A stretch of DNA of 62,269 nucleotides, from positions 1 through 62,269 of IMG/VR virus record IMGVR_UViG_3300032332_001372. One strand, given 5' to 3'. Source of the stretch: a virus (taxonomy: Duplodnaviria > Caudoviricetes). Of the stretch, positions 1 to 62,269 are shown piece after piece. Position numbers and translations under genes: made by a program. How positions within the stretch are numbered: the stretch's first letter is position 1; every line of letters begins with the position of its first letter. The notes under the pieces were generated by a model, which did no database searches, had not been told where the DNA came from, and worked only from the letters and a program-made list of their open reading frames with translations.

Positions 1-123
1 AATTCATCAGCCCAGCCAGTTGTCCAGCCTGATGCTAAAACGGTCATACCCTCAAAGTTCTTGACGGTTTCAAAATGACCGCGCCATCCGCTAGTCTGGA
101 CATATTTACGACCCTTCTCCTCA
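1..123. repeat. Direct terminal repeat, left copy (identical to 62147-62269); most likely assembly overlap of a circular/circularly permuted genome
   Basis: aattcatcag...cttctcctca is identical at both ends. Confidence 0.95.
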
Positions 124-365
124 CCAAATAATTTATAAAACCAATCAGGAGATTCATCGTATTCGCCACGCGAAAAGTCGCTGCCAAAAATAACCTTTTC
201 CGCTTCAGGGTCACCATGGACCTTTAAAAGCGTTGAGGCGCCCTCAAGGTCTGATTGCTCGCAGCCATAACAGAATGTCTTTTCAGTCATATCTGAAATT
301 GCGTAGCCATCATCTTCTTGAATAACTTCTTCGCAACCTTCGCATTTTAAAATTGTTTCACTCAT
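1..365 (-). CDS. 5' part of a ~193 aa hypothetical protein with N-terminal CxxC pairs; continues across the junction into 62146-61930
   Basis: ATG at 365 (MSETILKCEGCEE...FCYGCEQ); in frame with ORF 61930..62193 after joining the ends. Confidence 0.8.
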   Translation of the reverse strand, partial: MSETILKCEGCEEVIQEDDGYAISDMTEKTFCYGCEQSDLEGASTLLKVHGDPEAEKVIFGSDFSRGEYDESPDWFYKLFGEEKGRKYVQTSGWRGHFETVKNFEGMTVLASGWTTGWADE

Positions 366-697
366 AGTTCGACCTCCTTGAGTTTTCTTTCCTTGGGAGT
401 AACTACGCCAGCCTCAATAAGACTTTGAGCGGTCCGTCCGTAGTGACCCTGGAGTTGCCAGGCAAGGTCAGTATCAACAAGGTGTTGAAACAATTTAATA
501 GTGCCGTCATAATCAAGTTCGCCTGTTTCATAAGCAATAATCGCGCCTACGCGGTCATAAGGCTTTTCTGTAGGGCAATCCGCATACGGATTTTCTTGAC
601 CTTCATTATCTTCACAGGTGCAAAAGTTAAACTTTTCAACCTGCGTGGCGTGAGTCAATTCCGCTAACTCTCCCCATGAAATTGATTCTTGGCTCAT
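362..697 (-). CDS. Hypothetical early protein
   Basis: 111 aa ORF, RBS, overlaps neighbours; LAWQLQGHYGRTA motif seen in phage hypotheticals. Confidence 0.75.
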   Translation of the reverse strand: MSQESISWGELAELTHATQVEKFNFCTCEDNEGQENPYADCPTEKPYDRVGAIIAYETGELDYDGTIKLFQHLVDTDLAWQLQGHYGRTAQSLIEAGVVTPKERKLKEVEL

Positions 698-804
698 TCT
701 GCTACCTCTCCCTCTATTTTGGATTTAATTGTTTCTTTAATTTTGTCGGTATCGACATTGCCAACACCAAGGATTACTACATGGTCATCAAACCAATTAC
801 TCAT
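694..804 (-). CDS. Small hypothetical protein (36 aa, MSNWFDDHVVILGVG...)
   Basis: Read manually; start/stop overlaps with both neighbours. Confidence 0.55.
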   Translation of the reverse strand: MSNWFDDHVVILGVGNVDTDKIKETIKSKIEGEVAE

Positions 805-1136
805 TAGGCAACCGCCTTTCCGAATTCAACATTGCGGAAACAGGATGCTTTGTAAGCAATTTCGCCTACCTGGTCTGCATAAACACCTGTAAGAGTTCCC
901 TTATCAGAAACTACGCCCTTACGAACAAATTGGCGGCTTACGGTCCAGGTATCATCCCAACCAAGTTCAATTCGAACCCGATAACCGTTGGATACTGGAA
1001 GTTCAATTCCGATAGTTTCGCCAGAGTTATTTTTATCAACCCCGACACGACCACCTGAAATTGCAAAGATGTTCATGCGCCCAATTTGAGCAATCAATTC
1101 ATCTTCGTTAAACGGACGACCTTCTTGCTTTGTCAT
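804..1136 (-). CDS. Hypothetical early protein
   Basis: 110 aa ORF with GAGAGGGG RBS and TATAAT upstream. Confidence 0.8.
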   Translation of the reverse strand: MTKQEGRPFNEDELIAQIGRMNIFAISGGRVGVDKNNSGETIGIELPVSNGYRVRIELGWDDTWTVSRQFVRKGVVSDKGTLTGVYADQVGEIAYKASCFRNVEFGKAVA

Positions 1137-1182
1137 TTTCTATCCCCTCTCTAGGATGTTCCGATTATATCACGGGAGTTGG

Positions 1183-1554
1183 TTATTGAGATACTTCTTG
1201 CTTCTTTGAAACGCTAAAGACTGATTCACCGAAATATTTAATTTCGACATCTTCAATCTTTTCAAATCCAAAGTCAGCGCAGATGTAAACCTGACCATCA
1301 ATTTCAATTTCATCTCCGACGCTTATCGCTGTGTGAGTGCGAAATTGAGATAACTTTGGCTCAATAATGTCCCAAAGTTGTCCGCTGTAAATGTTTGTTG
1401 CTTTGTAAATTCTTTCGCAGAAACCGATGTTTAATGAATCAGTAGTAAAATGAGTAAGGTCATAAATATTATGCTCAAACTCTACGGATGTTATAAACCG
1501 ACCCTGCTCAGCCTTATCGCCAAACGCCTTCCAGGTAATTTTTACTTTATTCAC
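1183..1554 (-). CDS. Hypothetical early protein (THTAISVGDEI motif, YodL-like resemblance)
   Basis: 123 aa ORF coupled to upstream gene. Confidence 0.7.
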   Translation of the reverse strand: MNKVKITWKAFGDKAEQGRFITSVEFEHNIYDLTHFTTDSLNIGFCERIYKATNIYSGQLWDIIEPKLSQFRTHTAISVGDEIEIDGQVYICADFGFEKIEDVEIKYFGESVFSVSKKQEVSQ

Positions 1555-1715
1555 TTTGCCCCCTCTTTGATTTTTTTCTGATGAAGTTGAATTAATCGAC
1601 CAATCGCTTTTGCATATTCTGCTTGCTTTGCAATTGGTTGAGCAAACATCGCTCTGTCTAACTGGTCTATTGCTTTCGCAATCTCTTGAGCAGTCATCTC
1701 TTCAAGCGCCTTCAT
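1551..1715 (-). CDS. Small hypothetical protein (MKALEEMTAQ...)
   Basis: ATG at 1715 with GAGAGAGG RBS and promoter. Confidence 0.7.
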   Translation of the reverse strand: MKALEEMTAQEIAKAIDQLDRAMFAQPIAKQAEYAKAIGRLIQLHQKKIKEGAK

Positions 1716-1761
1716 TTTGTATCCTCTCTCTTGGTTACAACCTGAGTATATCATACCTGGG

Positions 1762-2079
1762 TTAGTTATTCCTGTTGATTCTGACCTGCGACACAGGAAT
1801 TCCTCTTTCCTGGGCAAACTTCTTTTTTGCTTGAGCAATCGCTGAACGCTTTTCTTTAGATTCAGCAGTCAAGATTAAGAAGGCAACAACATTTGCCCAG
1901 CCCTGAGCATCTTCCTCAGAATCAGCAGCGTAAGTAGCCAACCATTCAGCAGCGCCGTGTAAATCGCCTACAGATGGTGATTTTGGAACTACTAATTCTT
2001 CGTGAAGGTATCTATCTACGGATTCGTAGTCGGAACTAATTCTGTTCCCCCACTTAAAGCCTTTGTAATCAAGCGCCAT
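1762..2079 (-). CDS. Hypothetical early protein
   Basis: 105 aa ORF, GAGAGGAG RBS. Confidence 0.75.
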   Translation of the reverse strand: MALDYKGFKWGNRISSDYESVDRYLHEELVVPKSPSVGDLHGAAEWLATYAADSEEDAQGWANVVAFLILTAESKEKRSAIAQAKKKFAQERGIPVSQVRINRNN

Positions 2080-2158
2080 TTTTATCTCCTCTCATTCATT
2101 TACAACCCCAGTTTAGCATAGATTATTCCATTGCTACAATAGGAGCAATCGTGTCCCC

Positions 2159-3844
2159 GTGACCCCGTGGCTAGGGTCCAATTTGAAACTTTTACGCATT
2201 TTGTCCGTTTTAGGGCTTATATCCTTTTGGGTCATTTTTCCAATGTCGGATTCAGCAAGCGCTAATGAAATCGGCTCACCAATGGGTCTTACAATCCAGG
2301 ACCAAGGCAGTTCAATTTTGCTTTCCTGGGATGCTCCAGCCGTCGGCTCTGTTCAACCTGAGCGCTATGCGATTATGTGGACTTGCCCTAGTTGCGGCAA
2401 TGGATACGGGATAGCAACTGGCAATGGTGGAGATGCGTCCGCCCTAAAAACTTTTATGGTAATTCCAAAAGAAATGCTGCCAGCCGATACTTATACTTTT
2501 CAAATTAGGTCAGACAATGACAGCCTTGGTGTTTATTCTTCATATTCAAACACGGCAGTAATAAATACTTCTAATCCAATTCCTTTACCTGATGTTTCAC
2601 CAAGTCCTGCGCCATCCGTAGTTCCTGCGCCTTCAGCCAGCGCAAGTCCTTCTGCAACTCCTGGACCTTTACCTTCTCCGACTTCAACGCCCGAGCCACA
2701 AATCTCACCCTCTGCAAGCCCACAGCCCAGCCCAACACAAACGCAACCAGCGATAGAACCAAATCCATCTCCTACTCCTTCACCAACTTTAAGTGCGGCT
2801 CCTGTGGCTCCAACACCTCAACCAACTCTTCCAGTCGTCCCAAGTCCATTGCCGTCGGAACCAACTCCCACTCCTTCTCCTTCACCTCAACCAACATCGG
2901 AACCATCACCTTCACCGATTCCAATGCCGCAACCTTCCGTAGAACCGATTCCTCAACCGCAACCGACCCAGGAACCTGCGCCGAATACACCTGAACCCAC
3001 ACCTGAGCCATCTATTCCACCACTCCCTTCCATTGACCCGATTCCCGATTCTGTTCGACCTGAGCCACCTGTAGTCGCGCCTGAGCCAGAACCCATTCCC
3101 GACGAGCCTGCTCCAACTCCCGAAGAACCTGCGCCAACTCCTGAGCCAGACCCTCAGCCCGAGCCTCCTGCGCCCGCGCCCGAAGAACCTGTGCCTCCAG
3201 TAGCCCCAGAAGAACCAGCGACGCCACCAGTAGAACCAGAAGCCCCGCCAGTAGAGCCTCCACCTATCGACGCCCCAGATAAAGAGCCGTTGCCAGAAGA
3301 GCCACCACCGTTGCCAGAAGAAGAAGAGAATTCCAACTTGCCACCTGAGCCTCCAATTCCAGGATTAATTCCAAATAATCCTGATTCGTTGCCTGATGAT
3401 ATTCCCAAACTTCCTGAAGAGCAAGCATTGAAGCCTCATGTTCAAGAAGATAAACCTGGAGTTGAAAACGGAGGCATTGAATTTTACGGAACTAAAACTC
3501 AGCCTCAAGTTATTGGCGAAGATGGAAATTTAACTCCACCTCCACCTGAACCTGGAAGCGGTGACCCAATTCCACCTGACGCGATTACAACTACTGAAAC
3601 TTTTATTGGTCAGCCTGGAGGCACAACTTTTAATGCTCCAGATATTGCTGTCCCAGTTGAGCCAATTGAAATCAATATAGATATTCCTGGAGTCGGTGAA
3701 TCGGTCCAGGCGCTTGCCGATGCTTATGTAGTCATGGCAAATATTGGAAACGATATGTCACCTATCACCCGCAAAAAAGCAAAGAAAATTCTGGTCGCAA
3801 CTTTAGTTGTCGGTCAGATTACACAACTAAGAAGGAGATTCTAA
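2159..3844 (+). CDS. Secreted/membrane protein: signal peptide, fibronectin type III-like domain, long Pro/Glu-rich stalk, C-terminal membrane-proximal domain
   Basis: Hydrophobic N-terminus; LLSWDAP...YTFQIRSDN FN3 pattern; long PT/PE repeats; hydrophobic C-terminus followed by RRR. True start may be TTG 2183. Confidence 0.8.
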   Translation: MTPWLGSNLKLLRILSVLGLISFWVIFPMSDSASANEIGSPMGLTIQDQGSSILLSWDAPAVGSVQPERYAIMWTCPSCGNGYGIATGNGGDASALKTFMVIPKEMLPADTYTFQIRSDNDSLGVYSSYSNTAVINTSNPIPLPDVSPSPAPSVVPAPSASASPSATPGPLPSPTSTPEPQISPSASPQPSPTQTQPAIEPNPSPTPSPTLSAAPVAPTPQPTLPVVPSPLPSEPTPTPSPSPQPTSEPSPSPIPMPQPSVEPIPQPQPTQEPAPNTPEPTPEPSIPPLPSIDPIPDSVRPEPPVVAPEPEPIPDEPAPTPEEPAPTPEPDPQPEPPAPAPEEPVPPVAPEEPATPPVEPEAPPVEPPPIDAPDKEPLPEEPPPLPEEEENSNLPPEPPIPGLIPNNPDSLPDDIPKLPEEQALKPHVQEDKPGVENGGIEFYGTKTQPQVIGEDGNLTPPPPEPGSGDPIPPDAITTTETFIGQPGGTTFNAPDIAVPVEPIEINIDIPGVGESVQALADAYVVMANIGNDMSPITRKKAKKILVATLVVGQITQLRRRF

Positions 3845-4017
3845 TGAAAGGTTTATTCAAAGACCTGGCAGAACAGATTTGGACTTTCGTAGGTCTGTTT
3901 TCAGCATGGCTTGTATTAACTGGCTCAGCAAAAACTGTTGTTGGTTACGCAATCCTAATTTCTATTTTCCTATGGATTACAACTTATCCAATCCGTAGAG
4001 ATAAGGACAAAGAATGA
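3844..4017 (+). CDS. Small two-TM membrane protein (57 aa)
   Basis: Read manually: MKGLFKDLAEQIWTFVGLFSAWLVLTG...; TAATG and ATGA overlaps. Confidence 0.75.
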   Translation: MKGLFKDLAEQIWTFVGLFSAWLVLTGSAKTVVGYAILISIFLWITTYPIRRDKDKE

Positions 4018-4253
4018 AAAATATCAATAATGTTTTAATGCGTATGCTTGCAGTATTTGCTGCATCGGGTCTATCGGTTATCGGCGCTGGTTCTTTGTTT
4101 GGACTAGAGCCAATTAAGTCCGCTGCTATGGCTGGCTTGCTTGGAGTTGCCACCGTAGTTGAAAGTATTTCTCGTTCTTTTCTCAACGATGGCAAACTCA
4201 CTTCAAACGAAATTAATGAAGCGTTTGCAAAGGTAGATAAAAAGAAGGCTTAA
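4014..4253 (+). CDS. Small membrane protein (holin-like topology)
   Basis: Two hydrophobic segments and a charged tail. Confidence 0.7.
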   Translation: MKNINNVLMRMLAVFAASGLSVIGAGSLFGLEPIKSAAMAGLLGVATVVESISRSFLNDGKLTSNEINEAFAKVDKKKA

Positions 4254-4966
4254 AGAAGAAACGCTTTCTTTAAATCTCGGACAGTCTTTTGAGCCTCTGC
4301 CCGCGCCTTGCTTTTTACTGGACCTAATTGAGTAGATTGAATAGCCCGATTCAAGAAATTGATGAGGGCTATTTGCTCTTCTCGATGCAAAGGCTTTTGG
4401 GCAAATTCTTTTTTGCGTTGAGCCTCTGCCCGCTTTTGTTTTTTTGCAGCAGCCGCAATTTGATTTCTTGTTAAACAAGATTTATCAATTGGCGGTAGCG
4501 CTTTATTATTGTGGCGAACTTTGTGAGTTTTGTATGATTCACGAAGTTGTTTTGCCAATTCGTTCCCGAAAGCATTTTTAACCAGGAATAAAAAGATTCC
4601 CGCAAATTCGGGTCCGTGTTTAGTTTTGTATGGCGCTAAGCAATGAGCCAATTCGTGAAGAATAATGGCTTCATTTCTAGCCCATGTGCCGAGTGTGATT
4701 CGACGACCCCCATAGGCTTTGCCGCCGCCTCGACCCGACTCGATATAAATTTGGCGGGTGCCAAATCTTTGTCTGAACCAGTATTGTTCACAAATTACAT
4801 TTAGGTATAACTGGCACTCATGGATAGAACTTTGTTTGGTGAGATTAAATTTAATCTCGGGAAAATTTTTACTCCCAGTCTTGATGACAGTTTTTCCTGC
4901 GTCATACAGGAATCTTTCAGCCGCATAATGTCGGCTTTTTTGGTTATCTCTAACCTCTTTCACCAT
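4250..4966 (-). CDS. Zincin-type (SprT-like) metallopeptidase/metallohydrolase
   Basis: IILHELAH...HGPEF motif. Confidence 0.7.
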   Translation of the reverse strand: MVKEVRDNQKSRHYAAERFLYDAGKTVIKTGSKNFPEIKFNLTKQSSIHECQLYLNVICEQYWFRQRFGTRQIYIESGRGGGKAYGGRRITLGTWARNEAIILHELAHCLAPYKTKHGPEFAGIFLFLVKNAFGNELAKQLRESYKTHKVRHNNKALPPIDKSCLTRNQIAAAAKKQKRAEAQRKKEFAQKPLHREEQIALINFLNRAIQSTQLGPVKSKARAEAQKTVRDLKKAFLL

Positions 4967-4980
4967 AGCAGTTTCCTCTC

Positions 4981-5106
4981 TTACGCTGCTTGAGCAACCT
5001 GTTGCTCTTTATGTTCTTGTTTTAAGTGGCGCCCAAGGCTTTCAAAAGCCATTCCGCCGCGGAGTTGCCATTCCTTCTCACATATTGAACAGATGACGAT
5101 TCTCAT
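4981..5106 (-). CDS. 41 aa C2H2-type zinc-finger protein
   Basis: Read manually: MRIVICSICEK...RHLKQEH; strong RBS and TATAAT. Confidence 0.65.
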   Translation of the reverse strand: MRIVICSICEKEWQLRGGMAFESLGRHLKQEHKEQQVAQAA

Positions 5107-5109
5107 ATC

Positions 5110-5260
5110 TGCCCCCTCTCATAACCCATTATACACTACTGGGGTTTGATATTCAAATCAAGATTACAAGTCCAGGCTCGGACACGCCGATATTTTAGGA
5201 TTGGCATGAGTTTGCATATCTAACCCCAGTAGGGTATATTTAGAAATGAGAGAAAGGAAA
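5110..5260. promoter_or_regulatory. Divergent early promoter pair, each with an operator-like AACCCCAGTA in its spacer
   Basis: TTGAAT..TATAAT on minus strand; TTGCAT..TATATT on plus strand. Confidence 0.7.
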
Positions 5261-5265
5261 CCAAA

Positions 5266-6114
5266 GTGGTTACAAAAGAGTTTGCAGTCAAAATTGACAC
5301 GCAACTATCTGAGTTGCACAACAAGCGCTGGAACATTCTTTCTGATTTAGAAAGCGCTCAAGATTCTTTAAAGTTCTACCAGAAGCATTACCCAAACGGC
5401 GTTGAAAAGATTTCTCAATACGAATCAAAGATTGTTGTTATTAGAGAAAAACTTTTTCAGGTTGGAAGTGAAATCTTGGATTTAAACAAGATTTATGACC
5501 AGGACCCATGGACAAGAGCGTTTTTAGTTATCAATAACAACGGTCATGTTCACAGTTCAATGGATTGCAATACTTGTTTTTCAACCACTCGTTACCAATG
5601 GTTGATTCAATACAGCAACGATGATGAGAAAACAATCGTTGAAGATGCTGGTCAAGATGCTTGCACAGTTTGCTACCCATCTGCTCCAGCAGATGTCTTA
5701 AACCGTCCTTCAAGAATTGTCACAGCGGACAAAATTGCTAAGGCTGCTGCAAAAGCAGAACGCGAAGCAAAGAAGGCTGCAAAGTTGGCAAAGCAAAAGG
5801 CAGACGCTCCAACAGCATCAGGAGAGTTTCTTTACTTCAAAGATGGAAAATACACAGAAGAGATTCGCACAGAGCGCACAGCGGTTTCTGAGTGGAACAA
5901 CCTTCAACAGTCAATCAACAGAGAAATTGTTACTCACTATTACAACGGTGAGCCTCACACAGAAGAATCTATCCAGCACCAAAAGGACCAAATTCTAAAG
6001 GCTCAAGATAAAGCGGACATCATCTGCAAAAGCCTTGCTGAGAAGCACGGCGTTTCATTTGACCAACAGTTAAAAACACTTCAAACTAAATACAACAAGA
6101 GGAGGGTGGCATGA
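5266..6114 (+). CDS. Hypothetical early protein with His/Cys metal-binding cluster
   Basis: GHVHSSMDCNTC and ACTVCYP motifs; early promoter and RBS. Confidence 0.8.
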   Translation: MVTKEFAVKIDTQLSELHNKRWNILSDLESAQDSLKFYQKHYPNGVEKISQYESKIVVIREKLFQVGSEILDLNKIYDQDPWTRAFLVINNNGHVHSSMDCNTCFSTTRYQWLIQYSNDDEKTIVEDAGQDACTVCYPSAPADVLNRPSRIVTADKIAKAAAKAEREAKKAAKLAKQKADAPTASGEFLYFKDGKYTEEIRTERTAVSEWNNLQQSINREIVTHYYNGEPHTEESIQHQKDQILKAQDKADIICKSLAEKHGVSFDQQLKTLQTKYNKRRVA

Positions 6115-6233
6115 AGTGTTCAAAATGCGGAAGCCAATTTAGGCTTCAAAAAATGTGGTATGGATTCATTTGCGGGTCTTGTGAAATAGACCAGTCAATG
6201 AAGCAATACGGCTTGATTTCAAACAAAGAATAA
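6111..6233 (+). CDS. 40 aa zinc-ribbon protein
   Basis: Read manually: MKCSKCGS...ICGSCE; ATGA overlap. Confidence 0.55.
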   Translation: MKCSKCGSQFRLQKMWYGFICGSCEIDQSMKQYGLISNKE

Positions 6234-6269
6234 TATAAACTACAGTTATAAACCTAGAGAGGGGGAAAC

Positions 6270-6926
6270 ATGAGCGCCAAGGTAGAAGATTTATTTGCAG
6301 ATTTAATTAAAGCAACTGGCGAGCCATTGCACTCAGATTTACTCCCATATCTTGAAGATGGAGTTCTGGGCAAGCAATTGCGTCACCCATTGGTTTATCA
6401 AGTTCCACTATGGGCTAACGGTCATGCCAACGCTTATTACTTACAGAAGAAAAAAGCGGTTGCAGAAGCCTTAGAAAATAAGAATTATAATTCTTATGTA
6501 TATTTGCATGAACGCCCATATCGATTACAAGCATTTATCCAAATTGCAGATAAATTGTCTGATACAAAATATTGGACTTTGCTTAGTTCGATTTGGACCG
6601 ACACAGAAAATCAATGGCAAAACCATGAAATTTGGAAAACATTGCTTTCATCAAAGCGTTCTAATCGTCACTACCTATCAGGAGAAGAAGGCGACAATTT
6701 GTTGCGCTCATTACCTGAAGAGGTAACAATTTATCGTGGGTGCCAACCAGGATTAAACGAAAACGGATTATCCTGGACCCTGGATAAAAACAAAGCAAAA
6801 TTCTTTGCCAATCGATTTGGTGAAGAGGGAATCATCTTAGAAAAGAAGATTTCCAAAGCAAGTATCATTGCGGTCCTTTTGGGTCGTGGTGAATTCGAGG
6901 TTATCTACGAGGGGGTAATCAAGTGA
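6270..6926 (+). CDS. Putative ADP-ribosyltransferase-fold protein (R-S-E type)
   Basis: TIYRG, GLSWT, GEFEVI motifs in C-terminal half. Confidence 0.55.
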   Translation: MSAKVEDLFADLIKATGEPLHSDLLPYLEDGVLGKQLRHPLVYQVPLWANGHANAYYLQKKKAVAEALENKNYNSYVYLHERPYRLQAFIQIADKLSDTKYWTLLSSIWTDTENQWQNHEIWKTLLSSKRSNRHYLSGEEGDNLLRSLPEEVTIYRGCQPGLNENGLSWTLDKNKAKFFANRFGEEGIILEKKISKASIIAVLLGRGEFEVIYEGVIK

Positions 6927-7072
6927 TAGAAAACTATTTCAACCGAAAAGGCATCAAATTGTCCCGTAAGGGTCAGCGTTGGGCAGATAATGCCGAGGCA
7001 ATTGTGTTCTTGGTCTTTATATTGCTCGCATTTGGCATTGTGGGGTCCATAGAGAGCGGTAGGTGGTTCTGA
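6923..7072 (+). CDS. Small single-TM protein
   Basis: Read manually; GTGA overlap; hydrophobic C-terminal half. Confidence 0.55.
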   Translation: MIENYFNRKGIKLSRKGQRWADNAEAIVFLVFILLAFGIVGSIESGRWF

Positions 7073-7074
7073 CC

Positions 7075-7239
7075 ATGGGATTACTCAAGCGACTATGGAA
7101 CCTGGCTCACAGCGACAGTTTAGGGGCTATTTCGCCCGAATCTTTGCGGCGTTTACAGCGCTGGGAAAATGAGCGACATCTCCAGGAATTAGCGGATAAG
7201 CGACACGCTCAACAGGATTTGAATACTAAACCAGAGTAG
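7075..7239 (+). CDS. Small hypothetical protein (MGLLKRLWNLAH...)
   Basis: Read manually; directly follows previous ORF. Confidence 0.45.
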   Translation: MGLLKRLWNLAHSDSLGAISPESLRRLQRWENERHLQELADKRHAQQDLNTKPE

Positions 7240-7275
7240 GTTATACTGGTTATACATCGAGAGAGAGGAATCAAG

Positions 7276-7692
7276 ATGACTCAAGCAGCAGTTAAAGCAA
7301 AAGCGGCATACGAGATTTATGTCGAAGCATCCGAAGCGGCAGAAGCCGCGGTCCGTGCTTGCCGACCAACTCCAATGGTTGTTGGTAGCGCAACAACTCC
7401 ATTCGGAAATGAAATCGACGAAACAAAGCCAACATATTATGTTGAAGGCGGTGTTTGCGGATTCGCTTCCGTAGTAATTAAGCCAGCGCGTGGTTCGTTG
7501 GTAGCGCTACTAAAGCAACGCGGTATAGGGCGAAAGTCTTATTACGGCGGTTGGGATGTTGCATCCTGGGAGTTTGCACCAAGTATTCGCCGCGACCAGA
7601 GTTACGAAAGAGCGTGTGCAGCAGCAGGTGCAGCAGCCGCGGTGCTTCGTAGTTATGGAATTAGCGCGGGAGTAGATTCCCGAATCGACTAA
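7276..7692 (+). CDS. Hypothetical early protein (GVCGFA motif)
   Basis: Own promoter, GAGAGAGG RBS, followed by terminator. Confidence 0.8.
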   Translation: MTQAAVKAKAAYEIYVEASEAAEAAVRACRPTPMVVGSATTPFGNEIDETKPTYYVEGGVCGFASVVIKPARGSLVALLKQRGIGRKSYYGGWDVASWEFAPSIRRDQSYERACAAAGAAAAVLRSYGISAGVDSRID

Positions 7693-7703
7693 AACAAAAC
7701 AGT

Positions 7704-7740
7704 TCACCCGCTAATCACCGTTCTGATTAGCGGGTGATTT
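7704..7740 (+). terminator. Intrinsic terminator
   Basis: Perfect 14 bp stem tcacccgctaatca/tgattagcgggtga followed by TTT. Confidence 0.75.
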
Positions 7741-7796
7741 GTATACATAAAGTCCTACCTTTCTACTTTATGTATGCAATTGTGGTGTATCCTACT

Positions 7797-7890
7797 TGTG
7801 TGGGCGCCCCACAGTTCCGTGGAGTCGATTGCCCGTTATGCCATCCTCTCTCACCAGGCGTGATGTGTGCGCCTCCACGGAACACCTAAA
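7797..7890 (+). ncRNA. Candidate structured small RNA with anti-RBS loop
   Basis: Intergenic; TATCCT -10 just upstream; nested stems 7814-7824/7873-7883 and 7835-7842/7857-7864; loop AUCCUCUCUCACCA. Confidence 0.4.
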
Positions 7891-7980
7891 TTTTATGCTT
7901 AACTTAACCTGGGTTATATTGTAAATTGTCAGGTTTATCTGATACCTTAGAGCCAGGTTCGCAAACTACCTAAACTAAAA

Positions 7981-8520
7981 GTGAAGCCAGTCCGATACTG
8001 GCAACATAGATATATCGCAGCCAGCGATAAGAAAATGTTCGCTCCAAACTTTGGAGGAATATTGCGCACTTATGAAAACAAACTTGTAAATCCATTCACT
8101 ATCGCATTAGCAGCAGCGATACTTATTACGACTAATCCATTACAGATTCCCAAAGACGCACCCGCAGCAGCGGATGAACCTGTAATTGTTCAACCAGTAT
8201 TGGTTGAAAGAACGCCCGAAGCGGCAAAAGAATACGCAAAAACAAAGATGGCTGACTACGGCTGGAAATCTCCTGCTCAATGGGTTTGCCTCCTGGATTT
8301 GTGGACGGGCGAATCAAACTGGCGACCAGATGCCTATAACAAGCAAGCCGTATATCAAAATGGCGAGCGCCTTCATGCGGGCGGGATACCTCAAATTTTG
8401 GGACTTGACCCAGACACCACCGTGGAGCGCCAAATTGAAAGAGGCTTCATTTATATTCAATCCAGATACGACACGCCATGCGCAGCAAATAATTTTTGGC
8501 ATACCCATTTTTGGTATTGA
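7981..8520 (+). CDS. Lytic transglycosylase/lysozyme-like muralytic protein with N-terminal TM (real start probably downstream, near 8062)
   Basis: CLLDLWTGESNWRPDA...GIPQ...YIQSRY.TPC.A...WY pattern. Confidence 0.75.
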   Translation: MKPVRYWQHRYIAASDKKMFAPNFGGILRTYENKLVNPFTIALAAAILITTNPLQIPKDAPAAADEPVIVQPVLVERTPEAAKEYAKTKMADYGWKSPAQWVCLLDLWTGESNWRPDAYNKQAVYQNGERLHAGGIPQILGLDPDTTVERQIERGFIYIQSRYDTPCAANNFWHTHFWY

Positions 8521-8533
8521 GTAGTATGCGGGG

Positions 8534-8791
8534 ATGGACAAAGAGAATTTTGCGGAAGAACAGCCGCCCACCCCTCAAGTTTTTGCGGTAAGCAATGATG
8601 ATGTAAAACCCTGGGATTTATTAAACCCAAACACGGTTTTTGTCGATAGCGCAAGCCAAAAAGCAAGATTTGAGATATGTAGAACTTGCCCAGAGTTCTT
8701 GGCTATAACAACTCAATGCAAAAAATGCGGGTGTTTTATGAAACTAAAAACTAAATTGGAAAAAGCCACTTGCCCGATAGGGAAATGGTAA
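8534..8791 (+). CDS. Cys-rich small protein
   Basis: ICRTCP...CKKCGC...CPIGKW; leaderless -10. Confidence 0.7.
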   Translation: MDKENFAEEQPPTPQVFAVSNDDVKPWDLLNPNTVFVDSASQKARFEICRTCPEFLAITTQCKKCGCFMKLKTKLEKATCPIGKW

Positions 8792-8800
8792 TTTCTACGG

Positions 8801-9073
8801 ATGGATAAACAAGAAAAACCATCTGCTATTGATGACGCCCTTGCTGAAATAGCAAGGATTGCTTTTCCTGACCCTGCGATATGCACGGGTTGGGTTTTGG
8901 TATCTGAATGGTTAGGCAGCGGTCCCCAAGATTACTGGACTTTAACCCTTGCAGATAGCCAACAACCAGAATGGCGCCATAAAGGATTACTTCGACACGG
9001 TTTAGAAACATGGGGAGATGATGACCTTGGAAACGAATCAAACGAAAGTCCAGAACCAAATCGAGAAGGATAG
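8801..9073 (+). CDS. Hypothetical protein
   Basis: 90 aa ORF in operon. Confidence 0.65.
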   Translation: MDKQEKPSAIDDALAEIARIAFPDPAICTGWVLVSEWLGSGPQDYWTLTLADSQQPEWRHKGLLRHGLETWGDDDLGNESNESPEPNREG

Positions 9074-9173
9074 AAAAGCCCTCTACGAAAAACTTATGCA
9101 AGAGCGGTATGGAATTCCGACACGCGGAGATGAAATACAGGAAAACTCTCAACCATAAGTTTAGAATTACTAC

Positions 9174-9470
9174 ATGGGTTTAATGGATTTCGTAGATAAG
9201 GCGCCTTGCGCTGTATCTGACCCATGGCTATTTGACCAAACAACAGTTGATTTAGCCCAACCAGGATTATCTTATTGCGCTCGCTGTAAGTTTTGGCAAG
9301 AGTGTGATGATTTGGTCCTTCCAAGAAAAAGTCATTATGATGGAATTGCCGCAGGAAAAATGTGGCGTAATGGAAAAGTTTTGGCTAAGTTAGACCCTGA
9401 TATTCCTAACCGACTAATCGTAGGTGAGGAAGAAGAAATAGAAGAACCCAGCCTGACCCAACAAGAATAG
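9174..9470 (+). CDS. whiB: WhiB-family Fe-S transcription factor
   Basis: APC...DPWLF...YCARC.FWQEC...DGIAAG: four Cys plus G[IV]WGG-like turn. Confidence 0.8.
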   Translation: MGLMDFVDKAPCAVSDPWLFDQTTVDLAQPGLSYCARCKFWQECDDLVLPRKSHYDGIAAGKMWRNGKVLAKLDPDIPNRLIVGEEEEIEEPSLTQQE

Positions 9471-9480
9471 GATAAATAAA

Positions 9481-9924
9481 ATGACAACACTTACAATCAC
9501 AGGCAATCTTACAAATGACCCTGAACTTCGCTTTATCCCTAGCGGAAAAGCATTAGCAACTTTTACGGTTGTATCATCAAAATCAACAAAACTTCCAGAT
9601 GGAACCTGGGAAAACACAGATACGACTTTTTGGGAAGTTAAATGCTGGGGCAAGACCGCAGAAAATGTTGCCGAATCTTTGACTAAGGGAATGTCAGTAA
9701 TTGTGTCAGGTTCAGCAGTTCAAGAAAACTGGGAAGATAAAAATACAGGTCAAAAGCGTTCAAAGATTTCAGTTACAGCGTGGAGTGTTGGACCTGATTT
9801 AAAGCGTCATTCAGCCAAGATAAGCGTCCTTACAAGCCCGCAATACAAGGCTGTTAGCCCTTCAGACGCACCTGACCCATGGAGCGTCCCGTTTGGCGCC
9901 CAAGATGATGTTGCGCCTTTTTAA
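9481..9924 (+). CDS. ssb: Single-stranded DNA-binding protein
   Basis: ITGNLTNDPELRFIPSG, AENVAESL.KG, acidic DDVAPF tail. Confidence 0.95.
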   Translation: MTTLTITGNLTNDPELRFIPSGKALATFTVVSSKSTKLPDGTWENTDTTFWEVKCWGKTAENVAESLTKGMSVIVSGSAVQENWEDKNTGQKRSKISVTAWSVGPDLKRHSAKISVLTSPQYKAVSPSDAPDPWSVPFGAQDDVAPF

Positions 9925-9975
9925 CCCGTATGTAGTATAGTTGGGTTAATAATTTCCTTATGAAAGGGGAAAATA

Positions 9976-10275
9976 ATGGCTTGGACTGATTACTTTGTTA
10001 ATTCAATCCCTGGCGCAAAAGTAGTTGCATCAGCAGATGCAAAACCATATGTTTCTCACGAAATTGCTCTTCGAGAGTATGTTGAGATTGAATTAAACAT
10101 TCAAAACGAAGCATTGCCATTTCATATTTTCTTCCGTCGCTTTGATGCTATCGGTGGAGAATTGGAAAATCGTTTATTTGCACAAATGGGCGAAAAAACA
10201 TTGGCTCTCAAATCTGTCAAAGAATTAACTGCAATGCGGCTTAATTCTATGGAATTTGTCCTAGACGGAGAATAA
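9976..10275 (+). CDS. Hypothetical protein
   Basis: 99 aa ORF with RBS. Confidence 0.7.
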   Translation: MAWTDYFVNSIPGAKVVASADAKPYVSHEIALREYVEIELNIQNEALPFHIFFRRFDAIGGELENRLFAQMGEKTLALKSVKELTAMRLNSMEFVLDGE

Positions 10276-10309
10276 AAGGGCAAAATTCACATAACGCTAT
10301 AATCGTTCG

Positions 10310-10462
10310 ATGGACGATTACTCAGCCTCGGTTGATGGCGTCGTGTCTGTTCTTGGTTCGTTTGCTATCCAGACCCATGAAGTATTTAAGGAACTGGTCA
10401 AAGCAGGGTTCAATGAAGAACAGGCTATTAAAATTTGTGTTGGATTAGCCACTAAAGATTAA
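10310..10462 (+). CDS. Small hypothetical protein (50 aa, ...ELVKAGFNEEQA...)
   Basis: Read manually; TATAAT 6 nt before ATG. Confidence 0.65.
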   Translation: MDDYSASVDGVVSVLGSFAIQTHEVFKELVKAGFNEEQAIKICVGLATKD

Positions 10463-10471
10463 CGGGGAACC

Positions 10472-11902
10472 ATGGCAGAGAAACTTGATTTAACGGAGTT
10501 TGGTTCGACGGGCTTGCGCCGTTCGGGTGGAACTGTCTATGAAGAATTTCTTACTAATCTTCGCGGTATCCGCGGCGCTAAGGTCTACCGCGAGATGGCA
10601 GATAACGACCCAGTAATTGGGTCAATGCTTTATGCAATTGAAAAAGTTATTACTCGCCTTGAATGGCGTATTGACCCATTTGAAGAAGATTTACAAGACG
10701 ATTCAGCATCCAATAAAGCCGATGAGGAAGTTGGAAAATTTATTGAAGAATGTCTGCACGATATGTCAGACTCATGGGACCAAACACTTTCAAGTATTTT
10801 AACTATGCTTATTTTTGGATATTCATATCACGAAATTGTTTATAAATATCGCGGTGGGCAAGATGCTAAAGATGGAACTCGCCGCTCAAAATATTCAGAT
10901 GGAAAAATTGGATGGCGCAAATTCCCTATTCGCGCTCAGGAAACTTTGTTCCGCTGGGATATTGATGAAACAGGCGGAATTAACGGAATGGTTCAAGTGG
11001 ACCCTTCAGGCGGCGGAGTTCATTACATCCCAATTGAAAAGGCTATGTTATTCCGCACTAGCGTTAATAAAAATAACCCAGAAGGTCGCTCAATCCTGCG
11101 CAACGCTTACCGACCATGGTATTTTAAAAAGCGCATTGAAGAAATTGAAGCAATTGGTATTGAGCGCGACCTTGCAGGTTTGCCTGTAGCGTTTGTTCCG
11201 CCAGAGTATTTATCAGCGTCGGCTTCAGATGCTCAGAAGGCTGTTTTGGCTTCGGTTCAGCAAATTGTTACTTCTATTAAGCGTAATGAGCAAGAGGGTG
11301 TTGTATTCCCAACTCTCTATGATGAGCATGGAAATAAGCAGTTTGATTTAAACCTTTTATCTTCAGGTGGTTCACGCCAGTTTGATACGGATAAAATTAT
11401 TCAGCGTTACGACCAAAGAATGTCTATGTCTATCCTTTCAGATTTTATTCTTCTCGGTTCAGACAAAGTTGGTTCTTACGCACTTGGTTCAACAAAGATG
11501 GATTTGTGGTCAATGGCTGTAGATTCAATCGCCAAAAACATTGCTGAAGTAATCAATTCTTATGCAATCCCTCGTTTGATGAAGTTAAACGGTATGGATG
11601 TAAGCCGTTGCCCACAACTTAATTACGGCGAGATTAACCATGTTGATTTAACTGAAATTGGCAACTTTGTTACACAGTTGGCTCAGGCTGGAGTTCTTGT
11701 TCCTGACGCAAACCTTGAACACTACTTACGCGATTTGGCTGGATTGCCCGAAGCGGACCATAGCGGTGCAAGTTTTGGTGCGCCTCCTGCACCTGGTCAA
11801 GAACCAGGAGTTCCCGCTGATGCAAATACTGCGGGACAAACAGTTGCCGACCAAGTAAAACCAGTTGAGGGAACGGAACCGCTCCAAGGCGATACGGACT
11901 AG
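10472..11902 (+). CDS. Portal protein (DUF935/Mu gp29-like)
   Basis: 476 aa, first gene of head module; NPEGRSILRNAY, GSYALG motifs. Confidence 0.85.
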   Translation: MAEKLDLTEFGSTGLRRSGGTVYEEFLTNLRGIRGAKVYREMADNDPVIGSMLYAIEKVITRLEWRIDPFEEDLQDDSASNKADEEVGKFIEECLHDMSDSWDQTLSSILTMLIFGYSYHEIVYKYRGGQDAKDGTRRSKYSDGKIGWRKFPIRAQETLFRWDIDETGGINGMVQVDPSGGGVHYIPIEKAMLFRTSVNKNNPEGRSILRNAYRPWYFKKRIEEIEAIGIERDLAGLPVAFVPPEYLSASASDAQKAVLASVQQIVTSIKRNEQEGVVFPTLYDEHGNKQFDLNLLSSGGSRQFDTDKIIQRYDQRMSMSILSDFILLGSDKVGSYALGSTKMDLWSMAVDSIAKNIAEVINSYAIPRLMKLNGMDVSRCPQLNYGEINHVDLTEIGNFVTQLAQAGVLVPDANLEHYLRDLAGLPEADHSGASFGAPPAPGQEPGVPADANTAGQTVADQVKPVEGTEPLQGDTD

Positions 11903-11905
11903 ACC

Positions 11906-12919
11906 ATGGCACTTCGGTTTAGTAAAGCCAACTCAGGAAAAAAAGTTCCACTAACTGCCGAAGAGCAGGTAATGGCTCGCACCCTAATAGATGCTATCCG
12001 TCGAACAACAAACTCAATTTCTGTTCAAGAATTATCGCGCATTATTTCTCAACTAGACGCAGATACTTTAGCCCGCTTGCTTCAACAAATTTCTATAAGT
12101 GGGGATGCCGCCGCAATCAATAGAGCCTTAATGCAATCAGTAAGTTTTGGTGGAACGGATGCAATTCAACAGATTGCTCGCATTGCTCCAATTCTTGCTT
12201 TACCCGCATTTATGCCAACTAAAGTCCAGGTTCTTAATCCTGAATCTTTAGCCAATATGGACTTTACAAAAGTTCCTCGTTGGGCAAGTAATGCACCAGA
12301 TAAGATTAAATTTAATTTAAGTTTTAATAAAACAAACCCAAACTCTTTGGCTTTTGCCCAACGCCGCGCTGGTGAATTAGTGAGAAGTATTGATGAGGCA
12401 ACTCGTTTATCTATCCGAAACATTATTACCGATTCTTTTGCTAATCAAGTAAGCCCACAAATTACCGCTATGCGCATTAAGAATATTATTGGACTTCACC
12501 CTAGATGGGCTGAGGCAGTAGTTGAATTTGAAAAGCGTGAAACTGCTCGTTTAATTAAGGCTGGAGTTTCAGAATCAAAGGCTGTTAAAACCGCTCAAGG
12601 TTCTGCCTCTGCATACGCTGATAGATTAAAACAAGCCCGTGCTACCACCATCGCTCGAACAGAAATTCAGATAGCACAAAATGAGGGACGCTACGAAGGT
12701 TGGAAGCAAGCATCTGATGCTGGGTATGTAGACCCCGCTTCAACTAAAACTTGGATAATTGCTCAAGACGAACGCACCTGCGATATATGTGTTCCCCTTG
12801 ATGGTGAAACAGTTCCATGGAACGGAATTTTTTCAATTGGAGATGAAGTTCCTGGAAGAGTGCATCCTAATTGCCGCTGCACCATGCAAATTAACCCTCC
12901 CGAAATTGCATCATTATGA
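11906..12919 (+). CDS. MuF / SPP1 gp7-like head morphogenesis protein
   Basis: RATTIARTE...KTW...DERTCDIC...HPNCRC; directly after portal. Confidence 0.9.
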   Translation: MALRFSKANSGKKVPLTAEEQVMARTLIDAIRRTTNSISVQELSRIISQLDADTLARLLQQISISGDAAAINRALMQSVSFGGTDAIQQIARIAPILALPAFMPTKVQVLNPESLANMDFTKVPRWASNAPDKIKFNLSFNKTNPNSLAFAQRRAGELVRSIDEATRLSIRNIITDSFANQVSPQITAMRIKNIIGLHPRWAEAVVEFEKRETARLIKAGVSESKAVKTAQGSASAYADRLKQARATTIARTEIQIAQNEGRYEGWKQASDAGYVDPASTKTWIIAQDERTCDICVPLDGETVPWNGIFSIGDEVPGRVHPNCRCTMQINPPEIASL

Positions 12920-13668
12920 CCCAGATAATTTACTTTCAACCTGGATTAAAACCAGTTCTTAAACACCAAGTCCACGACCAAAAGACTCATGGCAACTGGG
13001 CTTTAAGTGAGAACTATCCAGATTTATTAACACTAGGCACATTTGAAGAAGAATTTGAATATGACCCAGCGCTAATGGTTTATAGCGAGCGCTATGGAGT
13101 AGACAAAGACGGCAAAATCGTTGGAGTTGAAACCTTTGAGCATGATGCTATTGATAGTTATTCTCAAGAGGGGTATAAAAATATAAACGCGTTTCTTCGC
13201 AACCCCAGAGGTTTTGAAGGTTCTTATGAAATAAAATTTCTTCAAGAAAAGGTTGATGGGTTAGATTCTTTGATTGATAAGGCTCCAGATATGTTCGGAG
13301 ATAAAACTTTATTTCGAGTCGTAGATAATTTTGTTTTAGCGCAGTTAGCCCCAGGCGACACTCTCAGAGATAAAGGTTATTTATCAACTACACGAATAGA
13401 TTTGACCAAAGATACGGATACTCGGGATGCGCTTGGCGAAATATATGACACACCTGATACCGTTGCTGTCATTCTTCCAAGCCCAACCAAAAGCGGTAAA
13501 GGAATTGCCGTAGACCTTTATCGAACCTCCGTCAATGATACGAGTTCCGTATCAGATAGAGAAAAGGAAGTTCTATTACCTCGCCAAACGGATTTGCTGT
13601 TTTTGGGATATAAAAGAGGTATAGGCTCTGAGGATAAGGTCGCAGTCTTTCAAAGGGTGGATAAATGA
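12916..13668 (+). CDS. VIP2/Alt-like ADP-ribosyltransferase with N-terminal HDQ tag
   Basis: YKNINAFLR, TLFR, GYLSTT, EKEVLLPR motifs. Confidence 0.85.
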   Translation: MTQIIYFQPGLKPVLKHQVHDQKTHGNWALSENYPDLLTLGTFEEEFEYDPALMVYSERYGVDKDGKIVGVETFEHDAIDSYSQEGYKNINAFLRNPRGFEGSYEIKFLQEKVDGLDSLIDKAPDMFGDKTLFRVVDNFVLAQLAPGDTLRDKGYLSTTRIDLTKDTDTRDALGEIYDTPDTVAVILPSPTKSGKGIAVDLYRTSVNDTSSVSDREKEVLLPRQTDLLFLGYKRGIGSEDKVAVFQRVDK

Positions 13669-16295
13669 GCAGATTTAAAACCGTTCTTGAGGATGTTGAG
13701 ATTATCCAAGCCGTTGAAAAACACGGCACTCACGACCAAAAAACCCATGGTAACTGGGCTACGGGTGGAACTCTTTATACAAGCATTATTGACCGCTTGG
13801 CTGCTAAAGATGTAACTGGATTTAGCCTGGATATTTCTAGCCGCAAACAGCCTACGAGCGGCTATATGGCTTCAAATGATGGCGCTGAAAAACCTATCGC
13901 TTACGACGAATTCTTTTCAAGCAGGGATAATGGGCGAAAAATTCTTTTGGACTACATAGAAAAGAACGCAGACGCCCTAAGCGAGCGCGGAGCATATTTT
14001 GGTATATGGGTTGTAAAAGACCAGGGAACCGTGTATCTTGATGTTTCTCGGCGCTACGATTCCAGAGGTGAAGGAGTCCGCGCTGGATTTAGCAATAAAC
14101 AACAATCAATTTACGACATCGACAATGATGCGTATATCTATATGAAGGACGAGGTAGATGACCGAACCAACAAAGCCGTTACTGGTGGAAGTTCCAATTC
14201 CAGTCAATCAGATGACGGACGAAGAAAAGAAAGCCTTCGCGGAGGAAATTCTCAACGCGATAGAAAAGAACCGCTAACAACTTTCCCTCATGTTTGCTTA
14301 GGCAGATATACGGCAGTTCTAAAACACCTTCAGGGTTTGCATGACCAGGCAACTCATGGCGCCTGGGCTAGTGGTCGTTATCCAGAAGATTCAGTCAAAG
14401 CCGCCCGTGATGGCGCCAAAGAATATCTTTTTCAAAAAGGTTTAAAAGGCGATGACACAATTGATTACACAAAAATTGTAGCCAACCGCGAACGGGCATC
14501 TAAAATAGCAGACCTTTACGAAAATCTTCCTAAAATGGACAGAGATGCAGTAGATGAGTATGAGGCGCTTGCATCCGAAGTAGAAGAACAATTTGATTAC
14601 ATGACAAAGACTTTAGGGGTCAAGGTTGAGTTCGTTGCTTCAGACCCTTATAAGACTTCAAAAGAAATGTTTGAAGATGTAAGCAAAGGCTCTCTAAAGG
14701 TTTTATCAACAGCCTCTACTGGCGCTCACCCATTATTTAGCGATGAACAAAATGACAAGTTTAGAGCAGTCCATGATTACTTTGGACACGCTGCTACAGG
14801 TCGAGGATTTGGGCAAGACGGAGAAGAGTCAGCCTGGGTCCACCATTCCCAAATGTTTACAGAAAAAGCGCGGGGTGCTTTAACAACCGAAACCCGCGGA
14901 CAGAATTCCTTTTTTAATAATAGGGGAAAACAATTTGCAGACCAAAAAGTTGCTTTGTTACCACCTGAGTTCTGGCAAGTTCCGAAAGTGTTTGTCAAAA
15001 TGCAAATAATTCGTTTTGCTCCAGGATTAAAACCAATTTTAAAACACCTTCCTGGACAGCACGACCAGTCCACTCACGGAGCATGGGCAACTGGCGGCTA
15101 CAGCGAAGAGCGTCAAGCGGGCATTGCTGCCATGGAAAGCATGGGACCCTCAAGAGAGGACTTGGATAATCTTTATGATGCACTTCAGTCAAGTTCAAGT
15201 GGTCCATCTTTAGATGAGATGAAAGCAATTGTTGAAAATGACAGAGGGCTTTACGAGCAAGCAACTGATGGAATTGATGAAAGAGTTGCCGAGCGACTTA
15301 GCAATTTACAAGAAGAATTTCCTAAACATGAATACACAGAACAAGAAAAATCGACAATTTATGACGATGTTCAAACAGAAATGATTGATGAGTTCATTAA
15401 TTCTGAATCAGACACAATTCATCAGATGTTTGAAGAGTCAAACGGCGGAAGCGACATGGATAAAATAGCAGAAATGCAAGGCTTTATGAATGAGGTTTAC
15501 GCCTATGAACATACTGGAACAAATGCCGCAGGAGAAGAAAACACATATTATTCCGAAGTAACAAACATGGAACCTAGTCCATTTATTCCTGGCGGAATTA
15601 AAATTTACGGCTCTGTTTATACAACAAACGGAGATATTGCTGGAGAATTTGAGCGCACCATGTATAAAGAAAATGGTGAGTGGATGGTTGAGCATGACAT
15701 ATTCCAAATGTTTGATGACCACAAGGGTTCAGGATTTGGAAAAGGTTTTATTGAACAACAAGAAAACTGGTATGTATCCCGAGGATTTGATTCAATTGTT
15801 GTAGGAACCGCATGGGACGGCGCCCGCCATTGGGCAAGAGCGGGCTATGACTGGAATCCAAAAGAAATGACACAAAATGTTACCCAACTAATGCAAAGAG
15901 TTAATCACGAACCAGGGTTTGAGGTTGGCACCCAAAATAGAACTGAATTTGAATCTTTGATGGGTCGCATGGTTGAAAATTACAAACCAGGAACAAATGA
16001 AAACGCTATGGCTGGAACAGGTCTTACATCAGCAAGAGAGTTAAAAGTTAAACCCATGACAAATAATGATTTTCCAATCCCCGCTGATTTTGCAAACCTT
16101 GGAATTGACCGCAAAACTAAAACAGGTAATTTTGTGGACTGGGCTGGAAAAGGGCTGACCGCTGGACTGCACATGAAATACAAGAAGGGCTTGACCGCCG
16201 AAGGTTTGACTATTGCAGAGGGACCAATTGACCGCGATGGCGATGGATTGGTTTATGACGGAACAGCCCGAGAAAAACCAGCCCCAAACAAATAA
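13665..16295 (+). CDS. Three-module polyprotein: unknown (possibly SAM-lyase-like) domain, HDxxGH metal-binding domain, GNAT acetyltransferase-like domain
   Basis: Three HDQ tags split the ORF; FRAVHDYFGH...GEE; HKGSGFG...GARHWARAGY. Confidence 0.75.
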   Translation: MSRFKTVLEDVEIIQAVEKHGTHDQKTHGNWATGGTLYTSIIDRLAAKDVTGFSLDISSRKQPTSGYMASNDGAEKPIAYDEFFSSRDNGRKILLDYIEKNADALSERGAYFGIWVVKDQGTVYLDVSRRYDSRGEGVRAGFSNKQQSIYDIDNDAYIYMKDEVDDRTNKAVTGGSSNSSQSDDGRRKESLRGGNSQRDRKEPLTTFPHVCLGRYTAVLKHLQGLHDQATHGAWASGRYPEDSVKAARDGAKEYLFQKGLKGDDTIDYTKIVANRERASKIADLYENLPKMDRDAVDEYEALASEVEEQFDYMTKTLGVKVEFVASDPYKTSKEMFEDVSKGSLKVLSTASTGAHPLFSDEQNDKFRAVHDYFGHAATGRGFGQDGEESAWVHHSQMFTEKARGALTTETRGQNSFFNNRGKQFADQKVALLPPEFWQVPKVFVKMQIIRFAPGLKPILKHLPGQHDQSTHGAWATGGYSEERQAGIAAMESMGPSREDLDNLYDALQSSSSGPSLDEMKAIVENDRGLYEQATDGIDERVAERLSNLQEEFPKHEYTEQEKSTIYDDVQTEMIDEFINSESDTIHQMFEESNGGSDMDKIAEMQGFMNEVYAYEHTGTNAAGEENTYYSEVTNMEPSPFIPGGIKIYGSVYTTNGDIAGEFERTMYKENGEWMVEHDIFQMFDDHKGSGFGKGFIEQQENWYVSRGFDSIVVGTAWDGARHWARAGYDWNPKEMTQNVTQLMQRVNHEPGFEVGTQNRTEFESLMGRMVENYKPGTNENAMAGTGLTSARELKVKPMTNNDFPIPADFANLGIDRKTKTGNFVDWAGKGLTAGLHMKYKKGLTAEGLTIAEGPIDRDGDGLVYDGTAREKPAPNK
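14158..14277 (+). CDS. 39 aa ORF nested in the +1 frame of the polyprotein linker (candidate immunity peptide)
   Basis: GAGGT RBS-like site just upstream; MTEPTKPLLVEVPIPVNQMTDEEKKAFAEEILNAIEKNR. Confidence 0.55.
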   Translation: MTEPTKPLLVEVPIPVNQMTDEEKKAFAEEILNAIEKNR

Positions 16296-16327
16296 ACCCT
16301 GGTATAATTAGTTATTAAGGAGGCATC

Positions 16328-16489
16328 ATGGATAGAGCAGAACGGTTAAAAAGAATTCAAGCCGCATATGCTGAATTTTCAACGGACTTAAAGTTTGTTG
16401 ATGAAACAGGCGGCTCCGATAAAGATGAATCCGAATTTATGACGCATTTAGCGGAGATGAAATTAACCTCGGTAGAGGAAACTAAATAA
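16328..16489 (+). CDS. 53 aa acidic protein (candidate immunity protein of the GNAT module)
   Basis: Read manually; AAGGAGG RBS, TATAAT and operator motif upstream. Confidence 0.75.
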   Translation: MDRAERLKRIQAAYAEFSTDLKFVDETGGSDKDESEFMTHLAEMKLTSVEETK

Positions 16490-16520
16490 GGGTTGTAATC
16501 CCATCCGCTATCCTTAGCAA

Positions 16521-18809
16521 ATGGCTGACAATACTTTCACTCCTCCAGAGGGAGTTCGTTCCGCTGCAAAGCGGGCGCTAAAGTGGATTGCAGACGGCAA
16601 GGCTGGTAGCGGCTTTACCTCCGTAGGACACACCAGAGCCACACAATTAGCCAATGGCGAAAACATCTCGCTTGAAACTTTGAACAGAATGAAGTCTTTC
16701 TTTTCGCGCCATGAGGTTGATAAAAAGGCTACTGGATTTAATGAGGGAGAACAAGGTTTTCCTTCTCATGGAAGAGTTGCCTGGGATGCCTGGGGCGGTA
16801 ATGCTGGATTTGCCTGGGCTAAATCAAAAGTTGGGGAAACAGAAAAATCCATTAATAAAAGTGCAGATATTGCTCCTCGCTTGGTTGAACTCAGCGTCGA
16901 TAAATTGCGTTCGCTCCATGAGCGTTTACATAAATCCAGCCCAACCGCATCAACCCTAGAAGTCCATCATTTAACTACAACTGAAATGGCTCGCCGCGGT
17001 ATGGAGTTGCCAGTAAACGACGAATGGCAAAATGTCCGTATTCAGATTGATTATTTTAAAGATGTAGACCTCAAATCTTTTGCTTCAACTTTACCCACAG
17101 GACAAATTGAAGATGTAATTAAGGCAACTGGAACTAGCGTTGCTGATGTCAGAGTTGTTTTAACCTCTATTGGCTATGCCATGGAGATTGCCCCAAATGA
17201 TGTAGTTGCAAAAATGATTAAACATCAAAAAGATAAATGGGTTGTTTATGATTCAACAGGAACTCATGCTTTTGGAACATACGATACAAAAGAAGAAGCA
17301 ATGGACCGCATTGCTGAAATGGAATATTTTAAAAAACACCTTCAAGGTCAGCATGACCAAAAAACCCACGCTCCTATTTGGACAAGAAATCTTGTAGATG
17401 CAATAGAAGCGGGAGAACACCCAGAAGTAGAGCCAGAAAATATTTCTGCAATGCTCAAAGGAATGAGTAAATTAACAACCCATCCAGACATTACGGAAGT
17501 AAGCGTAAAAGGACATTTGCTTTTTGGCGGCGAAGGAATGGGTATTGCCCGCAAAGATATGCCCCAGATTCCAAGCAGGGAAAGAGATAGATTTCTTTCA
17601 GAAATTGAAAAAACAGATGGCGTTACTTTTGATAAAGAAAAGGTGGACCCTACAACTTTGAAACCAATTCAAAAAGAAATTTCTGGTTCTCGGGCTGGCG
17701 CTATTTATAATAAATTTGCGGAAGATGGAGGAATTCCAAAAAATGAACGAATTCTTATTTCCTCCGACGGCTTTGTTGTAGACGGTCACCATACATGGGC
17801 AGCATCAGTTGGATTTGCATTTGACAAACCAGGAACAGAAATCCCAGTTTATCGTTTGTCAATTACTGGTAAGGAAGCCTTAAAGATTTCAAATGATTGG
17901 GCAAAAGCAAACGGATTTGAAGGTCAAGCGATTGACGCCAAGGTTAAAAAATCTTTATATCTTTTAGAACCTATGGAAAAGTTTAATCCTCACCATGATG
18001 AAATTGGAAGATTTACAACTGCAACTGGTGGCGGTTCTAGTGGTGCAACCGTAACAGGAAATACGCAAGATGGTTCTCAAGTTGTAAACGGAATTAAAGT
18101 TCCACCCCTTGCTAAAGAACCTGAAATTAAAGCACACAATCCAGTTGCGCTTGCCAAAGCAAAAGAAATTAATGAAACTGCAAAAAGAGTTGAACCAGCA
18201 ATTACTGGATTAATTACTGCAATTGCTCAACGAAGTGGCGGAGAATTTGTTCAGTTAGACCAGAGGATTAAATCAACTGAAGCGTTGGCTGGAAAAATTG
18301 AACGCGAGGCTGTATCCGAACACGGTGGGGACCTTGATAAAGCAGCAGCGGGTATTTCTGATGCCGTCCGTTACACACTTAAAGTTCCGCAATCTGAATA
18401 TACGGCTTCTTTTGATTCAACAATTAAAGTTTTACAAGATGCAGGTTTTACAACAATCCGACCAAAAAACTTTTGGCAATCAGGCGACCCTTATGATGGC
18501 GCTAATATCAAAGGAATCAAAAACGGAATTCAAATTGAAGTCCAATTACACACCCCTGAATCTTTTGCCATGAAAAAGCGTATACACGGGTATTACGAGG
18601 CTTACAGAAAATCCCCAAACGATACGACCCGCAAGAGGATGTGGACTCGCATGGTCAATATTGCTAAAACATTAGAAAAACCAGCCAACTATTCAACTTT
18701 GCTGGGCATCGGAACCCTTGTTTTACAACAATTCCAAACAGCCCAAGAAGTGGGTTTGGTAAAATCAACTAGGGTTGATATACTAAACCTTAATAAGAGA
18801 GAGGGGTAA
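16521..18809 (+). CDS. Polyprotein: head-associated small domains, ParB/Srx-like domain, RelA/SpoT-like (small alarmone synthetase-type) nucleotidyltransferase
   Basis: LKPIQKEI...DGFVVDGHHTW; RIKSTEAL..KI, DAVRYT, KNFW..GDPYDG, IEVQLHT. Confidence 0.8.
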   Translation: MADNTFTPPEGVRSAAKRALKWIADGKAGSGFTSVGHTRATQLANGENISLETLNRMKSFFSRHEVDKKATGFNEGEQGFPSHGRVAWDAWGGNAGFAWAKSKVGETEKSINKSADIAPRLVELSVDKLRSLHERLHKSSPTASTLEVHHLTTTEMARRGMELPVNDEWQNVRIQIDYFKDVDLKSFASTLPTGQIEDVIKATGTSVADVRVVLTSIGYAMEIAPNDVVAKMIKHQKDKWVVYDSTGTHAFGTYDTKEEAMDRIAEMEYFKKHLQGQHDQKTHAPIWTRNLVDAIEAGEHPEVEPENISAMLKGMSKLTTHPDITEVSVKGHLLFGGEGMGIARKDMPQIPSRERDRFLSEIEKTDGVTFDKEKVDPTTLKPIQKEISGSRAGAIYNKFAEDGGIPKNERILISSDGFVVDGHHTWAASVGFAFDKPGTEIPVYRLSITGKEALKISNDWAKANGFEGQAIDAKVKKSLYLLEPMEKFNPHHDEIGRFTTATGGGSSGATVTGNTQDGSQVVNGIKVPPLAKEPEIKAHNPVALAKAKEINETAKRVEPAITGLITAIAQRSGGEFVQLDQRIKSTEALAGKIEREAVSEHGGDLDKAAAGISDAVRYTLKVPQSEYTASFDSTIKVLQDAGFTTIRPKNFWQSGDPYDGANIKGIKNGIQIEVQLHTPESFAMKKRIHGYYEAYRKSPNDTTRKRMWTRMVNIAKTLEKPANYSTLLGIGTLVLQQFQTAQEVGLVKSTRVDILNLNKREG

Positions 18810-18811
18810 AA

Positions 18812-19546
18812 ATGAGATATTTCATACTTATGAGTATGGGCAAACCCATTAATTTACGCCGCTGGACACCTGAAACTGAAGAGCGATGGCAGGACGGAAA
18901 ATGGGTTCCAAGCGATGTAATCGGAGCATACTTAGCATTAGGCGAAGGCGATTACGATGAAATTACTACGGAATTAGCAATTGCTACATTTCCTGATGCT
19001 TTTGGCGATTTAACAAAGTCAATCGGAGCCTACGAAGTTTCCAAGGCTGAGGATATGAAGCGCTACACATTAGGCGCCATGTATATCCCAGACCGTTTAG
19101 ATGCTCATAGTGAGTGGACATCTGCTGATGAATTACAGCAAGCCGTGTGGACATATGTTCGCTCAGGTGACCGAAATATCCGCCTTCAACATAATCGAGA
19201 AATCGTTGCAGGTGAATGGGTCGAAGTTATGGCTTTCCCTTATGAATTAACAGTTCCAGTTCAACAAGCCGATGGGTCAAAACAATCACATACATATCCA
19301 GCAAATACAGTTTTTCTTGGAGTTGTTTGGGAACCGTGGGCATGGGAACTTGTCCAAAGCGGAAAAATTCTTGGTTACTCAATTGGAGGTAAGGCTGAAC
19401 GCCTTTATGTCGATATGGAAGAAGTTATCAAGGAGGACCCAACTTCTGATGGTCCCTTAGCCTCAGATGTTCATGTTGATACAATAATCAGTCAGCAGAA
19501 AAAAAAGAAACTTCCAAAGATTTTAGTTGAGGATAACAATGTCTAA
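18812..19546 (+). CDS. XkdF-like prohead serine protease with an extra ~65 aa N-terminal domain
   Basis: YIPDRLDAHSEW, LQH, W.LVQSGKILGYSIGG. Confidence 0.8.
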   Translation: MRYFILMSMGKPINLRRWTPETEERWQDGKWVPSDVIGAYLALGEGDYDEITTELAIATFPDAFGDLTKSIGAYEVSKAEDMKRYTLGAMYIPDRLDAHSEWTSADELQQAVWTYVRSGDRNIRLQHNREIVAGEWVEVMAFPYELTVPVQQADGSKQSHTYPANTVFLGVVWEPWAWELVQSGKILGYSIGGKAERLYVDMEEVIKEDPTSDGPLASDVHVDTIISQQKKKKLPKILVEDNNV

Positions 19547-20105
19547 AAAAGAAGGTATTTCAGTTGGCGATATGGTCGGCTGGAATTCTTCAGGCGGTCA
19601 TGCCATGGGCAGGGTCGAACACATTATGCGGGACGGTGTTTTAGGAATCCCTGATTCAAAGTTTAAAATAAATGCTTCGAAAGAGGACCCTGCTGTATTA
19701 ATCAGAATTTATCGTAATGGTGAAGAAACTGAAACTTTAGTCGGTCACAAAATGTCCACATTGTCTGGAACTGTCAAAAAATATAATCGCCACCATGATG
19801 ATATTGGTCGTTTCTCTTCTGGTGTGGAAGGAACTGGCATTGGCATAAACGGCGATGACAATATGGATGCCATGGATATGATGGACATTAATCGCCCGCC
19901 TCGCTCAAAGCGTCAATTGACTGCATCTGAAAGAAAACTTCTTAATAGAATTACATCTGGCGCAACAAATTATGTTTTGCGTCCTGGTGATAACCGCGGT
20001 GTTTATAATCTTCCTTTTTCAACTGGACCAAAATTAAACGGTGGTATTACTGGATATGTTCCAAATTCAGGAGTAACTGGACAGCCAGGAGCGGGTGGTA
20101 TGTGA
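19539..20105 (+). CDS. Tudor/SH3-like (HVA1/DUF2945-like) domain, HHDxIGRF tag, low-complexity tail
   Basis: ISVGDMVGWNSSGG...VGHKMSTL; RBS GAGGA before ATG 19539. Confidence 0.65.
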   Translation: MSKKEGISVGDMVGWNSSGGHAMGRVEHIMRDGVLGIPDSKFKINASKEDPAVLIRIYRNGEETETLVGHKMSTLSGTVKKYNRHHDDIGRFSSGVEGTGIGINGDDNMDAMDMMDINRPPRSKRQLTASERKLLNRITSGATNYVLRPGDNRGVYNLPFSTGPKLNGGITGYVPNSGVTGQPGAGGM

Positions 20106-20368
20106 ATACCATCATTGAAACTACTCAAGAAATAATGCAGGGTTTAGGACTTCAAGCAACTCGCGTTTCAACCCCTCCTGGATATGCTGGACTATCAATT
20201 GAATTACCAAATGATTCCCAGGCATTTTTTATCTGGACCAAGATGGATGAGAACGACTACCATTTTAGAATTGCTAGATTTTGGACTAAAGACAATCCTT
20301 TCGCAATGTTTATATGCCCTGATTTAACTAGCGCCGTTGCAAAAACAAAGGTTTTAATAAACCTGTAA
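20102..20368 (+). CDS. Hypothetical protein
   Basis: 88 aa, GTGA overlap. Confidence 0.7.
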   Translation: MNTIIETTQEIMQGLGLQATRVSTPPGYAGLSIELPNDSQAFFIWTKMDENDYHFRIARFWTKDNPFAMFICPDLTSAVAKTKVLINL

Positions 20369-20468
20369 AAAAGTTACATTTTGGACATATGGTATTCTCA
20401 TCCTGTCAAGACCCGAGGTTTTCCAACAGTCCATACTGTAAAGGGAGCCTCTTTTCGATAGGAGTCAC

Positions 20469-21242
20469 ATGGCTGGTCGCGCTCGCAAAATGGTGAATCT
20501 TGCCATTGAAGAAACAAGTGGGGTAGACCATCCCGCACACCTACACGAAGGTTGGCTGGTTATGAAATCTGCCGACGAATCTGAAGTTCAGAGTGTCTTA
20601 GACGAAACGCTCACCGAGGAGGACTCCAACATGGAGGATGTAACTACCGCGGCTGTTGAAGAGCAGGTCGAAAAGGCTGACATGACTATCGAAGAAGCAA
20701 TGAAGAAAATTGCAGAACTTGAAGCCAAGTTAGCAGAATCCAAATCTGAAGATGCGGCTGAACCAGCAATGGCTAAGTCGGTTTCAGAGGAATTCTTGAA
20801 GTCCGCTCCTGAGCCAGTCGTCAAAATGATTGAAGATTTGAAGAAAGCAGCAAGCGATGCAATCGCAGAACTCCAGAAGGAGCGCGATGCAACAGCAGAT
20901 GCAGAAGCAGTTGAAAAGGCAAAGGGATGGGCAAACCTTTCTCTTGATGCCGAAAAAGTTGGTCCAGCGCTTCGTCGTTTGGCAACAATTGATGCAGAAC
21001 TAGCAAAGTCAGTAGAAGAAGTTCTAACTGCAACTAACGCAAAGGCTGAATCAGCAGATATTTTTGCGGAAATCGGCAAATCCGCAGATTTCAAGAGCGG
21101 TGATGCTTACAGTCGTATGACTGCCATGGCAAAGTCTGCTGTTGAAGAGGGTGTTGCAAAGTCATTCGAGAACGCTCTCGCTGACATTGCTGTAAGCAAC
21201 CCTGACCTTTACAGCCAATACCTATCCGAGAAAGGTGCCTAA
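20469..21242 (+). CDS. Capsid scaffolding protein
   Basis: ETSGVDHPA N-terminus, acidic coiled-coil, many xK-S/A sites; upstream of capsid genes. Confidence 0.75.
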   Translation: MAGRARKMVNLAIEETSGVDHPAHLHEGWLVMKSADESEVQSVLDETLTEEDSNMEDVTTAAVEEQVEKADMTIEEAMKKIAELEAKLAESKSEDAAEPAMAKSVSEEFLKSAPEPVVKMIEDLKKAASDAIAELQKERDATADAEAVEKAKGWANLSLDAEKVGPALRRLATIDAELAKSVEEVLTATNAKAESADIFAEIGKSADFKSGDAYSRMTAMAKSAVEEGVAKSFENALADIAVSNPDLYSQYLSEKGA

Positions 21243-21247
21243 TTACC

Positions 21248-21640
21248 ATGGCATATGAATTCAGTAATTACTCGGTAAAGGTCACCCTCGTAGCAGGTGC
21301 AGACCTTTCCGCAAAGCAATACAACTTCGTTAAGTTGAACTCTTCAGGTCAAGCAATCGCGGTTGCTGCCGATACCGATGTCCCAATCGGAGTTCTACAG
21401 AACGCACCAACTTCAGGTCAAGAAGCCGAAGTTCTTATCGTTGGCGGAACAAAGATTGTTGCTGGTGCAGCAATCACACTTCCATCTGCAATTGGAACAG
21501 GCTCAACAGGTAAGGCAGTTGCCCTTGCTACTACAGATACAACAAAGTATGTAGTTGGAACTCTTATTTCCGCTTCTGCTGCTGATGCAAATGTTGTGAC
21601 CGCTGTTATTAACTGCGCAAACGCAACTAGAGCGAACTAA
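21248..21640 (+). CDS. Capsid decoration/cement protein (DUF2190-like)
   Basis: AGADLS...PIGVLQN; between scaffold and major capsid gene. Confidence 0.75.
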   Translation: MAYEFSNYSVKVTLVAGADLSAKQYNFVKLNSSGQAIAVAADTDVPIGVLQNAPTSGQEAEVLIVGGTKIVAGAAITLPSAIGTGSTGKAVALATTDTTKYVVGTLISASAADANVVTAVINCANATRAN

Positions 21641-21654
21641 GGAGCAAATAAAAA

Positions 21655-22632
21655 ATGCCACAACCAAATATCAATAGCGTCCACATTGACGCAATTCTTA
21701 CAAACATTTCTGTTGCTTACCTTCAGAATCAAGACAACTTCATCGCTGACAAGGTATTCCCAGTAATCCCTGTCGATAAGCGTTCAAATAAGTATTTCAC
21801 TTATGACAAGAACGACTGGTTCCGTGACGAGGCTCAACGCCGCGCTCCTGGAACAGAGTCCGCTGGTGGAGGATATTCTCTTTCAACTGCAACATACTCA
21901 GCAGATGTTTTTGCTTTCCACAAAGATGTCGATGACCAAACAATGGCTAACGCAGATACACCTTTGAACCCTCTTCGTGAGGCAACAGAGTTCGTAACTC
22001 GCCGCCTAATGCTTCGTCGTGAACTTCAATTCGTATCTGATTTCTTCACAACAAGCGTATGGGGAACAGACATCACAGGTGTTTCAGGAACTCCATCAAC
22101 AAACCAAGTAAAGCAATGGTCAGACTACACAGCATCAGACCCAATCAATGACATCGAAAACGGTAAGTCAGGCATCCTTTCTGTAACAGGTATGGAAGCA
22201 AACACACTCGTTCTCGGATACGAAGTATTCAAGGCTCTAAAGAACCATCCAGACCTTGTGGACCGTATCAAATACACATCTTCACAGACAATCACAACAG
22301 ATATGCTTGCGGCAATGTTTGACATTCCACGCGTTATCGTTGCCAAGGCTGTAAAGGCAACAAACAACGAAGGCGCAACAGGTGCATATGGTTTTGCATT
22401 TGGTAAGTCAGCACTTCTTTGCCATGTTGCTGCAAACCCAGGTCTGCTAACACCTTCAGCGGGTTACACATTCGCATGGACAGGCGTTTCAGGCGGACTT
22501 GGCGCAACCATTGGAACTTCACAGTTCCGTATGGAATCAATCAAGTCAGACCGCATTGAAGCGGAAATGGCATTTGATAACAAGGTAGTAGCGAGTGACC
22601 TCGGTTACTTCTGGACCTCAATCGTCGCTTAA
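21655..22632 (+). CDS. Major capsid protein
   Basis: 325 aa; LTNISVAY..FIADKVFP; followed by terminator. Confidence 0.9.
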   Translation: MPQPNINSVHIDAILTNISVAYLQNQDNFIADKVFPVIPVDKRSNKYFTYDKNDWFRDEAQRRAPGTESAGGGYSLSTATYSADVFAFHKDVDDQTMANADTPLNPLREATEFVTRRLMLRRELQFVSDFFTTSVWGTDITGVSGTPSTNQVKQWSDYTASDPINDIENGKSGILSVTGMEANTLVLGYEVFKALKNHPDLVDRIKYTSSQTITTDMLAAMFDIPRVIVAKAVKATNNEGATGAYGFAFGKSALLCHVAANPGLLTPSAGYTFAWTGVSGGLGATIGTSQFRMESIKSDRIEAEMAFDNKVVASDLGYFWTSIVA

Positions 22633-22643
22633 TTAAGTTGAGT

Positions 22644-22682
22644 GAGGGGGAGGGTCTGTAAAGGCTCTCCCCTTCCTTCTTA
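22644..22682 (+). terminator. Terminator-like hairpin after capsid gene
   Basis: gagggggagggtct-gtaa-aggctctccccttc. Confidence 0.6.
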
Positions 22683-22697
22683 GAAAAGGAATTTAAA

Positions 22698-23120
22698 ATG
22701 GGTTCAAATCCAAATCGTCTTACCAAGGGTGACGCAATTGTTGGTCAGATTATGGCGACAGATGCACAGTTCACAGGAACAATAGCGCTTTCTACAACTG
22801 TAGATAATATTGCCGATGGAGCCTCAATGGTTGCATCAGCAGCAAATATCATCACCAGCAAAATCATTACATCAACACCAACAACTACTCGTAACCTTAC
22901 AACAGATACAGCAGCAGCAATTATTGCTTTGACACCTGGAGTAGTTGGACAGGCTTATGAATTTACAATTATTAACTTGTCTGCATCAGCAGCAGCCATC
23001 ACTCTTGTGGGTGGCACAGGCGTAACAATTGTAGGTTCAGCAAATATTGCTTCGGCATCATCAGCAAATTTCTTTGCCCGTGTTGCAACATCATCAACAG
23101 TAGTTATTTACCGTCGATAG
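22698..23120 (+). CDS. Putative virion structural protein
   Basis: Thr/Ala-rich beta protein after capsid gene. Confidence 0.7.
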   Translation: MGSNPNRLTKGDAIVGQIMATDAQFTGTIALSTTVDNIADGASMVASAANIITSKIITSTPTTTRNLTTDTAAAIIALTPGVVGQAYEFTIINLSASAAAITLVGGTGVTIVGSANIASASSANFFARVATSSTVVIYRR

Positions 23121-23121
23121 C

Positions 23122-23307
23122 ATGAAGCATTTTATTCTCAAGAACTTTGTATCTAATGGCAAAAACCTTAAATACGGAGATATTGTTGATACATCCGACT
23201 GGATGCACATTAAGAACCTTGAGGCAATGCGCTATATCCGTCCTCTCACCGAGTCGGAAGAATCAACACCCAAGGTGACAAAGAAAACAAAAGTCGCCGC
23301 CGAATAA
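23122..23307 (+). CDS. Small hypothetical protein
   Basis: 61 aa in head operon. Confidence 0.65.
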   Translation: MKHFILKNFVSNGKNLKYGDIVDTSDWMHIKNLEAMRYIRPLTESEESTPKVTKKTKVAAE

Positions 23308-23313
23308 TCGGTT

Positions 23314-23351
23314 GGGGGGCGATTCAGTAAAATGAGTCGTCCCCCTTTTTC
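23314..23351 (+). terminator. Intrinsic terminator
   Basis: ggggggcgattca/tgagtcgtccccc followed by T run. Confidence 0.75.
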
Positions 23352-23364
23352 ATAGGAGCATTAA

Positions 23365-23634
23365 ATGGCATTAGCACATGAACGCGTAACCGTTGCTTCA
23401 ACAGCAACCCTTCTTTCTTCTGGCGCTGCTGGTAGAGATGGTCAATCGCTTCTAATTCAAAATCCAAGCACAAGCCCTGTTTTATACATTGGTGGTGCTG
23501 GAGTGACAACTACTAATTATGGCTATCTTCTTGTTTCAGGCGGGGAAATGTCCATAGAACTTCAAAACGGAGAAAGTCTTTACGGAGTTGTTGCTTCAAC
23601 TAGCATAGTAAATATTATTCGCCAAGGAGTCTAA
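23365..23634 (+). CDS. Putative structural protein
   Basis: RBS; beta-rich, 89 aa. Confidence 0.7.
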   Translation: MALAHERVTVASTATLLSSGAAGRDGQSLLIQNPSTSPVLYIGGAGVTTTNYGYLLVSGGEMSIELQNGESLYGVVASTSIVNIIRQGV

Positions 23635-23635
23635 A

Positions 23636-24181
23636 ATGGCTTTGCCAGCATCACTTTCAACAGCAACCGTAACTGGAACCTATGTAAGTATTCTTGGCAA
23701 CCCTATAAGCGGCTCAATTACTTTTCAGCCGCAAACAATTCTTAAAGAAACAAACGCAAATGTAATTATTATGCCGACATACATAACAAAAACATTTGAC
23801 GCAAATGGCACATTTACAGTTGTTTTACCATGCACAAATGACACAGATATATCTCCTCAGCCTTATGCTTACACGGTAGTTGAAAACTTTACCAATGGTA
23901 GAACTTTTCAAATGACCTTGCCTTTGAGCCAGGCTGGTCTAACTGTAAATATGGCAGATATTCTTCCAGCGCTTTCAAGCACAAGTGCAGGTTCATATAC
24001 AACAATTGACCAGTATTCAGCCCTAAAAATTAGAGTTGATACTCAAGCCGCTGTGCCAAATACGGTTTTAAACTCTTACACATTAGCCCAGACTGCCGCC
24101 GCTTCTGAAGCAAGCGCTTTGGCTGCTTATAATGGATTAGAGTCATACCAAATTTTTGAAACTATGTTGATGGGGTCATAA
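23636..24181 (+). CDS. Putative structural protein (paralog of 24384)
   Basis: MALPASLSTATVTGTY...LPCTND..P. Confidence 0.75.
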   Translation: MALPASLSTATVTGTYVSILGNPISGSITFQPQTILKETNANVIIMPTYITKTFDANGTFTVVLPCTNDTDISPQPYAYTVVENFTNGRTFQMTLPLSQAGLTVNMADILPALSSTSAGSYTTIDQYSALKIRVDTQAAVPNTVLNSYTLAQTAAASEASALAAYNGLESYQIFETMLMGS

Positions 24182-24381
24182 TGCCTGCTGCCGAACCGTA
24201 TGTCCCGATTGCAACCTACACATCAGTAGAAGCAAACTTTGCACTTATTGAAACATCGTTGGCAACCCTTAAAATATCTACAGATAATTTAACCACCGCG
24301 GTAAATTCAGCGGCTTCTAACGCTGCCCTTGCTTCAAGTTATGCAGCAGTTCTTCCTAGCAATTTTATGGTTATTGGGTAA
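24181..24381 (+). CDS. Small putative structural protein
   Basis: Translationally coupled ORF. Confidence 0.65.
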   Translation: MPAAEPYVPIATYTSVEANFALIETSLATLKISTDNLTTAVNSAASNAALASSYAAVLPSNFMVIG

Positions 24382-24383
24382 TT

Positions 24384-25064
24384 ATGGCACTAGCAGCAAG
24401 TTTAACTACGGTTACCGTCAGCGGAACATATGTAGATTTTGAAGGCGTTCCTATTGAGGGTCAGATACGATTTTCAACCACGGATGTATTAAGAAACGGA
24501 ACTGATGACCAATTGGTTGCACCAACTACGGTTGTGGTTCCTTTGGTAAACGGTTCATTTTCGGTCACTTTGCCTGCAACAAATGACCCAGACATCTTTC
24601 CAAATCCTTTTGTTTACACCGTAGAAGAATCTTTTTCTAACGGACGGGTTTATACAATCACCCTTCCCTATACCTCTTCTGGAACTTTAGATTTAGCAGA
24701 TTTAAGTCCTGGTCCAACTCTTTCAACCAATTATGTTGGTCTAATTGACTCTGTAACCTGGGCGGCATTAGTTGCAGATATTGATGCTCTTGATGTTGCA
24801 GTCAATCAAACAACAGGAAAAGTAATTGCTCAAACATATTGGCTTATCCCATATACCTACGCCACCTACACGGCTTTTAACGCCGCTTATGCCACTTACA
24901 CGGCTATGAACGCAGCCAATTACGAGATTGGTTCTTCGGAAATTTCTTCAATTACTAGCGCGGCTACAACCTCTGCTACTAATGCACTAAACTATGCCAA
25001 CCTAACAGCATCTAGGGCGGCTGCTACTATTAACCCATTGATGCTCTTAGGAGGAACTGATTAA
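24384..25064 (+). CDS. Putative structural protein (paralog of 23636)
   Basis: MALAASLTTVTVSGTY...LPATND. Confidence 0.75.
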   Translation: MALAASLTTVTVSGTYVDFEGVPIEGQIRFSTTDVLRNGTDDQLVAPTTVVVPLVNGSFSVTLPATNDPDIFPNPFVYTVEESFSNGRVYTITLPYTSSGTLDLADLSPGPTLSTNYVGLIDSVTWAALVADIDALDVAVNQTTGKVIAQTYWLIPYTYATYTAFNAAYATYTAMNAANYEIGSSEISSITSAATTSATNALNYANLTASRAAATINPLMLLGGTD

Positions 25065-25394
25065 ATGGCAACAACATATAAAACGCTGGGTCAAATTGCA
25101 CCAGCCGCTACTACCCTAACCACCCTTTATACGGTCCCAGCATCGACTTCTGCTGTTGTATCAAGTATTGTTGTGGCAAATCAGGCTGCAACGACAGCAA
25201 CTTATCGCATTGCTGTGCGCTTAGGTGGAACTTCCATTGACCCAAAACAATACCTAGTTTACGACGCAGTTCTTGCAGGAAACACATCAATTGCCTATAC
25301 CCTTGGTATTACTTTGGCTACAACAGATGTGATTAGCGTTTATTCTTCTTCAACAACTGTTTCATTTCAAGCATTTGGAAGCGAGATTGCCTAA
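25065..25394 (+). CDS. Putative structural protein (paralog of 25835)
   Basis: TTLYTVPAST..VSSIVVAN...FGSEI. Confidence 0.75.
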   Translation: MATTYKTLGQIAPAATTLTTLYTVPASTSAVVSSIVVANQAATTATYRIAVRLGGTSIDPKQYLVYDAVLAGNTSIAYTLGITLATTDVISVYSSSTTVSFQAFGSEIA

Positions 25395-25831
25395 TGTCCA
25401 TTGCTAGTAGTTCCATTGCGGGAGTAGATGTAACCTCTACAAGTGCTACAACTCTCTCCAATAAAACAATTTCTTTTGGGTCAAATACCGTTACTGGAAC
25501 CACGGCTCAATTCAATACCGCATTAACTGATAACGATTTTGCAACTATTGCGGGCGCGGAAAACTTAACTAGCAAGACACTTACCGCTCCTATAATTACT
25601 TCTGCTGGAATCACTTTAAATGGTTCTACGGGAACAACAATTCTGGCTGCCTCTTCAACAGCAAGCGGAACACTTACGCTACCCGCAGCAACAGACACAA
25701 TTGCAGTTTTAGCAGCAGCACAAACATTTACAAATAAAACTGTAAATGGTCCAGCGTTCAACCAAACAGGAACCAACTCCGTAGGTTCTTTACCTGATAA
25801 AATCGGATTACTCTTGATGGGAGCAATATAA
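25394..25831 (+). CDS. Fibre-like protein with TLxNKT repeats
   Basis: TLSNKT, NLTSKT, TFTNKT. Confidence 0.7.
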   Translation: MSIASSSIAGVDVTSTSATTLSNKTISFGSNTVTGTTAQFNTALTDNDFATIAGAENLTSKTLTAPIITSAGITLNGSTGTTILAASSTASGTLTLPAATDTIAVLAAAQTFTNKTVNGPAFNQTGTNSVGSLPDKIGLLLMGAI

Positions 25832-25834
25832 AAA

Positions 25835-26152
25835 ATGGCTGCAACACCTACAGTTCTTAACCGCTCGGCGGCATCTTTAACTACAACCACGGTCCTTTAT
25901 ACGGTCCCATCTTCAACAATTGCCATTGTTTCTAACATTGCTGTTGTAAACACATCAGGCTCAGCGGGAACATTCACTCTTGCCATGGGTCCAGCGGCAG
26001 GTCAGATTGCAATTGCAACAACTGTTGCTATTGCTGCAAACTCGACTGTCTATATTGATTTAAAGCAAGTTCTTGTAGCCACAAATACGATTACAGGTGG
26101 CGCATCTGCTACTTCAATCAACTTCCACATTAGCGGAGTGGAGATTGTTTAA
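25835..26152 (+). CDS. Putative structural protein (paralog of 25065)
   Basis: VLYTVPSST..VSNIAVVN...SGVEI. Confidence 0.75.
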   Translation: MAATPTVLNRSAASLTTTTVLYTVPSSTIAIVSNIAVVNTSGSAGTFTLAMGPAAGQIAIATTVAIAANSTVYIDLKQVLVATNTITGGASATSINFHISGVEIV

Positions 26153-26859
26153 TGGCTTCCAATACTTTTCCACAACCAGCAGTTGGTCGTAATGCTGTTG
26201 CAACTTTAAATTCCACTTATCTTTCTTCAACAAACTTTACTGTCCCTACTGGAGTTACCGAAATTTATTACCTTGCAGTTGGCGGTGGAGGCGGCGGAGC
26301 AGGAGGAAATGCTGGCGACCCTGGTAACAATTACGGTGCAAATGGCGGCGGCGGTGGTAGTGGAGTAGTTACTCAAGGAGTAATTAATGGACTTCAACCT
26401 GGAGTTACCTATCCAATTGTTATTGGTGCTGGCGGTGGCTCAAACGGTAACGGTGGTTCTACTCGTTTTGGTAATCAAATTCTTTCATTGGGTGGGAATA
26501 CTGGAAATAATGGAAACTGTTGTCAGCAAGCAGGTGGTCCTGGTGGCGGTCAATCTCTGGGTGGCGGAAGTCCTAGTGGCGGCGGCTCTTTAGGAGTTCC
26601 AGGTGCAGGAAACCCACTTCCTACCTTTAATGTGCCTCCTGGCGGTGGCGGCGGCGGCGGCGGCTCTGGCGGCTCAGCGGGAACAGGTCCTTCTACTGCT
26701 GGAAACGGCGGTAACAACGGCGGACCAGGCAACCCAACGGCGGGAAATGCAGGCACTCGCGGCGGCGGCGGCGGAGGCGGCGGGTCGGGCGGACTTAATG
26801 GCAGCGGCGGCGGTGGCGGTGGCACGGGCGGCAGCGGCGTTCTTTATCTTTATTACTAA
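26152..26859 (+). CDS. Glycine-rich fibre/receptor-binding-type protein
   Basis: FTVPTGVT...AVGGGGGG...GGSGVLYLYY. Confidence 0.75.
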   Translation: MASNTFPQPAVGRNAVATLNSTYLSSTNFTVPTGVTEIYYLAVGGGGGGAGGNAGDPGNNYGANGGGGGSGVVTQGVINGLQPGVTYPIVIGAGGGSNGNGGSTRFGNQILSLGGNTGNNGNCCQQAGGPGGGQSLGGGSPSGGGSLGVPGAGNPLPTFNVPPGGGGGGGGSGGSAGTGPSTAGNGGNNGGPGNPTAGNAGTRGGGGGGGGSGGLNGSGGGGGGTGGSGVLYLYY

Positions 26860-26872
26860 CAAGGAGATTTAA

Positions 26873-27715
26873 ATGGGAATTCAACAGGTGCCTGCTGCTT
26901 CAACTAGCAGCGTCCCTACTTTAAGAACCGCCTATACATCTTCAGGTTCTACTGCTGTAGGAAATATTGTTGCTTGGTTTATGGCAGTAGGCGGCGGCGG
27001 TGGTGGCGGCGGCGGCGGAGCGGGAAATACAAACGGTGGTTCTGGCGGCGGAGGCGGCGGCGGAGGAGCAACCTCTTTTGGTCTTTACTGGGTAGTAACT
27101 TCACCTATAACTTTAACAATTGGTGCTGGTGGGACTGCTGGGACTGCTGGCGGTGCGGGCGGTGCTGGTGGCGCAACCACAATTACATTCCCTAACTTAA
27201 CCCTTACAGTCAATGGTGGCTCTGCTGGAGCGCTTGGCGGAGTAAACGCCAACGGCGGAGCAGGTGGTGCTGGTGCATCAACAGGCGGAGGTGGCGGAGG
27301 TGGAGGCGGAGGCGGCGCGGGTGCTTTTGGCATTGGCGGCGGCGCGGGTGGCGGCGGCGGTCTTGGTCTTATTGGTAGCATTGGTGCTGGCGGTCAATCA
27401 GGTAACTCTGGCGGAGCAGCAGGCGCGGCAGGCGGAGCAAACTGGTTTGGCTCTACAGGCGGCGGTGGCGGCGGAGGTGGTGGTGCGGGTTCAGGCTCGG
27501 GAACTGCTGGAGCAGCGGCAAACGGCGGCGCAGGAACATGGAATAGTGCTGGAAACGGCGGCGCAGGCGGCGCTCCAAACGGAGCGGGCGTAACAGGCTC
27601 AGCGGCAACTGGATATGGAAATGGAGGCGGCGGTGGAGGCGGAGGCGGCTCAACATCAGGTGCAGCATCAACAGGTGGAGCAGGTTCAACGGGTGCAGTC
27701 CTTATCTACTGGTAA
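26873..27715 (+). CDS. Glycine-rich fibre/receptor-binding-type protein
   Basis: AVGGGGGG...GAVLIYW. Confidence 0.75.
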   Translation: MGIQQVPAASTSSVPTLRTAYTSSGSTAVGNIVAWFMAVGGGGGGGGGGAGNTNGGSGGGGGGGGATSFGLYWVVTSPITLTIGAGGTAGTAGGAGGAGGATTITFPNLTLTVNGGSAGALGGVNANGGAGGAGASTGGGGGGGGGGGAGAFGIGGGAGGGGGLGLIGSIGAGGQSGNSGGAAGAAGGANWFGSTGGGGGGGGGAGSGSGTAGAAANGGAGTWNSAGNGGAGGAPNGAGVTGSAATGYGNGGGGGGGGGSTSGAASTGGAGSTGAVLIYW

Positions 27716-27911
27716 AAAACCTAATCCAGAAGATTTAGATTACAAACTTTACGCAGTAGTTAAAGATAATATTGTCTTAGGTTCTACCTGGGAAATACCA
27801 GAAGTAAAAGAAGATGGACTTGAATTTGTCTTAATGACATTTGATAATTCACCTGCTTTTACTGGCGGGACCTATAAAAACGGAAAATTTTACCAAGAAA
27901 AGGAGCAATAA
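27693..27911 (+). CDS. Small accessory/chaperone-like protein (probable GTG start 27693)
   Basis: YAVVKDNIV...GGTYKNGKF; resembles next ORF. Confidence 0.55.
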   Translation: MQSLSTGKKPNPEDLDYKLYAVVKDNIVLGSTWEIPEVKEDGLEFVLMTFDNSPAFTGGTYKNGKFYQEKEQ

Positions 27912-28133
27912 ATGGCAACATTTGCAATTATAAAAGATGGAATCGTAGATAACATTATTGCGGCTGATTCATTAGAAGATGCTCAATCTGTTACTGGCGA
28001 AGGTTTTGAGGCTATTGAATACACAGCCGAAAATGGAGCGCACATAGGTTTATCTTACGATAAAACAACAGGACTATTTGAACAAAATATACCTGCTGAT
28101 GAACCACTTGTAGACCCAGTTTACCCAAAATAA
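27912..28133 (+). CDS. Small accessory/chaperone-like protein
   Basis: MATFAIIKDGIVDNII...IGLSYD..F. Confidence 0.7.
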   Translation: MATFAIIKDGIVDNIIAADSLEDAQSVTGEGFEAIEYTAENGAHIGLSYDKTTGLFEQNIPADEPLVDPVYPK

Positions 28134-28156
28134 TTAATTAGTGTTATTATTTTTGC

Positions 28157-28864
28157 ATGAGCAAAAAAATAAACATTAAATTTGTAAATGAAATGGGGCT
28201 GGATTTCCTTTACCCTCCAGCCCCTACTTCAAAAATGCTCCCTGAGTGGTATAAAAAAACTCAACCCTACATAGATGGTTTAAAAGTTCCTGTTTATGAT
28301 GTTAATTCAACTACAAACGCAACAATTAAAAGATGTTTGCCAGTCTTTGATATTTTAACTGCTGGATATTTTATATTAACTCCTGCTGACATTTATGTTA
28401 GCCATGAGGAAAATTCAGACATTCCATTTTATAGATGGGCGGGTGGCGAAGGAATTGGTTTTCACCCAGTAATACAAGCAGAATTGCATCCACAACAAAA
28501 TGGGTTCCCATATCCTAAATGGATAAATAAATGGATTATTAAAACCGAACCTGGTTACTCTGCTTTAATTCTTTCTCCAGTTCACAGAGATTTACCTTTT
28601 GAAACTTTGCCTGGATTGGTTGATACTGATAATTATTACGGCTCAATTAATTTCCCCTTTATTTTAAAGGACCCAAAATGGCAAGGTTTAATACCAGCAG
28701 GAACTCCAATTGCTCAAATTGTTCCTTTTAAAAGAGAATCTTATGAAATGTCAATTGCTCCATTGGAGTCAAAAGAACATCAAAAAACAATGAAAATGCT
28801 GACTTTTCATTTTGCCGATGTTTACAGAAAATTTTTTTGGGCTAAGAAAAAAGAATATAACTGA
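28157..28864 (+). CDS. Hypothetical protein, dUTPase-like beta-clip family (paralog of 51585 and 52347)
   Basis: KRCLPVFD, PGLVDTD, AGTPIAQIVPFKR. Confidence 0.7.
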   Translation: MSKKINIKFVNEMGLDFLYPPAPTSKMLPEWYKKTQPYIDGLKVPVYDVNSTTNATIKRCLPVFDILTAGYFILTPADIYVSHEENSDIPFYRWAGGEGIGFHPVIQAELHPQQNGFPYPKWINKWIIKTEPGYSALILSPVHRDLPFETLPGLVDTDNYYGSINFPFILKDPKWQGLIPAGTPIAQIVPFKRESYEMSIAPLESKEHQKTMKMLTFHFADVYRKFFWAKKKEYN

Positions 28865-28910
28865 CCAAAAAGCCATCGGGTATACTGAAGCCTTCTAGGT
28901 AGGAGTTCAC

Positions 28911-29177
28911 ATGGCAGGCACAACCACCAAAGGTTTTAGATACCCAACCGCAAGCGATGCTCCAGCGGTTCACACGGCTATCTTTAACTTAGCAACCGAT
29001 GTTGATACCAAATTTGATTCTTATTTAACCTCGGTTTTAATTTCATCTACATATTTAACTCAATCTAATGCCGCTGCCACTTATTTAACTCAATCTTCGT
29101 ATACATCCTTGGCGGCTACTGCCAAACGCAATGCAGAGGATTACGCCACGGTTTCTTCATTTTTGGTAATGTCATAA
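28911..29177 (+). CDS. Putative structural protein
   Basis: MAGTTTKGFRYP; TYLTQS repeats; own promoter and RBS. Confidence 0.7.
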   Translation: MAGTTTKGFRYPTASDAPAVHTAIFNLATDVDTKFDSYLTSVLISSTYLTQSNAAATYLTQSSYTSLAATAKRNAEDYATVSSFLVMS

Positions 29178-29624
29178 ATGACTTTTACATATTCTGGCGA
29201 CCCAACTACCTCGGTTCGAAACCGAGTTCGTTTTCTTTTAAATGACACTCTTTTATCTGACCCATTGTTTACTGACGAAGAACTTGATTATCTTATTACC
29301 GAGTGGGGAACAGATGTTTATGAAATCTGTCGCGCAGGTGCAGAAACACTCTCCTCTAAATTTACCCGCCTTGCGGATTCAACTTCAAAATCAGTAGGGG
29401 ATTTATCTGTATCTCTTTCATACAGCGCAAAGGCTTCTCAATACCAAGAACTTGCTGCGTCATTTCTTGCTCGCCGTATGCGCAAATCCCCTCCCACACC
29501 ATGGGCTAATGCAGATAATCTTAATAACTCTGTAGACCGAGTAGTGGACAATTACAATACAGAGTTTTGGGTTGGTCAGTTTGATAACCCAAATAACATC
29601 CTTGACAAACGCATAGTTGAATAG
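29178..29624 (+). CDS. Head-tail adaptor/connector
   Basis: RVRFLLNDT..PLFTDEEL, SVGDLSVS; position. Confidence 0.7.
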   Translation: MTFTYSGDPTTSVRNRVRFLLNDTLLSDPLFTDEELDYLITEWGTDVYEICRAGAETLSSKFTRLADSTSKSVGDLSVSLSYSAKASQYQELAASFLARRMRKSPPTPWANADNLNNSVDRVVDNYNTEFWVGQFDNPNNILDKRIVE

Positions 29625-29635
29625 GGGGAGCAGAT

Positions 29636-29965
29636 ATGACTGCTCAAATTTATTCATTGCTTTCTGACCTCATGGTGGATACAGCAACCTTTTCTCCTAA
29701 AAGCACGGTAGATAAATACAACAAACCAACTTTTGGGTCTGGCACCACGGTCACGGGTCGTTTTATGAACCATGAAACAAAGACCAGAGATGCCAATGGC
29801 GTTGAAGTAATAGAATTGGGTAAGTTTATTTGTTACGGTCCTCAGACCACATTAACCGTAAGCCATAAAATGGTTGTTGGCTCAATTACTTATACGATTA
29901 ACGATATTTCTAACATTTCAGACGAGAACGGTGTGCATCACACAGTCATTTCATTTGGGCGATAG
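29636..29965 (+). CDS. Head closure/stopper protein
   Basis: Size, DKYNKP motif and neck synteny. Confidence 0.6.
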   Translation: MTAQIYSLLSDLMVDTATFSPKSTVDKYNKPTFGSGTTVTGRFMNHETKTRDANGVEVIELGKFICYGPQTTLTVSHKMVVGSITYTINDISNISDENGVHHTVISFGR

Positions 29966-29967
29966 TA

Positions 29968-30369
29968 ATGGCTACCTATTCTTTTACCTTAGATGGCGCC
30001 GAGGAACTTAAAAAAATGCTCATTGCTGGAGGAGAAGGCTCTGGTAAAGCGGCGGGTCAGGCTATCTGGGAAGAAGCAAATAAAATCTTTGCTAAATCTC
30101 AGGTTTTAGTGCCAGTTGATACGGGTGTTCTTCGCGGGTCGGGCGGAGTTTCCGCCCCTCAATCTGATAGCAAAGATTTATATGTAGATATTTTTTACGG
30201 TGGTCCAGCAGCCCCTTACGCTTTATTAGTTCACGAAATCCAAGGCAATTATCATAATCCGCCCACACAGGCTAAATATCTTGAACAACCCTTTATGGAA
30301 GCCTTACCAAGTATCCAACAAAATATGGCGGCTAGAATTAAGGACCTATTATCAAGGAGTGCTAAATAA
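29968..30369 (+). CDS. HK97 gp10-like tail completion protein
   Basis: VPVDTGVLRGS, YALLVHE, AKYLE. Confidence 0.8.
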   Translation: MATYSFTLDGAEELKKMLIAGGEGSGKAAGQAIWEEANKIFAKSQVLVPVDTGVLRGSGGVSAPQSDSKDLYVDIFYGGPAAPYALLVHEIQGNYHNPPTQAKYLEQPFMEALPSIQQNMAARIKDLLSRSAK

Positions 30370-30770
30370 TGGCTACAATTTTAGAATCAATCGGTGATTA
30401 TTTAGTCACAAATTCATACGGCACCCTTGGCACAAATATTTTTCTTCAAGTTATGCCTGAAACCCCAGATGCCTGTATTGCCGTATATGAAAATTCAGGC
30501 TCATCTCCTGCCTTTACCATGGGAACTGGGGGAATTGTTATTGATTATCCTATGATTCAAATTGTTGCCCGCGCTGCCCGCGAAGATTATCCAACCGCTA
30601 GAGATGTTGCAGAGAATATCCGCAACTTGCTTGCTTCGGTAACTAATGTCACCATTTCATCAATAAATATTATGCGTATCGAGCCAATGGGTTCTGTGAA
30701 TTTTATTGGTGTCGATAACAAATATCGCCCCTTAGTGTCGGTAAACTATCGATGCCTAGTGAGGAAGTAA
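30369..30770 (+). CDS. Tail terminator (minor capsid family)
   Basis: GTNIF..MPETPD, P.IQIVAR; synteny. Confidence 0.7.
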   Translation: MATILESIGDYLVTNSYGTLGTNIFLQVMPETPDACIAVYENSGSSPAFTMGTGGIVIDYPMIQIVARAAREDYPTARDVAENIRNLLASVTNVTISSINIMRIEPMGSVNFIGVDNKYRPLVSVNYRCLVRK

Positions 30771-30772
30771 CC

Positions 30773-30940
30773 GTGGAGCCACAGGCTCCCTTGGAGAAAG
30801 TGGCAGACCCTTATGGAAGAAATGCAACAACAGACGAGTTCCAACGATGCTGGAAATGCGACAGGCTCCTCTTCGAAGCGGCGTCCCGCCCGTGGAGCAT
30901 CCGTTGCCCCAGATGCAAGTCAAAAAATAAATCAGGATAA
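30773..30940 (+). CDS. Mu Com-like zinc-ribbon protein (probable GTG start 30773)
   Basis: RCWKCDRLLFEA...IRCPRCK. Confidence 0.65.
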   Translation: MEPQAPLEKVADPYGRNATTDEFQRCWKCDRLLFEAASRPWSIRCPRCKSKNKSG

Positions 30941-31196
30941 TTTTCTTTTAGAGTTGGATTCTCTTGTGGGGCAAGGCAAAATTCAAAAAGGTTGTTCTGT
31001 TGGCGCATTAACAAACACCATGGAAGAACCAATGAAATCAAAGTTTAAAGCCGCTTTAATTAATCCAAATGTGCAGTCCGCTAGGCTTGCAGAACTTCTA
31101 GCGCAATATGACATTACGATAGGCTCTGATGTTATGCGCAGACACAGAAGAAGGCTGATGGGCAAAGATGGATGCAGGTGTCCGCTTGAGCCTTGA
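30813..31196 (+). CDS. Hypothetical small DNA-binding-like protein (true start probably downstream)
   Basis: GCSVG...MRRHRRR...CRC; precedes phosphoesterase. Confidence 0.55.
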   Translation: MEEMQQQTSSNDAGNATGSSSKRRPARGASVAPDASQKINQDNFLLELDSLVGQGKIQKGCSVGALTNTMEEPMKSKFKAALINPNVQSARLAELLAQYDITIGSDVMRRHRRRLMGKDGCRCPLEP

Positions 31197-32382
31197 TGAT
31201 GCAATTGATAATCTTTTAAAAACTACTGAAAACCAAACCACTCAAGTAGTTGAATCGCGTAAACGCAGCGCTGATTGGACACCAGGAGTTTCTTGGGATG
31301 GTGTAGAAGGTTTAGTTACAACCGAACCAATGAAAGGGGATACGCACCCTGATTGGTCGGGAGTTTTGCGTATGTGGGGTTTGGACCCTGAAAATTTTGC
31401 AGTTGTTGAACCCGTCCTGTTTAATGTATGGGGCGACCCTTTGGGCGTATTGAACCGCCAATGGAAAGGGAAAGTTGTTCGCAAGGGCGCAAAAGAACGC
31501 GCCGATATAGACCATTTGATTAAAGATATAAGAAAACATAAGCCTCGCGCTAAAAAAGAAATTACAGGGAAGGCTAGTTTAGTGGTATGTGCCGCGGACT
31601 GGCAGACTGGTAAACGCGATGGCGACGGACTTAAAGGTTTGGTGGGGCGCTGGCTCCAGGCAATTGATGATGTTGAAACGCGATACAAAGAACTCAAAAA
31701 AATGGGACGCCCAATTGATTCAATTACAGTCCTTTGCCTTGGAGATTTAGTTGAAGGTTGCGATGGACATTACGACATTCAGACATTTACAGTTGAAGTA
31801 GACCGCCGCGACCAGGTAAAAATTGCTCGCCGTTTATTGCGCGATGCCCTTATTCGCTGGTCAAAGTTTGCCCCTGAAATCACCGTTGCCGTAATTGGCG
31901 GCAACCATGGCGAAAATCGTAAAAACGGAAAAGCCTTTACAACCCTCAATGATAACGATGATGTAGCCCTGGTTGAATCAGTAGCCGAAATTTTTGCTGC
32001 TAACCCTGAAGCCTATGGTCATGTTCGCTTTGTTATTCCTAAAGAAGAGTTAAGCCTAACCGTAGAAGTATGCGGAAAAATTATTGGAATAACCCACGGT
32101 CACCTCGCTCGCTCGGGACAGGGAGTTGAGAGCAAGTTACGCCGATGGATTGCTGACCAAACTCTCGGGCGGCAGTCCATCGGTGATTGCGACATTTTAG
32201 TGTCGGGTCACTATCATTCACTTAAATTGGCAGACTGGGGCGGAGTCAAATGGATTCAAGCCCCAGCACTAGATGGCGGGAGCGTATGGTGGCGACAATC
32301 AACGGGCGAGATTGCGGATGTGGGAGTTCTGACATTCATGGTATCGGAAGCAGGGATGAGCGACCTGCAACTACTACGATGA
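31168..32382 (+). CDS. Calcineurin-like metallophosphoesterase (Mre11/SbcD-like fold)
   Basis: ADWQ, LGDLVEG, GNHGE, THGH, GHYH. Confidence 0.85.
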   Translation: MDAGVRLSLDDAIDNLLKTTENQTTQVVESRKRSADWTPGVSWDGVEGLVTTEPMKGDTHPDWSGVLRMWGLDPENFAVVEPVLFNVWGDPLGVLNRQWKGKVVRKGAKERADIDHLIKDIRKHKPRAKKEITGKASLVVCAADWQTGKRDGDGLKGLVGRWLQAIDDVETRYKELKKMGRPIDSITVLCLGDLVEGCDGHYDIQTFTVEVDRRDQVKIARRLLRDALIRWSKFAPEITVAVIGGNHGENRKNGKAFTTLNDNDDVALVESVAEIFAANPEAYGHVRFVIPKEELSLTVEVCGKIIGITHGHLARSGQGVESKLRRWIADQTLGRQSIGDCDILVSGHYHSLKLADWGGVKWIQAPALDGGSVWWRQSTGEIADVGVLTFMVSEAGMSDLQLLR

Positions 32383-32660
32383 ACGACCCACGCGACATAG
32401 CCGCATATGCGGCAGAATTGGTGTCTGGAGAGCGCCAGGAGGCTTACGGGCATCCACTTGATAACTTTGGTAGGGCAGCCCAGATTTGGTCCGTCATACT
32501 CGATACAGAGGTCACTCCAGAGCAAGTAGCGCTGTGCATGGTTGGCATGAAGATTGCCCGCGAAGCGCATCAGACTAAGCCCGATACGGTGGTTGATGGA
32601 ATTGGATATTTCTTAACTCTTGCCATGATTAGAGAAGAACGCGCCCGAAGAGAGGGTTGA
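32379..32660 (+). CDS. DUF6378-like protein
   Basis: ERQEAYGHP..NF...W...VALCM..MKIAR...D..VDGIGY; ATGA overlap. Confidence 0.75.
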   Translation: MNDPRDIAAYAAELVSGERQEAYGHPLDNFGRAAQIWSVILDTEVTPEQVALCMVGMKIAREAHQTKPDTVVDGIGYFLTLAMIREERARREG

Positions 32661-32709
32661 TTATTTAACTGGGGTTTGGTATGCTGTCCTTGTAAGAAAG
32701 GGGATAGAA

Positions 32710-33129
32710 ATGGCAAAGCCAGTTGAAAGTTCAAAGCCTTGCTTTAAATGCGGGCGCCAGGTTGTCAAGTGTGAGTCCAAAAGCGGCAAATTTTATATTG
32801 CCAGCATTGAAATTGTCAGCAGCCGTTTTGCTGATTACACAGATGGCGGTAAGGCTATCTACCCAGTTCACGAATGTGACGAGCGCGAAATTGTTAAATA
32901 CCAAGAAATTATAAAATCCCAGTTAGAAAATGGCGCAATAGTTAAAGGGCAAAAAGTTGTGGTTGTTAAAGGTCGCAAAGTTGCTAAGGGAACTGAAGGA
33001 GAAATCTTTTGGCTTGGCTACGAAACCTGGAACGGCGAATCCATTTTGAAGCGAGTTGGAATTGTTGTTGAATCAGGGGAAAAGTTCTTTGTTAGTTCAG
33101 ATTATGTTGTAGCAAAGGTTTCGGTCTGA
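32710..33129 (+). CDS. Hypothetical protein (zinc ribbon plus KOW/SH3-like C-terminus) with own early-type promoter
   Basis: CFKCG; VVVKGRKVAKGTEGEIFW. Confidence 0.75.
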   Translation: MAKPVESSKPCFKCGRQVVKCESKSGKFYIASIEIVSSRFADYTDGGKAIYPVHECDEREIVKYQEIIKSQLENGAIVKGQKVVVVKGRKVAKGTEGEIFWLGYETWNGESILKRVGIVVESGEKFFVSSDYVVAKVSV

Positions 33130-33144
33130 TAAGTTATTTCTTGT

Positions 33145-33185
33145 AAAAGCCCTTGGATGACGGGGAAGCGTCCGAGGGTTTTTTC
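33145..33185. terminator. Probable bidirectional terminator between convergent genes
   Basis: AAAA, cccttggatg/cgtccgaggg stem, TTTTTT. Confidence 0.65.
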
Positions 33186-33190
33186 ATGCC

Positions 33191-33817
33191 TTAATCGGTA
33201 TCGTTATGTTCTTTATTAACAATTTGCGAACCAGGGCAAAAAAAAGCATAGTTTTTTTCGGGAAAAGAAAAACCGTTTTTTATAAATACAGAAGTGCATT
33301 TGTCAAAATATTCTTCAAACCGAATACCCCAAAACGGGATTTCTGTATAACCCTGGTTATAAATATATTGGCATTGATTTGGAAACCATTCAGAGTTATC
33401 AACAATAATAATGTTGGGTTTTCCTTTAGCCATAAGATTTTTTGTCTGTTTTAACCTATTTCCATCGCTATCAATAAAAACTATAGTTTTTTCATTTATG
33501 GCAATGCTGTAATTGCCTGCATTTAAATCTTCTTCCGAAACAAATTTCAAAGTAACATTTGTATTGTTATAAACGGGGGTTAGATTTTCATAATAATCAA
33601 CATTGGTTTCTAAAGAAACATAAGTTTTTGTTTTTTTAGAAAAATAATGCGTAGAACCACCTGCGCCTAGTTCAAGCATATTAAATTCTGAGAAATCGTA
33701 AGAATCAAACCAATCTAAAAACGGTAAAGAAACCATAGGGTATATGCCTTCAGTCCACATACCTTTTAACTGCAATGAAGCCAAAATGCTTTTAATTTTT
33801 ATTTCTTTTTCGTTCAC
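33191..33817 (-). CDS. Class I SAM-dependent methyltransferase-like protein, AT-rich (probable GTG start 33817)
   Basis: MLELGAGGST, VFIDSDG.R, IIVDN. Confidence 0.65.
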   Translation of the reverse strand: MNEKEIKIKSILASLQLKGMWTEGIYPMVSLPFLDWFDSYDFSEFNMLELGAGGSTHYFSKKTKTYVSLETNVDYYENLTPVYNNTNVTLKFVSEEDLNAGNYSIAINEKTIVFIDSDGNRLKQTKNLMAKGKPNIIIVDNSEWFPNQCQYIYNQGYTEIPFWGIRFEEYFDKCTSVFIKNGFSFPEKNYAFFCPGSQIVNKEHNDTD

Positions 33818-33970
33818 ATTTCCCCCTAGTTTGAAGGATAGCCGAAATCCCATGCTGATACACTTTCACTACTGTGCGCTAGTCGCCCCATCTTTATCGT
33901 TTGCCTTCGTGTCCAAGTGACCTAAACGGTTACTTGGGGCTACCCATATGCCGTTACGAAGGAGATTTAG

Positions 33971-34234
33971 ATGGCAAGTTATAGAGTTTTAAAGGGTATT
34001 GATTACCCACCTAATAAGCGGGCTGAAGAAGGTCAGATAGTTAGCGACCTAGCACCCACATCAATCTCATGGCTCCTTGAAATTGGCGCTATTGAAGATG
34101 CAAGCAAGCCAGCAAAAAAAATTGATGAGCCAAAAGTGGAAACACCAAAAGTCGAAGAAGTAATTGAAACTCCTGTTGTTGAGGAAACTCCAGCAGTTGA
34201 AAAAACCCCTGCCCCAGAAGATGAGGAAATCTAA
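33971..34234 (+). CDS. Hypothetical tail-region protein
   Basis: RBS; acidic tail. Confidence 0.7.
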   Translation: MASYRVLKGIDYPPNKRAEEGQIVSDLAPTSISWLLEIGAIEDASKPAKKIDEPKVETPKVEEVIETPVVEETPAVEKTPAPEDEEI

Positions 34235-34965
34235 TGCCTACATTTCGCCACGGTAAAAACATTGCAGTATTCGTAGATGAATACGATTTTTCAACATATT
34301 TTACAGATTTAACGGCAGCAGACAAAATAGATACTGCTGATATTACAGCGTTTGGCGCTACTGGTAAGGCATACATTGTTGGAAACCAAGATGGAACAGT
34401 TAGCCTTTCAGGATTCTTTGAGTCCACAGCATCAACTGGAACTGACCAGTATTTTTCTGGAGTAAAGGGAAGCACAACAAAACAAAAATTAATTGTTGCC
34501 CTTGAGGGACACTCACTAGGAACCCGCGCAATCATGCTTCAGGCTGACGCTAGTTCATATCAAGTAAGCGCTTCAGTTGGAGATGCAATCAAAACTTCAG
34601 CAGAATTTCAGGCTTCAGAAAGCGTGGACCATGGTGCAATTCTTTCATCAGGTTCAGCAATCTCTTCAACAGGCAATGGAACAGGTGTTGATAACGGAGC
34701 GGCTTCAACCAACGGCGGAGTTGCTTTTATTTCAGTTCCAACAAATACAAGAAACGGCACAATAATTGCAAAAGTTCAGTCATCTGCGGATAACTCAACA
34801 TTTGCAGATTTAGTTACATTTGCAACCGTTTCTTCTACTACAAAAACATCAGAAAGAATTCTTGTTGCTGCTGGAACAGCAGTTCCAAGATACCTACGAG
34901 TGTCCTATACAGTCGCAGGTTCAACAGGTTCAGCCACACCAACCGTGGCTTTCGCTAGGAGGTAA
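34234..34965 (+). CDS. Tail tube-like protein with C-terminal extra beta domain
   Basis: MPTFRHGK, ADITAFG...YIVG..DGTVSLSG. Confidence 0.7.
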   Translation: MPTFRHGKNIAVFVDEYDFSTYFTDLTAADKIDTADITAFGATGKAYIVGNQDGTVSLSGFFESTASTGTDQYFSGVKGSTTKQKLIVALEGHSLGTRAIMLQADASSYQVSASVGDAIKTSAEFQASESVDHGAILSSGSAISSTGNGTGVDNGAASTNGGVAFISVPTNTRNGTIIAKVQSSADNSTFADLVTFATVSSTTKTSERILVAAGTAVPRYLRVSYTVAGSTGSATPTVAFARR

Positions 34966-34970
34966 TAAAA

Positions 34971-35384
34971 ATGCCAACTTTCCGCCATGGTAAAGCAACG
35001 GTATTCAAGTTAGATAACGCGTCTGCAACACTAACAGACATTTCAAACACACTTACAGATGTGTCATTCCCTGCAAAGGTAGACACGGCTGAGGTAACGG
35101 CTTTCGGCGCGAGCGCGAAGTCATATGTGGTCGGTTTGACCGATGGCACCATTTCAATTTCAGGAACCTTCGATGCAACAGTAGATGCACTATTTGCTGG
35201 CGTAGTTGGTTTTGCAACAGCACTCAACTGGAACTATGGTCCAGAAGGCTCAACGGCTGGTTTTGTCAAATACACAGGCACGGGCTATGTGACTTCATAC
35301 CAGAAGAGCGGCACAGTAGGCGATGTTGTTAAATACAGCGCCGAAATTCAAGTTACTGGCGCAGTAACTCGCACAACTTTCTAA
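34971..35384 (+). CDS. Major tail (tube) protein
   Basis: MPTFRHGK, AEVTAFG..YVVGLTDGTISISG, VGDVVKYSAEIQVTG. Confidence 0.8.
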   Translation: MPTFRHGKATVFKLDNASATLTDISNTLTDVSFPAKVDTAEVTAFGASAKSYVVGLTDGTISISGTFDATVDALFAGVVGFATALNWNYGPEGSTAGFVKYTGTGYVTSYQKSGTVGDVVKYSAEIQVTGAVTRTTF

Positions 35385-35430
35385 TATAACCTAATATATC
35401 GTGACCAACCTAGTGTCCAAGGAGAATAAA

Positions 35431-35796
35431 ATGAGTTTACGCGAAACGATTTTTGAAGCAGACGATATTACGAAAGAATTAGTAGAAGTCCCTGAATGGG
35501 GAGTTTCTGTTGAAATTCGTTCTATGACTGCTGCTGAAAGAGCGGGATTAACCGAAGCATCAACTACAGGTAATGTGAATAAGGTAGACATCTCATTGAT
35601 GTATGCGCTTTGCGTTATTGCAACAGTCTATGACCCAGCAACAGGGTTGCCTATTTTTAAAAAGGGCGATGAAGCAGCAATTCTTTCCAAGAACGGTTCA
35701 GTAATTGAGCGGCTTGCAACGAAAGCAATGGGTTCATCTGGATTTACAGATACAGCGGTAGACGAGGCGGCTAATCGATTTCCACAAGAATCCTGA
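35431..35796 (+). CDS. Tail assembly chaperone (G)
   Basis: VEVPEWGVSVEIRSMTAAER; between tube and tape measure genes. Confidence 0.85.
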   Translation: MSLRETIFEADDITKELVEVPEWGVSVEIRSMTAAERAGLTEASTTGNVNKVDISLMYALCVIATVYDPATGLPIFKKGDEAAILSKNGSVIERLATKAMGSSGFTDTAVDEAANRFPQES

Positions 35797-35965
35797 GCGT
35801 AGGTTTCTTTTCGAACTAGCAGAAAAATTAGGTAGGACGGTGGGCGAACTTCTTTACGGAAGTCCCGCTCACCGCCCCCTATCTAGTAAAGAATTAACAG
35901 AGTGGGCAGCAGTCTGGGCTATTCGCGCAGACGAACATGAAGAAGCGAATAGAAAGGCGAGATAG
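35762..35965 (+). CDS. Tail assembly chaperone frameshift extension (T), +1 frame
   Basis: Open frame NPERRFLFELAEKLGRTVGEL...EW; stop overlaps tape measure start. Confidence 0.65.
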   Translation, partial: TRRLIDFHKNPERRFLFELAEKLGRTVGELLYGSPAHRPLSSKELTEWAAVWAIRADEHEEANRKAR

Positions 35966-38900
35966 TGGCTGATACTCCAACTATGGAAGTCCGCGCTCGC
36001 CTGACCGCTGACTCTGCTCAATTTGTGCAGGGCATGAATAATGCAACTGCCGCAGCAAATCAATTAACTCAAACTGCTTCTCGGGTTAATTCTGCCATGA
36101 CTGGCATCAGTATTGCCGCCGCCGCTGGTATGGGCGGTCTTATTGCTTTAGGTGTGCAATCTTTTATGGCTGCCGCCCGCGTTCAGGAATTAGATGTAGC
36201 AATTAATGCTGTTGGTAAATCAACTGGGCTTGGTTATGATGCAATCAATGCAGCGGCTCATGGCATCAAAGACATGGGTATTGAAATGGCAGTTGCTCAA
36301 CGCTCTGCTTTGATGTTTGCTCAAAATAACTTGAAATTGGCAGATGCCTCCAAGTTAGCGCGAACAGCCCAAGACCTTGCTGTTCTATCAGGCAAAAACT
36401 CAACCGAAGAATTTCAACTTTTAACTTACGCTGTTATGACTCAGCGTTCCGAACTTTTTAAGTCCGCTGGTGTAAACGGAAGCGTTCAACAGGCTTATCA
36501 AAAAATGGCTTCAAGTTTAGGTATTTCAACTAAACAACTGACGGCAGCCCAGAAAGTTCAGGCTGCAATGAATATGGCTCTTGAAGAGGGGGCTAAAGTT
36601 GCTGGAACATACGAAGCGGCAATGACAAGCCCTGGAAAAGTTCTCCGTTCTTTTGCTCGCTTAAACGATAATTTATTAGTTGCAGTTGGAGATGCTTTGC
36701 TTAAAGGCATCGGTCCAATGATTGTTGGTTTTTATAATTTTGAAAAAGCACTTGTTAAAGTTTTTGAAGGAACGGGAGCCGTTCACGATATAATTACAGC
36801 GCTTACGGCTGTAATGGTTCACATTTTTACGCCAATTACTAATTTTGTTACAGGGCTTACTAGCATTGTAGAAAAATTAGATAAAACTAAAATTAACACA
36901 GAAAAATTGGCTGGAGCATTAAACAATGTTTTGCCTATTTTGCTTGCAGTTGGAGCAGCATTTGCAACCGCGGGCGGCGCAGCCATATTTAAAATGGTTC
37001 CAGTTTTAGGAACAATCCTTGGAATGTTAAACCCAGTTGCAGTTGGTTTTGCTGTTTTGGCATTGACTTCAACAAAAGTTCGAGAGGCTTTTGTAAATCT
37101 TGGTAAGGCTTTTATGCCTGTTGTCGGAATTTTAAAAAATGTAGCGTTTGCTTTGCTCAATGTTTTAGGTTACGCAGTAGGAGCAGTTTCTAAATTAATT
37201 AATGGGTTAGCCACAATTGTTCGAGGAACTATTGGTTTTATAGAACGCTTTGCTGGTGTTTTTAAAGCATTGGGGATTGCTGTTGGAATAGTGGCGTTAG
37301 CCTTTGGTGCTTATAAAGTTACTTTAATGGCAATTGCCGCTTGGCAAGCAATTACTGGAGCCGCATCCATTGCTCTTGGTGTTGCTATGGATATTATGGC
37401 TGGAGCAATGCTTATTGCTGAGGCTGCAACAGGAGGGCTTGCCGCTGGTTTTGCTGCTTTGACCGCCATTTTAGAATTAAATCCGTTTGCATTAATAGTT
37501 GGAGCAATTTTTGCTTTTATCGCTGCAATGGTTGTTTTATACAATACCAACGACTCGGCAAGAAAAATAATTACACAAGTTTTTAACACTATTGCGCAAG
37601 TAATTGGAACCGTAGTTGGAACTGCTCTCAATTGGATTGGACAATGGCTTATTGCTTTTGGTTCCTTAATGGACACGCACACTACTTTTGGCAAAGTTGT
37701 TGCAAATGTGTTTCAATTTATTTATAGCACCGTATTAACGGTAGTTCAATTTATCTTAAAATATTATAAATTCTGGCTTGATGCTTTTGTTTCTTTATTT
37801 GAAGGTCATTCAACTCTAGCAAAAATTGTTGCAACAGTATTTAAATTTGTTGCTGAGTTTATTGGTGGTGCTATTAACTTTGTTTTGCAAGTATTTGCAA
37901 ATATCCTTAAAGGCATTGCAACATTAATTCACTATTTTGAAGTATTTGGTCAGTTTGTTGGAAAAGTTTGGGGAACTGTCACTTCTATGCTTGGAAAGGC
38001 TGCCTCAGCCATAGGTTCAATTTTTGAAATTATTGTAAAAAATACAATTGTTAAATTTCTTGACATGGTTAAAGACAAATTAGCATCAGCCATTGAATTT
38101 TTAGCCCGTGCTGCTAGTAAAATTCCTGGAATTGGAGGCGCTATCTCAGGATTTTTAAATGATATGGCTGCTTCCTTACGCGGAGTTTCAAAAGATGTAA
38201 CCGATTTTAATTCAGCAGCAACAAACATTGCAACTGATAAAATTGCTAAAGACGCATCAAATAGTATTTCTACCCTCACTAAAGCAGGATTAGCCATGGC
38301 TGATGTGACTCAAGGTTGGGGTAATTATAAAACTGGAGTGGCGGGAGCAATTTCAACCGTTGCTAATGCTTTATCTAAGGCTGGGGAAGCGGTTGTAAAA
38401 TTTACTGGAAATCTTGAACCTTTAAAAGCAATTGATTTGTTAGTAAAAGGTGCAGATAAAGCATCTGATGCACTTGGATTTGTTATTGACAAATTAGGCA
38501 CCATGAAAGAATTCCAAGTTGGTTCTAAATTAGTAGATTCAGTTGGAAACATTTCAACAAGCGCTGGAAAAATGCTTATTGGAATTAGTGCTGGCATTGA
38601 ATCATTTTTATCAGGCGATGTTTTAGGCAAAATTACAGGTGGAATTGGCGACCTCGTAGCAAGCCTAAAAGAAACAGTTGGTTTTGGCGATATTCTTGCA
38701 AAACTTAAAGAACAATTTAAGGGAAATGACGCAAATCCAAATGAAACAGCGGCAGACAACTTAGGAAAAAATACCGCCGCTGATATTAAAAACAAAGCGG
38801 ACCAGATGCAAAAAATTCGTGATGCTATGCGGGCTGGTTTAGATGCAATAAGTAAAGTCATGGATGATTTACAACAGGCTGCAAAAGATTTTGCTAATAG

Positions 38901-39453
38901 TCTAAAAGACACAATTGTAGGTTTTGCTGGTCTAAAGGGAGTTGAACTTCCAGACGGATTTATTCCACAGGCTAAATCTCTTATTGAAAATATGCAGATG
39001 AAGTTGAACAAAGCAACTCAATTCTCAGGGCAAATTGCTCAACTTCAGGCTATGAACCTTGATGCTGGAGCGCTTAAACAAATTATTGAGGCTGGACCAA
39101 TTCAAGGCGCTCAATTAGCGGCTTCAATCCTGGGTGGCGGTCAAGAAGCGGTGGACCAAGTTAGCAGTCTACAAAAGGCTATTGAGTTTGCTGGCGCCAC
39201 AATTGGAAACCAGGGCATGATTGCTGCGGGTTATCCAGCGATGATTGCAAACGCTCAAGATAAATATAATTCAATTGCAAACGCAGACCTTGCCGTTGGT
39301 GGCAAAGGAACAACCGTTAATATTTCCGAAGGAGCATTTAAAATTTCAATTGATACATCTAAGGCAACAACCACAGATGAAGCAACTCAAATGATTTCAG
39401 ATGCAATTCAGGCTGCTTTTGCAACACTCGGAAAAGAATTGGCGGCTAAATAA
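35965..39453 (+). CDS. Tape measure protein
   Basis: 1162 aa, Ala-rich helical, hydrophobic middle, position. Confidence 0.95.
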   Translation: MADTPTMEVRARLTADSAQFVQGMNNATAAANQLTQTASRVNSAMTGISIAAAAGMGGLIALGVQSFMAAARVQELDVAINAVGKSTGLGYDAINAAAHGIKDMGIEMAVAQRSALMFAQNNLKLADASKLARTAQDLAVLSGKNSTEEFQLLTYAVMTQRSELFKSAGVNGSVQQAYQKMASSLGISTKQLTAAQKVQAAMNMALEEGAKVAGTYEAAMTSPGKVLRSFARLNDNLLVAVGDALLKGIGPMIVGFYNFEKALVKVFEGTGAVHDIITALTAVMVHIFTPITNFVTGLTSIVEKLDKTKINTEKLAGALNNVLPILLAVGAAFATAGGAAIFKMVPVLGTILGMLNPVAVGFAVLALTSTKVREAFVNLGKAFMPVVGILKNVAFALLNVLGYAVGAVSKLINGLATIVRGTIGFIERFAGVFKALGIAVGIVALAFGAYKVTLMAIAAWQAITGAASIALGVAMDIMAGAMLIAEAATGGLAAGFAALTAILELNPFALIVGAIFAFIAAMVVLYNTNDSARKIITQVFNTIAQVIGTVVGTALNWIGQWLIAFGSLMDTHTTFGKVVANVFQFIYSTVLTVVQFILKYYKFWLDAFVSLFEGHSTLAKIVATVFKFVAEFIGGAINFVLQVFANILKGIATLIHYFEVFGQFVGKVWGTVTSMLGKAASAIGSIFEIIVKNTIVKFLDMVKDKLASAIEFLARAASKIPGIGGAISGFLNDMAASLRGVSKDVTDFNSAATNIATDKIAKDASNSISTLTKAGLAMADVTQGWGNYKTGVAGAISTVANALSKAGEAVVKFTGNLEPLKAIDLLVKGADKASDALGFVIDKLGTMKEFQVGSKLVDSVGNISTSAGKMLIGISAGIESFLSGDVLGKITGGIGDLVASLKETVGFGDILAKLKEQFKGNDANPNETAADNLGKNTAADIKNKADQMQKIRDAMRAGLDAISKVMDDLQQAAKDFANSLKDTIVGFAGLKGVELPDGFIPQAKSLIENMQMKLNKATQFSGQIAQLQAMNLDAGALKQIIEAGPIQGAQLAASILGGGQEAVDQVSSLQKAIEFAGATIGNQGMIAAGYPAMIANAQDKYNSIANADLAVGGKGTTVNISEGAFKISIDTSKATTTDEATQMISDAIQAAFATLGKELAAK

Positions 39454-41027
39454 TGGCTACATATGTTTTGCGCCCAAATGCTAATTGGAATAATAATGCT
39501 GCTTTTACAAATACTGGTGGAGCCGCTACCCATCACGCTGCTTTGGCAGATGATAGCGATTCAACTTACATAACCCGAACAAGCACAACGGTTCCAGCAG
39601 CCTATGAAATGGAATTAGGAACTACAACTTTGGCTGCTACCGAAAAAGTTGTTTCAGTAAATCTTCGAGCCAAACTGAATGTTGGAACAAATGGAATTGC
39701 TCAATTAAGCCTTGGTGTAATTACAGACCGTAATGGTCGCACAGTTTATTATTCAGTTCCTTTCACTAAACAAAAAACATTTGCTACAGCAATTGTAGAT
39801 GCCTCTCTTTATCTCACAACCGCTCCTGATGGTTCAGCCTGGTCACAAACCCTAATTGATAATCTTGTAGTTAAGTTTCAAGACGGTGCAACAGCCTCGG
39901 GTGACCGTTCTCAACTTTTAGAAGTATATGTAGATGTTTTAACTACAGCACAACCAACTACAACTGTTACAGCGCCTTCTGGCACTATCTCGGATACATC
40001 TTTTCCTGCTGTTACCTGGACTTACGCCGATGCTGACGGTGATATTCAATCTGCCTATGAAATTAAAATATTTAGTGCTGCTCAATATGGTGCAACTGGA
40101 TTTAGTGCGGATACTTCTACCTCGGTTGCCACCACGGGGGTAATTATTTCTACAAACAATGGTCAAACCCTTGAGTTAGATTTACCAAATTCAACAACCT
40201 ATCGCGCCTATGTAAGAACTGCTCAATTGGTTAATGGTGTTAATTACTTTAGCAATTGGGCTTATAGTCAATTTACTATGGGTATTGATTCCCCAGCAAT
40301 TCCAACAATTTCTGCGTATTACGATACAAATGATGGTTCCGTTGCTGTAACTGTTTTTGGAAGAACCAATGTCCTATCCGCAAACCAGGCTTCATTTGAA
40401 ACAGATACAACTGGGTGGCAAGTTGGAGATAATTGCACCATTGCCAGAACAACTTCCCAGGCAAGCGATGGAAGCGCTTCATTGTCTTTGACATCTATTG
40501 GCGCTGGGACCATGACAGCATCGACAACATCGGCTACTAAATTTTCCGTAACAGCAAATCAAAATTTTTCCGCTACTGCTGAATTCAGAAGTGCGTCCAC
40601 CGTTCGCTCTTGCGCAGTTGGAATTATTTGGCTTACTTCCGCTGGTGCCGCAATTTCAACACTTTATGGGACTTCAAGCGTTGATTCAAATAGTAGTTGG
40701 AGTCAAAAAACAGTAACGGGGACGGCTCCTGCTACCGCCGCTTATGCTCAAGTAATTGTAAAAGTAGTTGAAACTTCAACTATTGGTGAAGTGCATTATG
40801 TAGATAAAATTGCATTTCATGCGGGAAGTTCCCCATTTTGGACTCGCGGAGGATTTTCAAATTTTGTTTTTGATATTGAGCGCACGGATGACAATGGCTC
40901 AACCTACAGCGCTATTAGAAACAGCCCTGTAACCGCATCCTCCGCACAAATTGCACAATTACTTGATTATGAAGTTCCATTAAATGCTGTTGTTTACTAC
41001 AGAGCGAAAGCAAAGGCGACTATCTAA
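39453..41027 (+). CDS. Minor tail protein with FN3-like and carbohydrate-binding-like domains
   Basis: NVLSANQASFETDTTGW; follows tape measure gene. Confidence 0.75.
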   Translation: MATYVLRPNANWNNNAAFTNTGGAATHHAALADDSDSTYITRTSTTVPAAYEMELGTTTLAATEKVVSVNLRAKLNVGTNGIAQLSLGVITDRNGRTVYYSVPFTKQKTFATAIVDASLYLTTAPDGSAWSQTLIDNLVVKFQDGATASGDRSQLLEVYVDVLTTAQPTTTVTAPSGTISDTSFPAVTWTYADADGDIQSAYEIKIFSAAQYGATGFSADTSTSVATTGVIISTNNGQTLELDLPNSTTYRAYVRTAQLVNGVNYFSNWAYSQFTMGIDSPAIPTISAYYDTNDGSVAVTVFGRTNVLSANQASFETDTTGWQVGDNCTIARTTSQASDGSASLSLTSIGAGTMTASTTSATKFSVTANQNFSATAEFRSASTVRSCAVGIIWLTSAGAAISTLYGTSSVDSNSSWSQKTVTGTAPATAAYAQVIVKVVETSTIGEVHYVDKIAFHAGSSPFWTRGGFSNFVFDIERTDDNGSTYSAIRNSPVTASSAQIAQLLDYEVPLNAVVYYRAKAKATI

Positions 41028-41452
41028 TGCCAGTTTTATCATCAGGTTATGTAACCTCTTCAGCCATTCAAGTATTAAATCCCGAGTATTGGTCATTTGT
41101 TGCGCCTGAATCTCCTACAATTTCTATTAGCAATATTGCAGTTCAACAACCTTTAACTTCAAATATTGTTGAATCTTATGGAAGTTTTAAACCTCTTGGC
41201 TCAGCAAAAACTATTGTTGTTGCGGGAAGTATTTATGGAGTTGATGGAAGTTATGAAATTACAGTTCAAGGAGAAACAGCCTGGGCTGCTTTAGAAGCGG
41301 TTATTACATATCAAGGAACACTTCATGTTCACGACCCTTTAGGGCGTCAAAAATATGTTCGCTTAGTTGATAGAAACCTTATTGAATCAGGACCAATCGA
41401 TAATCTTATTCGCACAGTTAAAGTTAATTATTTTGAAGTAGATGCCCCGTAA
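41027..41452 (+). CDS. Minor tail protein
   Basis: Coupled ORF in tail tip region. Confidence 0.7.
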   Translation: MPVLSSGYVTSSAIQVLNPEYWSFVAPESPTISISNIAVQQPLTSNIVESYGSFKPLGSAKTIVVAGSIYGVDGSYEITVQGETAWAALEAVITYQGTLHVHDPLGRQKYVRLVDRNLIESGPIDNLIRTVKVNYFEVDAP

Positions 41453-42570
41453 TGTATCCAGTATCGGACGCTTTTTTAGCCGCTGTTCGTAAATCTCATA
41501 TAAGCATAGTTCAGGTTGAAATTTACGACATTGCTAACGGAAAAGTAATAAGCACGGTTTCTCCTATTGATGGAGAAGTAACCATTGATAACCGCAGAAC
41601 AATCCGTCGTCAATGCTCATTAACTTTTGTAGATGCTGTTGGAGATTTAGTTCCAAAAAACAACCGTTCTGCCATTTTTTTACCATACAACAGAGAACTT
41701 CGTGTATACCGTGGTGTTAAATTTGCTGACGGTAGCGAAGAGTTAGTGCCTCTTGGAGTTTTTATCTTAACAGATGTAAATATTACGGATACAGCCCAGG
41801 GCGTAAAAATTGAAGTGCAAGGCTCAGATAGAAGCCTTAAAGTTCAAAAGGCTAAATTTACCGACCATAGTTTTTACATTTCAAATAATACTGCAAAAGA
41901 AACAGCAATTGACCAAATACTTAAAAACCGTTTTCCTAAAATTAAAACAATCTTTCCTGCCACAAATCAAGTAACAACATTGCTTTACCCAACTCTTGAC
42001 CAATCATCAGACCCATGGAAAGAATCTTTAAAAATTGCTGAGTCCGCTGGCATGGATTTATATTTTGATGAAGTTGGAACTTGCCGTATGCGTCCTATCC
42101 CAGACCCAGATGTTGATTTGCCAGTTCAAACCTACACAGACACGGTTGATTCTGTGCTAACGCAATTATCAAGAAATCTTTCAAGCAGCGATACTTACAA
42201 CGGTGTCATTTACACAGGGGAAGGAACAAATCTTTCCATTGGTGTAATCGGGACAGCCTGGGACGATAATCCCGCCTCGCCCACATACCGCTATTCTTAC
42301 GGAGAAGTTCCATTGTTTAAATCATCTCCGACAATTCTTACAACAGGAGAAGCAACAGCGGCAGCCCAGGCTGAGTTACGCAAAGTTATTGGCGCTGCTG
42401 AAAAAATCACCTGGGACCAGATTGTAAATCCTGCCCATGATGTCTACGATATTGTCAAGATTGTTCGTGATAAATCAGGGGTAGACAGAAACCTTGTTAT
42501 TGACTCAATAACAATCCCTCTTTCACCCAGTTCAACTATGAACGCAAATGGGAGAACAAGGAGATTTTAA
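41452..42570 (+). CDS. Tail hub/baseplate protein (DUF5047-like)
   Basis: MYPVSDAFLAAV, ELVPLGVF, SPTY..YGEVP. Confidence 0.75.
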   Translation: MYPVSDAFLAAVRKSHISIVQVEIYDIANGKVISTVSPIDGEVTIDNRRTIRRQCSLTFVDAVGDLVPKNNRSAIFLPYNRELRVYRGVKFADGSEELVPLGVFILTDVNITDTAQGVKIEVQGSDRSLKVQKAKFTDHSFYISNNTAKETAIDQILKNRFPKIKTIFPATNQVTTLLYPTLDQSSDPWKESLKIAESAGMDLYFDEVGTCRMRPIPDPDVDLPVQTYTDTVDSVLTQLSRNLSSSDTYNGVIYTGEGTNLSIGVIGTAWDDNPASPTYRYSYGEVPLFKSSPTILTTGEATAAAQAELRKVIGAAEKITWDQIVNPAHDVYDIVKIVRDKSGVDRNLVIDSITIPLSPSSTMNANGRTRRF

Positions 42571-42812
42571 TGGACCTAAATTATCTTGTTAAGCAAATAA
42601 AAGAACCTTCATCGGGTTTGCGTTTGCGTCAGGGAGAAGTGGTAACACACAACAATGCTGCAAAAACTGTAGATATTCGCCTTGCTGGTGACCCAAATAT
42701 ATTGCCGTCTGTCAAATATCTAAAAAGTTATTCCAACCCAACCGCTGGAGATATTATTTTTCTTTTGACTAGCGGTGCTGACATTTTAGCCCTTGGTCAT
42801 ATCGCATCATAA
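42570..42812 (+). CDS. Small OB-fold-like tail tip protein
   Basis: LRQGEV...YLKSY.P..GD...LALG. Confidence 0.6.
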   Translation: MDLNYLVKQIKEPSSGLRLRQGEVVTHNNAAKTVDIRLAGDPNILPSVKYLKSYSNPTAGDIIFLLTSGADILALGHIAS

Positions 42813-42866
42813 ACCGTGGTTCATAAAGTAATAGGCTATTATTAACCATCTGACTTAGGAGTTAAT

Positions 42867-43142
42867 ATGACAAAGACACAAAAGGCAGCGCTCGCTTCAT
42901 ACGGACGCTCATTTCTGGCAGCAATGGTTACAGCATTTATGGCAACAGGTGGCGACCTTTTCGCCCTCGACGCAGATACAGCCAAGGGAATCCTTGCAGC
43001 GGGTATTGCCTCCATCCTCCCTGTTGCACTTCGTTACGCTAACAAAAAGGACCCAGCATTTGGGCGAGTTGCTGAAATTGCAGCAACAGAAGGCATGAAG
43101 AAACTCACAAAAAAGGCTCCTGCCAAGAAAGCGGCTAAGTAA
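42867..43142 (+). CDS. Holin
   Basis: Two TM segments, basic tail, precedes endolysin. Confidence 0.75.
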   Translation: MTKTQKAALASYGRSFLAAMVTAFMATGGDLFALDADTAKGILAAGIASILPVALRYANKKDPAFGRVAEIAATEGMKKLTKKAPAKKAAK

Positions 43143-43624
43143 TGGCTAAAGCAGCCGATGTCCTTTCCCATGCTCAAAAATTTGTAGAAGAAAAATATGT
43201 CGAAAGTGGCGACAATCAAACAATTATGGGCAAGTGGTATGGGACTAATGGCTTGCCATGGTGTGCAGCCTATGTTTCATATTGTTTTCATTTAGCAGGC
43301 GCATTAGATTTAATTAAAATGACTGGCAAAAAAGGTTTTGCTTCATGCGATGTTGGAATGAAGGCTTTTGCTAAGGCTGGAATGTTAGTTCCAGTCGGAC
43401 AGGCTAAACCAGGAGATATTGTTTTTTTCCAATTTGACGCCGATGCACAGCCAGACCATGTTGGATTTGTTTACTCAAATGATGGAAAGAATTTAATTTG
43501 TTTTGAAGGTAATACAAGTTCCGATGCAAAGGGGTCACAGTCAAATGGCGGAATGTGCGCAAAGAAGAAGCGTCCATATTCCCTTGTCATGGCAGTTGCC
43601 CGACCAAAATACGAAACGGCGTAA
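43142..43624 (+). CDS. Endolysin, CHAP domain
   Basis: PWCAAYVS, PGDIVFF, DHVG, EGNT. Confidence 0.9.
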   Translation: MAKAADVLSHAQKFVEEKYVESGDNQTIMGKWYGTNGLPWCAAYVSYCFHLAGALDLIKMTGKKGFASCDVGMKAFAKAGMLVPVGQAKPGDIVFFQFDADAQPDHVGFVYSNDGKNLICFEGNTSSDAKGSQSNGGMCAKKKRPYSLVMAVARPKYETA

Positions 43625-43626
43625 TT

Positions 43627-43905
43627 ATGGCAGAACACGAAGTAACCCTTGGGGAAATCATGCGCAGGCTGGATGAACTCAGCGACGGCATGAAACAACT
43701 TAACAACTCCATCGGTGAAACTTATGTCAGACGCGATGTGTATTCTGCTGATTCACAAAAGATTTCTGTAACTTACGACCACATGATTCAGCGCCTTGAA
43801 AAAATGGAATCACGCTCAGAATGGGTGGTCCGCACAGTTGGAGTAATCCTTATTGGAGCGGTTATAACTGGCACCGTCTATCTAAAGGGCGCACTAGGCA
43901 TTTAG
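43627..43905 (+). CDS. Coiled-coil plus C-terminal TM lysis-region protein
   Basis: MAEHEVTLGEIMRRLD...; TM at end. Confidence 0.7.
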   Translation: MAEHEVTLGEIMRRLDELSDGMKQLNNSIGETYVRRDVYSADSQKISVTYDHMIQRLEKMESRSEWVVRTVGVILIGAVITGTVYLKGALGI

Positions 43906-43961
43906 ATTTGACATTCCCAACTGGGGTGTTATATCCTCTCCCTTAACGAGAGGAGCAATAC

Positions 43962-44498
43962 ATGACACAACCAGCAATCGACGAATTCGAAGTAGTCGAA
44001 GCACCAGCACCCGAAGGCTTTCGCGTTGATGATGACGAAAAGGCTGAATGGGCAGTTCGAAAGTTAGCCCGTATCCGACGCAAGCAATCGGAAAACAAAT
44101 CAATCTATGACCAAGAATTAGAGCGCATCTCAGAATGGCTCAAAACGGTCAATGAAGCCCTTGAAAGGGACGCCGCATACTTTGAGGCAGTCCTTACCCC
44201 ATACGCGCTCCAGGAGCGCTCCAATGGTCGCAAATCGCTAGTCCTGCCCCACGGCACAGTCAAAACTACGGCTGGTCGCGCCAAGATTGAATTTGAGTCC
44301 GAAGATAAATTTATCGAATGGGCAAAGAGCAACGACCCTGAGTTAATCCGTATCAAACACGAAATCAACAAAAAAGCACTAAATGATTTGATTACGGACG
44401 ATTACCAGGTAATATCAACTCAAGGTGAAATTATCCCTGGAACCAAGGTAATACCACCGACACCATCCGTTTCATTTGCTCTAGGAGAGGATAAGTAA
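43962..44498 (+). CDS. Mu Gam-like host-nuclease inhibitor
   Basis: AEWAVRKL, KSLVLPHGTV, EINKKAL. Confidence 0.8.
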   Translation: MTQPAIDEFEVVEAPAPEGFRVDDDEKAEWAVRKLARIRRKQSENKSIYDQELERISEWLKTVNEALERDAAYFEAVLTPYALQERSNGRKSLVLPHGTVKTTAGRAKIEFESEDKFIEWAKSNDPELIRIKHEINKKALNDLITDDYQVISTQGEIIPGTKVIPPTPSVSFALGEDK

Positions 44499-45143
44499 AT
44501 GCCAACTGTAATTCAATTGCTTAACGAAGTTATGAAAGATGTTGGAGCCATTAGCAAAACTGACAAGAATACTTCGCAGGGATTTAATTTCCGCGGAATT
44601 GATTCAGTCATTAATGCTGTATCCCCAGCACTTCGCAAACATGGAATTGTTGTAGTTCCGTGCGTTGATGATTACCAATACGAATCAATCGAAATTGGAA
44701 AAAACCGAACAGTCATGGGTCATGTCAAGGTGCGAGTTACTTACACTTTTGCAGGTCCCGACGGCGATGCAATTAAAGCAAGCGTTGTAGGAGAAGCCAT
44801 GGATGCAGGCGATAAAGCAACAGCAAAAGCCATGTCAGTTGCATTTCGCACAGCCTTACTTCAATCACTTTGTCTGCCAACAGATGACATTGACCCAGAT
44901 GCTCAATCATACGAGCGCTCTGAAAAAGTTGTTGTTGATACAAAGGCGCTCGCAACTGCAATAGCACAAGCGGGTGACATTGAAACTTTGGCAAAAATTG
45001 GTCAATACATCACAACTAACAAAGACCACATCGAGCCAACAATTCTCGAAACATTGCGTTTGTCATTCAAGGAAGCGCAATCAAAAGTTGCTGTAGCAGT
45101 AGTTGAAAACCCAAAGGTGATTGATGAACCAATCAATGCCTGA
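44499..45143 (+). CDS. erf: ERF-family single-strand annealing protein
   Basis: GFNFRGID, GEAMDAGDKATAKAMSVA. Confidence 0.85.
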   Translation: MPTVIQLLNEVMKDVGAISKTDKNTSQGFNFRGIDSVINAVSPALRKHGIVVVPCVDDYQYESIEIGKNRTVMGHVKVRVTYTFAGPDGDAIKASVVGEAMDAGDKATAKAMSVAFRTALLQSLCLPTDDIDPDAQSYERSEKVVVDTKALATAIAQAGDIETLAKIGQYITTNKDHIEPTILETLRLSFKEAQSKVAVAVVENPKVIDEPINA

Positions 45144-45507
45144 GTTGCCTTATGCGGGAACTTCGGGGTATTCGGGAACGGATACCTCGGAGAACCGAGC
45201 AAGGTCTGAAGATGCCAGCGGGAAAACAGGCAAGCGCCAAAAAGAAACATTGATGTATCTATGGATGCAGCATGAACAAGGTGCAACCTGGAAGGAAATC
45301 GCCGATGAACTTGGCTTGCACCATGGGTCAGCAAGTGGCGTATTATCCGTCCTCCATCTAACAGGAAAAATTGAACGCCTTGCGGAGAGTCGCAACCGTT
45401 GCAAAATTTATGTTCTTCCTGAATATGTGGCTGGTCGAAAGACCGAACTACACCGAGGCAAAAAGTCATCGGTTCATAATTGTTGGAATTGCGGAGTTAA
45501 TTTATGA
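45136..45507 (+). CDS. Winged-helix DNA-binding protein
   Basis: GATWKEIADELGLHHGSASG. Confidence 0.7.
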   Translation: MPELPYAGTSGYSGTDTSENRARSEDASGKTGKRQKETLMYLWMQHEQGATWKEIADELGLHHGSASGVLSVLHLTGKIERLAESRNRCKIYVLPEYVAGRKTELHRGKKSSVHNCWNCGVNL

Positions 45508-46214
45508 GCATCAGGTGGATTACAAAAGTTTGGTCGGACAGTCCCTATAACGGAACCCGATTATTAATCCACCTGGCGCTTGCAGATATTTCGCACGATG
45601 ATGGTCGGTTTTTTGCCAGCCAAAAAAACTTGTCTGAAAAGGGAAGATGCACAGTTGAATATGTTCGCAAAGTAATCAACGAAATGGTTGCCGATGGACA
45701 TTTGAGAATTGTGACCAAAGGTAACTCTCGGGGTAATGCCACGGTTTATCAATTATTGAATAAAAAGGTCCCCAACACAATTGGGGAGTCTTTGCCAATA
45801 ATGGATGACGAACTCCCCAACTTAGATACCCCCATCTCCCCAACTTTAGAGGTCCAACTCCCCAACGCCACTCCGCACCATCCGTCCTATACATCCGTCC
45901 TATCTACAACAGGCGAAACTGCTCCCGCAGTTTACGCCCCTGGAGAATTAGCGGCTAGAACTTGGTGGGAAAGACTGGCAACAAAACCGATAGGCAAAGG
46001 TGCATGGCACTCATTGCTTGAGGTTTGTAAGGCAGCAGAAAAACAGGGATATACCTCGGAGCAAATCGTAAACGCTTTGAATTATGTGGGAACAGTTCCT
46101 AGTATGCGTCAAATGGATTTAGTCCTAAGAGGGAGGGGGGTAAAAACTGCACATGAAAAATCTGCCGAGCGAGCAATCGACCTCGCACAAAAACTCAGGG
46201 ATGAACCTATCTGA
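45504..46214 (+). CDS. Replication initiator (N-terminal HTH, internal iterons)
   Basis: LIHLALAD...FASQKNL...; repeats in the middle of the gene. Confidence 0.75.
   Translation: MSIRWITKVWSDSPYNGTRLLIHLALADISHDDGRFFASQKNLSEKGRCTVEYVRKVINEMVADGHLRIVTKGNSRGNATVYQLLNKKVPNTIGESLPIMDDELPNLDTPISPTLEVQLPNATPHHPSYTSVLSTTGETAPAVYAPGELAARTWWERLATKPIGKGAWHSLLEVCKAAEKQGYTSEQIVNALNYVGTVPSMRQMDLVLRGRGVKTAHEKSAERAIDLAQKLRDEPI
45745..45903. repeat. Putative replication origin: AT-rich tract, TCCCCAAC iterons, CATCCGTCCTAT tandem
   Basis: TCCCCAAC at 45769, 45814, 45837, 45859; inverted TTGGGGA at 45781; 12-mer at 45879 and 45892. Confidence 0.7.
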
Positions 46215-46590
46215 CATTGCAATGCTACTTGGATTTATTGGAATTTATGACCTTCGAGTTCAAGTTGATGAATTAAAAGTTCGAGCGTGGGCAGAATCCC
46301 TTGACAAAGATATTCCGCTAGACGAAGCAAAAAAAATTGTTTCAGCACATTATGCAAATTCAGATGTTGCAATAAATCCAAGCCACATTAATAGAGGGTG
46401 GAGAGTTCGGTTGCTTGCGGAAAAAGAGCGTCGGCGCTCCGAAGCGGTAAGTAAAGAATTACAAAGAATAAAAGATGAAGCCGCACCACGGGAAGTAGCA
46501 GAAAAATATTTGAACGAAATTCGTTCTATTTTGAATAGGGGCAAAAGTGAAATGGAAACTAATTCAGGAGAGGTGGCATCTGACACATGA
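46201..46590 (+). CDS. Helicase loader/inhibitor-like replication protein
   Basis: YDLR..VRAWAESL...AKKIVSAHY; follows initiator. Confidence 0.6.
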   Translation: MNLSDIAMLLGFIGIYDLRVQVDELKVRAWAESLDKDIPLDEAKKIVSAHYANSDVAINPSHINRGWRVRLLAEKERRRSEAVSKELQRIKDEAAPREVAEKYLNEIRSILNRGKSEMETNSGEVASDT

Positions 46591-46708
46591 TGATATTCCG
46601 ATTTGCCAAATGGCTTTTATCTTGGCGGAGCAGACGACGGAAAAAATATGCTCTGCTTGCCTGGACTCCCTCGCGGATGGATTAATTGGGTGGCAAAATA
46701 TAAATTAA
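46547..46708 (+). CDS. Small Cys-containing hypothetical protein (53 aa)
   Basis: Read manually; fills gap between loader and HNH genes. Confidence 0.4.
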   Translation: MKWKLIQERWHLTHDDIPICQMAFILAEQTTEKICSACLDSLADGLIGWQNIN

Positions 46709-47070
46709 AAGTTGAAGATGAAGTTCGTTTTATTGTTTTAGCCCGCGCCGCTTACAAATGTGAAAGATGCGGAGGGGGAGCAACCGCTTTTGGATTTTCA
46801 GTTCATCATCGGTTACCTCGCGGAATGGGAGGCAGTAAAAATGCAAATCTTCATAAGCCAGCAAATTTAATAACGCTATGTGGTTCTGGAGTTGATGGAT
46901 GTCATGGCTGGGTTGAATCAAATCGAGAAGAGGCAAGAACCCTTGGTTATTTGCTTTACCGAATTGATAATGCTTCAGAGGTGCCATTCACGGATACTTC
47001 AGGAATTGCGTGGCTAATTGACAATATAGGACAAAAAACACGATTCGACACAAAATGGACAAGCATTTAA
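46690..47070 (+). CDS. HNH endonuclease
   Basis: CERCG, HHRLPRGMGG, NLITLCG...CHGWVE. Confidence 0.85.
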   Translation: MAKYKLKVEDEVRFIVLARAAYKCERCGGGATAFGFSVHHRLPRGMGGSKNANLHKPANLITLCGSGVDGCHGWVESNREEARTLGYLLYRIDNASEVPFTDTSGIAWLIDNIGQKTRFDTKWTSI

Positions 47071-47080
47071 TGTTTACGCC

Positions 47081-47482
47081 ATGGAATGTATATGCGGCTG
47101 GGAAGATGAAGAGCAACTGGTCTATCGACTGGAACTGGCTCAAAGACCATGGACGACAAACGGGGAACGGGCGGGAAACCGCTGGGAAAGGGCAGAGAAG
47201 GTCAAACTGTGGAGAACCGCATTTGAAATTCTTGCTAAATCCGAAAAAATCCCTGTTATGTCCTGGATGAGCGTGACAGTTGAACCTCATCAAAAAGGCG
47301 GACGCCTTCAAGATGTAGGAGCGTGTAACCCAGCAGTAAAAGCGGCAATTGATGGAATCGTAGACGCAGGAGTTTTACCCGATGATGGTCCCGCATACAT
47401 GAAATCGTTAATTTTTTTACCGCCACAAAACGACAGAAATTCATTAGTGCTTTACATACGAGGAGCGAGGAAATATCTATGA
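47081..47482 (+). CDS. RusA-like Holliday junction resolvase
   Basis: DVGAC.P.VKAAIDGIVDAGVLPDD. Confidence 0.8.
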   Translation: MECICGWEDEEQLVYRLELAQRPWTTNGERAGNRWERAEKVKLWRTAFEILAKSEKIPVMSWMSVTVEPHQKGGRLQDVGACNPAVKAAIDGIVDAGVLPDDGPAYMKSLIFLPPQNDRNSLVLYIRGARKYL

Positions 47483-47682
47483 ACTGGCATTTATTGCTAA
47501 ATATTGTTGGGGTTGTAATTAGCCTTTTTCTATTAACCCCCTTTATAATCATCCCACTACTTGTTTATCACAAGGCACGGTTTAAAAATGAGTTGGAGTT
47601 GATTGCTGAATATCACCCGCACATGGAACAAGAAGATTTAGATGAAGCCTTTATGAGAACCTTTGGAGGAGAAAGAGAATGA
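47479..47682 (+). CDS. Small membrane protein
   Basis: N-terminal TM. Confidence 0.65.
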   Translation: MNWHLLLNIVGVVISLFLLTPFIIIPLLVYHKARFKNELELIAEYHPHMEQEDLDEAFMRTFGGERE

Positions 47683-47975
47683 CAACGATGGAAGCAAATC
47701 AACTAGACGGCAAAGGTCTTGAAGAAGTAAAGATTATGACGGCGGCTATTCGTGAACACCAGAGTTCAATTCACGATTTAGGTAAGCGCCGCAAGCAATT
47801 AATTCTTAGATTGCGCAAACAGCGTATTACTTACCGCGAGATTGCTACAGCCATGGGCGTATCCGAGCAATTGATTTACAAAATTATCCGTGACGATATT
47901 GACCGCACTCCGCAATATGACGCAGAGGGCAAAATAATTCGACACAGAGGGCGACCACCAAAGCCTGCTCAATAA
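47679..47975 (+). CDS. HTH regulator with C-terminal AT-hook-like RGRP
   Basis: ITYREIATAMGVSEQLIYKII; RHRGRPPK. Confidence 0.75.
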   Translation: MTTMEANQLDGKGLEEVKIMTAAIREHQSSIHDLGKRRKQLILRLRKQRITYREIATAMGVSEQLIYKIIRDDIDRTPQYDAEGKIIRHRGRPPKPAQ

Positions 47976-49165
47976 TGAAAGCAAATATAAAAGTTGCTGG
48001 AGTTGAATCGGTTGCTATCGGCAGCCTAACTTCATATCCAACCAATCCTCGACGGGGCGATATTGATGCTATTGCATCCTCTCTCGCTGCTCATGGTCAG
48101 TATCGCCCCATCGTAGTTCAAGCAAGCACAAATTTTGTATTGGCTGGTAATCACACTCTCAAGGCTGCTAAAAAACTTGGGTGGAAGAAAATTAAGATTA
48201 CGCGGGTAGATGTATCCGAGGAGCAAGCCCGAAAGATTGTTCTTGCAGATAACCGAATGACAGACTTGGCAGGTTATAACGAACCGCTATTGAAATCTTT
48301 ACTTAACGCTTTACCTGAACTTGATGGCACAGGTTTTACTGCATCCGAGGTTGAAACGCTAGACCGATTGCTTTCAGGTGACCAGAAAGAAAACATAGGA
48401 AACACTAAGTCTTTGCTTAATGACCCTGAAGTAAAGATTGCCGCTTGGAGATTTACGATTGACTCTGAGGCTTACGAAGCCTGGTCCGAACAACTGTTCG
48501 AAGAGTTTGGCAAAACTAAGTCAAAAGCCATTAAAGGAATTAAAGAGCGACTTGGCTTCCCTGAAAGAATTTCCGAAGCCCCTGAGAAGGTCATAGAGCG
48601 CTCAGAGAGCGAACCCGAAGATGTCCAGACCGTATCAGTCAAAGAGATTCAGACGCACCCGTTAAATCCCCGCGAGGGCGATATTGGGCAGATTATTGAG
48701 AGCCTTTCAACCATGGGTCAATACCGACCAATTGTGGTTAATAAGCGAACAAATCATTGCCTAGCAGGAAATCACACGCTGACAGCGGCAGTTCAATTAG
48801 GCTGGGAAAAGGTCGCAGTTCATTGGGTGGATGTAGATGATATTGAAGAGATAAAGATTCTGATTGTAGATAACCGAACCTCAGACCTGGCAACTTATGA
48901 TTCAGCCGAACTTCATAAATTGCTAACCAGCACAGGGCTAACGGGAACTGGATTTAGCGCTGAAGAGGTAAGCGAGATTTTGGCTGGGGGAAAGACAAAG
49001 CCTGGTCATAATCCAATTGGTCGGACCAATATCAAGGTGGGTAAATTCAATATGCGAGTTCACACCGAGGATGTCAATACCTGGGCTAACACAATTTATG
49101 GCTGGAAAGATGTGGCTGAGTTATTATTAATCCCCGTTGAATCCTGTGAGGTAGAGGAAAGTTAA
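47975..49165 (+). CDS. Protein with two tandem ParB/Srx N-terminal domains
   Basis: NPR.GD...GQYRPIVV...LAGNHTL.AA..LGW...DNR occurs twice. Confidence 0.85.
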   Translation: MKANIKVAGVESVAIGSLTSYPTNPRRGDIDAIASSLAAHGQYRPIVVQASTNFVLAGNHTLKAAKKLGWKKIKITRVDVSEEQARKIVLADNRMTDLAGYNEPLLKSLLNALPELDGTGFTASEVETLDRLLSGDQKENIGNTKSLLNDPEVKIAAWRFTIDSEAYEAWSEQLFEEFGKTKSKAIKGIKERLGFPERISEAPEKVIERSESEPEDVQTVSVKEIQTHPLNPREGDIGQIIESLSTMGQYRPIVVNKRTNHCLAGNHTLTAAVQLGWEKVAVHWVDVDDIEEIKILIVDNRTSDLATYDSAELHKLLTSTGLTGTGFSAEEVSEILAGGKTKPGHNPIGRTNIKVGKFNMRVHTEDVNTWANTIYGWKDVAELLLIPVESCEVEES

Positions 49166-49303
49166 ATGAAACTATTTGGATTTGAGATAACTAAATTAGA
49201 TAACAAGGCTGAAACAAAAACTGTTACTTGTTACCATTGCGCTAAAGAATTTAAAACTGGAATTAATAACATACGAGCCTATAACTATTGCCCGAGTTGC
49301 TGA
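49165..49303 (+). CDS. Small zinc-ribbon protein
   Basis: Read manually: CYHC...YCPSC. Confidence 0.5.
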
Positions 49304-49465
49304 AAGAGTAGAATAAACCCATGGAGAAAAGATTAGGCAAGTATTGGGTTTCATATGGGCGGCTATGTGGATTCTCATTGGGGTTTAATATTTCTAAATA
49401 TAGCGCTGGTATTGATTTAGGTTTTTGGTATGTGGGAATTGAATTTTAATGAGGGGAATTAATCA

Positions 49466-49987
49466 ATGGAGGAAAAGAAAGTGACAACCGCGCTCGCTAA
49501 AAAAACAGCGAAGAAACAGGTTGCTCCAGGTCGCCCTTCCCCAATTATGGATGAAACAACCGAGAAGGAATTGCTGGAATATATTAAATTTGGAACTCCA
49601 GTTAATCGAGCAGTAGCCGCTGTTGGTATAGCCGAGAGAACTTTTTACCATTGGATGACCCGCGGAATGAATGAACGCGAGCGCCTTGCAACCGTGTCTA
49701 ACGCTAAACCTAATCCAACCGAGGGTGTTTATTTGCAATTTTTGCAGTCCGTCGAGCGGGCAAGAGGCGAAGCCATTACAAAAAAGGTTGCTGTTATTGC
49801 GAAGGCTGGTAACGAGGGAGATTGGAGAGCAGCCGCTTGGTATTTAGAGCGCCAGGCTCCAGAGGAATTTGGAAAAACCGATAGAGTCGAACATACTGGT
49901 AGCAATGGTGAAGCAATTAAACTCCAGATTGAAATGGGCGATTTAGAAGATAAGATTGCCAAAGTCCTAGCAGCGCGAAAAAGGTAA
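49466..49987 (+). CDS. Terminase small subunit
   Basis: GRPS, HTH, DWRAAAWYLER, EHTG; precedes large subunit. Confidence 0.8.
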   Translation: MEEKKVTTALAKKTAKKQVAPGRPSPIMDETTEKELLEYIKFGTPVNRAVAAVGIAERTFYHWMTRGMNERERLATVSNAKPNPTEGVYLQFLQSVERARGEAITKKVAVIAKAGNEGDWRAAAWYLERQAPEEFGKTDRVEHTGSNGEAIKLQIEMGDLEDKIAKVLAARKR

Positions 49988-49989
49988 AC

Positions 49990-51588
49990 ATGAGTGAACG
50001 GCTTGTAGACAGAGTTCTCAATGCCACGCCTGAACAAAGAGCAGAAATCTATTTCTCATTAACCGAGGATGAAAAATACGCACTTGGCGCAATCCTGGAT
50101 GCAGAGATTGAAAACCGATGGGCTAGATGGGAAACCGACCCGATTGGATTTATTGAAGATGGATTAGGGGAAACTCTCTGGTCCAAACAAAGAGAGATTT
50201 TACAATCCCTGGTAGATAACAAAAGAACAACGGTTCCCGCTTGCCACGCTCCAGGTAAATCTCACTTAGCGGCTAGAGCCGTTGCATGGTGGATGTCAGT
50301 TCATCCTCCTGGCACGGCTATTGCTATCACTACCGCATCGACTTTTAAACAGGTTCGAAATATTATGTGGGCGCAAATTCGTAAAGTTCATATTGCCCAT
50401 GATTTACCAGGCGAGATTTTGACAACCGAATGGAAAATTGGCGGCACCACAATGGGCTATGGATTTCGCCCTGCCGATAACAATGAAGCCGCGGTTCAGG
50501 GTATTCACGCACCGCATTTATTAATCGTAGTTGATGAAGCGGGTGGTATTTCAGACAAAATTGGCTCAGCCCTTGAAGCGCTTATGACGGGTGGACATAC
50601 ACGACTCTTAGTATTGGGTAACCCACCGACAGACCAAGAACAAACTTGGTTTGAAAGAATTTGTCAGTCACCGATTTATAACACAATTGCAATTGGCGCT
50701 CACGATACGCCCAACTTCACAGGTGAACAAACAGGGATGTGTAAAAGTTGCCCTACCCATGTCGAAGAACATGAGGTTTCTACGCACCTTGTTGATGAAA
50801 CCTGGGTCCAGGATGTAGTTAGCGAATTTGGCGAAGATTCACCATTCGTTGAAGCCCGTGTGTTCGCTAGGTTTCCACAATCGGGAACAGGAAAAGTTAT
50901 TCCGTTTACCTGGGCAGAGATGGCAACTAACAATGATGAGCCGCTTGATTCTAATTTAATTCGCCTGGGAGTAGATATTGCATCCGATGGCGGAGATGAA
51001 TTTGTTATTGCGCTCGCAGATGGATACAAGGTAAAGATAGTTCACAGAAGTTCAGGCAAAGTTAATGCAAACGCCGTAGATGTGGCTGGAGTAATTCTTG
51101 AGCATATTAACGCAGCCGTAGCAATGCACGAAGAGCGCGGGATTAGAGATAAAGTCAGAATTAAGATAGATACGATTGGTGTGGGCTGGGGAGTTGTATC
51201 TTTACTTAAAACATGGCAGAGCGAACAAAGACACCAAGGCGAGATTATTGCAGTCAATGTGTCCGAGCGACCTAAAGACCAAACTAAATTTAAAAATCAA
51301 AGAGCCGAGATGTGGTGGAACGCTCGAACCTTATTGCAGCCTAAAGATGGGAAGCAAGATTTGTGCCTAGATGTAGACCGTCAGGTATTAGCCCAGTTAG
51401 CGGGTCCAGGTTATAAGTCCGATTCTTCGGGTCGTATCCAGATTGAGGCTAAGGCAGATATGAAGAAACGCGGAGTTCATTCACCTGACCGTGCTGAAGC
51501 AATTCTTCTTGCTTTATACGAAAATAAAAATGTGGTTAATTTTGAAATGCCACTTTCATTTGGTCAAACAAACGATTGGGCGCTTTAG
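49990..51588 (+). CDS. terL: Terminase large subunit
   Basis: HAPGKS Walker A, VVDEA Walker B, GNP, LGVDIA, SPDRAEA. Confidence 0.95.
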   Translation: MSERLVDRVLNATPEQRAEIYFSLTEDEKYALGAILDAEIENRWARWETDPIGFIEDGLGETLWSKQREILQSLVDNKRTTVPACHAPGKSHLAARAVAWWMSVHPPGTAIAITTASTFKQVRNIMWAQIRKVHIAHDLPGEILTTEWKIGGTTMGYGFRPADNNEAAVQGIHAPHLLIVVDEAGGISDKIGSALEALMTGGHTRLLVLGNPPTDQEQTWFERICQSPIYNTIAIGAHDTPNFTGEQTGMCKSCPTHVEEHEVSTHLVDETWVQDVVSEFGEDSPFVEARVFARFPQSGTGKVIPFTWAEMATNNDEPLDSNLIRLGVDIASDGGDEFVIALADGYKVKIVHRSSGKVNANAVDVAGVILEHINAAVAMHEERGIRDKVRIKIDTIGVGWGVVSLLKTWQSEQRHQGEIIAVNVSERPKDQTKFKNQRAEMWWNARTLLQPKDGKQDLCLDVDRQVLAQLAGPGYKSDSSGRIQIEAKADMKKRGVHSPDRAEAILLALYENKNVVNFEMPLSFGQTNDWAL

Positions 51589-52322
51589 CGAAAGCGTTTT
51601 TTAGACCATATGTTTTTGACATAATTATGCAAAATGTTTTTACCAAGATTAAGATTATCCATAATCTCGTATTCCCCCTCTTTCATCATTTCATATTCAG
51701 CCCGCCAATCATCGCGCTTAAACGGAATTATTTGAATCATGGGGGTGCCAGCCTTAATGATTTCATCAATTCCAGTTCTGACCCACACAGGGGAAGCAAT
51801 TTCTGTTTCTAATTTGTCTGTATCGGCAATTCCAGTAACAGCATGAAAAGCCTCATTTTTATATCCAAAGGGTTGAGTAATCAATACAGAATAACCAGGG
51901 GGTGTGACAATTCTCCACCAACTTGAAAACTTAAAGGCTTGCCAATGAAAACCATCGGGAGTTTCAAGTCCCCTAGTATCTCCGTGAATAGCAAATACTG
52001 GTCGGCTAGTTCTCCAAGTAATACGAGGAAGATAACCAACTTTGTCATATTCAACATCGGATTTAACTTGAACATCTGCCCATAACGGCATTATGTATCC
52101 AGCATTAAAGGCATCTAACATCGGAACACATTTTTTTGGAGAAGCGTTTGAAACATAATCTTCAAGATTAAATTTATTGCCGTCAGGGTTATTTTCGTTT
52201 TGATGAAAAGGAGTCATTTTGCGCCACCAGTCAGGCAATGCTTGAACCGCTGGGAAAGGGCGATTAACAACTTCCCATGTAAAAGGGTCTTTTGCCACAA
52301 ACTTGATTAATTTTTCAGCCAT
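51585..52322 (-). CDS. Hypothetical protein, dUTPase-like family paralog
   Basis: KKCVPMLDA, GIADTD, AGTPMIQIIPFKR. Confidence 0.75.
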   Translation of the reverse strand: MAEKLIKFVAKDPFTWEVVNRPFPAVQALPDWWRKMTPFHQNENNPDGNKFNLEDYVSNASPKKCVPMLDAFNAGYIMPLWADVQVKSDVEYDKVGYLPRITWRTSRPVFAIHGDTRGLETPDGFHWQAFKFSSWWRIVTPPGYSVLITQPFGYKNEAFHAVTGIADTDKLETEIASPVWVRTGIDEIIKAGTPMIQIIPFKRDDWRAEYEMMKEGEYEIMDNLNLGKNILHNYVKNIWSKKRFR

Positions 52323-52346
52323 TTTTCTTTCCTTTATAAATTAAAA

Positions 52347-53075
52347 CTACGAATAATCCTTTTTTGACCATATCTTTTTTAAATAATGGTTGATAAGAGT
52401 GCCATTAAAATTCTTATCTTCAAGTGCAGAGTATTCCCCATTTTTTAAATAAGTAAATTTAGATTCCCAATCGGACCTTTTAAAAGGCGTTATTTGAACC
52501 ATAGGAGTTCCTTTTTCAACAACGCCTTCAAACCCATCTTGAACCCACATAGGAAACAAAATTTCCAGATTAGATTTATCGGTATCAATAATTGCTGGTA
52601 TAGCCTGAAATCCAGTTTGGCGAAACCCAAATGGAGGAGTTACTAATACGGAATATCCTGGAGGGGTAATAATTTGCCACTTATTTAAATATTTATAAAC
52701 TACACGGTTATAACCAATTGGATTTTGAACCTCAACTGCATTATTTCCATGCGGTAAGAAAACATCCATATGGGTCCGCCAATTTATAATAGGACTTCCA
52801 TTTTTATATTCAACTTGAACATCTGCCCATAAAGGAATTAAATAACCCGATAAAAGAGCGTCAAGCATAGGAACACATTTTTTGGCATGGGCGCTGCTAA
52901 CCCGATTACGCATAAGCATTTTATTACCATCTGGATTTTCTTGCGATTTAATGTAAGGGGTCATCTTTTTCCACCAGTCAGGAACATTTTGCTTGGCTGG
53001 AAATGGACGCTCGCAGACTTCCCAAGAATATTCATCAACAGCCCTAAATTCAATGATTGGCTTTTTACTAAACAT
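52347..53075 (-). CDS. Hypothetical protein, dUTPase-like family paralog
   Basis: KKCVPMLDA, AIIDTD, KGTPMVQITPFKR. Confidence 0.75.
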   Translation of the reverse strand: MFSKKPIIEFRAVDEYSWEVCERPFPAKQNVPDWWKKMTPYIKSQENPDGNKMLMRNRVSSAHAKKCVPMLDALLSGYLIPLWADVQVEYKNGSPIINWRTHMDVFLPHGNNAVEVQNPIGYNRVVYKYLNKWQIITPPGYSVLVTPPFGFRQTGFQAIPAIIDTDKSNLEILFPMWVQDGFEGVVEKGTPMVQITPFKRSDWESKFTYLKNGEYSALEDKNFNGTLINHYLKKIWSKKDYS

Positions 53076-53445
53076 CTGAAGGGTTTTCTACATCTTCAAC
53101 TTTTCTTAGACGGAGTTCATCCAGGGCATTAAATCCACATTCGCAAATAATGGTTGTAATCTTGTCCAGCCCAGAATCGGCTGGAGCATCAACTGAGGTA
53201 ATTGTCGCAGTTGCGTGGTTATGGGCGGTATCTCCGAAATTATTAACTACGGTTCGTGATTCTTGAGTAGCGCCAATAGGCTTAAAATCATCTTTCCACC
53301 AAATTACTTTGTAACCCCCGTAGGTAGTTGCATAAGACATTGATTGAGGTTGAATTTTTTGAAGATGTTTATAAACCTCTTCTTCATCCACATGGCGAAA
53401 AACTTCTTTTTCTTCGCTTAACAAAATATAAGTTGTTTCTGCCAT
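53068..53445 (-). CDS. Hypothetical protein
   Basis: 125 aa coupled ORF. Confidence 0.65.
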   Translation of the reverse strand: MAETTYILLSEEKEVFRHVDEEEVYKHLQKIQPQSMSYATTYGGYKVIWWKDDFKPIGATQESRTVVNNFGDTAHNHATATITSVDAPADSGLDKITTIICECGFNALDELRLRKVEDVENPSDV

Positions 53446-53667
53446 TTATCTCTCACAATCATCGTCTGGACTACCGTGTTCTTTACAGTAGTAATAAGTT
53501 TTTCTTTCAGGATTTTTGCATTGAGGACAAGATTTCTCATCCTTATGCACAATCACCTGGGCATCCGTGTATTCGTGGTCGCAATGGTAACAATAAGCAA
53601 GACCTTCTGACCAGTTCGCCATCCAGCGCTTATGCCGTTCGCGCTGCAATTGTTCTAAGGCGCTCAT
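53446..53667 (-). CDS. Cys-rich small protein
   Basis: CYHC, CPQC. Confidence 0.65.
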   Translation of the reverse strand: MSALEQLQRERHKRWMANWSEGLAYCYHCDHEYTDAQVIVHKDEKSCPQCKNPERKTYYYCKEHGSPDDDCER

Positions 53668-54059
53668 TCAGGCAGGATTGATACAGGTTCAACCCCAAAG
53701 ACCTCTTCGTAAAGGAGCGAACCGCCTTCCCAATCGACCCAGTTGCCGTCAGATTTGATTTTGATGTCATCTCCAAACACAGCATCGGCATAAATCAGGA
53801 TTGCTGTTACTACCGCGTCATAAGGTTTGAACGCAGTTTTGCAAAAGTTAAATCCAACTTCATCTGTAGCAATTGAGAAATCTTCGTGAGCGCCTTCACC
53901 TATGCCATTAAAACTAATTGCGGCGCCTGCTGAGTTATCTTCAATTGCGATACCTGCTTCTTTTGCAGTTTCAATTACTTTGCGAGCGCCTACCAGAAAC
54001 TTATTCCATTGTTCCTGTTCAATGCCGCTTTCAAGTGTCCAGTAATGTGTGTATCCCAT
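53664..54059 (-). CDS. Phage hypothetical protein (MGYTHYW...FCKT..KPYD..V family)
   Basis: Recognisable recurrent phage motif; RBS. Confidence 0.8.
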   Translation of the reverse strand: MGYTHYWTLESGIEQEQWNKFLVGARKVIETAKEAGIAIEDNSAGAAISFNGIGEGAHEDFSIATDEVGFNFCKTAFKPYDAVVTAILIYADAVFGDDIKIKSDGNWVDWEGGSLLYEEVFGVEPVSILPE

Positions 54060-54218
54060 TTACTTATCCTCCTCGTATCCATCAAACCAAACGCCAGCCT
54101 CTCTAGTGCTTGGGTCCTTGCAATGTGCTTGAGCCTGGTCAAGAGTTAATCCTTTTTTGACCACCGCAGTATTGTTATGTGCTGCCCACATACGAACGAT
54201 TCTATATTTTTGCTCCAT

Positions 54219-54593
54219 TTATGCAACCGCCTTTTCTGCTAGATAAGCCTGGACTTTAGAACGCCATTCAAGAGCGTATTCGTTATCGGTTTCAGTTAAA
54301 AGGTTAAATACCTTGGCTGGGCAGTCGAAGTAATAAGGACCAGCGCCCTCAGTAATCGATTTAACCGCAATGCTGCCGTTGCGACGCTGAGTTAGGTAAA
54401 CAACCGCAAAAACCGCTCCGCTGTTGTTGTTCTTGCTTTTAAATGCTGCATAAAAAGGCTTTTGACCGTGTTCATTCTTGCCTTCGCCTAGTGCAAGCAA
54501 TTCATAGTTATCGCCAATTTCTTGTTTGATGTCCCATTCAAGAAATTTCTTGGTCGATATATTTTTTCCTACCTGAGTTACATCCCACCCCAT
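54219..54593 (-). CDS. DUF6927-like hypothetical protein
   Basis: MGW...K.ITEGAGPYYFDCP...YALEWR. Confidence 0.7.
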   Translation of the reverse strand: MGWDVTQVGKNISTKKFLEWDIKQEIGDNYELLALGEGKNEHGQKPFYAAFKSKNNNSGAVFAVVYLTQRRNGSIAVKSITEGAGPYYFDCPAKVFNLLTETDNEYALEWRSKVQAYLAEKAVA

Positions 54594-54911
54594 TATTGAA
54601 CCTCCCGTGATAAATTAGTTGAAAAACCCCACTCAAGTTTTCTTTCGTGTTCTTTGATGTGTCTATCTGACGCTTGGCAAGCCTTGTTGAAAATCAAGAA
54701 CTTACCGCGTTTGCCACAATCGCAAGTCCATCGAAAGTATTCAATTTCAAATGCAAGAGCCATTATTTACCCCCTCTGGTAAATACTCCACCGATTTCAC
54801 GGCGCTTGGTTTCTACTGACCAGCATTGACCACAGACCACAAAAAACTGATGCCCGTAGCCCTCTTCAAAGATATTGAATTGCTTTTGGCAATCATCGCA
54901 AGTTTTTATCA

Positions 54912-55079
54912 TTACGCAGCCTCCTTAACAATTTTGCCTACAAACTTAATTTCTTGGATGTAAGCCCTGTTGTAAGCCAAGTAATCTTCAATTTCGCCAA
55001 TCTTTTCAAACTCAACTTCCTGGACAGAAATCTCGCCCCTGCTCCATTGGTTTTCAATCTTGACAATTGCTTTTATCAT
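54912..55079 (-). CDS. Small early protein (MIKAIVKIENQW...)
   Basis: GAGAGGGG RBS, promoter with operator. Confidence 0.65.
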   Translation of the reverse strand: MIKAIVKIENQWSRGEISVQEVEFEKIGEIEDYLAYNRAYIQEIKFVGKIVKEAA

Positions 55080-55132
55080 TTCAATTCCCCTCTCTGAGAA
55101 CAATCTAATCATATCATACCCTGGTTAGTTAT

Positions 55133-55288
55133 TATGCAGTTTCCGCAACAAATATTGCTTGGATTCTGTATTTTCCGCCGACCCAGGCTGTCGCTGTTAT
55201 CGCGTAAGCCTCAGCCTCGCTTTTAGTCGCAAAATAATACTTTTCTTTTTGACCCTTGATTTCTACTTCATAGACTTTCTTAGCCATT
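55133..55288 (-). CDS. Small early protein (MAKKVYEVEIKG...)
   Basis: Read manually; TAATG overlap. Confidence 0.55.
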
Positions 55289-55413
55289 TACTTGCTCCCC
55301 TCTTGAGCAGCCGCGAATTCGGCTTCGAACGCTTTCACATAGCAGCCCTGGCAAACCTGACCAAAGCCTTCATACTGACCAAACTGGACGCCGCACATTA
55401 AGCACTTTTCCAT
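55288..55413 (-). CDS. 41 aa zinc-ribbon early protein
   Basis: Read manually: MEKCLMCG...VCQGC; RBS and TATAAT. Confidence 0.6.
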   Translation of the reverse strand: MEKCLMCGVQFGQYEGFGQVCQGCYVKAFEAEFAAAQEGSK

Positions 55414-55520
55414 TTCAGCCCCCTTTCCCTTACAAACTAATTATAACCTACCAGGGTTAATAATACAAATCTAAACATTCGTGTTGATTCGAACAAATGT
55501 TCGCCTGATACCCTTAGCCC

Positions 55521-55952
55521 ATGACCCTCACTCCAGTAGTCGCCGCACTTTTGAAGGCTTCATGCCCAACCGCGACACAGGATGTGAAGGTTAATCTTGC
55601 CCACCGAAAGAAGGCTATTAACACAGCCTCCTACGGTCCTCTCAACCCAGCGGAGCCAAATACGGATTACTGGGCAAAGATGGCTAAAGAATGGGATGTC
55701 ACACCTGCCGAGGCTAAGAAACAGCGTTGCGGTAATTGCGCCGCGTTTATTCAAACCTCGGCAATGAAAGAATGTATTACGGGCGGATTAGCCGCGGGTG
55801 ATACAAAGGCTGACGCATATGCAATTGATGCAGCAGGAGATTTGGGATATTGCGAAGCATTTGATTTTAAATGCGCATCTCGCCGCACCTGTCGCGCATG
55901 GATTGTTGGCGGACCCATCACAGATAAAAACTCAAAACCCTCAAAAAAATAG
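55521..55952 (+). CDS. Cys-rich hypothetical protein (putative metal/Fe-S binding)
   Basis: YGPLNP, RCGNCAAF, GYCEAFDFKCASRRTCRAW. Confidence 0.75.
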   Translation: MTLTPVVAALLKASCPTATQDVKVNLAHRKKAINTASYGPLNPAEPNTDYWAKMAKEWDVTPAEAKKQRCGNCAAFIQTSAMKECITGGLAAGDTKADAYAIDAAGDLGYCEAFDFKCASRRTCRAWIVGGPITDKNSKPSKK

Positions 55953-55999
55953 TTGATACAATAAACGCACTACGGGGTTTTCCAATCTTAGGAGCATAA

Positions 56000-58900
56000 A
56001 TGGCAATTTCTTCAAATACAACCGCAGGTAACATTTTTACACCAACGGAAGTTTTATACGACCCAACAAATAAGTTGCGCGTTGCATCTCCTCAGTCCCT
56101 TATCGATACCGACTTCGAATACGGCACACAGAGTTCTAAGTGGGAATCCCTTGGCTTGATTGATAATCGCCCTTTTGCTTATTCGTCACAGACTGGTATT
56201 ACAAATATCAGTTCAATAACACAAAATACAAACTCCCGAACAGTTACGGTTGCGCTTTCCACCGTTACAGCAACACCTAACGCAATTGCTGCCTCAACCC
56301 CAGCAACGGGTTTCTTTCAGGTAACTACTGCCGCAGCACACGGATTTCAACCTGGTCAGTATGTAACCCTTTCTGGCGTTACAACCACACTTACTTATAA
56401 CGACACCTGGTTAATTTATTCAGTTCCTTCAACAACAACTTTTCTAGTTCAAAGCACAGTAACGGGAACAGCAACTTTTTCAAGCGCTCAAGCACTTGCT
56501 GGGGTGGCACCTAAGAACTTCACACCAATCGTGGTGCAAGATACATTTTTGGTTATTGCTAACGGTAACTTTATTATTGAATCAGGTGGCGGAACAGCGT
56601 CATTTACTTACACAGCCCGCGCATCAAATTCAACGGGAATTACAGCAATTTATGATTCAAACAAAACGGCTATTTATCTTGGAGCGGTTTATGCAAACGC
56701 TTCTATCGGAGTGACAGGTTCAGCCACATTTACTCTTTCAGGAAACAAAGTAACCGTTGCAACCTCAGTCCCCCATGGGCTTGCCATTGGTAACGAAGTT
56801 GCAATTACAGGTATTACTGGAACAAACCCACCTAACGGCGCTCAAATTATTTCTCAAATTCAAGGCGATAACACATTTTCCTATTATGTAGTTGGCGGCG
56901 CACCATCTGCTCTTACAACATCAGCAGCAAATGTTTATGTCCGACCACAGGCTCAATTTCTACACCGCCCATTTGACGGCGGAGTTATGTTTTCATCCAA
57001 CGCATCATCAAACTACGAGCAGGCTATTCGCCAGACTCGCCGTTACTTCCGTTACCAATCAGGTAAGGGAATTCAGATGTCGTCAGGAACAGTTCTCAAG
57101 CCTACTTTCCAAGTAGATTCTTTAACTTCTTCAGGAACAACCGTTACAGTTCAAACAAAAGAAAAACACAATCTGCAACCAGGAGCAAATGTAACAATTG
57201 CAGGAGCAAACGAAACTGCATACAACGGAACATTTCCCGTCAGTTCTGTAACTGGATATAACACATTTACATACACGGCTTTAACAACTCCTTCAGCATC
57301 TCCAGCATCGGGTGACCATTACACAGCAATTACCTCATGGACTGGTGCAGTAAACCGCCTTGGAATTTTTGATAGCCAAAATGGTCTTTTCTGGGAATAC
57401 GACGGAACAACTCTTTCAGCAGTTCGCCGTAACTCAACTTATCAAATTGGTGGAAAAGTAAGCGTAGTAAATGGTTCAACAACTGTTCAACAGACTAACG
57501 CTTCTTTTGCTACTACTTTATCTCGTCAATTAAATCCAGGAGATTACATAGTAATCCGCGGTCAGTCTTACCGAGTAACAGATATTTCTTCTGACCGACA
57601 AATGACAATTTCTCCAGCATACCGTGGAGCATCTGCTCAATATGTAGTTATTTCTAAAACAATTGATACAAAAGTTCCTCAATCATCATTTAACATTGAT
57701 AAGTTAGATGGAACGGGCGCAACTGGATACAACATTGACCTTACAAAAATGCAAATGTTCTATATTGACTACACATGGTATGGAGCAGGTTTTGTTCGTT
57801 GGGGTGTTCGTGGTCCAAACGGAACCGTTACATATGCTCACAAACTAGCAAACAACAATACAAACAACGAGGCATATATGCGCTCAGGTAACTTACCTGG
57901 TCGCTACGAAGTAAATACAATGCCCCCTTACACAAAACTTACAGCGTCAATTACTTCATCCGATACAACAATTCCAGTAACAAGCACAACGGGATTTCCA
58001 ACACCAGTTAGCGCTACCCAGCCTGGAGTTCTCTGCCTTCGCGGAAATAGCGGAACAACAATTTCAATTACAGGTATTACCAACTCAGGCACCCAGGTAA
58101 CTTATGCAACAGCAAGCACAACTGGACTTGCCGTAGGTCAAACAATTGACATCACAGGAGCAACATCTCAAGCCTATAACGGGCAATATGCAATTGTTAC
58201 TGTTAATGCTAATACAAGCATTGTGGTTAATAGCACAGCATCAGGCTCAACATCCACCGCAACAGGTATTGTTCAAGTTAATGAGTATGTAAACTACACA
58301 GGATTAACTGCAACATCATTTACTGGTGTGACACGCGAAGTTGCTGGTCAAGGAACATTGGCTCTTACTATTGCCGCTGGTTCTAACAGCGCAACAGTTG
58401 GTTCAGCAACAGCCCTTCAAGTTGGTCAGCGTTTGGTTGATACAACAAACGGATACATTCCTGAAGGCACATTTATTGCAGCAATTAACGGCACCACTTT
58501 GACTCTTAGCCAGGCTGCAACAGGTTCTAACCCAACAGTAGTTGCAATCCCTATGGGTAACGGCGTTGGTCAAGCATTTACTTATTCAGCAACATCCCCA
58601 GTATCAGTTGAATACGCTTTCCCAACATTTGCTCCAAGCCTTGCACATTGGGGAACATCGGTAATTATGGATGGTCGATTTGACGATGATAAGTCGCTTC
58701 TCTTTACTTATGGTCAATCAACATTTACTGGTATTGCAGCAGGCGGAGCGGCGGCTCTTATGTCGATTCGCGTATCGCCATCTGTAGATAACGGTATTCC
58801 AGCAGCATTTGGTTCCCGTGAACTTATCAACCGTATGCAGTTGGTCCTTCGTGCATTAGATATTACAACAAAGACGGGCGGTAACCTTTTGATTACTGCA

Positions 58901-59245
58901 ATTCTTAATGGTGTGCCATCTACTGCGACAACTTGGACAAACGCGGTTCGTAACTCAATTGCAGGAAATAACTCCTCTCTTGCGCAAATTGCTGACTACG
59001 CTGGTGGTTCAACCCGTATGTATGGTGGAGAAGTAACAGGCGGATTCTTCGTATCAGGCACAGGTTCTATTGACCTTGAGCGTGTTCGTGACCTTGGAAC
59101 AAGCATCCTTGGCGGCGGAGGAGCAACCTCAGATTCTCAAATTTATCCAGATGGTCCCGATGTATTAACAATTTATGCTCAGAACATTGGAACAGGCGCA
59201 ATGGATGTAACTGCTCGTCTTTCATGGTCTGAAGCACAGGCATAA
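56000..59245 (+). CDS. Large virion structural/fibre-like protein with repeated HGLxxGxxVxIxG beta modules
   Basis: 1081 aa Thr/Ser/Gly-rich; RQTRRYFRYQSGKG and DYTWYGAG core. Confidence 0.75.
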   Translation: MAISSNTTAGNIFTPTEVLYDPTNKLRVASPQSLIDTDFEYGTQSSKWESLGLIDNRPFAYSSQTGITNISSITQNTNSRTVTVALSTVTATPNAIAASTPATGFFQVTTAAAHGFQPGQYVTLSGVTTTLTYNDTWLIYSVPSTTTFLVQSTVTGTATFSSAQALAGVAPKNFTPIVVQDTFLVIANGNFIIESGGGTASFTYTARASNSTGITAIYDSNKTAIYLGAVYANASIGVTGSATFTLSGNKVTVATSVPHGLAIGNEVAITGITGTNPPNGAQIISQIQGDNTFSYYVVGGAPSALTTSAANVYVRPQAQFLHRPFDGGVMFSSNASSNYEQAIRQTRRYFRYQSGKGIQMSSGTVLKPTFQVDSLTSSGTTVTVQTKEKHNLQPGANVTIAGANETAYNGTFPVSSVTGYNTFTYTALTTPSASPASGDHYTAITSWTGAVNRLGIFDSQNGLFWEYDGTTLSAVRRNSTYQIGGKVSVVNGSTTVQQTNASFATTLSRQLNPGDYIVIRGQSYRVTDISSDRQMTISPAYRGASAQYVVISKTIDTKVPQSSFNIDKLDGTGATGYNIDLTKMQMFYIDYTWYGAGFVRWGVRGPNGTVTYAHKLANNNTNNEAYMRSGNLPGRYEVNTMPPYTKLTASITSSDTTIPVTSTTGFPTPVSATQPGVLCLRGNSGTTISITGITNSGTQVTYATASTTGLAVGQTIDITGATSQAYNGQYAIVTVNANTSIVVNSTASGSTSTATGIVQVNEYVNYTGLTATSFTGVTREVAGQGTLALTIAAGSNSATVGSATALQVGQRLVDTTNGYIPEGTFIAAINGTTLTLSQAATGSNPTVVAIPMGNGVGQAFTYSATSPVSVEYAFPTFAPSLAHWGTSVIMDGRFDDDKSLLFTYGQSTFTGIAAGGAAALMSIRVSPSVDNGIPAAFGSRELINRMQLVLRALDITTKTGGNLLITAILNGVPSTATTWTNAVRNSIAGNNSSLAQIADYAGGSTRMYGGEVTGGFFVSGTGSIDLERVRDLGTSILGGGGATSDSQIYPDGPDVLTIYAQNIGTGAMDVTARLSWSEAQA

Positions 59246-59246
59246 C

Positions 59247-59762
59247 ATGGGAATCGTCGTTAATGACGGAGATTCAAAGCCAGTAGTTCTTGGTGGATAT
59301 GCAATGCAAAAGGCTTTTGGTAATTCTCAGCCTCTTGCAGATGCGCTTAAAGTATTGCTTGCAGATAATGTAAGCGTTTACTCTCGCGCTCACGGATACC
59401 ATTGGAATGTCGAAGGTCAAGATTTTACCGAATATCATGCTCTCTTCGAACAAATCTACGATGACCTTCAAGATTCAATTGACCCAATTGGCGAAAGCAT
59501 CCGCAAATTAGGTGACTACGCACCGTATCGCTTGCAAGATTTTGTTGCCATGCGCACAATTCAAGATTCACCAGTTCCCCCACACGACCCAATTGCCATG
59601 GCTCTTGATTTGCTAGTTGGTATTGACGCACTACTTACAGGTTTCAATAACTCAGCAGCGATTGCAACACAATTAAATGAACAGGGAGTTTTAAACTTCT
59701 TGGTAGGACGAGTAGAAATGTTACAAAAGTGGAAATGGCAATTGACAGCCTCACTTCAGTAA
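59247..59762 (+). CDS. dps: Dps (DNA-binding ferritin-like protein)
   Basis: HGYHWNVEG.DF.EYH.LFE.IY...D..GE, KW.WQL. Confidence 0.9.
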   Translation: MGIVVNDGDSKPVVLGGYAMQKAFGNSQPLADALKVLLADNVSVYSRAHGYHWNVEGQDFTEYHALFEQIYDDLQDSIDPIGESIRKLGDYAPYRLQDFVAMRTIQDSPVPPHDPIAMALDLLVGIDALLTGFNNSAAIATQLNEQGVLNFLVGRVEMLQKWKWQLTASLQ

Positions 59763-59938
59763 TACAAGCATTTTCGGCACTAGACCGATGTGACCGATGC
59801 CCCGCAAGGGCGTTAGTCCGCGCTCAGTTCCTTAACGGGGACCTACTCTTTTGCGGTCACCACGCTAAGGAACTGGGCAATGTGCTATTTATTAAAGCAT
59901 TATCAGTTTACGACCCTGATGGGATTGTAAGTCTTTAA
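59735..59938 (+). CDS. Small actinobacterial-type Zn-binding protein
   Basis: DRCDRC...LLFCGHH. Confidence 0.65.
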   Translation: MAIDSLTSVIQAFSALDRCDRCPARALVRAQFLNGDLLFCGHHAKELGNVLFIKALSVYDPDGIVSL

Positions 59939-60126
59939 ACACCATGAATCAGCGTTGAGATAACCGAACCAACGACTATTAAAGCAAAACTAGCAAGCAA
60001 TGTAATTCCCCATAAATAACGCAATTCAGGAAACTTTGCTGGCGGGCGCTTTTGCTTAATTATTTGATTGATTACTTTTGGGTGAATAATGTCATCGAAG
60101 CGTTGTTCTACATTTTGTTGGTCCAT
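59935..60126 (-). CDS. Small membrane protein
   Basis: ATG 60126 with GAGAGG RBS; C-terminal TM. Confidence 0.6.
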   Translation of the reverse strand: MDQQNVEQRFDDIIHPKVINQIIKQKRPPAKFPELRYLWGITLLASFALIVVGSVISTLIHGV

Positions 60127-60167
60127 ATATTCCTCTCGCGTTGCAATTTGCAACTGGGGTAAGAATA

Positions 60168-60740
60168 CTATGATTTGGTTTTAGATGCAACCCGAGGTTT
60201 TGATGCTACCTTGTTTTGGGTGTAATAAATAAAAGGCGAAGATGTATAGGCATCATTGTCCGCAGCAATTTTTAAAGCCATTTGAATTTTGGCTCCAGCG
60301 GCAAGCGCTCCAATGGCATAACTAGACCCTGAGCCAACGCCATAAAAACCTTTTGCATCCAGGCTGACAGAAAAATCATCAGACAATTCAAAGACTTCTC
60401 CGCCAATGGAAATCAAAAAAGCAAATTTTGTTTCATCATCCTCTGCATCCCATTTATATTCGTTATCTTTAAAGGCAATCTTTAGCGAGGGAACAACTTT
60501 TGCAATCATAAAATGATAAAGGTCTTTTTTATCTTTTTCCGTTGGGATAGGCGGAATCCAGATATGTTGAGCAATATCGCAAGGCGCACATTCGCCGCTT
60601 CCAGCAATTATGTATTCACCGCGTTCAGTTATCTTCACCATTTTAGGATGAGATGCGACGCGCCCGCTTCCTGCTGTTACTTGGCTATCTGCTCCAAATA
60701 CAACTTTGTCGGGATGCTGGACAGCGACGATTGTGGTCAT
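60168..60740 (-). CDS. Ntn-hydrolase, proteasome beta/HslV-like peptidase
   Basis: MTTIVAV N-terminus, ADSQVT..K, GSGSSYAIGAL. Confidence 0.85.
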   Translation of the reverse strand: MTTIVAVQHPDKVVFGADSQVTAGSGRVASHPKMVKITERGEYIIAGSGECAPCDIAQHIWIPPIPTEKDKKDLYHFMIAKVVPSLKIAFKDNEYKWDAEDDETKFAFLISIGGEVFELSDDFSVSLDAKGFYGVGSGSSYAIGALAAGAKIQMALKIAADNDAYTSSPFIYYTQNKVASKPRVASKTKS

Positions 60741-60759
60741 GCCGCAATCTTACTGGGTC

Positions 60760-61653
60760 CTAAATTAAAGCCAGGGCTGACTCGCTCCAGACTTGAGGCG
60801 TTCCCGTGTCAGGCGTATACCCGCCCGCGCCCGTGAAGAGAATAGGTGTATCGGGGAATTCATACCTAATCTGCTCCATAGCCTCTGAATAACCACCGAC
60901 GGTGTAATTTAATTCCGCTAGTGGGTCCTCAGCCAAACCATCTGCACCGCAAACAATAAAGATAAGAGTTGGATTAAAAGCCTTGGCTGCCTCAATAAAA
61001 GACATAGTGCCTAGTTCTAATCCTTCATCATCGGTATCGGCTGCTAATGGAAAGTTAAAGACTTTGTTATCAAAATCTGAAACTAAGCCAGTCCCAGGAA
61101 AGATTCCATATTGGTGAAGTGAAAACTTCAACACATTTGGATTAATCCTCAACAGATTCTCGGTTCCGTCGCCATGGTGAGCATCGCAATCAAATATTGC
61201 TACTCGGTGACCAAGAGCCGTAGCCTTAGTTGCCGCGATAGCCAGGTCAGCAAATACGCAAAACCCGCTTGAATAGTCATATTGCGCATGGTGCTTACCG
61301 CCTGGATAGTGAATTGCTAATTTGGTAGTTCCATTAAGCAATTCATCAAGAGCAGTAAGGGTTCCACCAACAAACAACTTTGCTAATTCGCCTAAGTCGT
61401 GGCGAGCGCCAGTCCATTCATCTGATAAACCTTTGACGGTTACATCGTAAACATATATCGGGTCATGGACCAGCAGCAAATCATCGGTATGCGGCATCTG
61501 AGGCTCAATCTCATAAATATTGTATTTATAATCTTGTCCTTTGAGCAGCAGTTGATTACGCGCTAATTGAAAGCGCCGCCCCTGGGTAGGGTGCGTAGGG
61601 TCAAACACCCAATTGGAATACTCGGGTGAGTGAACAATAATTGCATCTTCCAT
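60760..61653 (-). CDS. Zn-dependent deacetylase, histone deacetylase/AcuC family
   Basis: HP...R, GGKHHA, SGFC, DCDAHHGDGT, FPGTG, GADG..DPL, GGY. Confidence 0.9.
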   Translation of the reverse strand: MEDAIIVHSPEYSNWVFDPTHPTQGRRFQLARNQLLLKGQDYKYNIYEIEPQMPHTDDLLLVHDPIYVYDVTVKGLSDEWTGARHDLGELAKLFVGGTLTALDELLNGTTKLAIHYPGGKHHAQYDYSSGFCVFADLAIAATKATALGHRVAIFDCDAHHGDGTENLLRINPNVLKFSLHQYGIFPGTGLVSDFDNKVFNFPLAADTDDEGLELGTMSFIEAAKAFNPTLIFIVCGADGLAEDPLAELNYTVGGYSEAMEQIRYEFPDTPILFTGAGGYTPDTGTPQVWSESALALI

Positions 61654-61684
61654 ATCTATACCTCTCTCTCATATTAAACCCCCA

Positions 61685-61942
61685 TTATACTTTACTTTCT
61701 ATTTTTTCACACTTTTTGCATACTTTTTCAGGAACAAAATAATGACCAAATTGCCATTTATAGTCATCATCGTTTTCCCATTTTGCTTCTACATCCAAAG
61801 ACAATGATTGCCCGCAAAGAGTTACATGAAAAATATCTTTGAATGTTGGGTCCTTTATATGCCAATTGGAAACACGCATATCACCTCGGCGTCTTAACCA
61901 ACACTTATTAACGACTTCGTTATTTGGTCTCACGATAACCAC
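61685..61942 (-). CDS. Small hypothetical protein (start uncertain)
   Basis: HVTLCG...CKKC. Confidence 0.5.
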   Translation of the reverse strand: MVIVRPNNEVVNKCWLRRRGDMRVSNWHIKDPTFKDIFHVTLCGQSLSLDVEAKWENDDDYKWQFGHYFVPEKVCKKCEKIESKV

Positions 61943-62146
61943 TCCTTTAATTTCTCGACTGGATAGCCAATTTCATTTAGCCATGCAGTTACCTTTTCGA
62001 CATCTTCTGTAGCGCAGAAGAAATCAATTCCCGCTGAAAAAACATTAGATGTTGGCTCTGTCAAAAAGTATGTTGGAGCAACAGCGCCATAAAAGTTCTC
62101 GCATACATGCTCTGCAAACTCATTGAATAAAGCCTTGCGCTGATGA
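61930..62146 (-). CDS. 3' part of the junction-spanning ORF that starts at 365
   Basis: In frame after circularisation. Confidence 0.8.
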
Positions 62147-62269
62147 AATTCATCAGCCCAGCCAGTTGTCCAGCCTGATGCTAAAACGGTCATACCCTCA
62201 AAGTTCTTGACGGTTTCAAAATGACCGCGCCATCCGCTAGTCTGGACATATTTACGACCCTTCTCCTCA
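62147..62269. repeat. Direct terminal repeat, right copy
   Basis: Identical to 1-123. Confidence 0.95.

Follow-up and report, generated by a model that had tools for sequence, protein, structure and literature searches.

The locus raises the question of whether a strongly folded non-coding stretch between two genes of this phage merely separates one transcription unit from the next, or whether it yields an RNA that acts on the phage's own messages through a loop complementary to their ribosome-binding sites. The window, by which we mean the whole stretch of DNA analyzed, is a complete record of a virus, 62,269 bases long and carrying direct terminal repeats; the element lies within the intergenic region between 7692 and 8062, with every feature named in this paragraph on the plus strand. 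Upstream lies an early gene (7276-7692) encoding a 138-aa protein of no Pfam or PHROG family, with the ribosome-binding site GAGAGAGGAA at 7261-7270; downstream lies a transglycosylase-like gene (8062-8520; phrog_12661 transglycosylase, E 3.2e-13). Between them, the terminator-like hairpin T1 (7704-7737) has 14 pairs and a CCGUUC loop and is followed by UUUGU. Next comes P0 (7741-7777), a 13-bp A/U-rich stem with the pyrimidine-rich loop CCUACCUUUCU (7754-7764), a second hairpin that the preliminary description of this stretch had left unremarked. P1 (7781-7813) has the consensus GGUAYC..GGGUACC, which is degenerate in the window, and carries TATCCT (7788-7793) in its 5' arm. P2 (7814-7883) is built from an 11-bp basal stem of perfect pairs (7814-7824/7873-7883), internal loops, a 9-bp inner stem (CGUUAUGCC/GGCGUGAUG; three of the nine pairs are G-U), and a 14-nt apical loop, AUCCUCUCUCACCA (7843-7856), whose core CCUCUCUC (7845-7852) is the complement of GAGAGAGG. 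The tail ACCUAAAUUUUAU (7884-7896) follows P2 as a possible 3' end, and the promoter-like TGATACCTT (7940-7948) stands ahead of the next gene's conserved leader. The TATCCT hexamer, outer stem, 14-nt loop, and upstream terminator that the preliminary description had named are all in the sequence; it was also right about the three G-U pairs of the inner stem, which has nine pairs rather than the eight it gave.

Placement of the RNA structure on the plus strand, which had been favored at the outset, is supported by several measures. Specifically, the plus-strand fold of 7741-7900 reaches -62.8 kcal/mol versus a shuffle mean of -35.4 (z -8.07; 0/200 shuffles as good), while the minus strand gives a z of only -3.80, and a covariance model scores about 147 bits on the plus strand versus about 15 on the minus strand. 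Pairs that changed on one side only, in the alignment of relatives, became U-G or G-U. A protein-coding reading of the element, which the open reading frames at 7734-7889 and 7796-7924 would permit, was rejected, as non-triplet indels and paired stem changes in relatives stand against it. A terminator scan with a loop limit of 8 nt listed T1 and did not list P2, with its 14-nt loop. The leader of the transglycosylase-like gene (approximately 7946-8061) is highly conserved in relatives and holds two small hairpins; within it, the GGAGG Shine-Dalgarno could be sequestered by a CUCC found a few bases upstream. For this gene, TTG at 8062 (ATG in relatives) is a likelier start than that of the longer open reading frame from 7981. 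Comparison by eye of the P2 loop with this leader, in the window sequence, gave no complementarity.

The element recurs widely among related phages, a family that is abundant in lake viromes; IMG/VR contains more than 100 relatives of the downstream gene. From 18 sequences we built a covariance model, which finds the element in 77 of 85 sources, always on the plus strand and about 150-270 nt upstream of the downstream gene. Of the eight sources without a clear match, three (L008-L010) represent a single distant phage in triplicate, three (L038, L047, and L057) are truncated by the end of their contig, and two (L070 and L071) are deletion variants. It is present as a single copy in the window and in each of the five complete relatives (5/5). 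Further, a DNA-pattern scan that was independent of the flanking proteins gave, among the matches listed, 12 that were true by the model in 79 loci; seven members were new, and all six with enough flanking sequence sit between homologues of the same two genes. In a second scan of viral contigs, again with loose patterns, the model confirmed 38 of 100 sources among the matches listed; in both scans, most matches were due to chance. In a more distant group, at about 50% identity (L270-L283), coding sequence lies upstream of the gene, and no element was found.

Conservation of structure and loop, which had been proposed as a check on the locus, was borne out by the pattern of substitutions. Across 53 distinct sequences, 12 of the 21 modelled pairs had changed on both sides, and 94.7% of cells were paired; 0 of 500 shuffles reached any of five measures, and sliding the 3' partner by 1-3 columns lowered pairing to 38-51%. 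The main covariation signal comes from the P2 basal stem (7/13 pairs double-changed, 97.7% of cells paired, 0/500 shuffles). P1 is weaker evidence for structure than P2, because its pairs are mostly invariant or changed on one side to U-G. The stems of P0 vary by lineage while its CCUUUC loop motif is kept, and CCTTTC occurs in a hairpin loop, of either P0 or T1, at 25 of 55 distinct loci; the T1 loop itself is CCGUUC in the window and its nearer relatives and CUUCUU in a more distant group. In single-sequence folds, CCUCUCU is fully unpaired in an apical loop in 54 of 57 distinct sequences. The helices that close this loop take 21 distinct forms and the loops 13, every one of the latter with CCUCUCU; thus, the stems change between lineages and the loop stays.

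The element also matches no described RNA family. With Rfam 15 at gathering thresholds, a search of the whole window, also proposed beforehand and covering models that include C4 antisense RNA and 6C RNA, gave 0 matches, and at E<=10 the window region, together with L090 and L049, gave chance-level matches only, none of them on P1 or P2 and none at this cutoff to 6C RNA. Two candidates were set aside as chance, namely CopA, whose match covers T1 and P0 on the minus strand (25.6 bits versus a threshold of 60), and LhrC (E 7.2, on the upstream hairpins of a relative). That the element is a new structured RNA family, absent from Rfam, is well supported, and it would be so even if its mechanism proved to be other than the one proposed below.

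The host is probably a freshwater member of the Actinomycetota, a view that draws on gene content and on where the sequence has been seen. Specifically, a WhiB-like protein is encoded at 9174-9470 (phrog_472, E 3.3e-6, with a C-x2-C-x5-C motif; a Pfam search was without match), Streptomyces phages account for 76 of the 77 phage records that match the transglycosylase-like gene, and lake water is the source of the sole sequencing run (X1) containing part of the region. Freshwater Actinomycetota are hard to culture, and almost nothing is known of RNA regulation in them. Near and distant DNA searches of the cultured phage collection gave no match to the window, a head protein had weak partial matches at best, and no tRNA or tmRNA genes were found in the window. 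Run X1 is labelled metatranscriptomic and flagged as probably DNA; among its contigs, one spans 7695-7969 with 7 differences, and others span 6795-7586 and 7987-8495. In a close relative represented in this run, the 26 bases before the ATG at 7276 (7249-7276), including the GAGAGAGG site, are swapped for 140 other letters. Elsewhere in the window (60168-61653, minus strand), the phage encodes a histone-deacetylase-domain protein (PF00850, E 1.8e-53), whose gene has GAGAGAGG as its ribosome-binding site; the product of the adjoining gene weakly matches a proteasome subunit (PF00227, E 1.3e-5). Strong folding is also seen in two divergent intergenic regions, 5107-5265 at -58.8 kcal/mol (159 nt) and 55080-55520 at -124.6 kcal/mol (441 nt, minus strand), which are likely early promoter and regulatory regions.

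What gives the P2 loop its interest is the distribution of its complement. GAGAGAGG occurs six times in the window versus 0.84 expected, and 0 of 100 shuffles reach six. One copy is the loop's own complement, another is antisense within a gene, and the other four each lie exactly 7 nt before a start codon. These four are candidate targets: GAGAGAGG(AT) at 1723-1730 on the minus strand, before the start at 1715 (full site GAGAGAGGAT; duplex with the loop -17.9 kcal/mol); GAGAGAGG(AA) at 7261-7268 on the plus strand, before the ATG at 7276 (-16.9 kcal/mol); and GAGAGAGG at 18797-18804 on the plus strand, before the ATG at 18812 of an XkdF-like protease (-15.8 kcal/mol), and at 61661-61668 on the minus strand, before the ATG at 61653 of the deacetylase-domain protein (-14.9 kcal/mol). 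The shorter AGAGAGG is present in 15 copies versus 4.12 expected and is the commonest 7-mer in ribosome-binding-site windows (8/101 genes, with genes and starts taken from our own rough calls). It provides a further candidate target at 6256-6262 on the plus strand, before the ATG at 6270, and similar sites on the minus strand at 1146-1152, 4975-4981, and 55089-55095 are candidates as well. Genes at 1136, 2079, 5106, and 55079, all on the minus strand, and at 6270 have GAGAGG[GA] as their ribosome-binding sites.

These sites are concentrated toward the genome ends. By the same rough gene calls, GAGAGG-type sites precede 11 of 36 end-proximal genes (at or below 7700, or at or above 51585) versus 3 of 65 middle genes (Fisher p 5.7e-4), and AGGAG or GGAGG sites precede 20 of the 65 middle genes. 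The division between early and late ribosome-binding sites asserted in the preliminary description therefore holds, and every early site that it listed is present. The middle-gene exceptions are the Gam-like and Erf-like recombination genes (43962-45143), which are non-structural, and the XkdF-like protease; the two recombination genes indicate that the site class tracks gene function rather than map position alone. The five complete relatives have 11-15 GAGAGG-N4-10-ATG sites each versus 1-3 for a reversed-pattern control. The distant phage that lacks the element (L008-L010) has 15 AGGAG and 11 GGAGG sites on the plus strand versus 2 of GAGAGG.

Predicted pairing energies follow the same division. 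Against the 22 nt before the start, the loop gives -14 to -18 kcal/mol at the genes starting at 1715, 1136, 7276, 5106, 55079, 18812, 61653, 6270, and 4966. For the 16S 3' tail, we used a 12-nt generic actinobacterial motif, from which the tail of the host may differ. At GAGAGG sites (n=14), the mean duplex is -14.96 with the loop versus -12.34 with this generic tail; at AGGAG sites (n=28), it is -7.56 with the loop versus -9.41 with the tail, a contrast (p 1.1e-5) that is partly circular, as the class is defined by GAGAGG itself. AGAGAGG can also pair, with one G-U, with the extreme 3' end of the generic tail, and the site class could thus have a ribosomal explanation of its own. A rival and very improbable reading is that the element is a decoy of the 16S tail, its pyrimidine-rich loops mimicking the anti-Shine-Dalgarno and so sequestering a host factor that targets it (e.g., a ribonuclease toxin or ribosomal protein) instead of pairing with phage mRNAs. 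It would account for the succession of three pyrimidine-rich loops (CCGUUC, CCUACCUUUCU, and AUCCUCUCUCACCA), unlike the loops of the window's other intergenic hairpins (e.g., GUAA, AUAU, and CCAU), and for the resemblance of the CCUUUC and CCCCUUUC loops to the 16S tail motif. However, CCUCUCUC differs from 16S and is a better match than the generic tail to the sites of the phage itself, and the loops of L211 and L090 track the phage site class.

The latter loci belong to a sister lineage in which both partners differ. In L211/L212, the core of the P2 loop is CCUCUUUC, P1 is replaced by a hairpin with the loop ACCCCUUUC, and P0 carries GUCCCUUCUC; the early sites are GGAAAGGGGA, GAAAGGGGGA, and GAAGAGGAGGGGA, with zero GAGAGG, and the early sites of the sister lineage read GAAAGGGG. 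In L090, a hairpin loop UCCCCCCCCCUUUC stands opposite the upstream gene's site, GAAAGGGGGA. Counted over the upstream 3.2 kb, the 47 distinct loci with CCUCUCUC have 125 GAGAGG-type versus 7 GAAAGG-type sites, and the two distinct loci with CCUCUUUC have 0 versus 3. Loops and sites appear to have changed in step in this one sister lineage (two distinct loci and L090), which is one evolutionary event and not a set of phylogenetically independent ones. Beyond the core, the commonest site flanks are complementary at loci with a GUCC loop (3' AC in 29/110, 5' GA in 44/110), and at those with a UACC loop (n=5), the matching TA flank is found in 0 of 14 sites.

Two deletion variants bear on the same point. 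L070 has lost the 3' arm of P1, P2, and the next promoter (2860-2900), fusing the P1 hexamer to the downstream leader, and L071 has lost the distal half of P2 and the TTGACA box that follows it (2805-2921). Both retain GAGAGG-type sites; hence, either at least some of the assembled genomes can do without P2, or the two are defective or products of misassembly. The central proposal of the preliminary description, a trans-acting shut-off of the early class, is supported in part: the conserved structure, the complementarity of loop and site, the enrichment of the sites, and the parallel change speak for it, and the two variants that keep GAGAGG without an intact P2 speak against a strictly necessary role for the hairpin.

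How such an RNA would be transcribed can be considered from the signals around the hairpins. TAnnnT lies in the 5' arm of P1 in 56 of 57 sequences, with its last T in the hairpin loop. No -35 and no TGn were found at canonical spacing from it, a promoter scan lists no promoter here, and in L090 and L211, the hairpin that replaces P1 is without any TAnnnT. A repeated promoter motif derived from P1, GTGTAYCCTA with one mismatch, was rejected, with 6 matches versus 3.23 expected (not significant). Downstream of P2, 28 of 57 sequences have a U-rich tail and 26 of 57 have a TTGACA box no more than 30 nt away, and because one or the other comes after it, P2 most likely closes a transcription unit. 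Further, the stems of P0, which is upstream of the hexamer, covary, and its loop is conserved, which suggests that RNA is made across it and that transcription enters from upstream of the hexamer. We therefore favor, on these sequence features, a putative RNA that either derives from the early operon's 3' end or starts just before P2.

The same signals could be read at the level of DNA, with TAYNNT as a -10, the GGTACC repeats as an operator, and P2 as the plain terminator of a short transcript that has no target. We consider this distinctly unlikely. The near-universal TAnnnT, kept although its last T lies in a hairpin loop, is what a -10 would predict, and in L070 the deletion places the hexamer at the downstream leader, where the normal promoter would be. 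The motif TGnTACCYT, moreover, occurs both at 7940, before the leader of the next gene, and at 55506 (55506-55514), the latter 6 nt before an ATG without a Shine-Dalgarno. Yet a bare terminator has no need of an 8-nt loop that stays invariant while the stems differ from lineage to lineage, the covarying P0 argues for RNA upstream of the hexamer, and the replacement of P1 in L090 and L211 dispenses with TAnnnT. At the second of these motifs (55506-55523), TGATACCCT lies 6 nt before the ATG at 55521, and the arrangement there resembles that of a leaderless mRNA preceded by an extended -10; leaderless mRNAs are common in Actinomycetota.

A rather unlikely alternative, though one of more weight, is that the element acts in cis at the boundary between early and middle genes, as a terminator or attenuator, as a determinant of RNA stability, or as a processive antiterminator like put of HK022, with a protein or the polymerase reading the loop and the match to the sites being incidental. 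The put element consists of two adjacent hairpins in the phage early region that act in cis on RNA polymerase; hairpins are likewise adjacent here, but put is without complementarity to ribosome-binding sites. In every locus examined, the element keeps a fixed place between one and the same pair of genes. A terminator-like hairpin immediately precedes it, a promoter-like site and then a conserved leader follow it, and the sequence of P1 and of the P2 basal stem is kept beyond what pairing needs; the U-rich tail that follows P2 in about half of the sequences would also suit a cis-acting terminator. Fixed position, however, cannot separate a cis element from a trans-acting gene. A cis element also leaves unexplained the exact complementarity between the invariant loop and the site motif with the strongest enrichment, and the joint change of loop and site in L211 and L090. 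The TTGACA box so soon after P2 makes P2 seem the end of one unit rather than the lead of the next, and in L070, where P2 is missing, the P1 hexamer directly abuts the downstream leader.

The best reading, to which we assign a probability of about 0.5, is that of a base-pairing RNA that occludes early ribosome-binding sites. As in base-pairing small RNAs generally, the seed is held single-stranded in a stable, covarying structure, and the complementary sites lie at ribosome-binding sites, where they are enriched and conserved; the transcript and its ends, the action in trans, the timing, and the repressive effect are what we infer. Specifically, the plus strand of 7741-7896, at the 3' end of an early unit, would give rise to a structured non-coding RNA with two or three hairpins; its source would be either the early operon, through processing of read-through transcripts, or a TAYNNT promoter of its own. 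The apical loop of P2 (CCUCUCUC and its flanks) would pair, through 6 to 10 Watson-Crick pairs, with Shine-Dalgarno regions of the GAGAGAGG type, which the phage family keeps mainly for early and non-structural genes. As the RNA accumulated, early ribosome-binding sites would become occluded, and the early class would be turned off while late genes continued. The CCUUUC-type loop of P0 may act likewise on GAAAGG-type sites. More tentatively, and with somewhat less than even confidence, we propose the fuller scheme of a private early-gene site code (GAGAGAGG, or GAAAGGGG in the sister lineage) read by a multi-hairpin RNA with perfectly complementary loops, which would out-compete the anti-Shine-Dalgarno tail and silence the whole early class at once.

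The timing of phage gene expression is mostly attributed to transcription factors, together with a small number of RNA-binding proteins. If the base-pairing reading is true, this phage family would time gene expression in a different and very compact way, through a dedicated class of ribosome-binding sites, and phages could be said to evolve a private translational code beside that of the host. Under the fuller scheme, the element would be the RNA analogue of RegA/RegB in T4 and, among viruses, the first RNA to act as a class-wide, address-coded timer of translation. The pair of loop and site is small and designable, and it could become an orthogonal translational switch. A search of the literature on anti-Shine-Dalgarno sequences, phage small RNAs, early genes, and CCUCUCUC found no such RNA described among the papers listed.

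Several known systems share parts of this design. The c4 RNA of phages P1 and P7 is made from the same transcription unit as its target. Bases in its loops pair around the ribosome-binding site of a phage mRNA and block translation (PMC12197685). The c4 RNA resembles the element in being a phage-encoded structured RNA with the complementary bases in its loops, and it differs in serving one target operon (icd/ant) and immunity, whereas the loop described here fits a class of sites spread over both genome ends. In T4, RegA and RegB shut down many early mRNAs post-transcriptionally via their ribosome-binding regions, with RegB cutting GGAG in early Shine-Dalgarno sequences; these are proteins, whereas here an RNA loop would do the recognizing, and the early class has a motif of its own, GAGAGG. 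Among cellular RNAs, Staphylococcus aureus RNAIII and RsaE, the actinobacterial 6C RNA, and Listeria LhrC use pyrimidine-rich apical loops to pair with the purine-rich Shine-Dalgarno regions of several mRNAs, and they have a similar multi-hairpin architecture with C- or CU-rich loops, but other sequences. Terminator loops can also pair with targets, and the 3' ends of operons can serve as regulators (PMC11979758); in small RNAs derived from 3' UTRs, a stable structured operon end likewise becomes the regulator, although here the targets would be the phage's own early genes. By sequence and by model, the element belongs to none of these named families, and on the base-pairing reading it would be a new form of antisense control. 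The c4 RNA is the phage example nearest to it in mechanism, and RegA and RegB of T4 come nearest in the effect on early genes as a class.

Follow-up and report, generated by a model that had tools for sequence, protein, structure and literature searches.

A recurrent histidine-rich peptide in the head module of a tailed phage opens unrelated protein domains and is a candidate label and cut site of capsid cargo

The window analysed here, i.e. the whole stretch of DNA, is a complete phage genome of 62,269 bp. Its head module contains the following genes.

10472..11902, + strand: Mu-type portal protein (Pfam Portal_Mu, E 5.6e-40; phrog_113, E 4.8e-94)
11906..12919, + strand: MuF-like head morphogenesis protein (Pfam Phage_Mu_F, PF04233, E 4.2e-12; phrog_3517, E 1.6e-56)
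12916..13668, + strand: ORF3, 250 aa, with a 15-aa leader, a class A tag and an ADP-ribosyltransferase (ART) at aa 75-226
13665..16295, + strand: ORF4, 876 aa, with three tagged cassettes
16521..18809, + strand: ORF6, 762 aa (phrog_2859, E 7.3e-230; AF2 model)
18812..19546, + strand: XkdF-type prohead serine protease (Pfam Peptidase_S78_2, PF14550, E 3e-11)
19527..20105, + strand: ORF8, 192 aa, with a Hva1_TUDOR domain at aa 14-66 (Pfam E 2.6e-7), a class B tag and a Gly/Asp-rich tail
20469..21242, + strand: scaffold-like protein (phrog_13547; 93% identical in the relative G005)
21655..22632, + strand: major capsid protein (position, and a weak Phage_cap_E match, Pfam E 2.7e-4, below the curated cutoff)

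The stop of the MuF ORF overlaps the start of ORF3, the first of the tagged ORFs, and the scaffold-like gene is the downstream limit of the tagged block, which also includes the protease gene (18812-19546). In the protease, the serine of GYSIGG was conserved and invariant across 31 aligned homologues. The position that supports the capsid assignment is downstream of the scaffold gene, from which a decoration-like ORF separates it. As regards the cognate immunity gene that MuF polymorphic toxins have beside them, a single small ORF lies among the cassettes (16328-16489), and it had no family match in Pfam or in PHROG-type profiles.

A first-pass annotation had placed seven His-rich tags in four ORFs, all of them between the MuF and scaffold genes. 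This is confirmed here by six-frame regular expression and profile scans, which retrieved exactly those seven, at the same coordinates and in the same four ORFs (12916-13668, 13665-16295, 16521-18809 and 19527-20105). Five belong to class A (KH..HDQ..HG.WA; 37.5-55.0 bits) and two to class B (K[FY]N.HHD.IGRF; 38.8 and 46.4 bits), and no further tag was found in the six frames of the 62,269 bp, the next best matches scoring 1.6 and 3.6 bits.

12961..13002, + strand: class A tag 1 (KHQVHDQKTHGNWA), 38.3 bits with the tagA profile, upstream extension FQPGLKPVL; ORF3 aa 16-29
13719..13760, + strand: class A tag 2 (KHGTHDQKTHGNWA), 46.4 bits; ORF4, pLDDT<50 segment 1-35
14322..14369, + strand: class A tag 3 (KHLQGLHDQATHGAWA), 45.3 bits; ORF4, pLDDT<50 segment 167-236
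15042..15089, + strand: class A tag 4 (KHLPGQHDQSTHGAWA), 55.0 bits, upstream extension FAPGLKPIL; ORF4, pLDDT<50 segment 439-476
17334..17381, + strand: class A tag 5 (KHLQGQHDQKTHAPIW), 37.5 bits, with an atypical 3' half; pLDDT<50
17979..18017, + strand: class B tag 1 (KFNPHHDEIGRFT), 46.4 bits; pLDDT<50 segment 199-241 of the AF2 model
19779..19817, + strand: class B tag 2 (KYNRHHDDIGRFS), 38.8 bits

The sequences that follow the tags were assigned with different degrees of certainty. The ART of ORF3 is well supported by the Pfam family ADPrib_exo_Tox (E 2e-10), in agreement with the earlier call. The AF2 model of ORF4 showed folded blocks with segments of pLDDT<50 between them (1-35, 167-236 and 439-476), the blocks being a fold of no assigned kind (aa 36-166), an HDxxGH domain (aa 237-438; phrog_3170, E 4.5e-56) and a helical region plus a GNAT domain (aa 477-876). 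For the latter, the earlier identification is plausible rather than firm: the top Foldseek rows were all GNAT acetyltransferases, yet with E values of only 3.6e-3 to 3e-2, and both weak profile matches to PDB acetyltransferases and the JGI names on homologues agreed with them. ORF6 begins with two untagged sub-domains (aa 1-270), followed by a class A tag, a ParB/Srx-like region (~283-469), a class B tag and a small alarmone synthetase-like domain (~513-746). The ParB-like call is tentative: the five structural matches that map to this region are modest (6ky4, Z 6.2; 6ryk, Z 5.9; 5k5d, Z 5.8; 5x0b, Z 5.7; 5ujd, Z 5.2), in a range that the tool calls common, and the region had no Pfam match at E<=1. 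We take these chains (sulfiredoxin, PadC, pNOB8 ParB-N, SerK and SbnI, respectively) to be all of the ParB/Srx fold. The RelA/SpoT-like call stood on much stronger evidence, since the domain matched 8vx3 by Foldseek (E 4.9e-12, target TM 0.81), by structural superposition (VIA Z 19.0, rmsd 2.8 over 192 residues) and by PDB profile (E 9e-20), and Tas1 (6ox6) with a Z of 13.3. The C-terminal domain of ORF6 thus has the fold and sequence characteristics of a small alarmone synthetase and is Tas1-like, a prediction that does not imply the product (ppGpp or ppApp). This RelA/SpoT-type domain also matched the C-termini of Streptococcus and Mannheimia MuF proteins. Finally, the "low-complexity remnant" that had been proposed after the last tag is a label without support, because the orthologue of ORF8 in G005 was 83% identical over the whole ORF. 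In two other loci (L008 and L041), the corresponding protein carried a class A tag before an acidic tail, the upstream Tudor residues being visible in L008 only.

Classes A and B can be written in a common form of about 20 residues, Φ-x-K-[H/F/Y] ... H-D-[Q/E] ... G-x-[W/F]-[A/S/T], usually followed by Gly or Ser. Hydrophobic residues occupied the position two before the Lys in 80% of the 326 class A tags and in 79% of the 39 class B tags, as compared with 8-39% at neighbouring positions. All five tags modelled by AF2 lay in segments of pLDDT<50 between folded domains, so that the tags are predicted to be short linear motifs in a disordered leader or linker. Identity between relatives fell at the tag, from 87% in MuF to 35% in the ART ORF and, within ORF6, from 92%/76% upstream to 45% downstream, and these comparisons strongly support the view that the tag is portable and travels with its downstream domain. 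Since mosaic breakpoints coincide with tags, as the swap points of polymorphic toxins do with pre-toxin junction motifs such as VENN, the tag could in principle be a recombination scar kept through shuffling and encode a peptide of no function. We consider this very improbable: tag residues did not vary among 30 homologues of ORF4 that are about 55% identical, and synonymous sites were nearly randomised (identical codons at 52.2% of same-residue tag positions versus 45.3% expected; 8,334 comparisons), which shows that selection acts on the tag peptide and not on the DNA. Moreover, a stretch of some 48 nt whose codons have diverged offers little to homologous recombination, and A and B occupy the same junctions in spite of their different DNA.

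The two classes proved interchangeable between close relatives. The head genes of G005 are nearly those of the window (95% identity in the portal, 87% in MuF and 93% in the scaffold), and its orthologues of the ART, ORF4 and ORF6 bear class B tags where the window has class A. Conversely, ORF6 orthologues in six relatives presented a class A-type tag at the position of the first class B tag of the window, in one case degenerate (GDQ for HDQ). By this sequence comparison, A and B are one motif in two dialects, equivalent at orthologous junctions. Such use of either class with near-identical head genes implies a tolerant reader or none. The latter would be the case if the tag were a His/Asp-rich linker element that binds metal, cleaves itself or self-associates, for example to condense cargo, and, judging from the consensus, a small metal-binding knuckle could form from its conserved His, Asp and Gln/Glu residues, the turns being provided by Gly or Asn-Pro. 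That the other head proteins have no tag-like site would also agree with an autonomous element. However, AF2 gives the tags no structure (pLDDT<50), class B is devoid of two of the class A histidines, so that a common ligand set is not evident, and the strict head-module context would be left unexplained. On balance, we regard such an element as unlikely.

Outside the window, class A cores were found in 465 copies distributed in at least 118 IMG/VR stretches, and the class A profile matched 1,392 protein clusters at E<=1e-3 (385 at <=1e-10 and 32 at <=1e-30) among 1.84e9 (1.84 billion) representatives. Genomes of 60 kb carried up to 19 tags, and the protein with most matched stretches (7,059 aa) had 20. 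Tags were N-terminal in most frames, the first one being at 60 aa or less from the preceding stop in 167 of 287 frames, and the median distance between tags was 215 aa. After the last tag there were at least 80 aa in 245 of 253 complete frames and less than 40 aa in only one. A second, independent protein set gave a similar picture: in 101 of its 150 proteins the first tag began within the initial 40 aa, and one protein had fewer than 40 aa past the last tag. Therefore, a domain-sized block lies nearly always downstream of the tag, and not necessarily upstream. The 449 cassettes delimited in this way fell into at least 74 sequence clusters, with 45 singletons, and most of the 146 cassette representatives searched against Pfam shared no family (ART in 8, Zeta_toxin in 4, SprT in 4, MuF in 3, and others; none in more than 8). 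These figures bear out the view of the first-pass annotation that a portable tag opens unrelated blocks.

The restriction of the tags to head modules held for the most part. Homologues of the portal, MuF, protease, scaffold, decoration or capsid genes of the window were present in 89 of the 118 class A loci listed, and 59 of the 61 tags of four complete relatives were in one block of 9-16 kb; the other two were outside it, in small ORFs adjoining a terminase-like gene. An XkdF-type protease was found in at least 34 of the 118 class A loci listed and, for class B, in at least 3 of 118 neighbouring frames (one had S78 instead), counts that are lower bounds due to the short flanks. The loci of six cultured phages (E3, Laroye, ValentiniPuff, Yong-M2-251, CRP-701 and Atpa001) showed no tag, and we found no virion proteome of a tagged phage. 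The hosts apparently differ, as a homologue was named from a Micrococcales MAG and class B occurred in Alphaproteobacteria, Clostridia and others. A short disordered motif common to enzymes of unrelated activities, and carried by phages of apparently different hosts, might dock the injected effector to a conserved host factor or act as a degron, with no role in assembly. This we judge to be quite unlikely, because the same host breadth speaks against a single host target and because tags are also found before MuF, before the prohead protease and before the short acidic tail after the Tudor domain, none of which is an obvious host-acting enzyme.

It had been proposed that the enzymes are not fused to MuF. 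While this is true of the window, relatives displayed fusions of the tag to MuF, protease and portal: MuF followed by a class A tag in 14 frames and by a class B tag in one, MuF preceded by one class A tag in one frame and by five in another, five frames in all with the protease before or after a tag, and a portal-class B fusion in 10 of 31 viral ORFs and 27 of 74 ORFs of bacterial genomes. The portal fusions continued into CdiA-CT RNase, WHH, colicin DNase, DddA-like and MafB19 deaminases or Zeta toxin. In addition, one protein contained nine tags and nine ART stretches ([tag-ART]x9) and another eight tags and six ART stretches, a layout expected of a precursor processed at repeated sites. 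An effector tethered to the portal would leave the capsid only if cut.

We propose that the tag identifies effectors as cargo of the phage head, that the assembly machinery recognises it and that the XkdF-type prohead protease probably cleaves it, and we assign to this explanation a probability of about 0.5. The presence of a tag before every enzyme module here and before hundreds elsewhere suggests that it marks proteins destined to enter the capsid and to be released there by cleavage. The tag would mark the N-terminal edge of a self-contained cassette bound for the capsid interior, and its most likely reader and cutter would be the XkdF-type protease. Inside the prohead, cleavage at the tags would separate polyproteins, and effectors fused to portal, MuF or protease, into enzymes of a single domain, and in stand-alone cassettes the same peptide would serve for capture in the prohead, the short leader being lost afterwards. 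The freed ART, GNAT, ParB-like domain, alarmone synthetase and others might then exit with the DNA and act early on the host. That these proteins are packaged, cleaved and ejected, and that the protease is the reader, we infer from the context, all of which fits the capsid loading, release and ejection put forward in the first-pass annotation. In its Φ-x-K, the tag resembles the P3-hydrophobic/P1 layout of the sites of T4 gp21 (L/I-x-E) and herpesvirus assemblin. On the other hand, the profile scan detected no tag-like sequence in the capsid, scaffold, portal, MuF and protease of the window, so that the usual substrates of the protease need other sites or stay uncut. Similarly, the motif, with its 16-20 or so conserved positions, is far longer than known prohead-protease sites, which would be more in keeping with an epitope for binding, or with an autonomous element, than with a plain cleavage site, and the stand-alone tagged ORFs, which need no cutting, count against the cut-site reading. 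The lack of tags in the six cultured-phage loci, the small number of loci with an XkdF-type protease, the use of either class with near-identical head genes and the two tags outside the head block also weigh against our proposal.

These last points lead to the strongest competitor, in which the tag is a targeting or ejection signal only, docking cargo to the scaffold, capsid interior, portal, Tudor protein or exit channel, so that polyproteins travel whole. A long motif would suit an epitope, stand-alone ORFs keep it under selection with no need for cuts, and the capsid-targeting sequences of T4 and P1 are precedents. A preprint reports the whole polyvalent protein gp47 of phi24B in virions by proteomics. 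Nevertheless, one tag per domain is redundant for addressing a single polypeptide, cargo fused to portal, MuF or protease has no need of an address, being in the prohead in any case, toxins tethered to the portal could not leave uncut, and the [tag-ART]x9 string looks like a processed precursor. We therefore consider targeting without cleavage improbable, although less so than the other alternatives.

If the cargo label and cut site proposed here were general, it would operate in tailed phages with portal, scaffold and prohead protease, both in lytic phages, with up to a quarter of a 60-kb genome in tagged effectors, and in prophages of Alphaproteobacteria and other bacteria with polymorphic toxins on portals. 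We advance this extension tentatively, as an idea with somewhat less than even odds. Capsid-travelling phage proteins that enter the host are known for only a handful of model phages, and elsewhere the injected proteins are conjectured from where a gene lies or from its being joined to MuF or portal. With a searchable peptide that marks cargo, such conjectures would become predictions that can be tested across metagenomes: if the proposal is true, searching for the motif would be enough to list the injected proteome of thousands of uncultured phages and would uncover many unannotated effector families, and some phages would spend 12-26% of their genome on injected weaponry. It could also make a 20-residue peptide available for loading foreign proteins into phage heads, as a portable handle if the tag is sufficient.

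In the literature searched, we found no published description of the tag. Among known systems, the cargo-loading peptides of encapsulins are also short, disordered and found on unrelated enzymes, which they address to the lumen of an HK97-fold shell, and the tag may play a comparable part in shell loading. Encapsulin peptides, however, are mostly C-terminal, do not recur between domains and have no association with a protease, whereas the tag is N-terminal to domains, repeated between them and putatively protease-cut. The capsid targeting sequence and gp21-trimmed internal proteins of T4, the propeptides of phiKZ and SPN3US, and the DarB signal of P1 combine an N-terminal leader, prohead loading, protease trimming and ejection with the DNA. 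The tag is likewise an N-terminal leader for which loading, trimming and ejection are proposed. It differs in carrying no L/I-x-E or A/S/G-x-E site and no leader of about 10 aa with a gp21 site, in being much longer, far more conserved and repeated inside polyproteins, and in belonging to phages with a separate scaffold and an XkdF-type or HK97-type (S78) protease instead of gp21. VENN of CdiA and DPxGL of Rhs are short conserved motifs immediately upstream of swappable toxin domains, and the tags are similarly located directly upstream of CdiA-CT RNase A, WHH, Colicin-DNase, Colicin_E5, DddA-like, MafB19-deam, Zeta_toxin and ART, those of class B preceding CdiA-CT RNase, WHH, colicin DNase and deaminase domains. 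In contrast to those motifs, the tag recurs many times in one protein and also opens stand-alone ORFs, has no conservation at the DNA level (52.2% versus 45.3% of codons) and has the phage head as its vehicle.

The polymorphic toxins of MuF proteins are variable domains on a head protein and are presumed to travel inside the capsid (Zhang et al. 2012, PMC3482391; Jamet et al. 2017, PMC5576092), and the RelA/SpoT toxin at the C-termini of Streptococcus and Mannheimia MuF proteins is described in the former. The portions available of the latter contain no mention of a motif, cleavage, a linker, a boundary, demarcation or histidine. In the window, MuF ends at 12919 and the ART is in a separate ORF, toxins being here separate ORFs or polyproteins, and the tag also joins toxins to portal and protease. 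The polyvalent proteins of Iyer et al. 2017 (PMC5512222), according to the sections accessible, join unrelated effector domains (ART, GNAT, ParB-like, RelA/SpoT), are encoded among virion genes, occur fused to MuF and portal, and are inferred to be packaged and injected, with processing proposed to depend on zincin-like MPTase domains; those sections hold no shared inter-domain tag or linker motif. As opposed to the proposed MPTase processing, SprT-like domains were present in only 4 of 146 cassettes. The tag was absent from the F116-like polyvalent protein of Atpa001 and from gp205 of Rhodococcus phage E3, a homologue of the HDxxGH domain annotated as "structural protein". The likeness to polyvalent proteins is in the architecture: ORF4, with three folded modules including a GNAT, and ORF6, with ParB/Srx-like, alarmone synthetase and N-terminal domains, join disparate domains in one polypeptide, and both are flanked by the MuF and prohead protease genes of a complete phage genome. 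One shared junction motif thus links two literatures, that of the phage polyvalent proteins and that of the MuF polymorphic toxins.

The window, 62,269 bp long, is a complete virus record whose ends are direct terminal repeats. Its head module spans 10.4-22.6 kb and contains, in order:

10472-11902, Mu-type portal
11906-12919, MuF
12916-13668, ORF3
13665-16295, ORF4
16328-16489, 53-aa ORF between ORF4 and ORF6
16521-18809, ORF6
18812-19546, XkdF-type prohead protease
19527-20105, ORF8, with an Hva1_TUDOR domain
After ORF8, in order: an 88-aa ORF, a scaffold-like protein, a decoration-like ORF and the major capsid protein

The first-pass annotation had reported seven His-rich tags in this interval, and a six-frame regular-expression scan found all seven where they had been placed and zero elsewhere in the window. 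Scored with profiles built from independent copies, the five tags of class A (KH..HDQ..HG.WA) and the two of class B (K[FY]N.HHD.IGRF) reached 37-55 bits, the genome's runner-up scoring 1.6 (class A) and 3.6 (class B). The 53-aa ORF had no family match and is the sole untagged small ORF within the block of cassettes, a cassette being a tag plus the domain downstream. After its core, the protease carries a C-terminal tail (19430-19543, DGP..DVHVDTIM.PKKKK) that is kept in most close homologues and may be its own capsid-docking or self-cleavage segment. At 26001-28000, the G+C content is 0.531, against about 0.42 elsewhere, and the GC skew is +0.205.

We surveyed class A by back-translating KHLxGxHDQxxHG into a degenerate DNA pattern that was run over IMG/VR. 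The pattern was present in at least 118 stretches; among the matches listed, there were 465 cores in 307 open frames, with a maximum of five cores per frame and 11 pattern matches per stretch. The 385 unique copies among those matches gave the consensus [VLI]-x-K-H-(L-x)-G-x-H-D-Q-[SK]-[TS]-H-G-[SN]-W-A-x-G-G, the flanks showing no conservation; W and A were conserved in 77% and 74% of the copies listed, though both lie outside the search pattern. A 34-position profile run against 1.84 billion representative proteins retrieved 1,392 clusters at E<=1e-3 (385 at <=1e-10 and 32 at <=1e-30), with up to 20 matched stretches in a single protein of 7,059 aa. For class B, a strict pattern matched 26 IMG/VR stretches, with at most six tags per locus and the consensus x-K-[FY]-N-P-[HN]-H-D-E-x-G-R-F-[AST]-x-x-x-G-G, and a pattern anchored on K[FY]NP matched 61 stretches in bacterial genomes, mostly of Alphaproteobacteria and including two cultured Novosphingobium strains. 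None of six cultured-phage loci chosen as homologues of MuF, ORF4 or ORF6 (E3, Laroye, ValentiniPuff, Yong-M2-251, CRP-701 and Atpa001) was tagged. A tblastn search of INPHARED phages with a 37-aa tag query gave one unrelated match (E 7), being too insensitive for a 16-residue motif to inform on absence; ORF3 residues 1-40, used as a homology query, returned only nine close ADP-ribosyltransferase (ART) relatives, and NCBIfam held zero models covering the tags. Gene 38 of Roseobacter phage CRP-701 (L149:4518-7142; 875 aa, annotated as major capsid protein), which lacks a tag, starts with a homologue of ORF6 aa 5-146, after which a protease-like segment and an HK97-type capsid protein were recognised by eye.

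In complete relatives, nearly all tags lay in the head block. Four such genomes of about 60 kb carried 19, 19, 8 and 15 class A tags, and a single 9-16-kb block, about a quarter of the genome in G001, held 59 of these 61. The remaining two, both in genome G002, lay outside the block, in ORFs of 172 and 205 aa just 3' of a terminase-like gene. These ORFs (G002:C1:40546-41153, L158) each have a coiled-coil-like leader and the tag and are about 17 kb off the main block. At least one homologue of a window head gene was found in 89 of the 118 class A loci (MuF in 73, portal in 51 and protease in 34, among the matches listed), figures that are lower bounds because many loci are short. The neighbours of class B tags included terminase, portal, XkdF protease (3), S78 protease (1), MuF and capsid genes. 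Moreover, tags were fused to head proteins themselves: MuF was followed by a class A tag in 14 frames (among the matches listed) and by a class B tag in one, MuF was preceded by five tags in one frame and by a single tag in another, and we also saw tag-protease, protease-tag (three tags) and protease-Tudor-tag arrangements. Portal-class B fusions accounted for 10/31 viral ORFs and 27/74 ORFs of bacterial genomes. At another locus (L020:6744-8645), the ParB-like cassette was joined straight to the prohead protease core, the junction tag being decayed and the alarmone-synthetase cassette missing.

The tag goes with the domain downstream of it. Among the matches listed, and counting frames uncut by the locus end, 167 of 287 had their first tag no more than 60 residues past the upstream stop codon, and 245 of 253 had at least 80 residues after the last tag, one having fewer than 40; the median tag-to-tag spacing among the matches listed was 215 residues. 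The 150 top-ranked proteins from the profile search, which contained 558 tags, behaved likewise: in 101 the first tag began inside the first 40 residues, and in one the last tag had fewer than 40 residues after it. The short post-tag tails belonged to Tudor proteins, in which the tag precedes an acidic or Gly-rich tail. Between the window and the closely related genome G005, MuF was 87% identical and the tag-starting ART ORF 35%, and ORF6 was 92% and 76% identical 5' of its first tag and 45% identical 3' of it. Since identity falls at the tag, the unit of exchange is tag plus domain. Some proteins were built of such units in series: P0012 (2,201 aa) has nine consecutive tag-plus-ART units and P0013 (1,880 aa) combines eight tags with six ART stretches, and in these and other proteins the tags of one protein were near-identical to one another, variable positions included.

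The cargo was diverse. Among the matches listed, 449 cassettes fell into 74 BLAST clusters, 45 of these being singletons, which, together with the length of sequence after the last tag, supports the view that a portable tag stands at the start of unrelated blocks. On 146 cassette representatives among those matches, Pfam named ART families, Zeta toxin/AAA_33, SprT-like, DUF3626, DUF7249 and DUF7178, as well as GNAT, MuF, XkdF protease and the Tudor domain, and the largest family had at most eight members. In viral contigs, class B tags were followed by ART, Zeta toxin, LPD3, 2H, topoisomerase IB, Tox-REase-5 and Tpt1 domains, and in bacterial genomes by the polymorphic-toxin domains CdiA-CT RNase A, WHH, colicin DNase, colicin E5, and DddA-like and MafB19 deaminases, with CHAP and glucosaminidase domains also downstream. 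In the window, the ART after the first tag (ORF3) was clearly identified, and the RelA/SpoT-like domain at the C-terminus of ORF6 proved to be a small alarmone synthetase near an exported Streptomyces enzyme and Tas1. The final module of ORF4 was assigned to GNAT on uniform but weak matches, and the preceding domain of ORF6 may be of the ParB/Srx type, judging from modest structural Z-scores; Pfam at E<=1 on separate window segments gave zero GNAT, ParB or RelA matches, and an Atlas search with the HDxxGH cassette of ORF4 gave zero usable ones. The synthetase domain (18105-18611, ORF6 aa 529-697) also matched the NCBIfam model for XopAD/skwp type III effectors, over the C-terminal portion of the model, with an E of 1.5e-26, far under the family cutoff of 2000 bits; this agrees with the RelA/SpoT domains reported in effectors of this type (PMC3482391).

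The two classes are dialects of one motif. They share H-D-[Q/E] and G-x-[W/F]-[A/S/T], and the position two before the lysine was hydrophobic in 80% of 326 class A copies (among the matches listed) and 79% of 39 class B copies; at the positions around it, the range was 8-39%. They also replace each other at the same site: at the junction between ParB-like domain and synthetase, six ORF6 orthologues have a class A-type tag (degenerate in one, GDQ for HDQ) and the window has class B, and at locus L008 a class A tag is preceded by residues matching the end of the Tudor domain in the window, a spot at which the window and G005 have class B. Locus L041 agrees with L008 in its class A tag and in the acidic tail, the match to the Tudor end being covered for L008 only. 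G005, whose portal, MuF and scaffold are 95%, 87% and 93% identical to those of the window, has zero class A tags and carries five strict class B tags plus one variant on its ART, ORF4-like and ORF6-like orthologues; G001-G004 have class A only, and the window mixes the two. The two N-terminal sub-domains of ORF6 (16521-17330, aa 1-270) are in reverse order in most relatives (window aa 114-270 resemble their residues 3-165, and window aa 4-113 residues 167-283), with zero tags between them; G005 has the order of the window.

In 30 ORF4 homologues of about 55% identity, the tag residues were invariant within otherwise variable linkers. At same-residue tag positions within loci, codon identity was 52.2% over 8,334 comparisons, codon usage predicting 45.3%; the peptide, and not the DNA, is conserved. 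In AF2 models of ORF4 and of ORF6 residues 272-762, the folded domains were split by segments with pLDDT<50, and 5/5 modelled tags lay inside such segments. Directly 5' of the third tag, in a predicted-disordered linker, ORF4 has a conserved PHVCLGR (14289-14309, aa 209-215) in which H209, C211, G213 and R214 are invariant in the 30 homologues.

The findings fit a short linear motif that marks cargo inside the head. The tag may be a release site, because it joins toxin domains to portal, MuF or protease, a place where an address is unnecessary, and because it repeats in tandem-unit precursors; it could be a capture element as well, because stand-alone ORFs retain it. A single reader might serve capture and release, and the most economical one would be the prohead protease, since it becomes part of the prohead and belongs to a clan known for sites with a hydrophobic P3 and a specific P1. 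Against the protease stand a profile scan in which the other head proteins of the window lacked the motif, the length of the motif, which is unusual for a protease site, and the occurrence of both dialects in phages with near-identical head genes. A complex prediction with the XkdF protease core and class A tag alignments scored 0.00 (mark, 0.32) and speaks neither for nor against binding. On account of the points against it, we give even odds (about 0.5) to the tag being the cargo signal of head-packaged effectors, probably cut by the XkdF-type protease, with packaging, cutting and binding all inferred, and four rivals are kept; delivery of the tagged effectors, as first proposed, is plausible. 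Other candidates were dropped: a Ni-dependent (S/T)-x-H hydrolysis site, a 2A-like NPG motif and isopeptide chemistry each require residues not common to both tag classes, and SprT/MPTase autoprocessing does not suit a general mechanism, SprT-like domains being present in 4/146 cassettes (among the matches listed).

Protease-trimmed N-terminal leaders that target proteins to the capsid are established for T4, phiKZ-like phages and P1. In the accessible parts of the literature, broader searches yielded only the T4, SPN3US and P1 precedents, and six variants of the exact tag strings had zero occurrences in the literature searched. Polyvalent proteins and MuF polymorphic toxins already provide the domain repertoire found here, as well as the idea that effectors are packaged in the head, as far as the accessible parts of the sources go (PMC5512222, PMC3482391, PMC9503650, PMC5576092). 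We did not find the tag motif described in those parts of the same four papers, whose supplementary alignments may show it. The initial observation is confirmed and greatly extended beyond the window, and what was not found described in the parts of these works consulted is the tag itself, with its two dialects, its repetition once per domain, its occurrence both in stand-alone ORFs and in fusions with portal, MuF and protease, and its breadth.

Follow-up and report, generated by a model that had tools for sequence, protein, structure and literature searches.

A probable out-of-frame small gene within the linker of a phage head-region multi-module protein

Introduction

When a large phage protein is built of modules, does a spacer only join two of them, or does it also carry a gene of its own? 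The question is raised by the window, i.e., the whole stretch of 62,269 nucleotides that was analysed, which holds a complete 62-kb phage genome, the host of which is probably to be sought among freshwater bacteria. Behind the first module of an 876-aa ORF, the main frame (frame 0) runs on through a hydrophilic linker, and across this linker the +1 frame holds a short ORF with start signals of its own. A preliminary description of the DNA regarded this arrangement as a toxin-plus-immunity cassette that had been absorbed into a polyprotein, the main frame reading through the still-intact immunity gene. Two points had to be settled: whether the short ORF is a gene and, if so, whether its product belongs to module 1.

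The locus

The gene order at the locus is portal, MuF, ADP-ribosyltransferase and then the 876-aa multi-module ORF. As the portal and MuF lie directly upstream, the 876-aa ORF was placed in the head-morphogenesis region. The features are as follows:

10472-12919, plus strand: Mu-type portal (10472-11902) and MuF-like head protein (11906-12919), directly upstream
12916-13668, plus strand: ADP-ribosyltransferase (PF03496, E 2e-10), with the same N-terminal tag as the 876-aa ORF
13665-16295, plus strand: multi-module (polyvalent-type) ORF in frame 0, 876 aa, in the order tag, module 1, linker, tag, module 2, tag, module 3
13719-13760, plus strand: tag 1 (KHGTHDQKTHGNWA), which precedes module 1 and is disordered in the model
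13755-14156, plus strand: module 1, a folded alpha/beta domain, ORF residues 31-164 (model pLDDT 77, pTM 0.72)
14157-14321, plus strand: frame-0 linker across the embedded gene, hydrophilic and poorly conserved
14322-14369, plus strand: tag 2 (KHLQGLHDQATHGAWA), which precedes module 2
14277-15029, plus strand: module 2, which matches phrog_3170 positions 75-272 (E 3.6e-51)
15030-16292, plus strand: module 3, found directly after module 1 in clades C and D

The 876-aa ORF joins several unrelated modules in one polypeptide beside virion packaging genes and is in this sense a polyvalent protein. Its modules are separated by a repeated tag, KHxxxHDQxTHGxWA, and in relatives of the ORF the three modules occur in shuffled order. 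Pfam families were absent from both the 876-aa and a 762-aa ORF at E<=0.01, and no catalogued effector, peptidase or LPD domain was found in either by the same search; the sole PHROG match, phrog_3170, is uncharacterised. A DNA search for relatives among named phages gave no match. The protein search against named phages returned a single distant match, Fusobacterium phage phiKSUM, in which module 1 stands alone and the small ORF behind it is unrelated to the 39-aa peptide.

The embedded ORF and its start signals

At the junction between module 1 and the linker, the following features were located:

14145-14154, plus strand: Shine-Dalgarno-like purine run, with AAGGA 8 nt and GAGG 3 nt before the ATG
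14155-14157, plus strand: TAG stop in the +1 frame, abutting the start codon
14158-14277, plus strand: embedded +1-frame gene of 39 codons plus TAA, with an ATG start and an acidic product

The translation from ATG to TAA is identical, letter for letter, to the peptide of the preliminary description, and the frame-0 linker also reads as quoted there. The GAGGT-AG-ATG arrangement that it had reported was recovered, with GAGGT at 14151-14155 followed by AG and the ATG, as was the AAGGA further upstream (14145-14149). The ORF had been said to stop 45 nt before the next tag; the distance to the KH of that tag (14322) was measured as about 44-45 nt. In the predicted structure of the peptide, residues 1-15 form an extended N-terminal segment and residues 21-38 a helix. 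The peptide has one match in the 62,269-base record, with no second copy.

The start signals are conserved. The homologous start codon is ATG in 51 of 53 sequences and GTG in the other two. In clade D (6/6 loci) the ATG was lost and the preceding GTA turned into GTG, and the peptides of two single loci, L054 and L069, also start with GTG. Where the ATG was lost, a GTG was gained one or two codons upstream, and a start codon is kept throughout. A Shine-Dalgarno-like motif is present in all 19 distinct upstream regions, and in clade C an AGGAGG lies 8 nt upstream of the peptide start. The spacing from GAGG to ATG in the window's clade is just 3 nt, which counts against the ORF as a gene.

A further point against a gene here is that a search near the embedded ORF found no internal promoter site, so that expression of the peptide would depend on internal initiation within a translated ORF. 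Ribosomes would then initiate at the peptide's own Shine-Dalgarno sequence and ATG on the late mRNA, and the product would be an acidic peptide of about 39 aa, its N-terminal segment extended and followed by a single amphipathic helix. Further ribosomes would translate frame 0 throughout and thereby make a flexible spacer that links module 1 to the next tagged module.

Selection in the two frames

The survey comprised 90 sources (the window and 89 loci). The peptide and the C-terminal end of module 1 occur together in 66 of them, and in every one of these 66 the peptide is encoded in the +1 frame directly behind module 1, within the open frame-0 stretch. In a smaller earlier set, the +1 frame was open at the homologous place in 53/53 sequences.

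A comparison of codon positions in both frames, as proposed in the preliminary description, located a reversal of variability over the linker. In clade A (n=23), the entropies at frame-0 positions 1/2/3 are 0.28/0.15/0.77 in module 1, 0.52/0.21/0.15 in the overlap and 0.32/0.30/0.62 in the next tag. The same reversal was observed in clades B (n=11) and C (n=10), so that in three diverged clades the most variable site of the overlap is frame-0 position 1, which is the third position of the +1 frame, and not position 3. When all 876 codons of 24 distinct sequences were scanned with a sliding frame, position 1 exceeded position 3 in only four intervals, which together span 14133-14312. The substitutions follow the same pattern. 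Changes that are silent in frame 0 and nonsynonymous in the +1 frame, against the reverse, number 138:38, 135:42 and 148:59 in module 1 of the three clades versus 8:29, 7:30 and 12:32 in the overlap (Fisher tests, p = 1e-10, 8e-11 and 7e-8), and there is an approximately four-fold excess of +1-synonymous changes in the overlap.

The openness of each frame was assessed by resampling codons in 3000 trials. With the frame-0 protein fixed, the +1 frame stays open in 10-100% of trials, which is unremarkable on its own because the linker has few hydrophobic codons. With the peptide fixed, frame 0 was open in a fraction of only 0.000-0.005 of the trials for all 10 representatives. Frame 0 is thus open against odds of 0.005 or less, which argues that both frames are read; the linker is stop-free only through constrained codon choice in the +1 frame. 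It counts against the gene that the peptide is no better conserved than the linker in the deepest comparison (clade B versus C, 23.7% identity for the peptide and 23.2% for the frame-0 linker); between clades A and C the identities are 24.5% and 17.7%, respectively.

Taken over the aligned relatives, these patterns show purifying selection that acts mainly on the +1 frame of the overlap, with frame 0 also being actively kept open, in agreement with the earlier view that the main frame reads through an intact small gene. The contrary case named in the preliminary description, a conserved linker over a +1 ORF that is not conserved, was not found: the +1 ORF is present in 66/66 sources, and the linker is poorly conserved. 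The ORF at 14158-14277 is open in diverged relatives, is selected in its own frame and has a conserved start codon and ribosome-binding site, as is expected of an embedded gene. It is very probably a real protein-coding gene that overlaps, in another frame, the linker of a head-region multi-module protein.

The peptide family and the age of the frames

A profile of the 39 positions retrieved 102 proteins at E<=1e-3 among 1.84 billion, and 89 of them are 110 aa or shorter. Four stand-alone copies adjoin integrase/excisionase-like genes in MAGs of freshwater Actinomycetota and Polynucleobacter, and module 1 is absent within about 4 kb of these four. A unit of about 35 aa was also found fused to zinc-ribbon or TPR proteins or in tandem (P0046, P0057, P0033, P0016, P0045), and the 123-aa ORF of L081 was grouped with these occurrences. 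The database's "small proteins" include many that are this embedded ORF called on fragments (e.g., P0008 and P0009). Loci fetched with stand-alone-looking peptides of the clade C type (P0024-type) turned out to hold the ORF embedded again (6/6), and no separate, non-overlapping peptide gene behind module 1 was found. The preliminary description had proposed to see whether a similar peptide follows homologs of module 1 as a separate gene; the peptide is embedded in all 66 sources that have both. A family name could not be assigned, as nothing scored below E 0.03 in Pfam and PHROGs and there was no usable Atlas match.

Two sets of candidates were set aside. Six long proteins with multi-stretch profile matches (P0010, P0020, P0034, P0084, P0090 and P0098) consist of MTxEE-like helix repeats and were judged unrelated. 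The frame-0 stretch after module 1 in L064 resembled, by eye, the same peptide read in the main frame; the A1 profile and a 90-sequence family profile both missed it even at E<=10.

Small proteins homologous to the peptide have genes of their own in integrative elements of freshwater bacterial MAGs, which makes it probable that the linker came about when translation ran on across a small gene that was already there. The starting state was likely three adjacent genes, namely module 1, the small gene and the next tagged module. Loss of the stop of module 1 would then likely have joined it to the next module, with the small gene in between being read in another frame. If the fusion read across an existing gene, the linker and not the peptide is the younger reading, and we infer from the relatives that the peptide is the older of the two. 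That the small gene was "absorbed into the polyprotein", as first suggested, is a reasonable history in view of its free-standing relatives.

Module 1 and the peptide

In the 66 phage sources, the peptide stays with module 1 while the modules upstream and downstream are shuffled. Module 1 is followed by module 2 in clades A and B, by module 3 in L054 and throughout clades C and D, and by a different module in L069. Module 1 was found without the peptide in three loci (L057, L064 and L083); in L057 it is a separate gene that ends in ...TGGTGE*, where clade C has the Shine-Dalgarno sequence and start of the peptide. Module 1 has no family in Pfam. Its fold gave no match in the PDB at E<=0.001 with Foldseek and no solved-fold match with VIA-align wide (best Z 3.7), and its look-alikes in BFVD and the Atlas are uncharacterised phage proteins only.

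Co-folding of module 1 with the peptide, a check that the preliminary description had put forward, gave a score of 0.57 against a best value of 0.11 among three controls, with a contact agreement of at least 33% and a partner pLDDT of at least 65. In the benchmark, 58 of 80 solved complexes passed the mark, as did 2 of 110 mismatched pairs, counts that hold only roughly here because the co-fold used the analysis's own alignments. Only 7 of those 80 complexes passed with a score of 0.60 or under, as did both passing mismatches, and the co-fold lends weak support to a pairing of module 1 with the peptide.

One guess, rather less likely than not, is that in the producing cell the peptide is bound to module 1 and serves as its partner, chaperone or inhibitor. 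The two might further form an effector-and-keeper unit, though this fuller picture is doubtful. The peptide, made separately from the same mRNA, would hold the to-be-injected module 1 inactive or folded and stay behind when the tagged polyprotein is packaged, and the linker would have arisen by "reverse overprinting" on an older, still-working small gene of a widespread, unnamed mobile-element family of about 40 aa in freshwater bacteria. With regard to the proposed toxin-plus-immunity cassette, the association stands, as the peptide travels with module 1 and the small ORF follows it in 66/66 sources. The proposed roles are not supported, as module 1 resembles no known toxin and nothing points to immunity beyond the weak co-fold, and as a unit the cassette is weakened by distant relatives in which each part occurs alone (four peptide-only and three module-1-only loci).

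Other readings of the ORF

The peptide may instead be real but independent of module 1, a small mobile-element protein (e.g., one that regulates or one that binds a host factor), which happened to lie at this gene boundary and was trapped when its neighbours fused. This reading is about as conceivable as binding to module 1, and a free-acting protein aimed at a host factor is given similar weight to that guess. It accounts for the stand-alone homologs in integrative elements with module 1 not nearby, for the unit of about 35 aa in tandem or fused to zinc-ribbon and TPR proteins, and for the three loci with module 1 but no peptide. It sits less easily with the attachment to module 1 in all 66 phage sources despite the shuffled neighbours, and with a co-fold that gave weak support for pairing rather than none.

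Programmed +1 ribosomal frameshifting, by which some ribosomes would leave frame 0 after module 1 and, besides the full polyprotein, a stand-alone module 1 ending in a helical tail would be made, is very improbable. Frameshifts are often used in phage structural operons, the peptide lies directly behind module 1, and the co-fold hints at packing against it. However, the TAG right before the ATG prevents ribosomes that shift frame upstream of it from entering the ORF. A +1-frame stop lies at the same place in 10 of 40 distinct junctions and four codons upstream in 20 more, so that any shift would need to happen inside the conserved ORF. All sequences begin the ORF with ATG or GTG, clade D after its GTA-to-GTG turnover, and a Shine-Dalgarno-like motif precedes the ORF in 19/19 upstream regions. 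No conserved slippery site or stimulatory structure was noticed, and the RNA at the embedded ORF folds no better than shuffles (z-score 0.27). A frameshift site should leave the target frame open from the point of shift and should need no start codon; the embedded ORF differs on both counts.

That the +1 ORF lacks a functional product and results incidentally from a hydrophilic linker or from nucleotide-level constraint (RNA structure or composition) is scarcely credible and already contradicted by the comparative data, for although the +1 frame is often open by chance given the frame-0 protein and the peptide has no family match in Pfam, PHROGs or the Atlas, there remain the three-periodic variability in the +1 register, confined to this place in three clades, the excess of +1-synonymous changes, the conserved start codon and Shine-Dalgarno motif, the separate-gene homologs and the unremarkable RNA fold.

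Significance

Gene finders miss ORFs of this kind inside longer ORFs, yet this one is among the most constrained stretches of its locus. More genes of this sort may lie hidden in the "junk" linkers of giant phage proteins, polyvalent ones included. The locus offers a clean natural case of a fusion-protein spacer dictated by an older gene in another frame, and it defines a new small-protein family common to freshwater phages and integrative elements. If the peptide does control module 1, the toxin/immunity logic of head-packaged effectors would extend to polyproteins.

Comparison with known systems

Embedded out-of-frame genes of phages include lambda Rz1, which lies in the +1 frame inside Rz, and B in A and E in D of phiX174; in these pairs both products are made from one mRNA. 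The ORF described here is likewise short, is equipped with a start and a ribosome-binding site of its own, and lies wholly within a longer gene in another frame. It differs in that the host frame is an inter-module spacer of a head-region protein and not a folded domain, and in that selection is mainly on the embedded frame. In classical overprinting the embedded frame is the novelty, whereas the embedded gene here appears to be the older one, with stand-alone relatives.

For MuF-type polymorphic toxins, a small immunity ORF was described that lies downstream (Jamet et al. 2017, PMC5576092). The present locus resembles that description in its position directly behind the portal and MuF, in its effector-like modules, including the ADP-ribosyltransferase, and in the very small ORF right behind an effector-like module. 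In contrast to the toxins described there, module 1 is separate from MuF, no toxin domain is recognisable in it, and the small ORF lies inside a continuing polyprotein rather than downstream of a stop. At 39 aa, the predicted peptide is also much shorter than typical immunity proteins.

The polyvalent proteins of phages and conjugative elements were described as unrelated modules in one polypeptide, encoded beside virion genes, and are presumed to accompany the DNA through packaging and delivery (Iyer et al. 2017, PMC5512222). The words "overlapping", "frameshift" and "linker" have no occurrence in the main text of that paper, which places the embedded gene outside its main-text description of such proteins. 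The 876-aa ORF agrees with the description in having several unrelated modules beside the portal and MuF; it departs from it in that its modules are without a Pfam match at E<=0.01 and are set apart by the repeated KHxxxHDQxTHGxWA tag.

Genomic Setting of the Embedded Reading Frame

The record of 62,269 bases has direct terminal repeats and a completeness rating of 100%, and the locus is also present on ~61 kb contigs in IMG/VR. The following features of the region 10472-18809, which opens with the first two genes listed, are relevant here:

First gene: Mu-type portal
Second gene: MuF-like head protein
After the MuF-like gene: ADP-ribosyltransferase, 250 aa (PF03496)
13665-16295: 876-aa ORF (frame 0), with module 1 (13755-14156), module 2 (14277-15029) and module 3 (15030-16292)
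14158-14277 (+): ORF in the +1 frame, encoding the 39-aa peptide
16328-16489: 53-aa ORF that takes up the space between the 876-aa ORF and the 762-aa ORF
16521-18809: 762-aa ORF, end of the region

ADP-ribosyltransferases are described in such phages in a freshwater phage survey (PMC6802176). Pfam returned no family at E<=0.01 in the 876-aa ORF or the 762-aa ORF. A tag of the form KHxxxHDQxTHGxWA opens the ADP-ribosyltransferase, all three modules of the 876-aa ORF and one internal site of the 762-aa ORF (copies within 12916-18809 include 13719-13760 and 14322-14369). The tag is disordered in the predicted model of module 1 and has the look of a common signal for virion targeting or processing. 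In one relative (L057:2475-5654), each module has a gene to itself, which begins with a related tag (MKDAKGHGSD...). The 762-aa ORF also holds a ...FNPHHDEIGRFT... motif, seen at the opening of a module in the relative L064, and a DGHH-containing segment that recurs at 30% identity (E 1.5e-8) in the N-terminal module of L069.

Evidence for the +1 ORF as a Gene

The preliminary description was right in observing a +1 ORF hidden in the linker after module 1: its translation gives exactly the 39 residues reported, and both GAGGT-AG-ATG and the upstream AAGGA are in place. Module 1 and the linker, run together against viral contigs, found 76 loci, at identities from 97% to ~24%, of which 52 matched across the junction and formed the first set; the other 24 (contig-end cuts, tag-only matches and partials) were left out. 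All 53 sequences (the window and the 52 loci) had the +1 ORF and an uninterrupted frame 0 across the linker. A cross-tabulation with HMMs then covered 90 sources, with six metagenome loci, four bacterial loci and one named phage among them. Of these, 66 had the module 1 end together with the peptide, four the peptide only, five module 1 only (two of them cut by the contig end) and 15 neither. Wherever both were held (66/66), the peptide lay in the +1 frame directly after module 1, within the same open frame-0 stretch. Many relatives in clade A have a short linker deletion that removes the peptide stop (L002, L004, L009 and others; e.g., L002:4494-4643); their peptides are 10 residues longer (49 aa), with the helix core unaltered.

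Selection was compared in 23, 11 and 10 distinct sequences of clades A, B and C. In module 1 and the next tag, frame-0 position 3 was the most variable codon position, whereas at 14161-14274 it was the least variable and frame-0 position 1, which is codon position 3 in the +1 frame, was the most; this reversal was seen in all three clades. The substitution classes behaved likewise (see table). A sliding scan of all 876 codons in 24 distinct sequences found the reversal only in windows spanning 14133-14312.

Table. Substitutions silent only in frame 0 versus those silent only in +1.
Clade; module 1; overlap; Fisher p
A; 138:38; 8:29; 1e-10
B; 135:42; 7:30; 8e-11
C; 148:59; 12:32; 7e-8

The peptide is also more conserved than the frame-0 linker within clades (88 vs 75%, 80 vs 69% and 61 vs 50%) and between clades A and B (56% vs 40%), the two being equal (~23%) between clades B and C, the deepest level. 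Taken together, the +1 ORF is almost certainly a gene.

Frame 0 is not free either. When the frame-0 protein was fixed and codons were resampled, the +1 frame stayed open in 10-100% of trials, so openness of the ORF is by itself no evidence. In the converse resampling, with the peptide fixed, frame 0 was open in <=0.5% of 3000 trials for 10/10 representatives; selection is needed to account for an open frame 0. The next module in clades A and B lacks its own start codon upstream of the tag and must therefore be reached by read-through. The apparent frame-0 motifs DDGR and hydrophobic-Arg are, on our reading of the sequences, side effects of the conservation of MTDEE and [FY]A in the +1 frame.

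Start Codon and Expression

At the homologous start position, 51/53 sequences have ATG and 2/53 have GTG. GTG starts are found in L054 and L069, and six clade D loci have lost the ATG, with the preceding GTA now GTG. An SD-like motif precedes the start in 19/19 distinct upstream regions. In clade C it is AGGAGG, 8 nt from the start; in clades A and B it is GAGG at 3 nt, frequently accompanied by AGGA at 8 nt. Entry by frameshifting would be the alternative, against which the +1 stops before the start argue: a stop lies directly before it in 10/40 distinct junctions (TAG in the window) and four codons before it in 20 more. No promoter-like site was found near the ORF, and the RNA fold there is not unusual (z = 0.27). 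The best reading is that the peptide would be made by internal initiation on late mRNA.

Module 1 and the Proposed Cassette

Module 1 is predicted with confidence as an alpha/beta domain (pLDDT 77, pTM 0.72) without a match among solved structures. It is related to uncharacterised phage proteins, some of them stand-alone (~120-140 aa) and others part of proteins of 800-1100 aa. In phrog_3170 (433 positions), the match to module 2 (window 14277-15029) is at positions 75-272, ahead of that to module 1 (window 13665-14156) at 302-411, so the order of the two within one protein is reversed in other phages. The peptide stays behind module 1 where extra modules precede it (L029), and the module that follows varies: module 2 in clades A and B, module 3 in clades C, D and L054, and another in L069. 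The separate module 1 gene of L057 ends (...TGGTGE*) exactly at the site of the clade C peptide SD and start, and no peptide follows it.

When module 1 was co-folded with the peptide, the score was 0.57 (best of three controls 0.11), with contact agreement of at least 33% between runs and a partner pLDDT of at least 65. The mark was reached by 58/80 solved complexes and 2/110 mismatched pairs, and scores at the mark but <=0.60 by 7 of the 80 and both passing mismatches, counts that are only rough here since our own alignments were used. The predicted complex weakly supports a pairing of the two.

It had been proposed that a toxin-plus-immunity cassette was absorbed into the polyprotein, the main frame reading through an intact immunity gene. 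As a history, absorption is plausible. A toxin-immunity function is unproven, and the occurrence of module 1 and the peptide apart from each other in part contradicts it. Small downstream ORFs are treated as candidate immunity genes in the MuF-toxin paper (PMC5576092). The words "overlapping", "frameshift" and "linker" never occur in the main text of the polyvalent-protein paper (PMC5512222), and no description of a gene lying within the linker of a polyvalent protein came out of a literature search, supplements aside.

The Peptide Family

AlphaFold2, run with 26 sequences, predicts that the N-terminal part is extended and that residues 21-38 form a helix (mean pLDDT 78). A profile from the 26 peptides matched 102 of 1.84 billion proteins at E<=1e-3, 89 of them <=110 aa, with a core motif of roughly hh-E-V-P-K-P-V-x-x-M-T-x-E-E-x-x-A-F-x-x-E-I-L; neither Pfam, PHROG nor Atlas gave the peptide a name. 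Some matches (P0008 and P0009 among them) are the same embedded ORF called on fragments, and a metagenome scan with six peptides like these found six loci, the ORF being embedded in each.

At four loci the peptide has a gene of its own (46-48 aa), and none of the four contains module 1; the MAGs are labelled Actinomycetota, Candidatus Planktophila and Polynucleobacter. These genes adjoin excisionase-like and integrase-like genes or overlap a zinc-ribbon protein; elsewhere the peptide is fused to zinc-ribbon or TPR proteins or occurs in tandem copies. A CxxC...CxxC zinc-ribbon-like segment lies beside or is fused to the stand-alone peptide, on either side (L079:4171-5106, L081:4119-4490, P0046, P0057, P0044). 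Two of the bacterial loci, L080:3696-6656 and L082:3699-6653, are very similar small integrative elements, each with an integrase, a ~290-aa protein, an excisionase-like gene, the peptide gene and a ~80-aa ORF. One MAG is labelled Polynucleobacter and the other Candidatus Planktophila, and the likeness is due to transfer between phyla or to an artefact of binning. The flanking cargo of the two is unlike, L080 carrying a C-5 cytosine methyltransferase-like ORF.

Follow-up and report, generated by a model that had tools for sequence, protein, structure and literature searches.

Organization of the locus

The window, by which we mean the whole stretch of 62,269 nucleotides that was analysed, is the complete 62-kb genome of a freshwater phage. 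Its head gene cluster includes a gene for a 762-aa multidomain head-module protein (16521..18809, plus strand) that matches PHROG 2859 (function unknown) and, starting 2 nt past the TAA stop of that gene, a 244-aa ORF (18812-19546, plus strand) encoding an XkdF prohead protease with an additional N-terminal module. The protease gene is placed between the portal and MuF genes and the major capsid gene, and across 112 loci its spacing from the upstream gene, which we call the toxin gene for reasons given below, ranges from -22 to +7 nt. The MuF domain (PF04233) occurs only at 12545-12886, inside a separate 337-aa head morphogenesis gene (11906..12919, plus strand) to which the toxin is not fused; the 762-aa protein itself contains none.

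The non-toxin domains of the 762-aa protein are shuffled among relatives. Residues 235-267 give a weak match to DUF2188 and residues 283-297 form a KHLxGxHDQxxH motif; a ParB-like middle domain, suspected from a DGHH motif, was dropped when a Pfam search of residues 284-529 returned no match. Ahead of the toxin domain is a linker (17973..18107, plus strand) composed of an NPxHDxxGRF motif and then a Gly/Ser/Thr-rich stretch, and in relatives of the Zeta type, described below, similarity to the 762-aa protein stops in this linker, at about residue 543. Megablast of the region against GenBank phages gave no match, and across the complete 62-kb genome we found no tyrosine integrase and no Aph1-type hydrolase, HD_4 or HD domain.

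A RelA/SpoT-type domain closes the 762-aa protein

Sequence comparison and structure modelling agree that the 762-aa ORF ends in a RelA/SpoT-type synthetase fold, with SaEAS, Tas1 and Apk2 as its nearest relatives, and we accordingly annotate residues 530-762 (18108..18806, plus strand) as a putative nucleotide pyrophosphokinase toxin domain of the Apk2/Tas1/SaEAS type. The alarmone-synthetase motifs that an earlier note on this DNA had read at the end of the ORF are present, as RIKS at residues 582-585 (18264-18275), DAVRY at residues 614-618 (18360-18374), Y658 within DPYDG, and EVQLHT at residues 673-678. Residues R582, K584, D614, R617, Y618, Y658, G660, E673, Q675, H677 and T678 are invariant in 18 diverged relatives, and the relatives in which all catalytic motif residues are retained have identities of 37-55%. 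A phmmer search of PDB sequences gave a single match (8vx3, E 3.8e-15), which is SaEAS, an alarmone synthetase that Streptomyces albidoflavus exports. The AlphaFold model of the domain (pLDDT 87.3) likewise matched 8vx3 best by Foldseek (E 1.1e-12, TM 0.72/0.81), followed by Tas1 (6ox6_A, E 1.4e-5) and by Rel, RelP and SAS1/2 structures at E 1e-3 to 6e-3. The alignment puts D614 opposite the catalytic D121 of SaEAS, an enzyme that was crystallised as a D121A mutant according to the available text of PMC12691689. Pfam RelA_SpoT (PF04607) did not match the domain of this phage at E<=1, and for one relative (P0148) it gave E 0.0072 and 17 bits, below the family cut-off of 27.

Matches to the toxin domain occur in 131 phage records by tblastn, including MuF 'head morphogenesis' proteins of Streptococcus, Mannheimia and Pasteurella that share 30-36% identity (E 1e-15 to 1e-21) over 68-85% of the domain. 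Apk2 domains of such prophage types are described as making (p)ppApp (PMC12226406, available text), and both Apk2 (same source) and SaEAS (PMC12691689, available text) as toxic when cytoplasmic. By analogy with these enzymes, (p)ppApp is the most likely product of the domain described here, perhaps with (p)ppGpp too.

The protease ORF begins with a separate module

Pfam PF14550 (Peptidase_S78_2) matches residues 75-197 of the 244-aa ORF (E 3e-11, 43.8 bits against a cut-off of 24), within an XkdF-type protease part (19010..19546, plus strand) that holds a conserved junction, K-S-I-G-x-Y-E-V-S-K-A-E, and a lysine-rich C-terminal tail. Residues 1-66 (18812..19009, plus strand) are modelled as a small alpha/beta domain at pLDDT 91, and some protease homologues align only from residue 66/67, bearing a different N-terminus and the same junction. 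By these alignments residues 1-66 are a module separate from the XkdF protease, with the break at 66/67, much as the earlier note had it in describing some 65 N-terminal residues as foreign to the protease; we refer to them as an IapK-like candidate immunity module. Other N-terminal extensions exist as well: two proteases (P0120, L137) bear yet another domain, and in the profiles of PHROG 14859 and PHROG 1530 about 230 residues precede the protease part. One relative (L011) has an in-frame stop within the module.

A conserved promoter-like sequence within the toxin gene

A sigma-70-like promoter sequence lies within the 3' end of the toxin gene (18756..18784, plus strand), comprising a -35 element TTGGTA (18756-18761), a spacer of 17, a TG element (18776-18777) and a -10 element TATACT (18779-18784). 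It is followed by a ribosome-binding site, GAGAGAGGGG (18797..18806, plus strand), about 5 bases upstream of the protease ORF ATG (18812), where the earlier note had also placed one. The window alone gives no support for a promoter, since 16200-20600 contains 4 promoter-like matches where 10.1 are expected from shuffles, and what supports it is DNA-level conservation in relatives. The Leu codon at the -35 position is TTG in 63 of 63 distinct upstream sequences, against a background of 254 TTG among 1021 Leu codons in these domains; the TG element is present in 62 of the 63, and TAnnnT in all 63 though the tetrapeptide it encodes has 10 variants. A promoter of its own for the putative immunity-protease gene is supported by this conservation. 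At Zeta-type loci the promoter-like element was matched in 1 of 11.

An early-type promoter with an operator had been proposed at this position. A promoter is supported by the conservation in 63/63 distinct relatives, and the 'early' timing is unsupported. The 'operator' at 18767-18776 was rejected as unsupported, its sequence, AACTAGGGTT, being present as one exact copy in the window; an 18-mer that includes the -10 element likewise has no second copy there at up to 3 mismatches.

Toxin domain and module vary together and are exchanged as a block

Among 91 distinct proteases, 76 bear this module, 12 bear another module of about 75 aa in the same position, and 3 lack upstream DNA. An RSH-like toxin domain is encoded upstream in every one of the 76 proteases with this module and upstream DNA, so the module is not a regular part of XkdF proteases that lack a RelA/SpoT neighbour, the observation by which the earlier note would have abandoned its idea. 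Proteases bearing the other module are preceded instead by a Zeta_toxin domain (12/12; Pfam E 3e-24 to 3e-26). Placing the second module type on a tree of the protease core takes 7 changes, and well-supported branches force at least 3 of them; the exchanged block runs from the start of the toxin domain to the junction between module and protease. Judged from these sequences, toxin domain and module have been exchanged with the Zeta cassette at least three times. The counts overstate the weight of this perfect co-variation as evidence, because toxin domain and module are adjacent and one recombination would carry both.

At 4 other loci the module is fused not to a protease but to an ADP-ribosyltransferase or another effector, and here too an RSH-like domain immediately precedes it (4/4). 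The Zeta domain would, from its position, pair with the other module; a profile search of the PDB with that module (profile A11) gave only chance-level rows, and the epsilon antitoxin was not among them.

Homologues of the module

A profile of 101 module family members aligned by hhalign with 5 small proteins at the iapK position at a probability of 86.1% (E 5e-6, 63 aligned columns); narrower inputs gave 51% over 21 columns (an 18-sequence profile) and 37% against a single sequence. These proteins are called IapK here from gene order in the available text of PMC12226406 and from annotations, not from a published sequence. The comparison points to remote homology between the module family and the small proteins found at the iapK position after Apk2 toxins. 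The latter belong to PHROG 3514 and the module does not; a PHROGs search with the module and its stand-alone homologues found none. Structural comparison by VIA-align placed Tis1 at rank 6 of 48,161 chains, a weak similarity (Z 3.2, rmsd 3.8, 55 aligned residues, 20% identity) in a search where all rows fell under Z 4. Foldseek of the module model against the PDB gave nothing at E<=0.001, and PDB profile searches with two module profiles (A3, A5) gave chance-level rows only, with Tis1 absent. No Pfam family matched across the 101 members, and single-member matches to IL22 and CBM26 were taken as chance. Neither the module nor a stand-alone homologue (P0190) matched GenBank phages by tblastn.

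A profile search recovered 197 representative clusters at E<=1e-3, and 104 of the best 150 of these 197 are <=100 aa; most module homologues are stand-alone proteins of about 70 aa. Free-standing homologues downstream of RelA/SpoT domains, which the earlier note had proposed to look for, did not emerge from the two contexts obtained (L145, L153), both from one distant subfamily: the gene preceding the homologue is histone-deacetylase-like in one and a 5'-nucleotidase gene in the other, and the 3 kb and 8.2 kb of sequence hold no RSH domain. Further contexts of stand-alone homologues were sought by viral-contig profile searches (A9, P0142, P0162) and by a genome-contig profile search with the toxin alignment, and none was found; a viral-contig search with A8 gave no loci beyond those already in the set, and the broad alignment (A7) contains no stretch of conserved sequence.

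Predicted complex of toxin domain and module

Co-folding, which the earlier note had suggested as a check, agrees with the pairing: the toxin domain and the module are predicted to form a complex with ipSAE 0.87 (runs 0.89, 0.87, 0.86), against 0.37 for the best control. The runs have at least 62% of contacts in common, with partner pLDDT >=86. In the calibration set of 80 solved complexes, 58 came up to the ipSAE mark, and among 110 mismatched pairs 2 did so; these counts hold only roughly because our own alignments were used. The predicted interface comprises S613/D614, D656-Y658, G660, K664, K685, H689, Y692 and Y695, and in the model it covers invariant catalytic motif residues, D614 among them, rather than peripheral surface. 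A structure of the Tas1-Tis1 complex has been solved (6ox6), and the prediction may have drawn on it.

Discussion

The closest parallel to this locus is found in the Apk2 MuF toxins of S. pneumoniae, Mannheimia and Pasteurella prophages, which share with it a homologous C-terminal RSH-type toxin domain, a toxin gene in the head module after the portal, and a partner of roughly 70 aa whose coding sequence comes immediately after that of the toxin domain. The arrangement differs in several respects. Apk2 is part of the MuF polypeptide, whereas here the toxin domain is borne by a multidomain non-MuF protein and MuF has a gene of its own, two genes upstream; the partner IapK is free-standing there and fused to the prohead protease here; and Apk2 is accompanied by Aph1 immunity as well, whereas we found no Aph1-type hydrolase. 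MuF toxins are described as carried by temperate phages (PMC5576092, available text); in this phage no tyrosine integrase was detected. Tas1 (Apk1) and Tis1 (6ox6) offer a second comparison, with the same toxin fold and a small immunity protein (Tis1, 76 residues) reported to inhibit by occluding the acceptor site (PMC12226406, available text); the interface predicted here likewise lies over the catalytic cleft. Tas1 is delivered by type VI secretion with no involvement of a phage head, and the module resembles Tis1 only weakly (Z 3.2). SaEAS (8vx3) remains the best match of the toxin domain in both sequence and structure. With Zeta-epsilon systems the connection is through the relatives in which a Zeta_toxin domain replaces the RSH domain and the different module takes the same place on the protease; in our searches that module had no sequence similarity to the epsilon antitoxin or to any solved chain.

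Polyvalent proteins, large multidomain products of invasive elements such as phages and conjugative elements, also combine RelA/SpoT, ADP-ribosyltransferase and peptidase domains, and they are proposed to accompany the DNA into the host (Iyer et al. 2017, PMC5512222, available text). That text, as far as available, describes no fusion of a partner to a prohead protease and does not mention XkdF, and a limited literature search found no published account of an immunity-prohead protease fusion in this toxin-immunity family.

What the computation supports directly is the fold of the toxin domain, the domain boundary in the protease ORF, the co-variation, a probable remote relationship to the iapK-position proteins and the conservation of the promoter sequence. 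We read them together as a head-associated 762-aa toxin protein whose IapK-like immunity domain is fused to the prohead protease, the pair forming an exchangeable cassette and the immunity-protease gene having its own promoter, and we put the probability of this reading at about 0.68. The module would bind the toxin domain across its catalytic cleft and so hold the toxin inactive in the producing cell while virions are assembled. Toxin domain and module would constitute one exchangeable cassette spanning a gene boundary, for which the Zeta domain and the other module can be substituted as a block. The immunity-protease gene would be translationally coupled to the toxin gene and, by way of the conserved host-type promoter within the toxin gene's 3' end, could also yield immunity without toxin. 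The toxin would be packaged in the capsid and then ejected into the next host, and the protease may remove the module. The idea in the earlier note of an antitoxin fused to the head protease thus gains from the co-variation, the remote iapK homology and the predicted complex. A tie to an essential gene as the purpose of the fusion is not supported: at 4 other loci the module is fused to other effectors.

A more elaborate version of this scheme would make the fusion a safety catch coupled to maturation: the module silences the toxin and enters the procapsid with it, the protease destroys its own module, and the toxin, armed in sealed virions, is ejected into the next host, where the promoter gives the incoming genome toxin-free immunity at once and ends the toxin pulse. 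Stand-alone homologues in a freshwater Micrococcales genome would then be orphan immunity that hosts keep against such injected toxins. We consider this sequence of events, as a whole, unlikely.

It is also conceivable, if quite improbable, that the module serves as a tether for packaging instead of inhibiting the toxin. It would bring the toxin-bearing protein into the procapsid with the protease or, in other phages, with another head effector, while something else, for instance low activity or late expression, keeps the toxin harmless. Specific binding would account equally well for the co-variation and the predicted complex, and the module does head several different head-module proteins (protease, ADP-ribosyltransferase, peptidase-like); yet the predicted interface lies over the invariant catalytic residues, D614 included, rather than at the periphery, the remote homology is to small proteins occupying the place of an immunity protein known to inhibit, and most homologues, being stand-alone proteins of about 70 aa, have nothing to tether. 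Another account is that the N-terminal segments are interchangeable XkdF pro-domains or regulators unrelated to the upstream gene. Adjacent sequences are inherited together, so that block exchange would suffice for co-variation, and other N-terminal extensions are known on XkdF domains (PHROG 14859, PHROG 1530, P0120, L137). In at least three separate exchanges, however, the block begins where the toxin domain starts and ends where module and protease join, the module follows an RSH-like domain even where it is not on a protease (4/4 loci), and the predicted complex passes its controls, which leaves this account with very little probability.

The toxicity of the domain might itself be doubted, if it were a mild alarmone synthetase used in host takeover, or a relic without activity; it would then require no immunity, and the module would have some other role. 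The missing Pfam RelA_SpoT match, the lack of a detected hydrolase-type second immunity and the apparent lack of an integrase, unlike the temperate phages of MuF toxins (PMC5576092, available text), would all suit such a domain. Against this, the catalytic motif residues are all invariant across relatives of 37-55% identity, and the closest characterised relatives, SaEAS (PMC12691689) and Apk2 (PMC12226406), are toxic when cytoplasmic according to the available texts; we regard a mild or inactive domain as very doubtful.

Under the preferred reading, that of a head-borne toxin with its immunity domain on the protease, the locus extends what has been described of Apk2-type phage-head toxins, whose examples described to date are borne on MuF proteins of temperate phages and accompanied by free-standing immunity genes. 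What differs here is an Apk2-type toxin on a non-MuF multidomain head protein, with its partner joined to the capsid protease or, in relatives, to a head effector, and a toxin-partner cassette that spans a gene boundary and has been repeatedly exchanged for one with a Zeta toxin. Should binding and inhibition prove true, the fusion would be a route by which an active toxin can be packaged without poisoning the phage's own factory, the module of the Zeta-type relatives would be a second, uncharacterised candidate antitoxin for Zeta toxins, and the large unannotated family of proteins of about 70 aa, which comprises 197 representative clusters and is absent from both Pfam and PHROG, would become a set of candidate immunity proteins.

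Head gene cluster and overall reading

The pairing described in the earlier note is real, and its best-supported interpretation, from sequence comparison and structural modelling, is that an RSH-like (RelA/SpoT-type) domain at the C-terminus (residues 530-762) of a 762-aa protein is a putative toxin whose candidate immunity module is fused to the neighboring prohead protease. The system belongs to the kind formed by the MuF-borne phage toxin Apk2 and its immunity protein IapK and is not a new kind of system; what is new is the protease fusion, a cross-gene cassette swap with a Zeta toxin, and a conserved internal promoter. No description of an immunity module-protease fusion was found in the literature searched.

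The virus record is complete (62,269 bases, direct terminal repeats, CheckV completeness estimate 100%). Beginning from the portal gene (10472-11902, 476 aa), the head module contains, all on the + strand, a MuF gene (11906-12919, 337 aa; Pfam PF04233, E 4.2e-12); an ADP-ribosyltransferase gene (12916-13668, 250 aa); an 876-aa ORF without a Pfam family (13665-16295); a 53-aa ORF with no assignment (16328-16489); the gene of the 762-aa protein (16521-18809); a 244-aa XkdF protease gene (18812-19546; PF14550 over residues 75-197, E 3e-11); a 192-aa ORF (19527-20105; PF11160, Hva1_TUDOR, E 2.6e-7); an 88-aa ORF with no assignment (20102-20368); a 257-aa ORF (20469-21242; PHROG 13547); a 130-aa ORF (21248-21640; PHROG 673, 'head scaffolding'); and the major capsid gene (21655-22632, 325 aa; major head protein). 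The ADP-ribosyltransferase gene starts within the last bases of the MuF gene and encodes an exoenzyme domain (PF03496, E 2e-10), and the two look like a split MuF-toxin pair; with this domain besides the RSH-like one, the head module holds at least two toxin-like domains. At the edge of an upstream gene block, a perfect palindrome with a 14-bp stem and T-runs on both sides (7704-7737) looks like a two-way terminator.

Putative toxin domain of the 762-aa protein

The C-terminus of the 762-aa protein is unrecognised by Pfam. A phmmer search of all PDB sequences matched the toxin region to a single chain, 8vx3 (E 3.8e-15), which is SaEAS, an exported synthetase reported to make (p)ppGpp and (p)ppApp and to be toxic when cytoplasmic (PMC12691689). 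An AlphaFold model of the domain, made from 18 relatives (pLDDT 87.3), matches 8vx3 (E 1.1e-12, TM 0.72/0.81), then the T6SS toxin Tas1 (6ox6_A, E 1.4e-5), then Rel, RelP and small alarmone synthetases. The alarmone-synthetase-type motifs picked out earlier are indeed synthetase motifs, D614 aligning with the SaEAS residue described as mutated for inactivation (PMC12691689), and the motif residues are invariant among relatives 37-55% identical.

By tblastn the toxin domain matches 131 GenBank phage records, distributed by record organism among Ralstonia (84), Streptococcus (35), Pasteurella (3), 'Bacteriophage sp.' (3), Mannheimia (2), Haemophilus (2) and Aggregatibacter (2). The Streptococcus, Mannheimia and Pasteurella matches lie in MuF 'head morphogenesis' proteins, which are the Apk2 toxins for which (p)ppApp synthesis is reported as demonstrated (PMC12226406); Apk2 carries its toxin on MuF, whereas here it sits on a multidomain protein that is not MuF. 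The other domains of this protein are reordered or absent in relatives, and domain shuffling is frequent: the first two (16521-17370) occur in reverse order in most relatives (loci L007-L080), and some have the middle region (residues about 272-540) while others lack it.

The 876-aa ORF holds three copies of a His-rich motif, K-H-L-x-G-x-H-D-Q-x-x-H-G, and the 762-aa protein a single copy (residues 283-297, 17367-17411). In relatives the motif stands at domain boundaries, immediately after the module in ADP-ribosyltransferase fusions and immediately before the RSH-like domain in L137 (2403-5978); it is possibly a linker or a site of protease processing. Another motif, N-P/R-H-H-D-x-I-G-R-F (18033-18065), followed by a Gly/Ser/Thr-rich stretch, lies ahead of the toxin domain and recurs in the Hva1_TUDOR ORF after the protease.

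N-terminal module of the protease

The alignment to the 244-aa protein begins at residue 1 for most of its 120 best homologues; for some it begins only at residue 66/67, and these carry a different N-terminus, about 75 residues long. A K-S-I-G-x-Y junction to the protease is common to both types. The module (residues 1-66), covered by no Pfam or PHROG family, is modelled alone as a small alpha/beta domain (pLDDT 91.3). Its 18-sequence profile found 197 clusters at E<=1e-3 among 1.84 billion representative proteins; among the best 150 of these, 104 are <=100 aa and many short homologues stop right after an FP-x-AF motif, indicating free-standing proteins, with some being contig-end fragments. 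Attachment of extra domains at the N-terminus seems to be a general feature of these proteases: some XkdF proteases (L137 9070-10152; P0120) bear the N-terminal domain of the 762-aa protein (motif A-K-R-A-L-x-W-I-x-D-G-x-A-G), and in the PHROG 14859 and PHROG 1530 profiles about 230 residues precede the protease part.

In five annotated phages the gene next after MuF-Apk2 encodes a hypothetical protein of 68-72 aa, and the one after that a metal-dependent phosphohydrolase, the same order as the apk2-iapK-aph1 order given in PMC12226406. Aligned by hhalign with the five small proteins at the iapK position, a 101-member module profile reached a probability of 86.1% (E 5e-6, 63 columns) and the 18-sequence profile 51% (E 1.5e-4, 21 columns); against a single sequence the larger profile reached 37% (E 3.5e-4, 58 columns). 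Tis1, the Tas1 immunity protein, ranked 6 of 48,161 chains against the module, with a Z of only 3.2 (rmsd 3.8, 55 aligned residues, 20% identity). Remote homology of the module to these proteins is probable, though unproven.

Several observations count against the overall reading. Neither a hydrolase-type immunity gene nor an integrase was found in the complete genome, and one relative has an in-frame stop within the module (L011 7001-7240); this stop, like the single 603-aa ORF joining RSH-like domain, module and XkdF protease in P0148, may be either genuine variation or a sequencing error. The earlier note proposed a search for stand-alone homologues downstream of RelA/SpoT domains. The two stand-alone contexts obtained are both from one distant subfamily: one (L145 1915-2136, a short metagenome contig) comes after a histone-deacetylase-like gene, the other (L153 4001-4210, in a Micrococcales MAG) is preceded by a 5'-nucleotidase (NT5C) gene, and no RSH domain was found near either. 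They may represent orphan immunity genes, or else partner other enzymes.

Predicted complex and cassette exchange

Co-folding, also proposed earlier, placed the module on the toxin. With an 18-row alignment for each partner, ipSAE was 0.87 (runs 0.89, 0.87, 0.86) vs 0.37 for the best of three controls, the mark applied being one that 58 of 80 solved complexes attain, as do 2 of 110 mismatched pairs; because a similar complex (6ox6) is already solved, the prediction may in part reflect that resemblance rather than stand as independent evidence. At least 62% of contacts are common to the runs, partner pLDDT is at least 86, and the predicted interface (S613/D614, D656-Y658, G660, K664, K685, H689, Y692, Y695) is the catalytic cleft of the modelled toxin.

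Loci of both N-terminal types were fetched from viral contigs, giving 91 distinct protease sequences, the window's included. An RSH-like domain lies directly upstream in 76, all with the window-type module, and the other module type accompanies an upstream Pfam Zeta_toxin domain in 12 (E 3e-24 to 3e-26 in three loci tested), 3 having no upstream DNA on the contig; neighboring DNA travels together, which tempers this co-variation. In Zeta-type loci, likeness to the 762-aa protein ends at about residue 543 and likeness to the protease restarts at residue 66/67, so the exchanged block is exactly toxin domain plus module, spanning the gene boundary. In a quick maximum-likelihood phylogeny of the protease core (108 rows, leaving out six with short N-termini and those without the anchor motif), the second module type requires 7 changes, at least 3 forced by well-supported branches. 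An independent case of the pairing comes from four loci (L137-L140) where the module's fusion partner is an ADP-ribosyltransferase or another effector instead of the protease; in all four an RSH-like domain immediately precedes the module. The L137 protease has a different N-terminal domain.

The second module, about 75 aa with motifs ANKLF and NEWVGDEYDD, takes the IapK-like module's place on the protease in relatives L081-L093, whenever a Zeta_toxin domain forms the C-terminus of the upstream protein. Pfam, PHROGs and PDB sequences yielded no match for this second module, which is a candidate new Zeta antitoxin.

Probable internal promoter

An early-type promoter with an operator (18767-18776) had been proposed ahead of the protease gene. 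The 'operator' sequence occurs only once in the window, and the promoter-like element at 18756-18784, TTGGTA-17-TATACT, is among just 4 such matches in 16200-20600, fewer than the 10.1 that shuffles give. Comparison of 63 distinct upstream sequences from 112 loci, related so that the counts are not independent, changes this picture and upholds the element itself. The -35 Leu codon is TTG in all 63 (TTG is 254 of 1021 Leu codons of these domains), as is the Val codon GTT; TG precedes the -10 in 62; TAnnnT is kept at the -10 in 63/63 while the encoded tetrapeptide takes ten forms; 45 score at least 9 of 12; and the -10 end lies 24-30 nt upstream of the start codon. The element is absent from Zeta-type loci (a match in 1 of 11). 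An internal promoter for the immunity gene would allow immunity to be produced without toxin.
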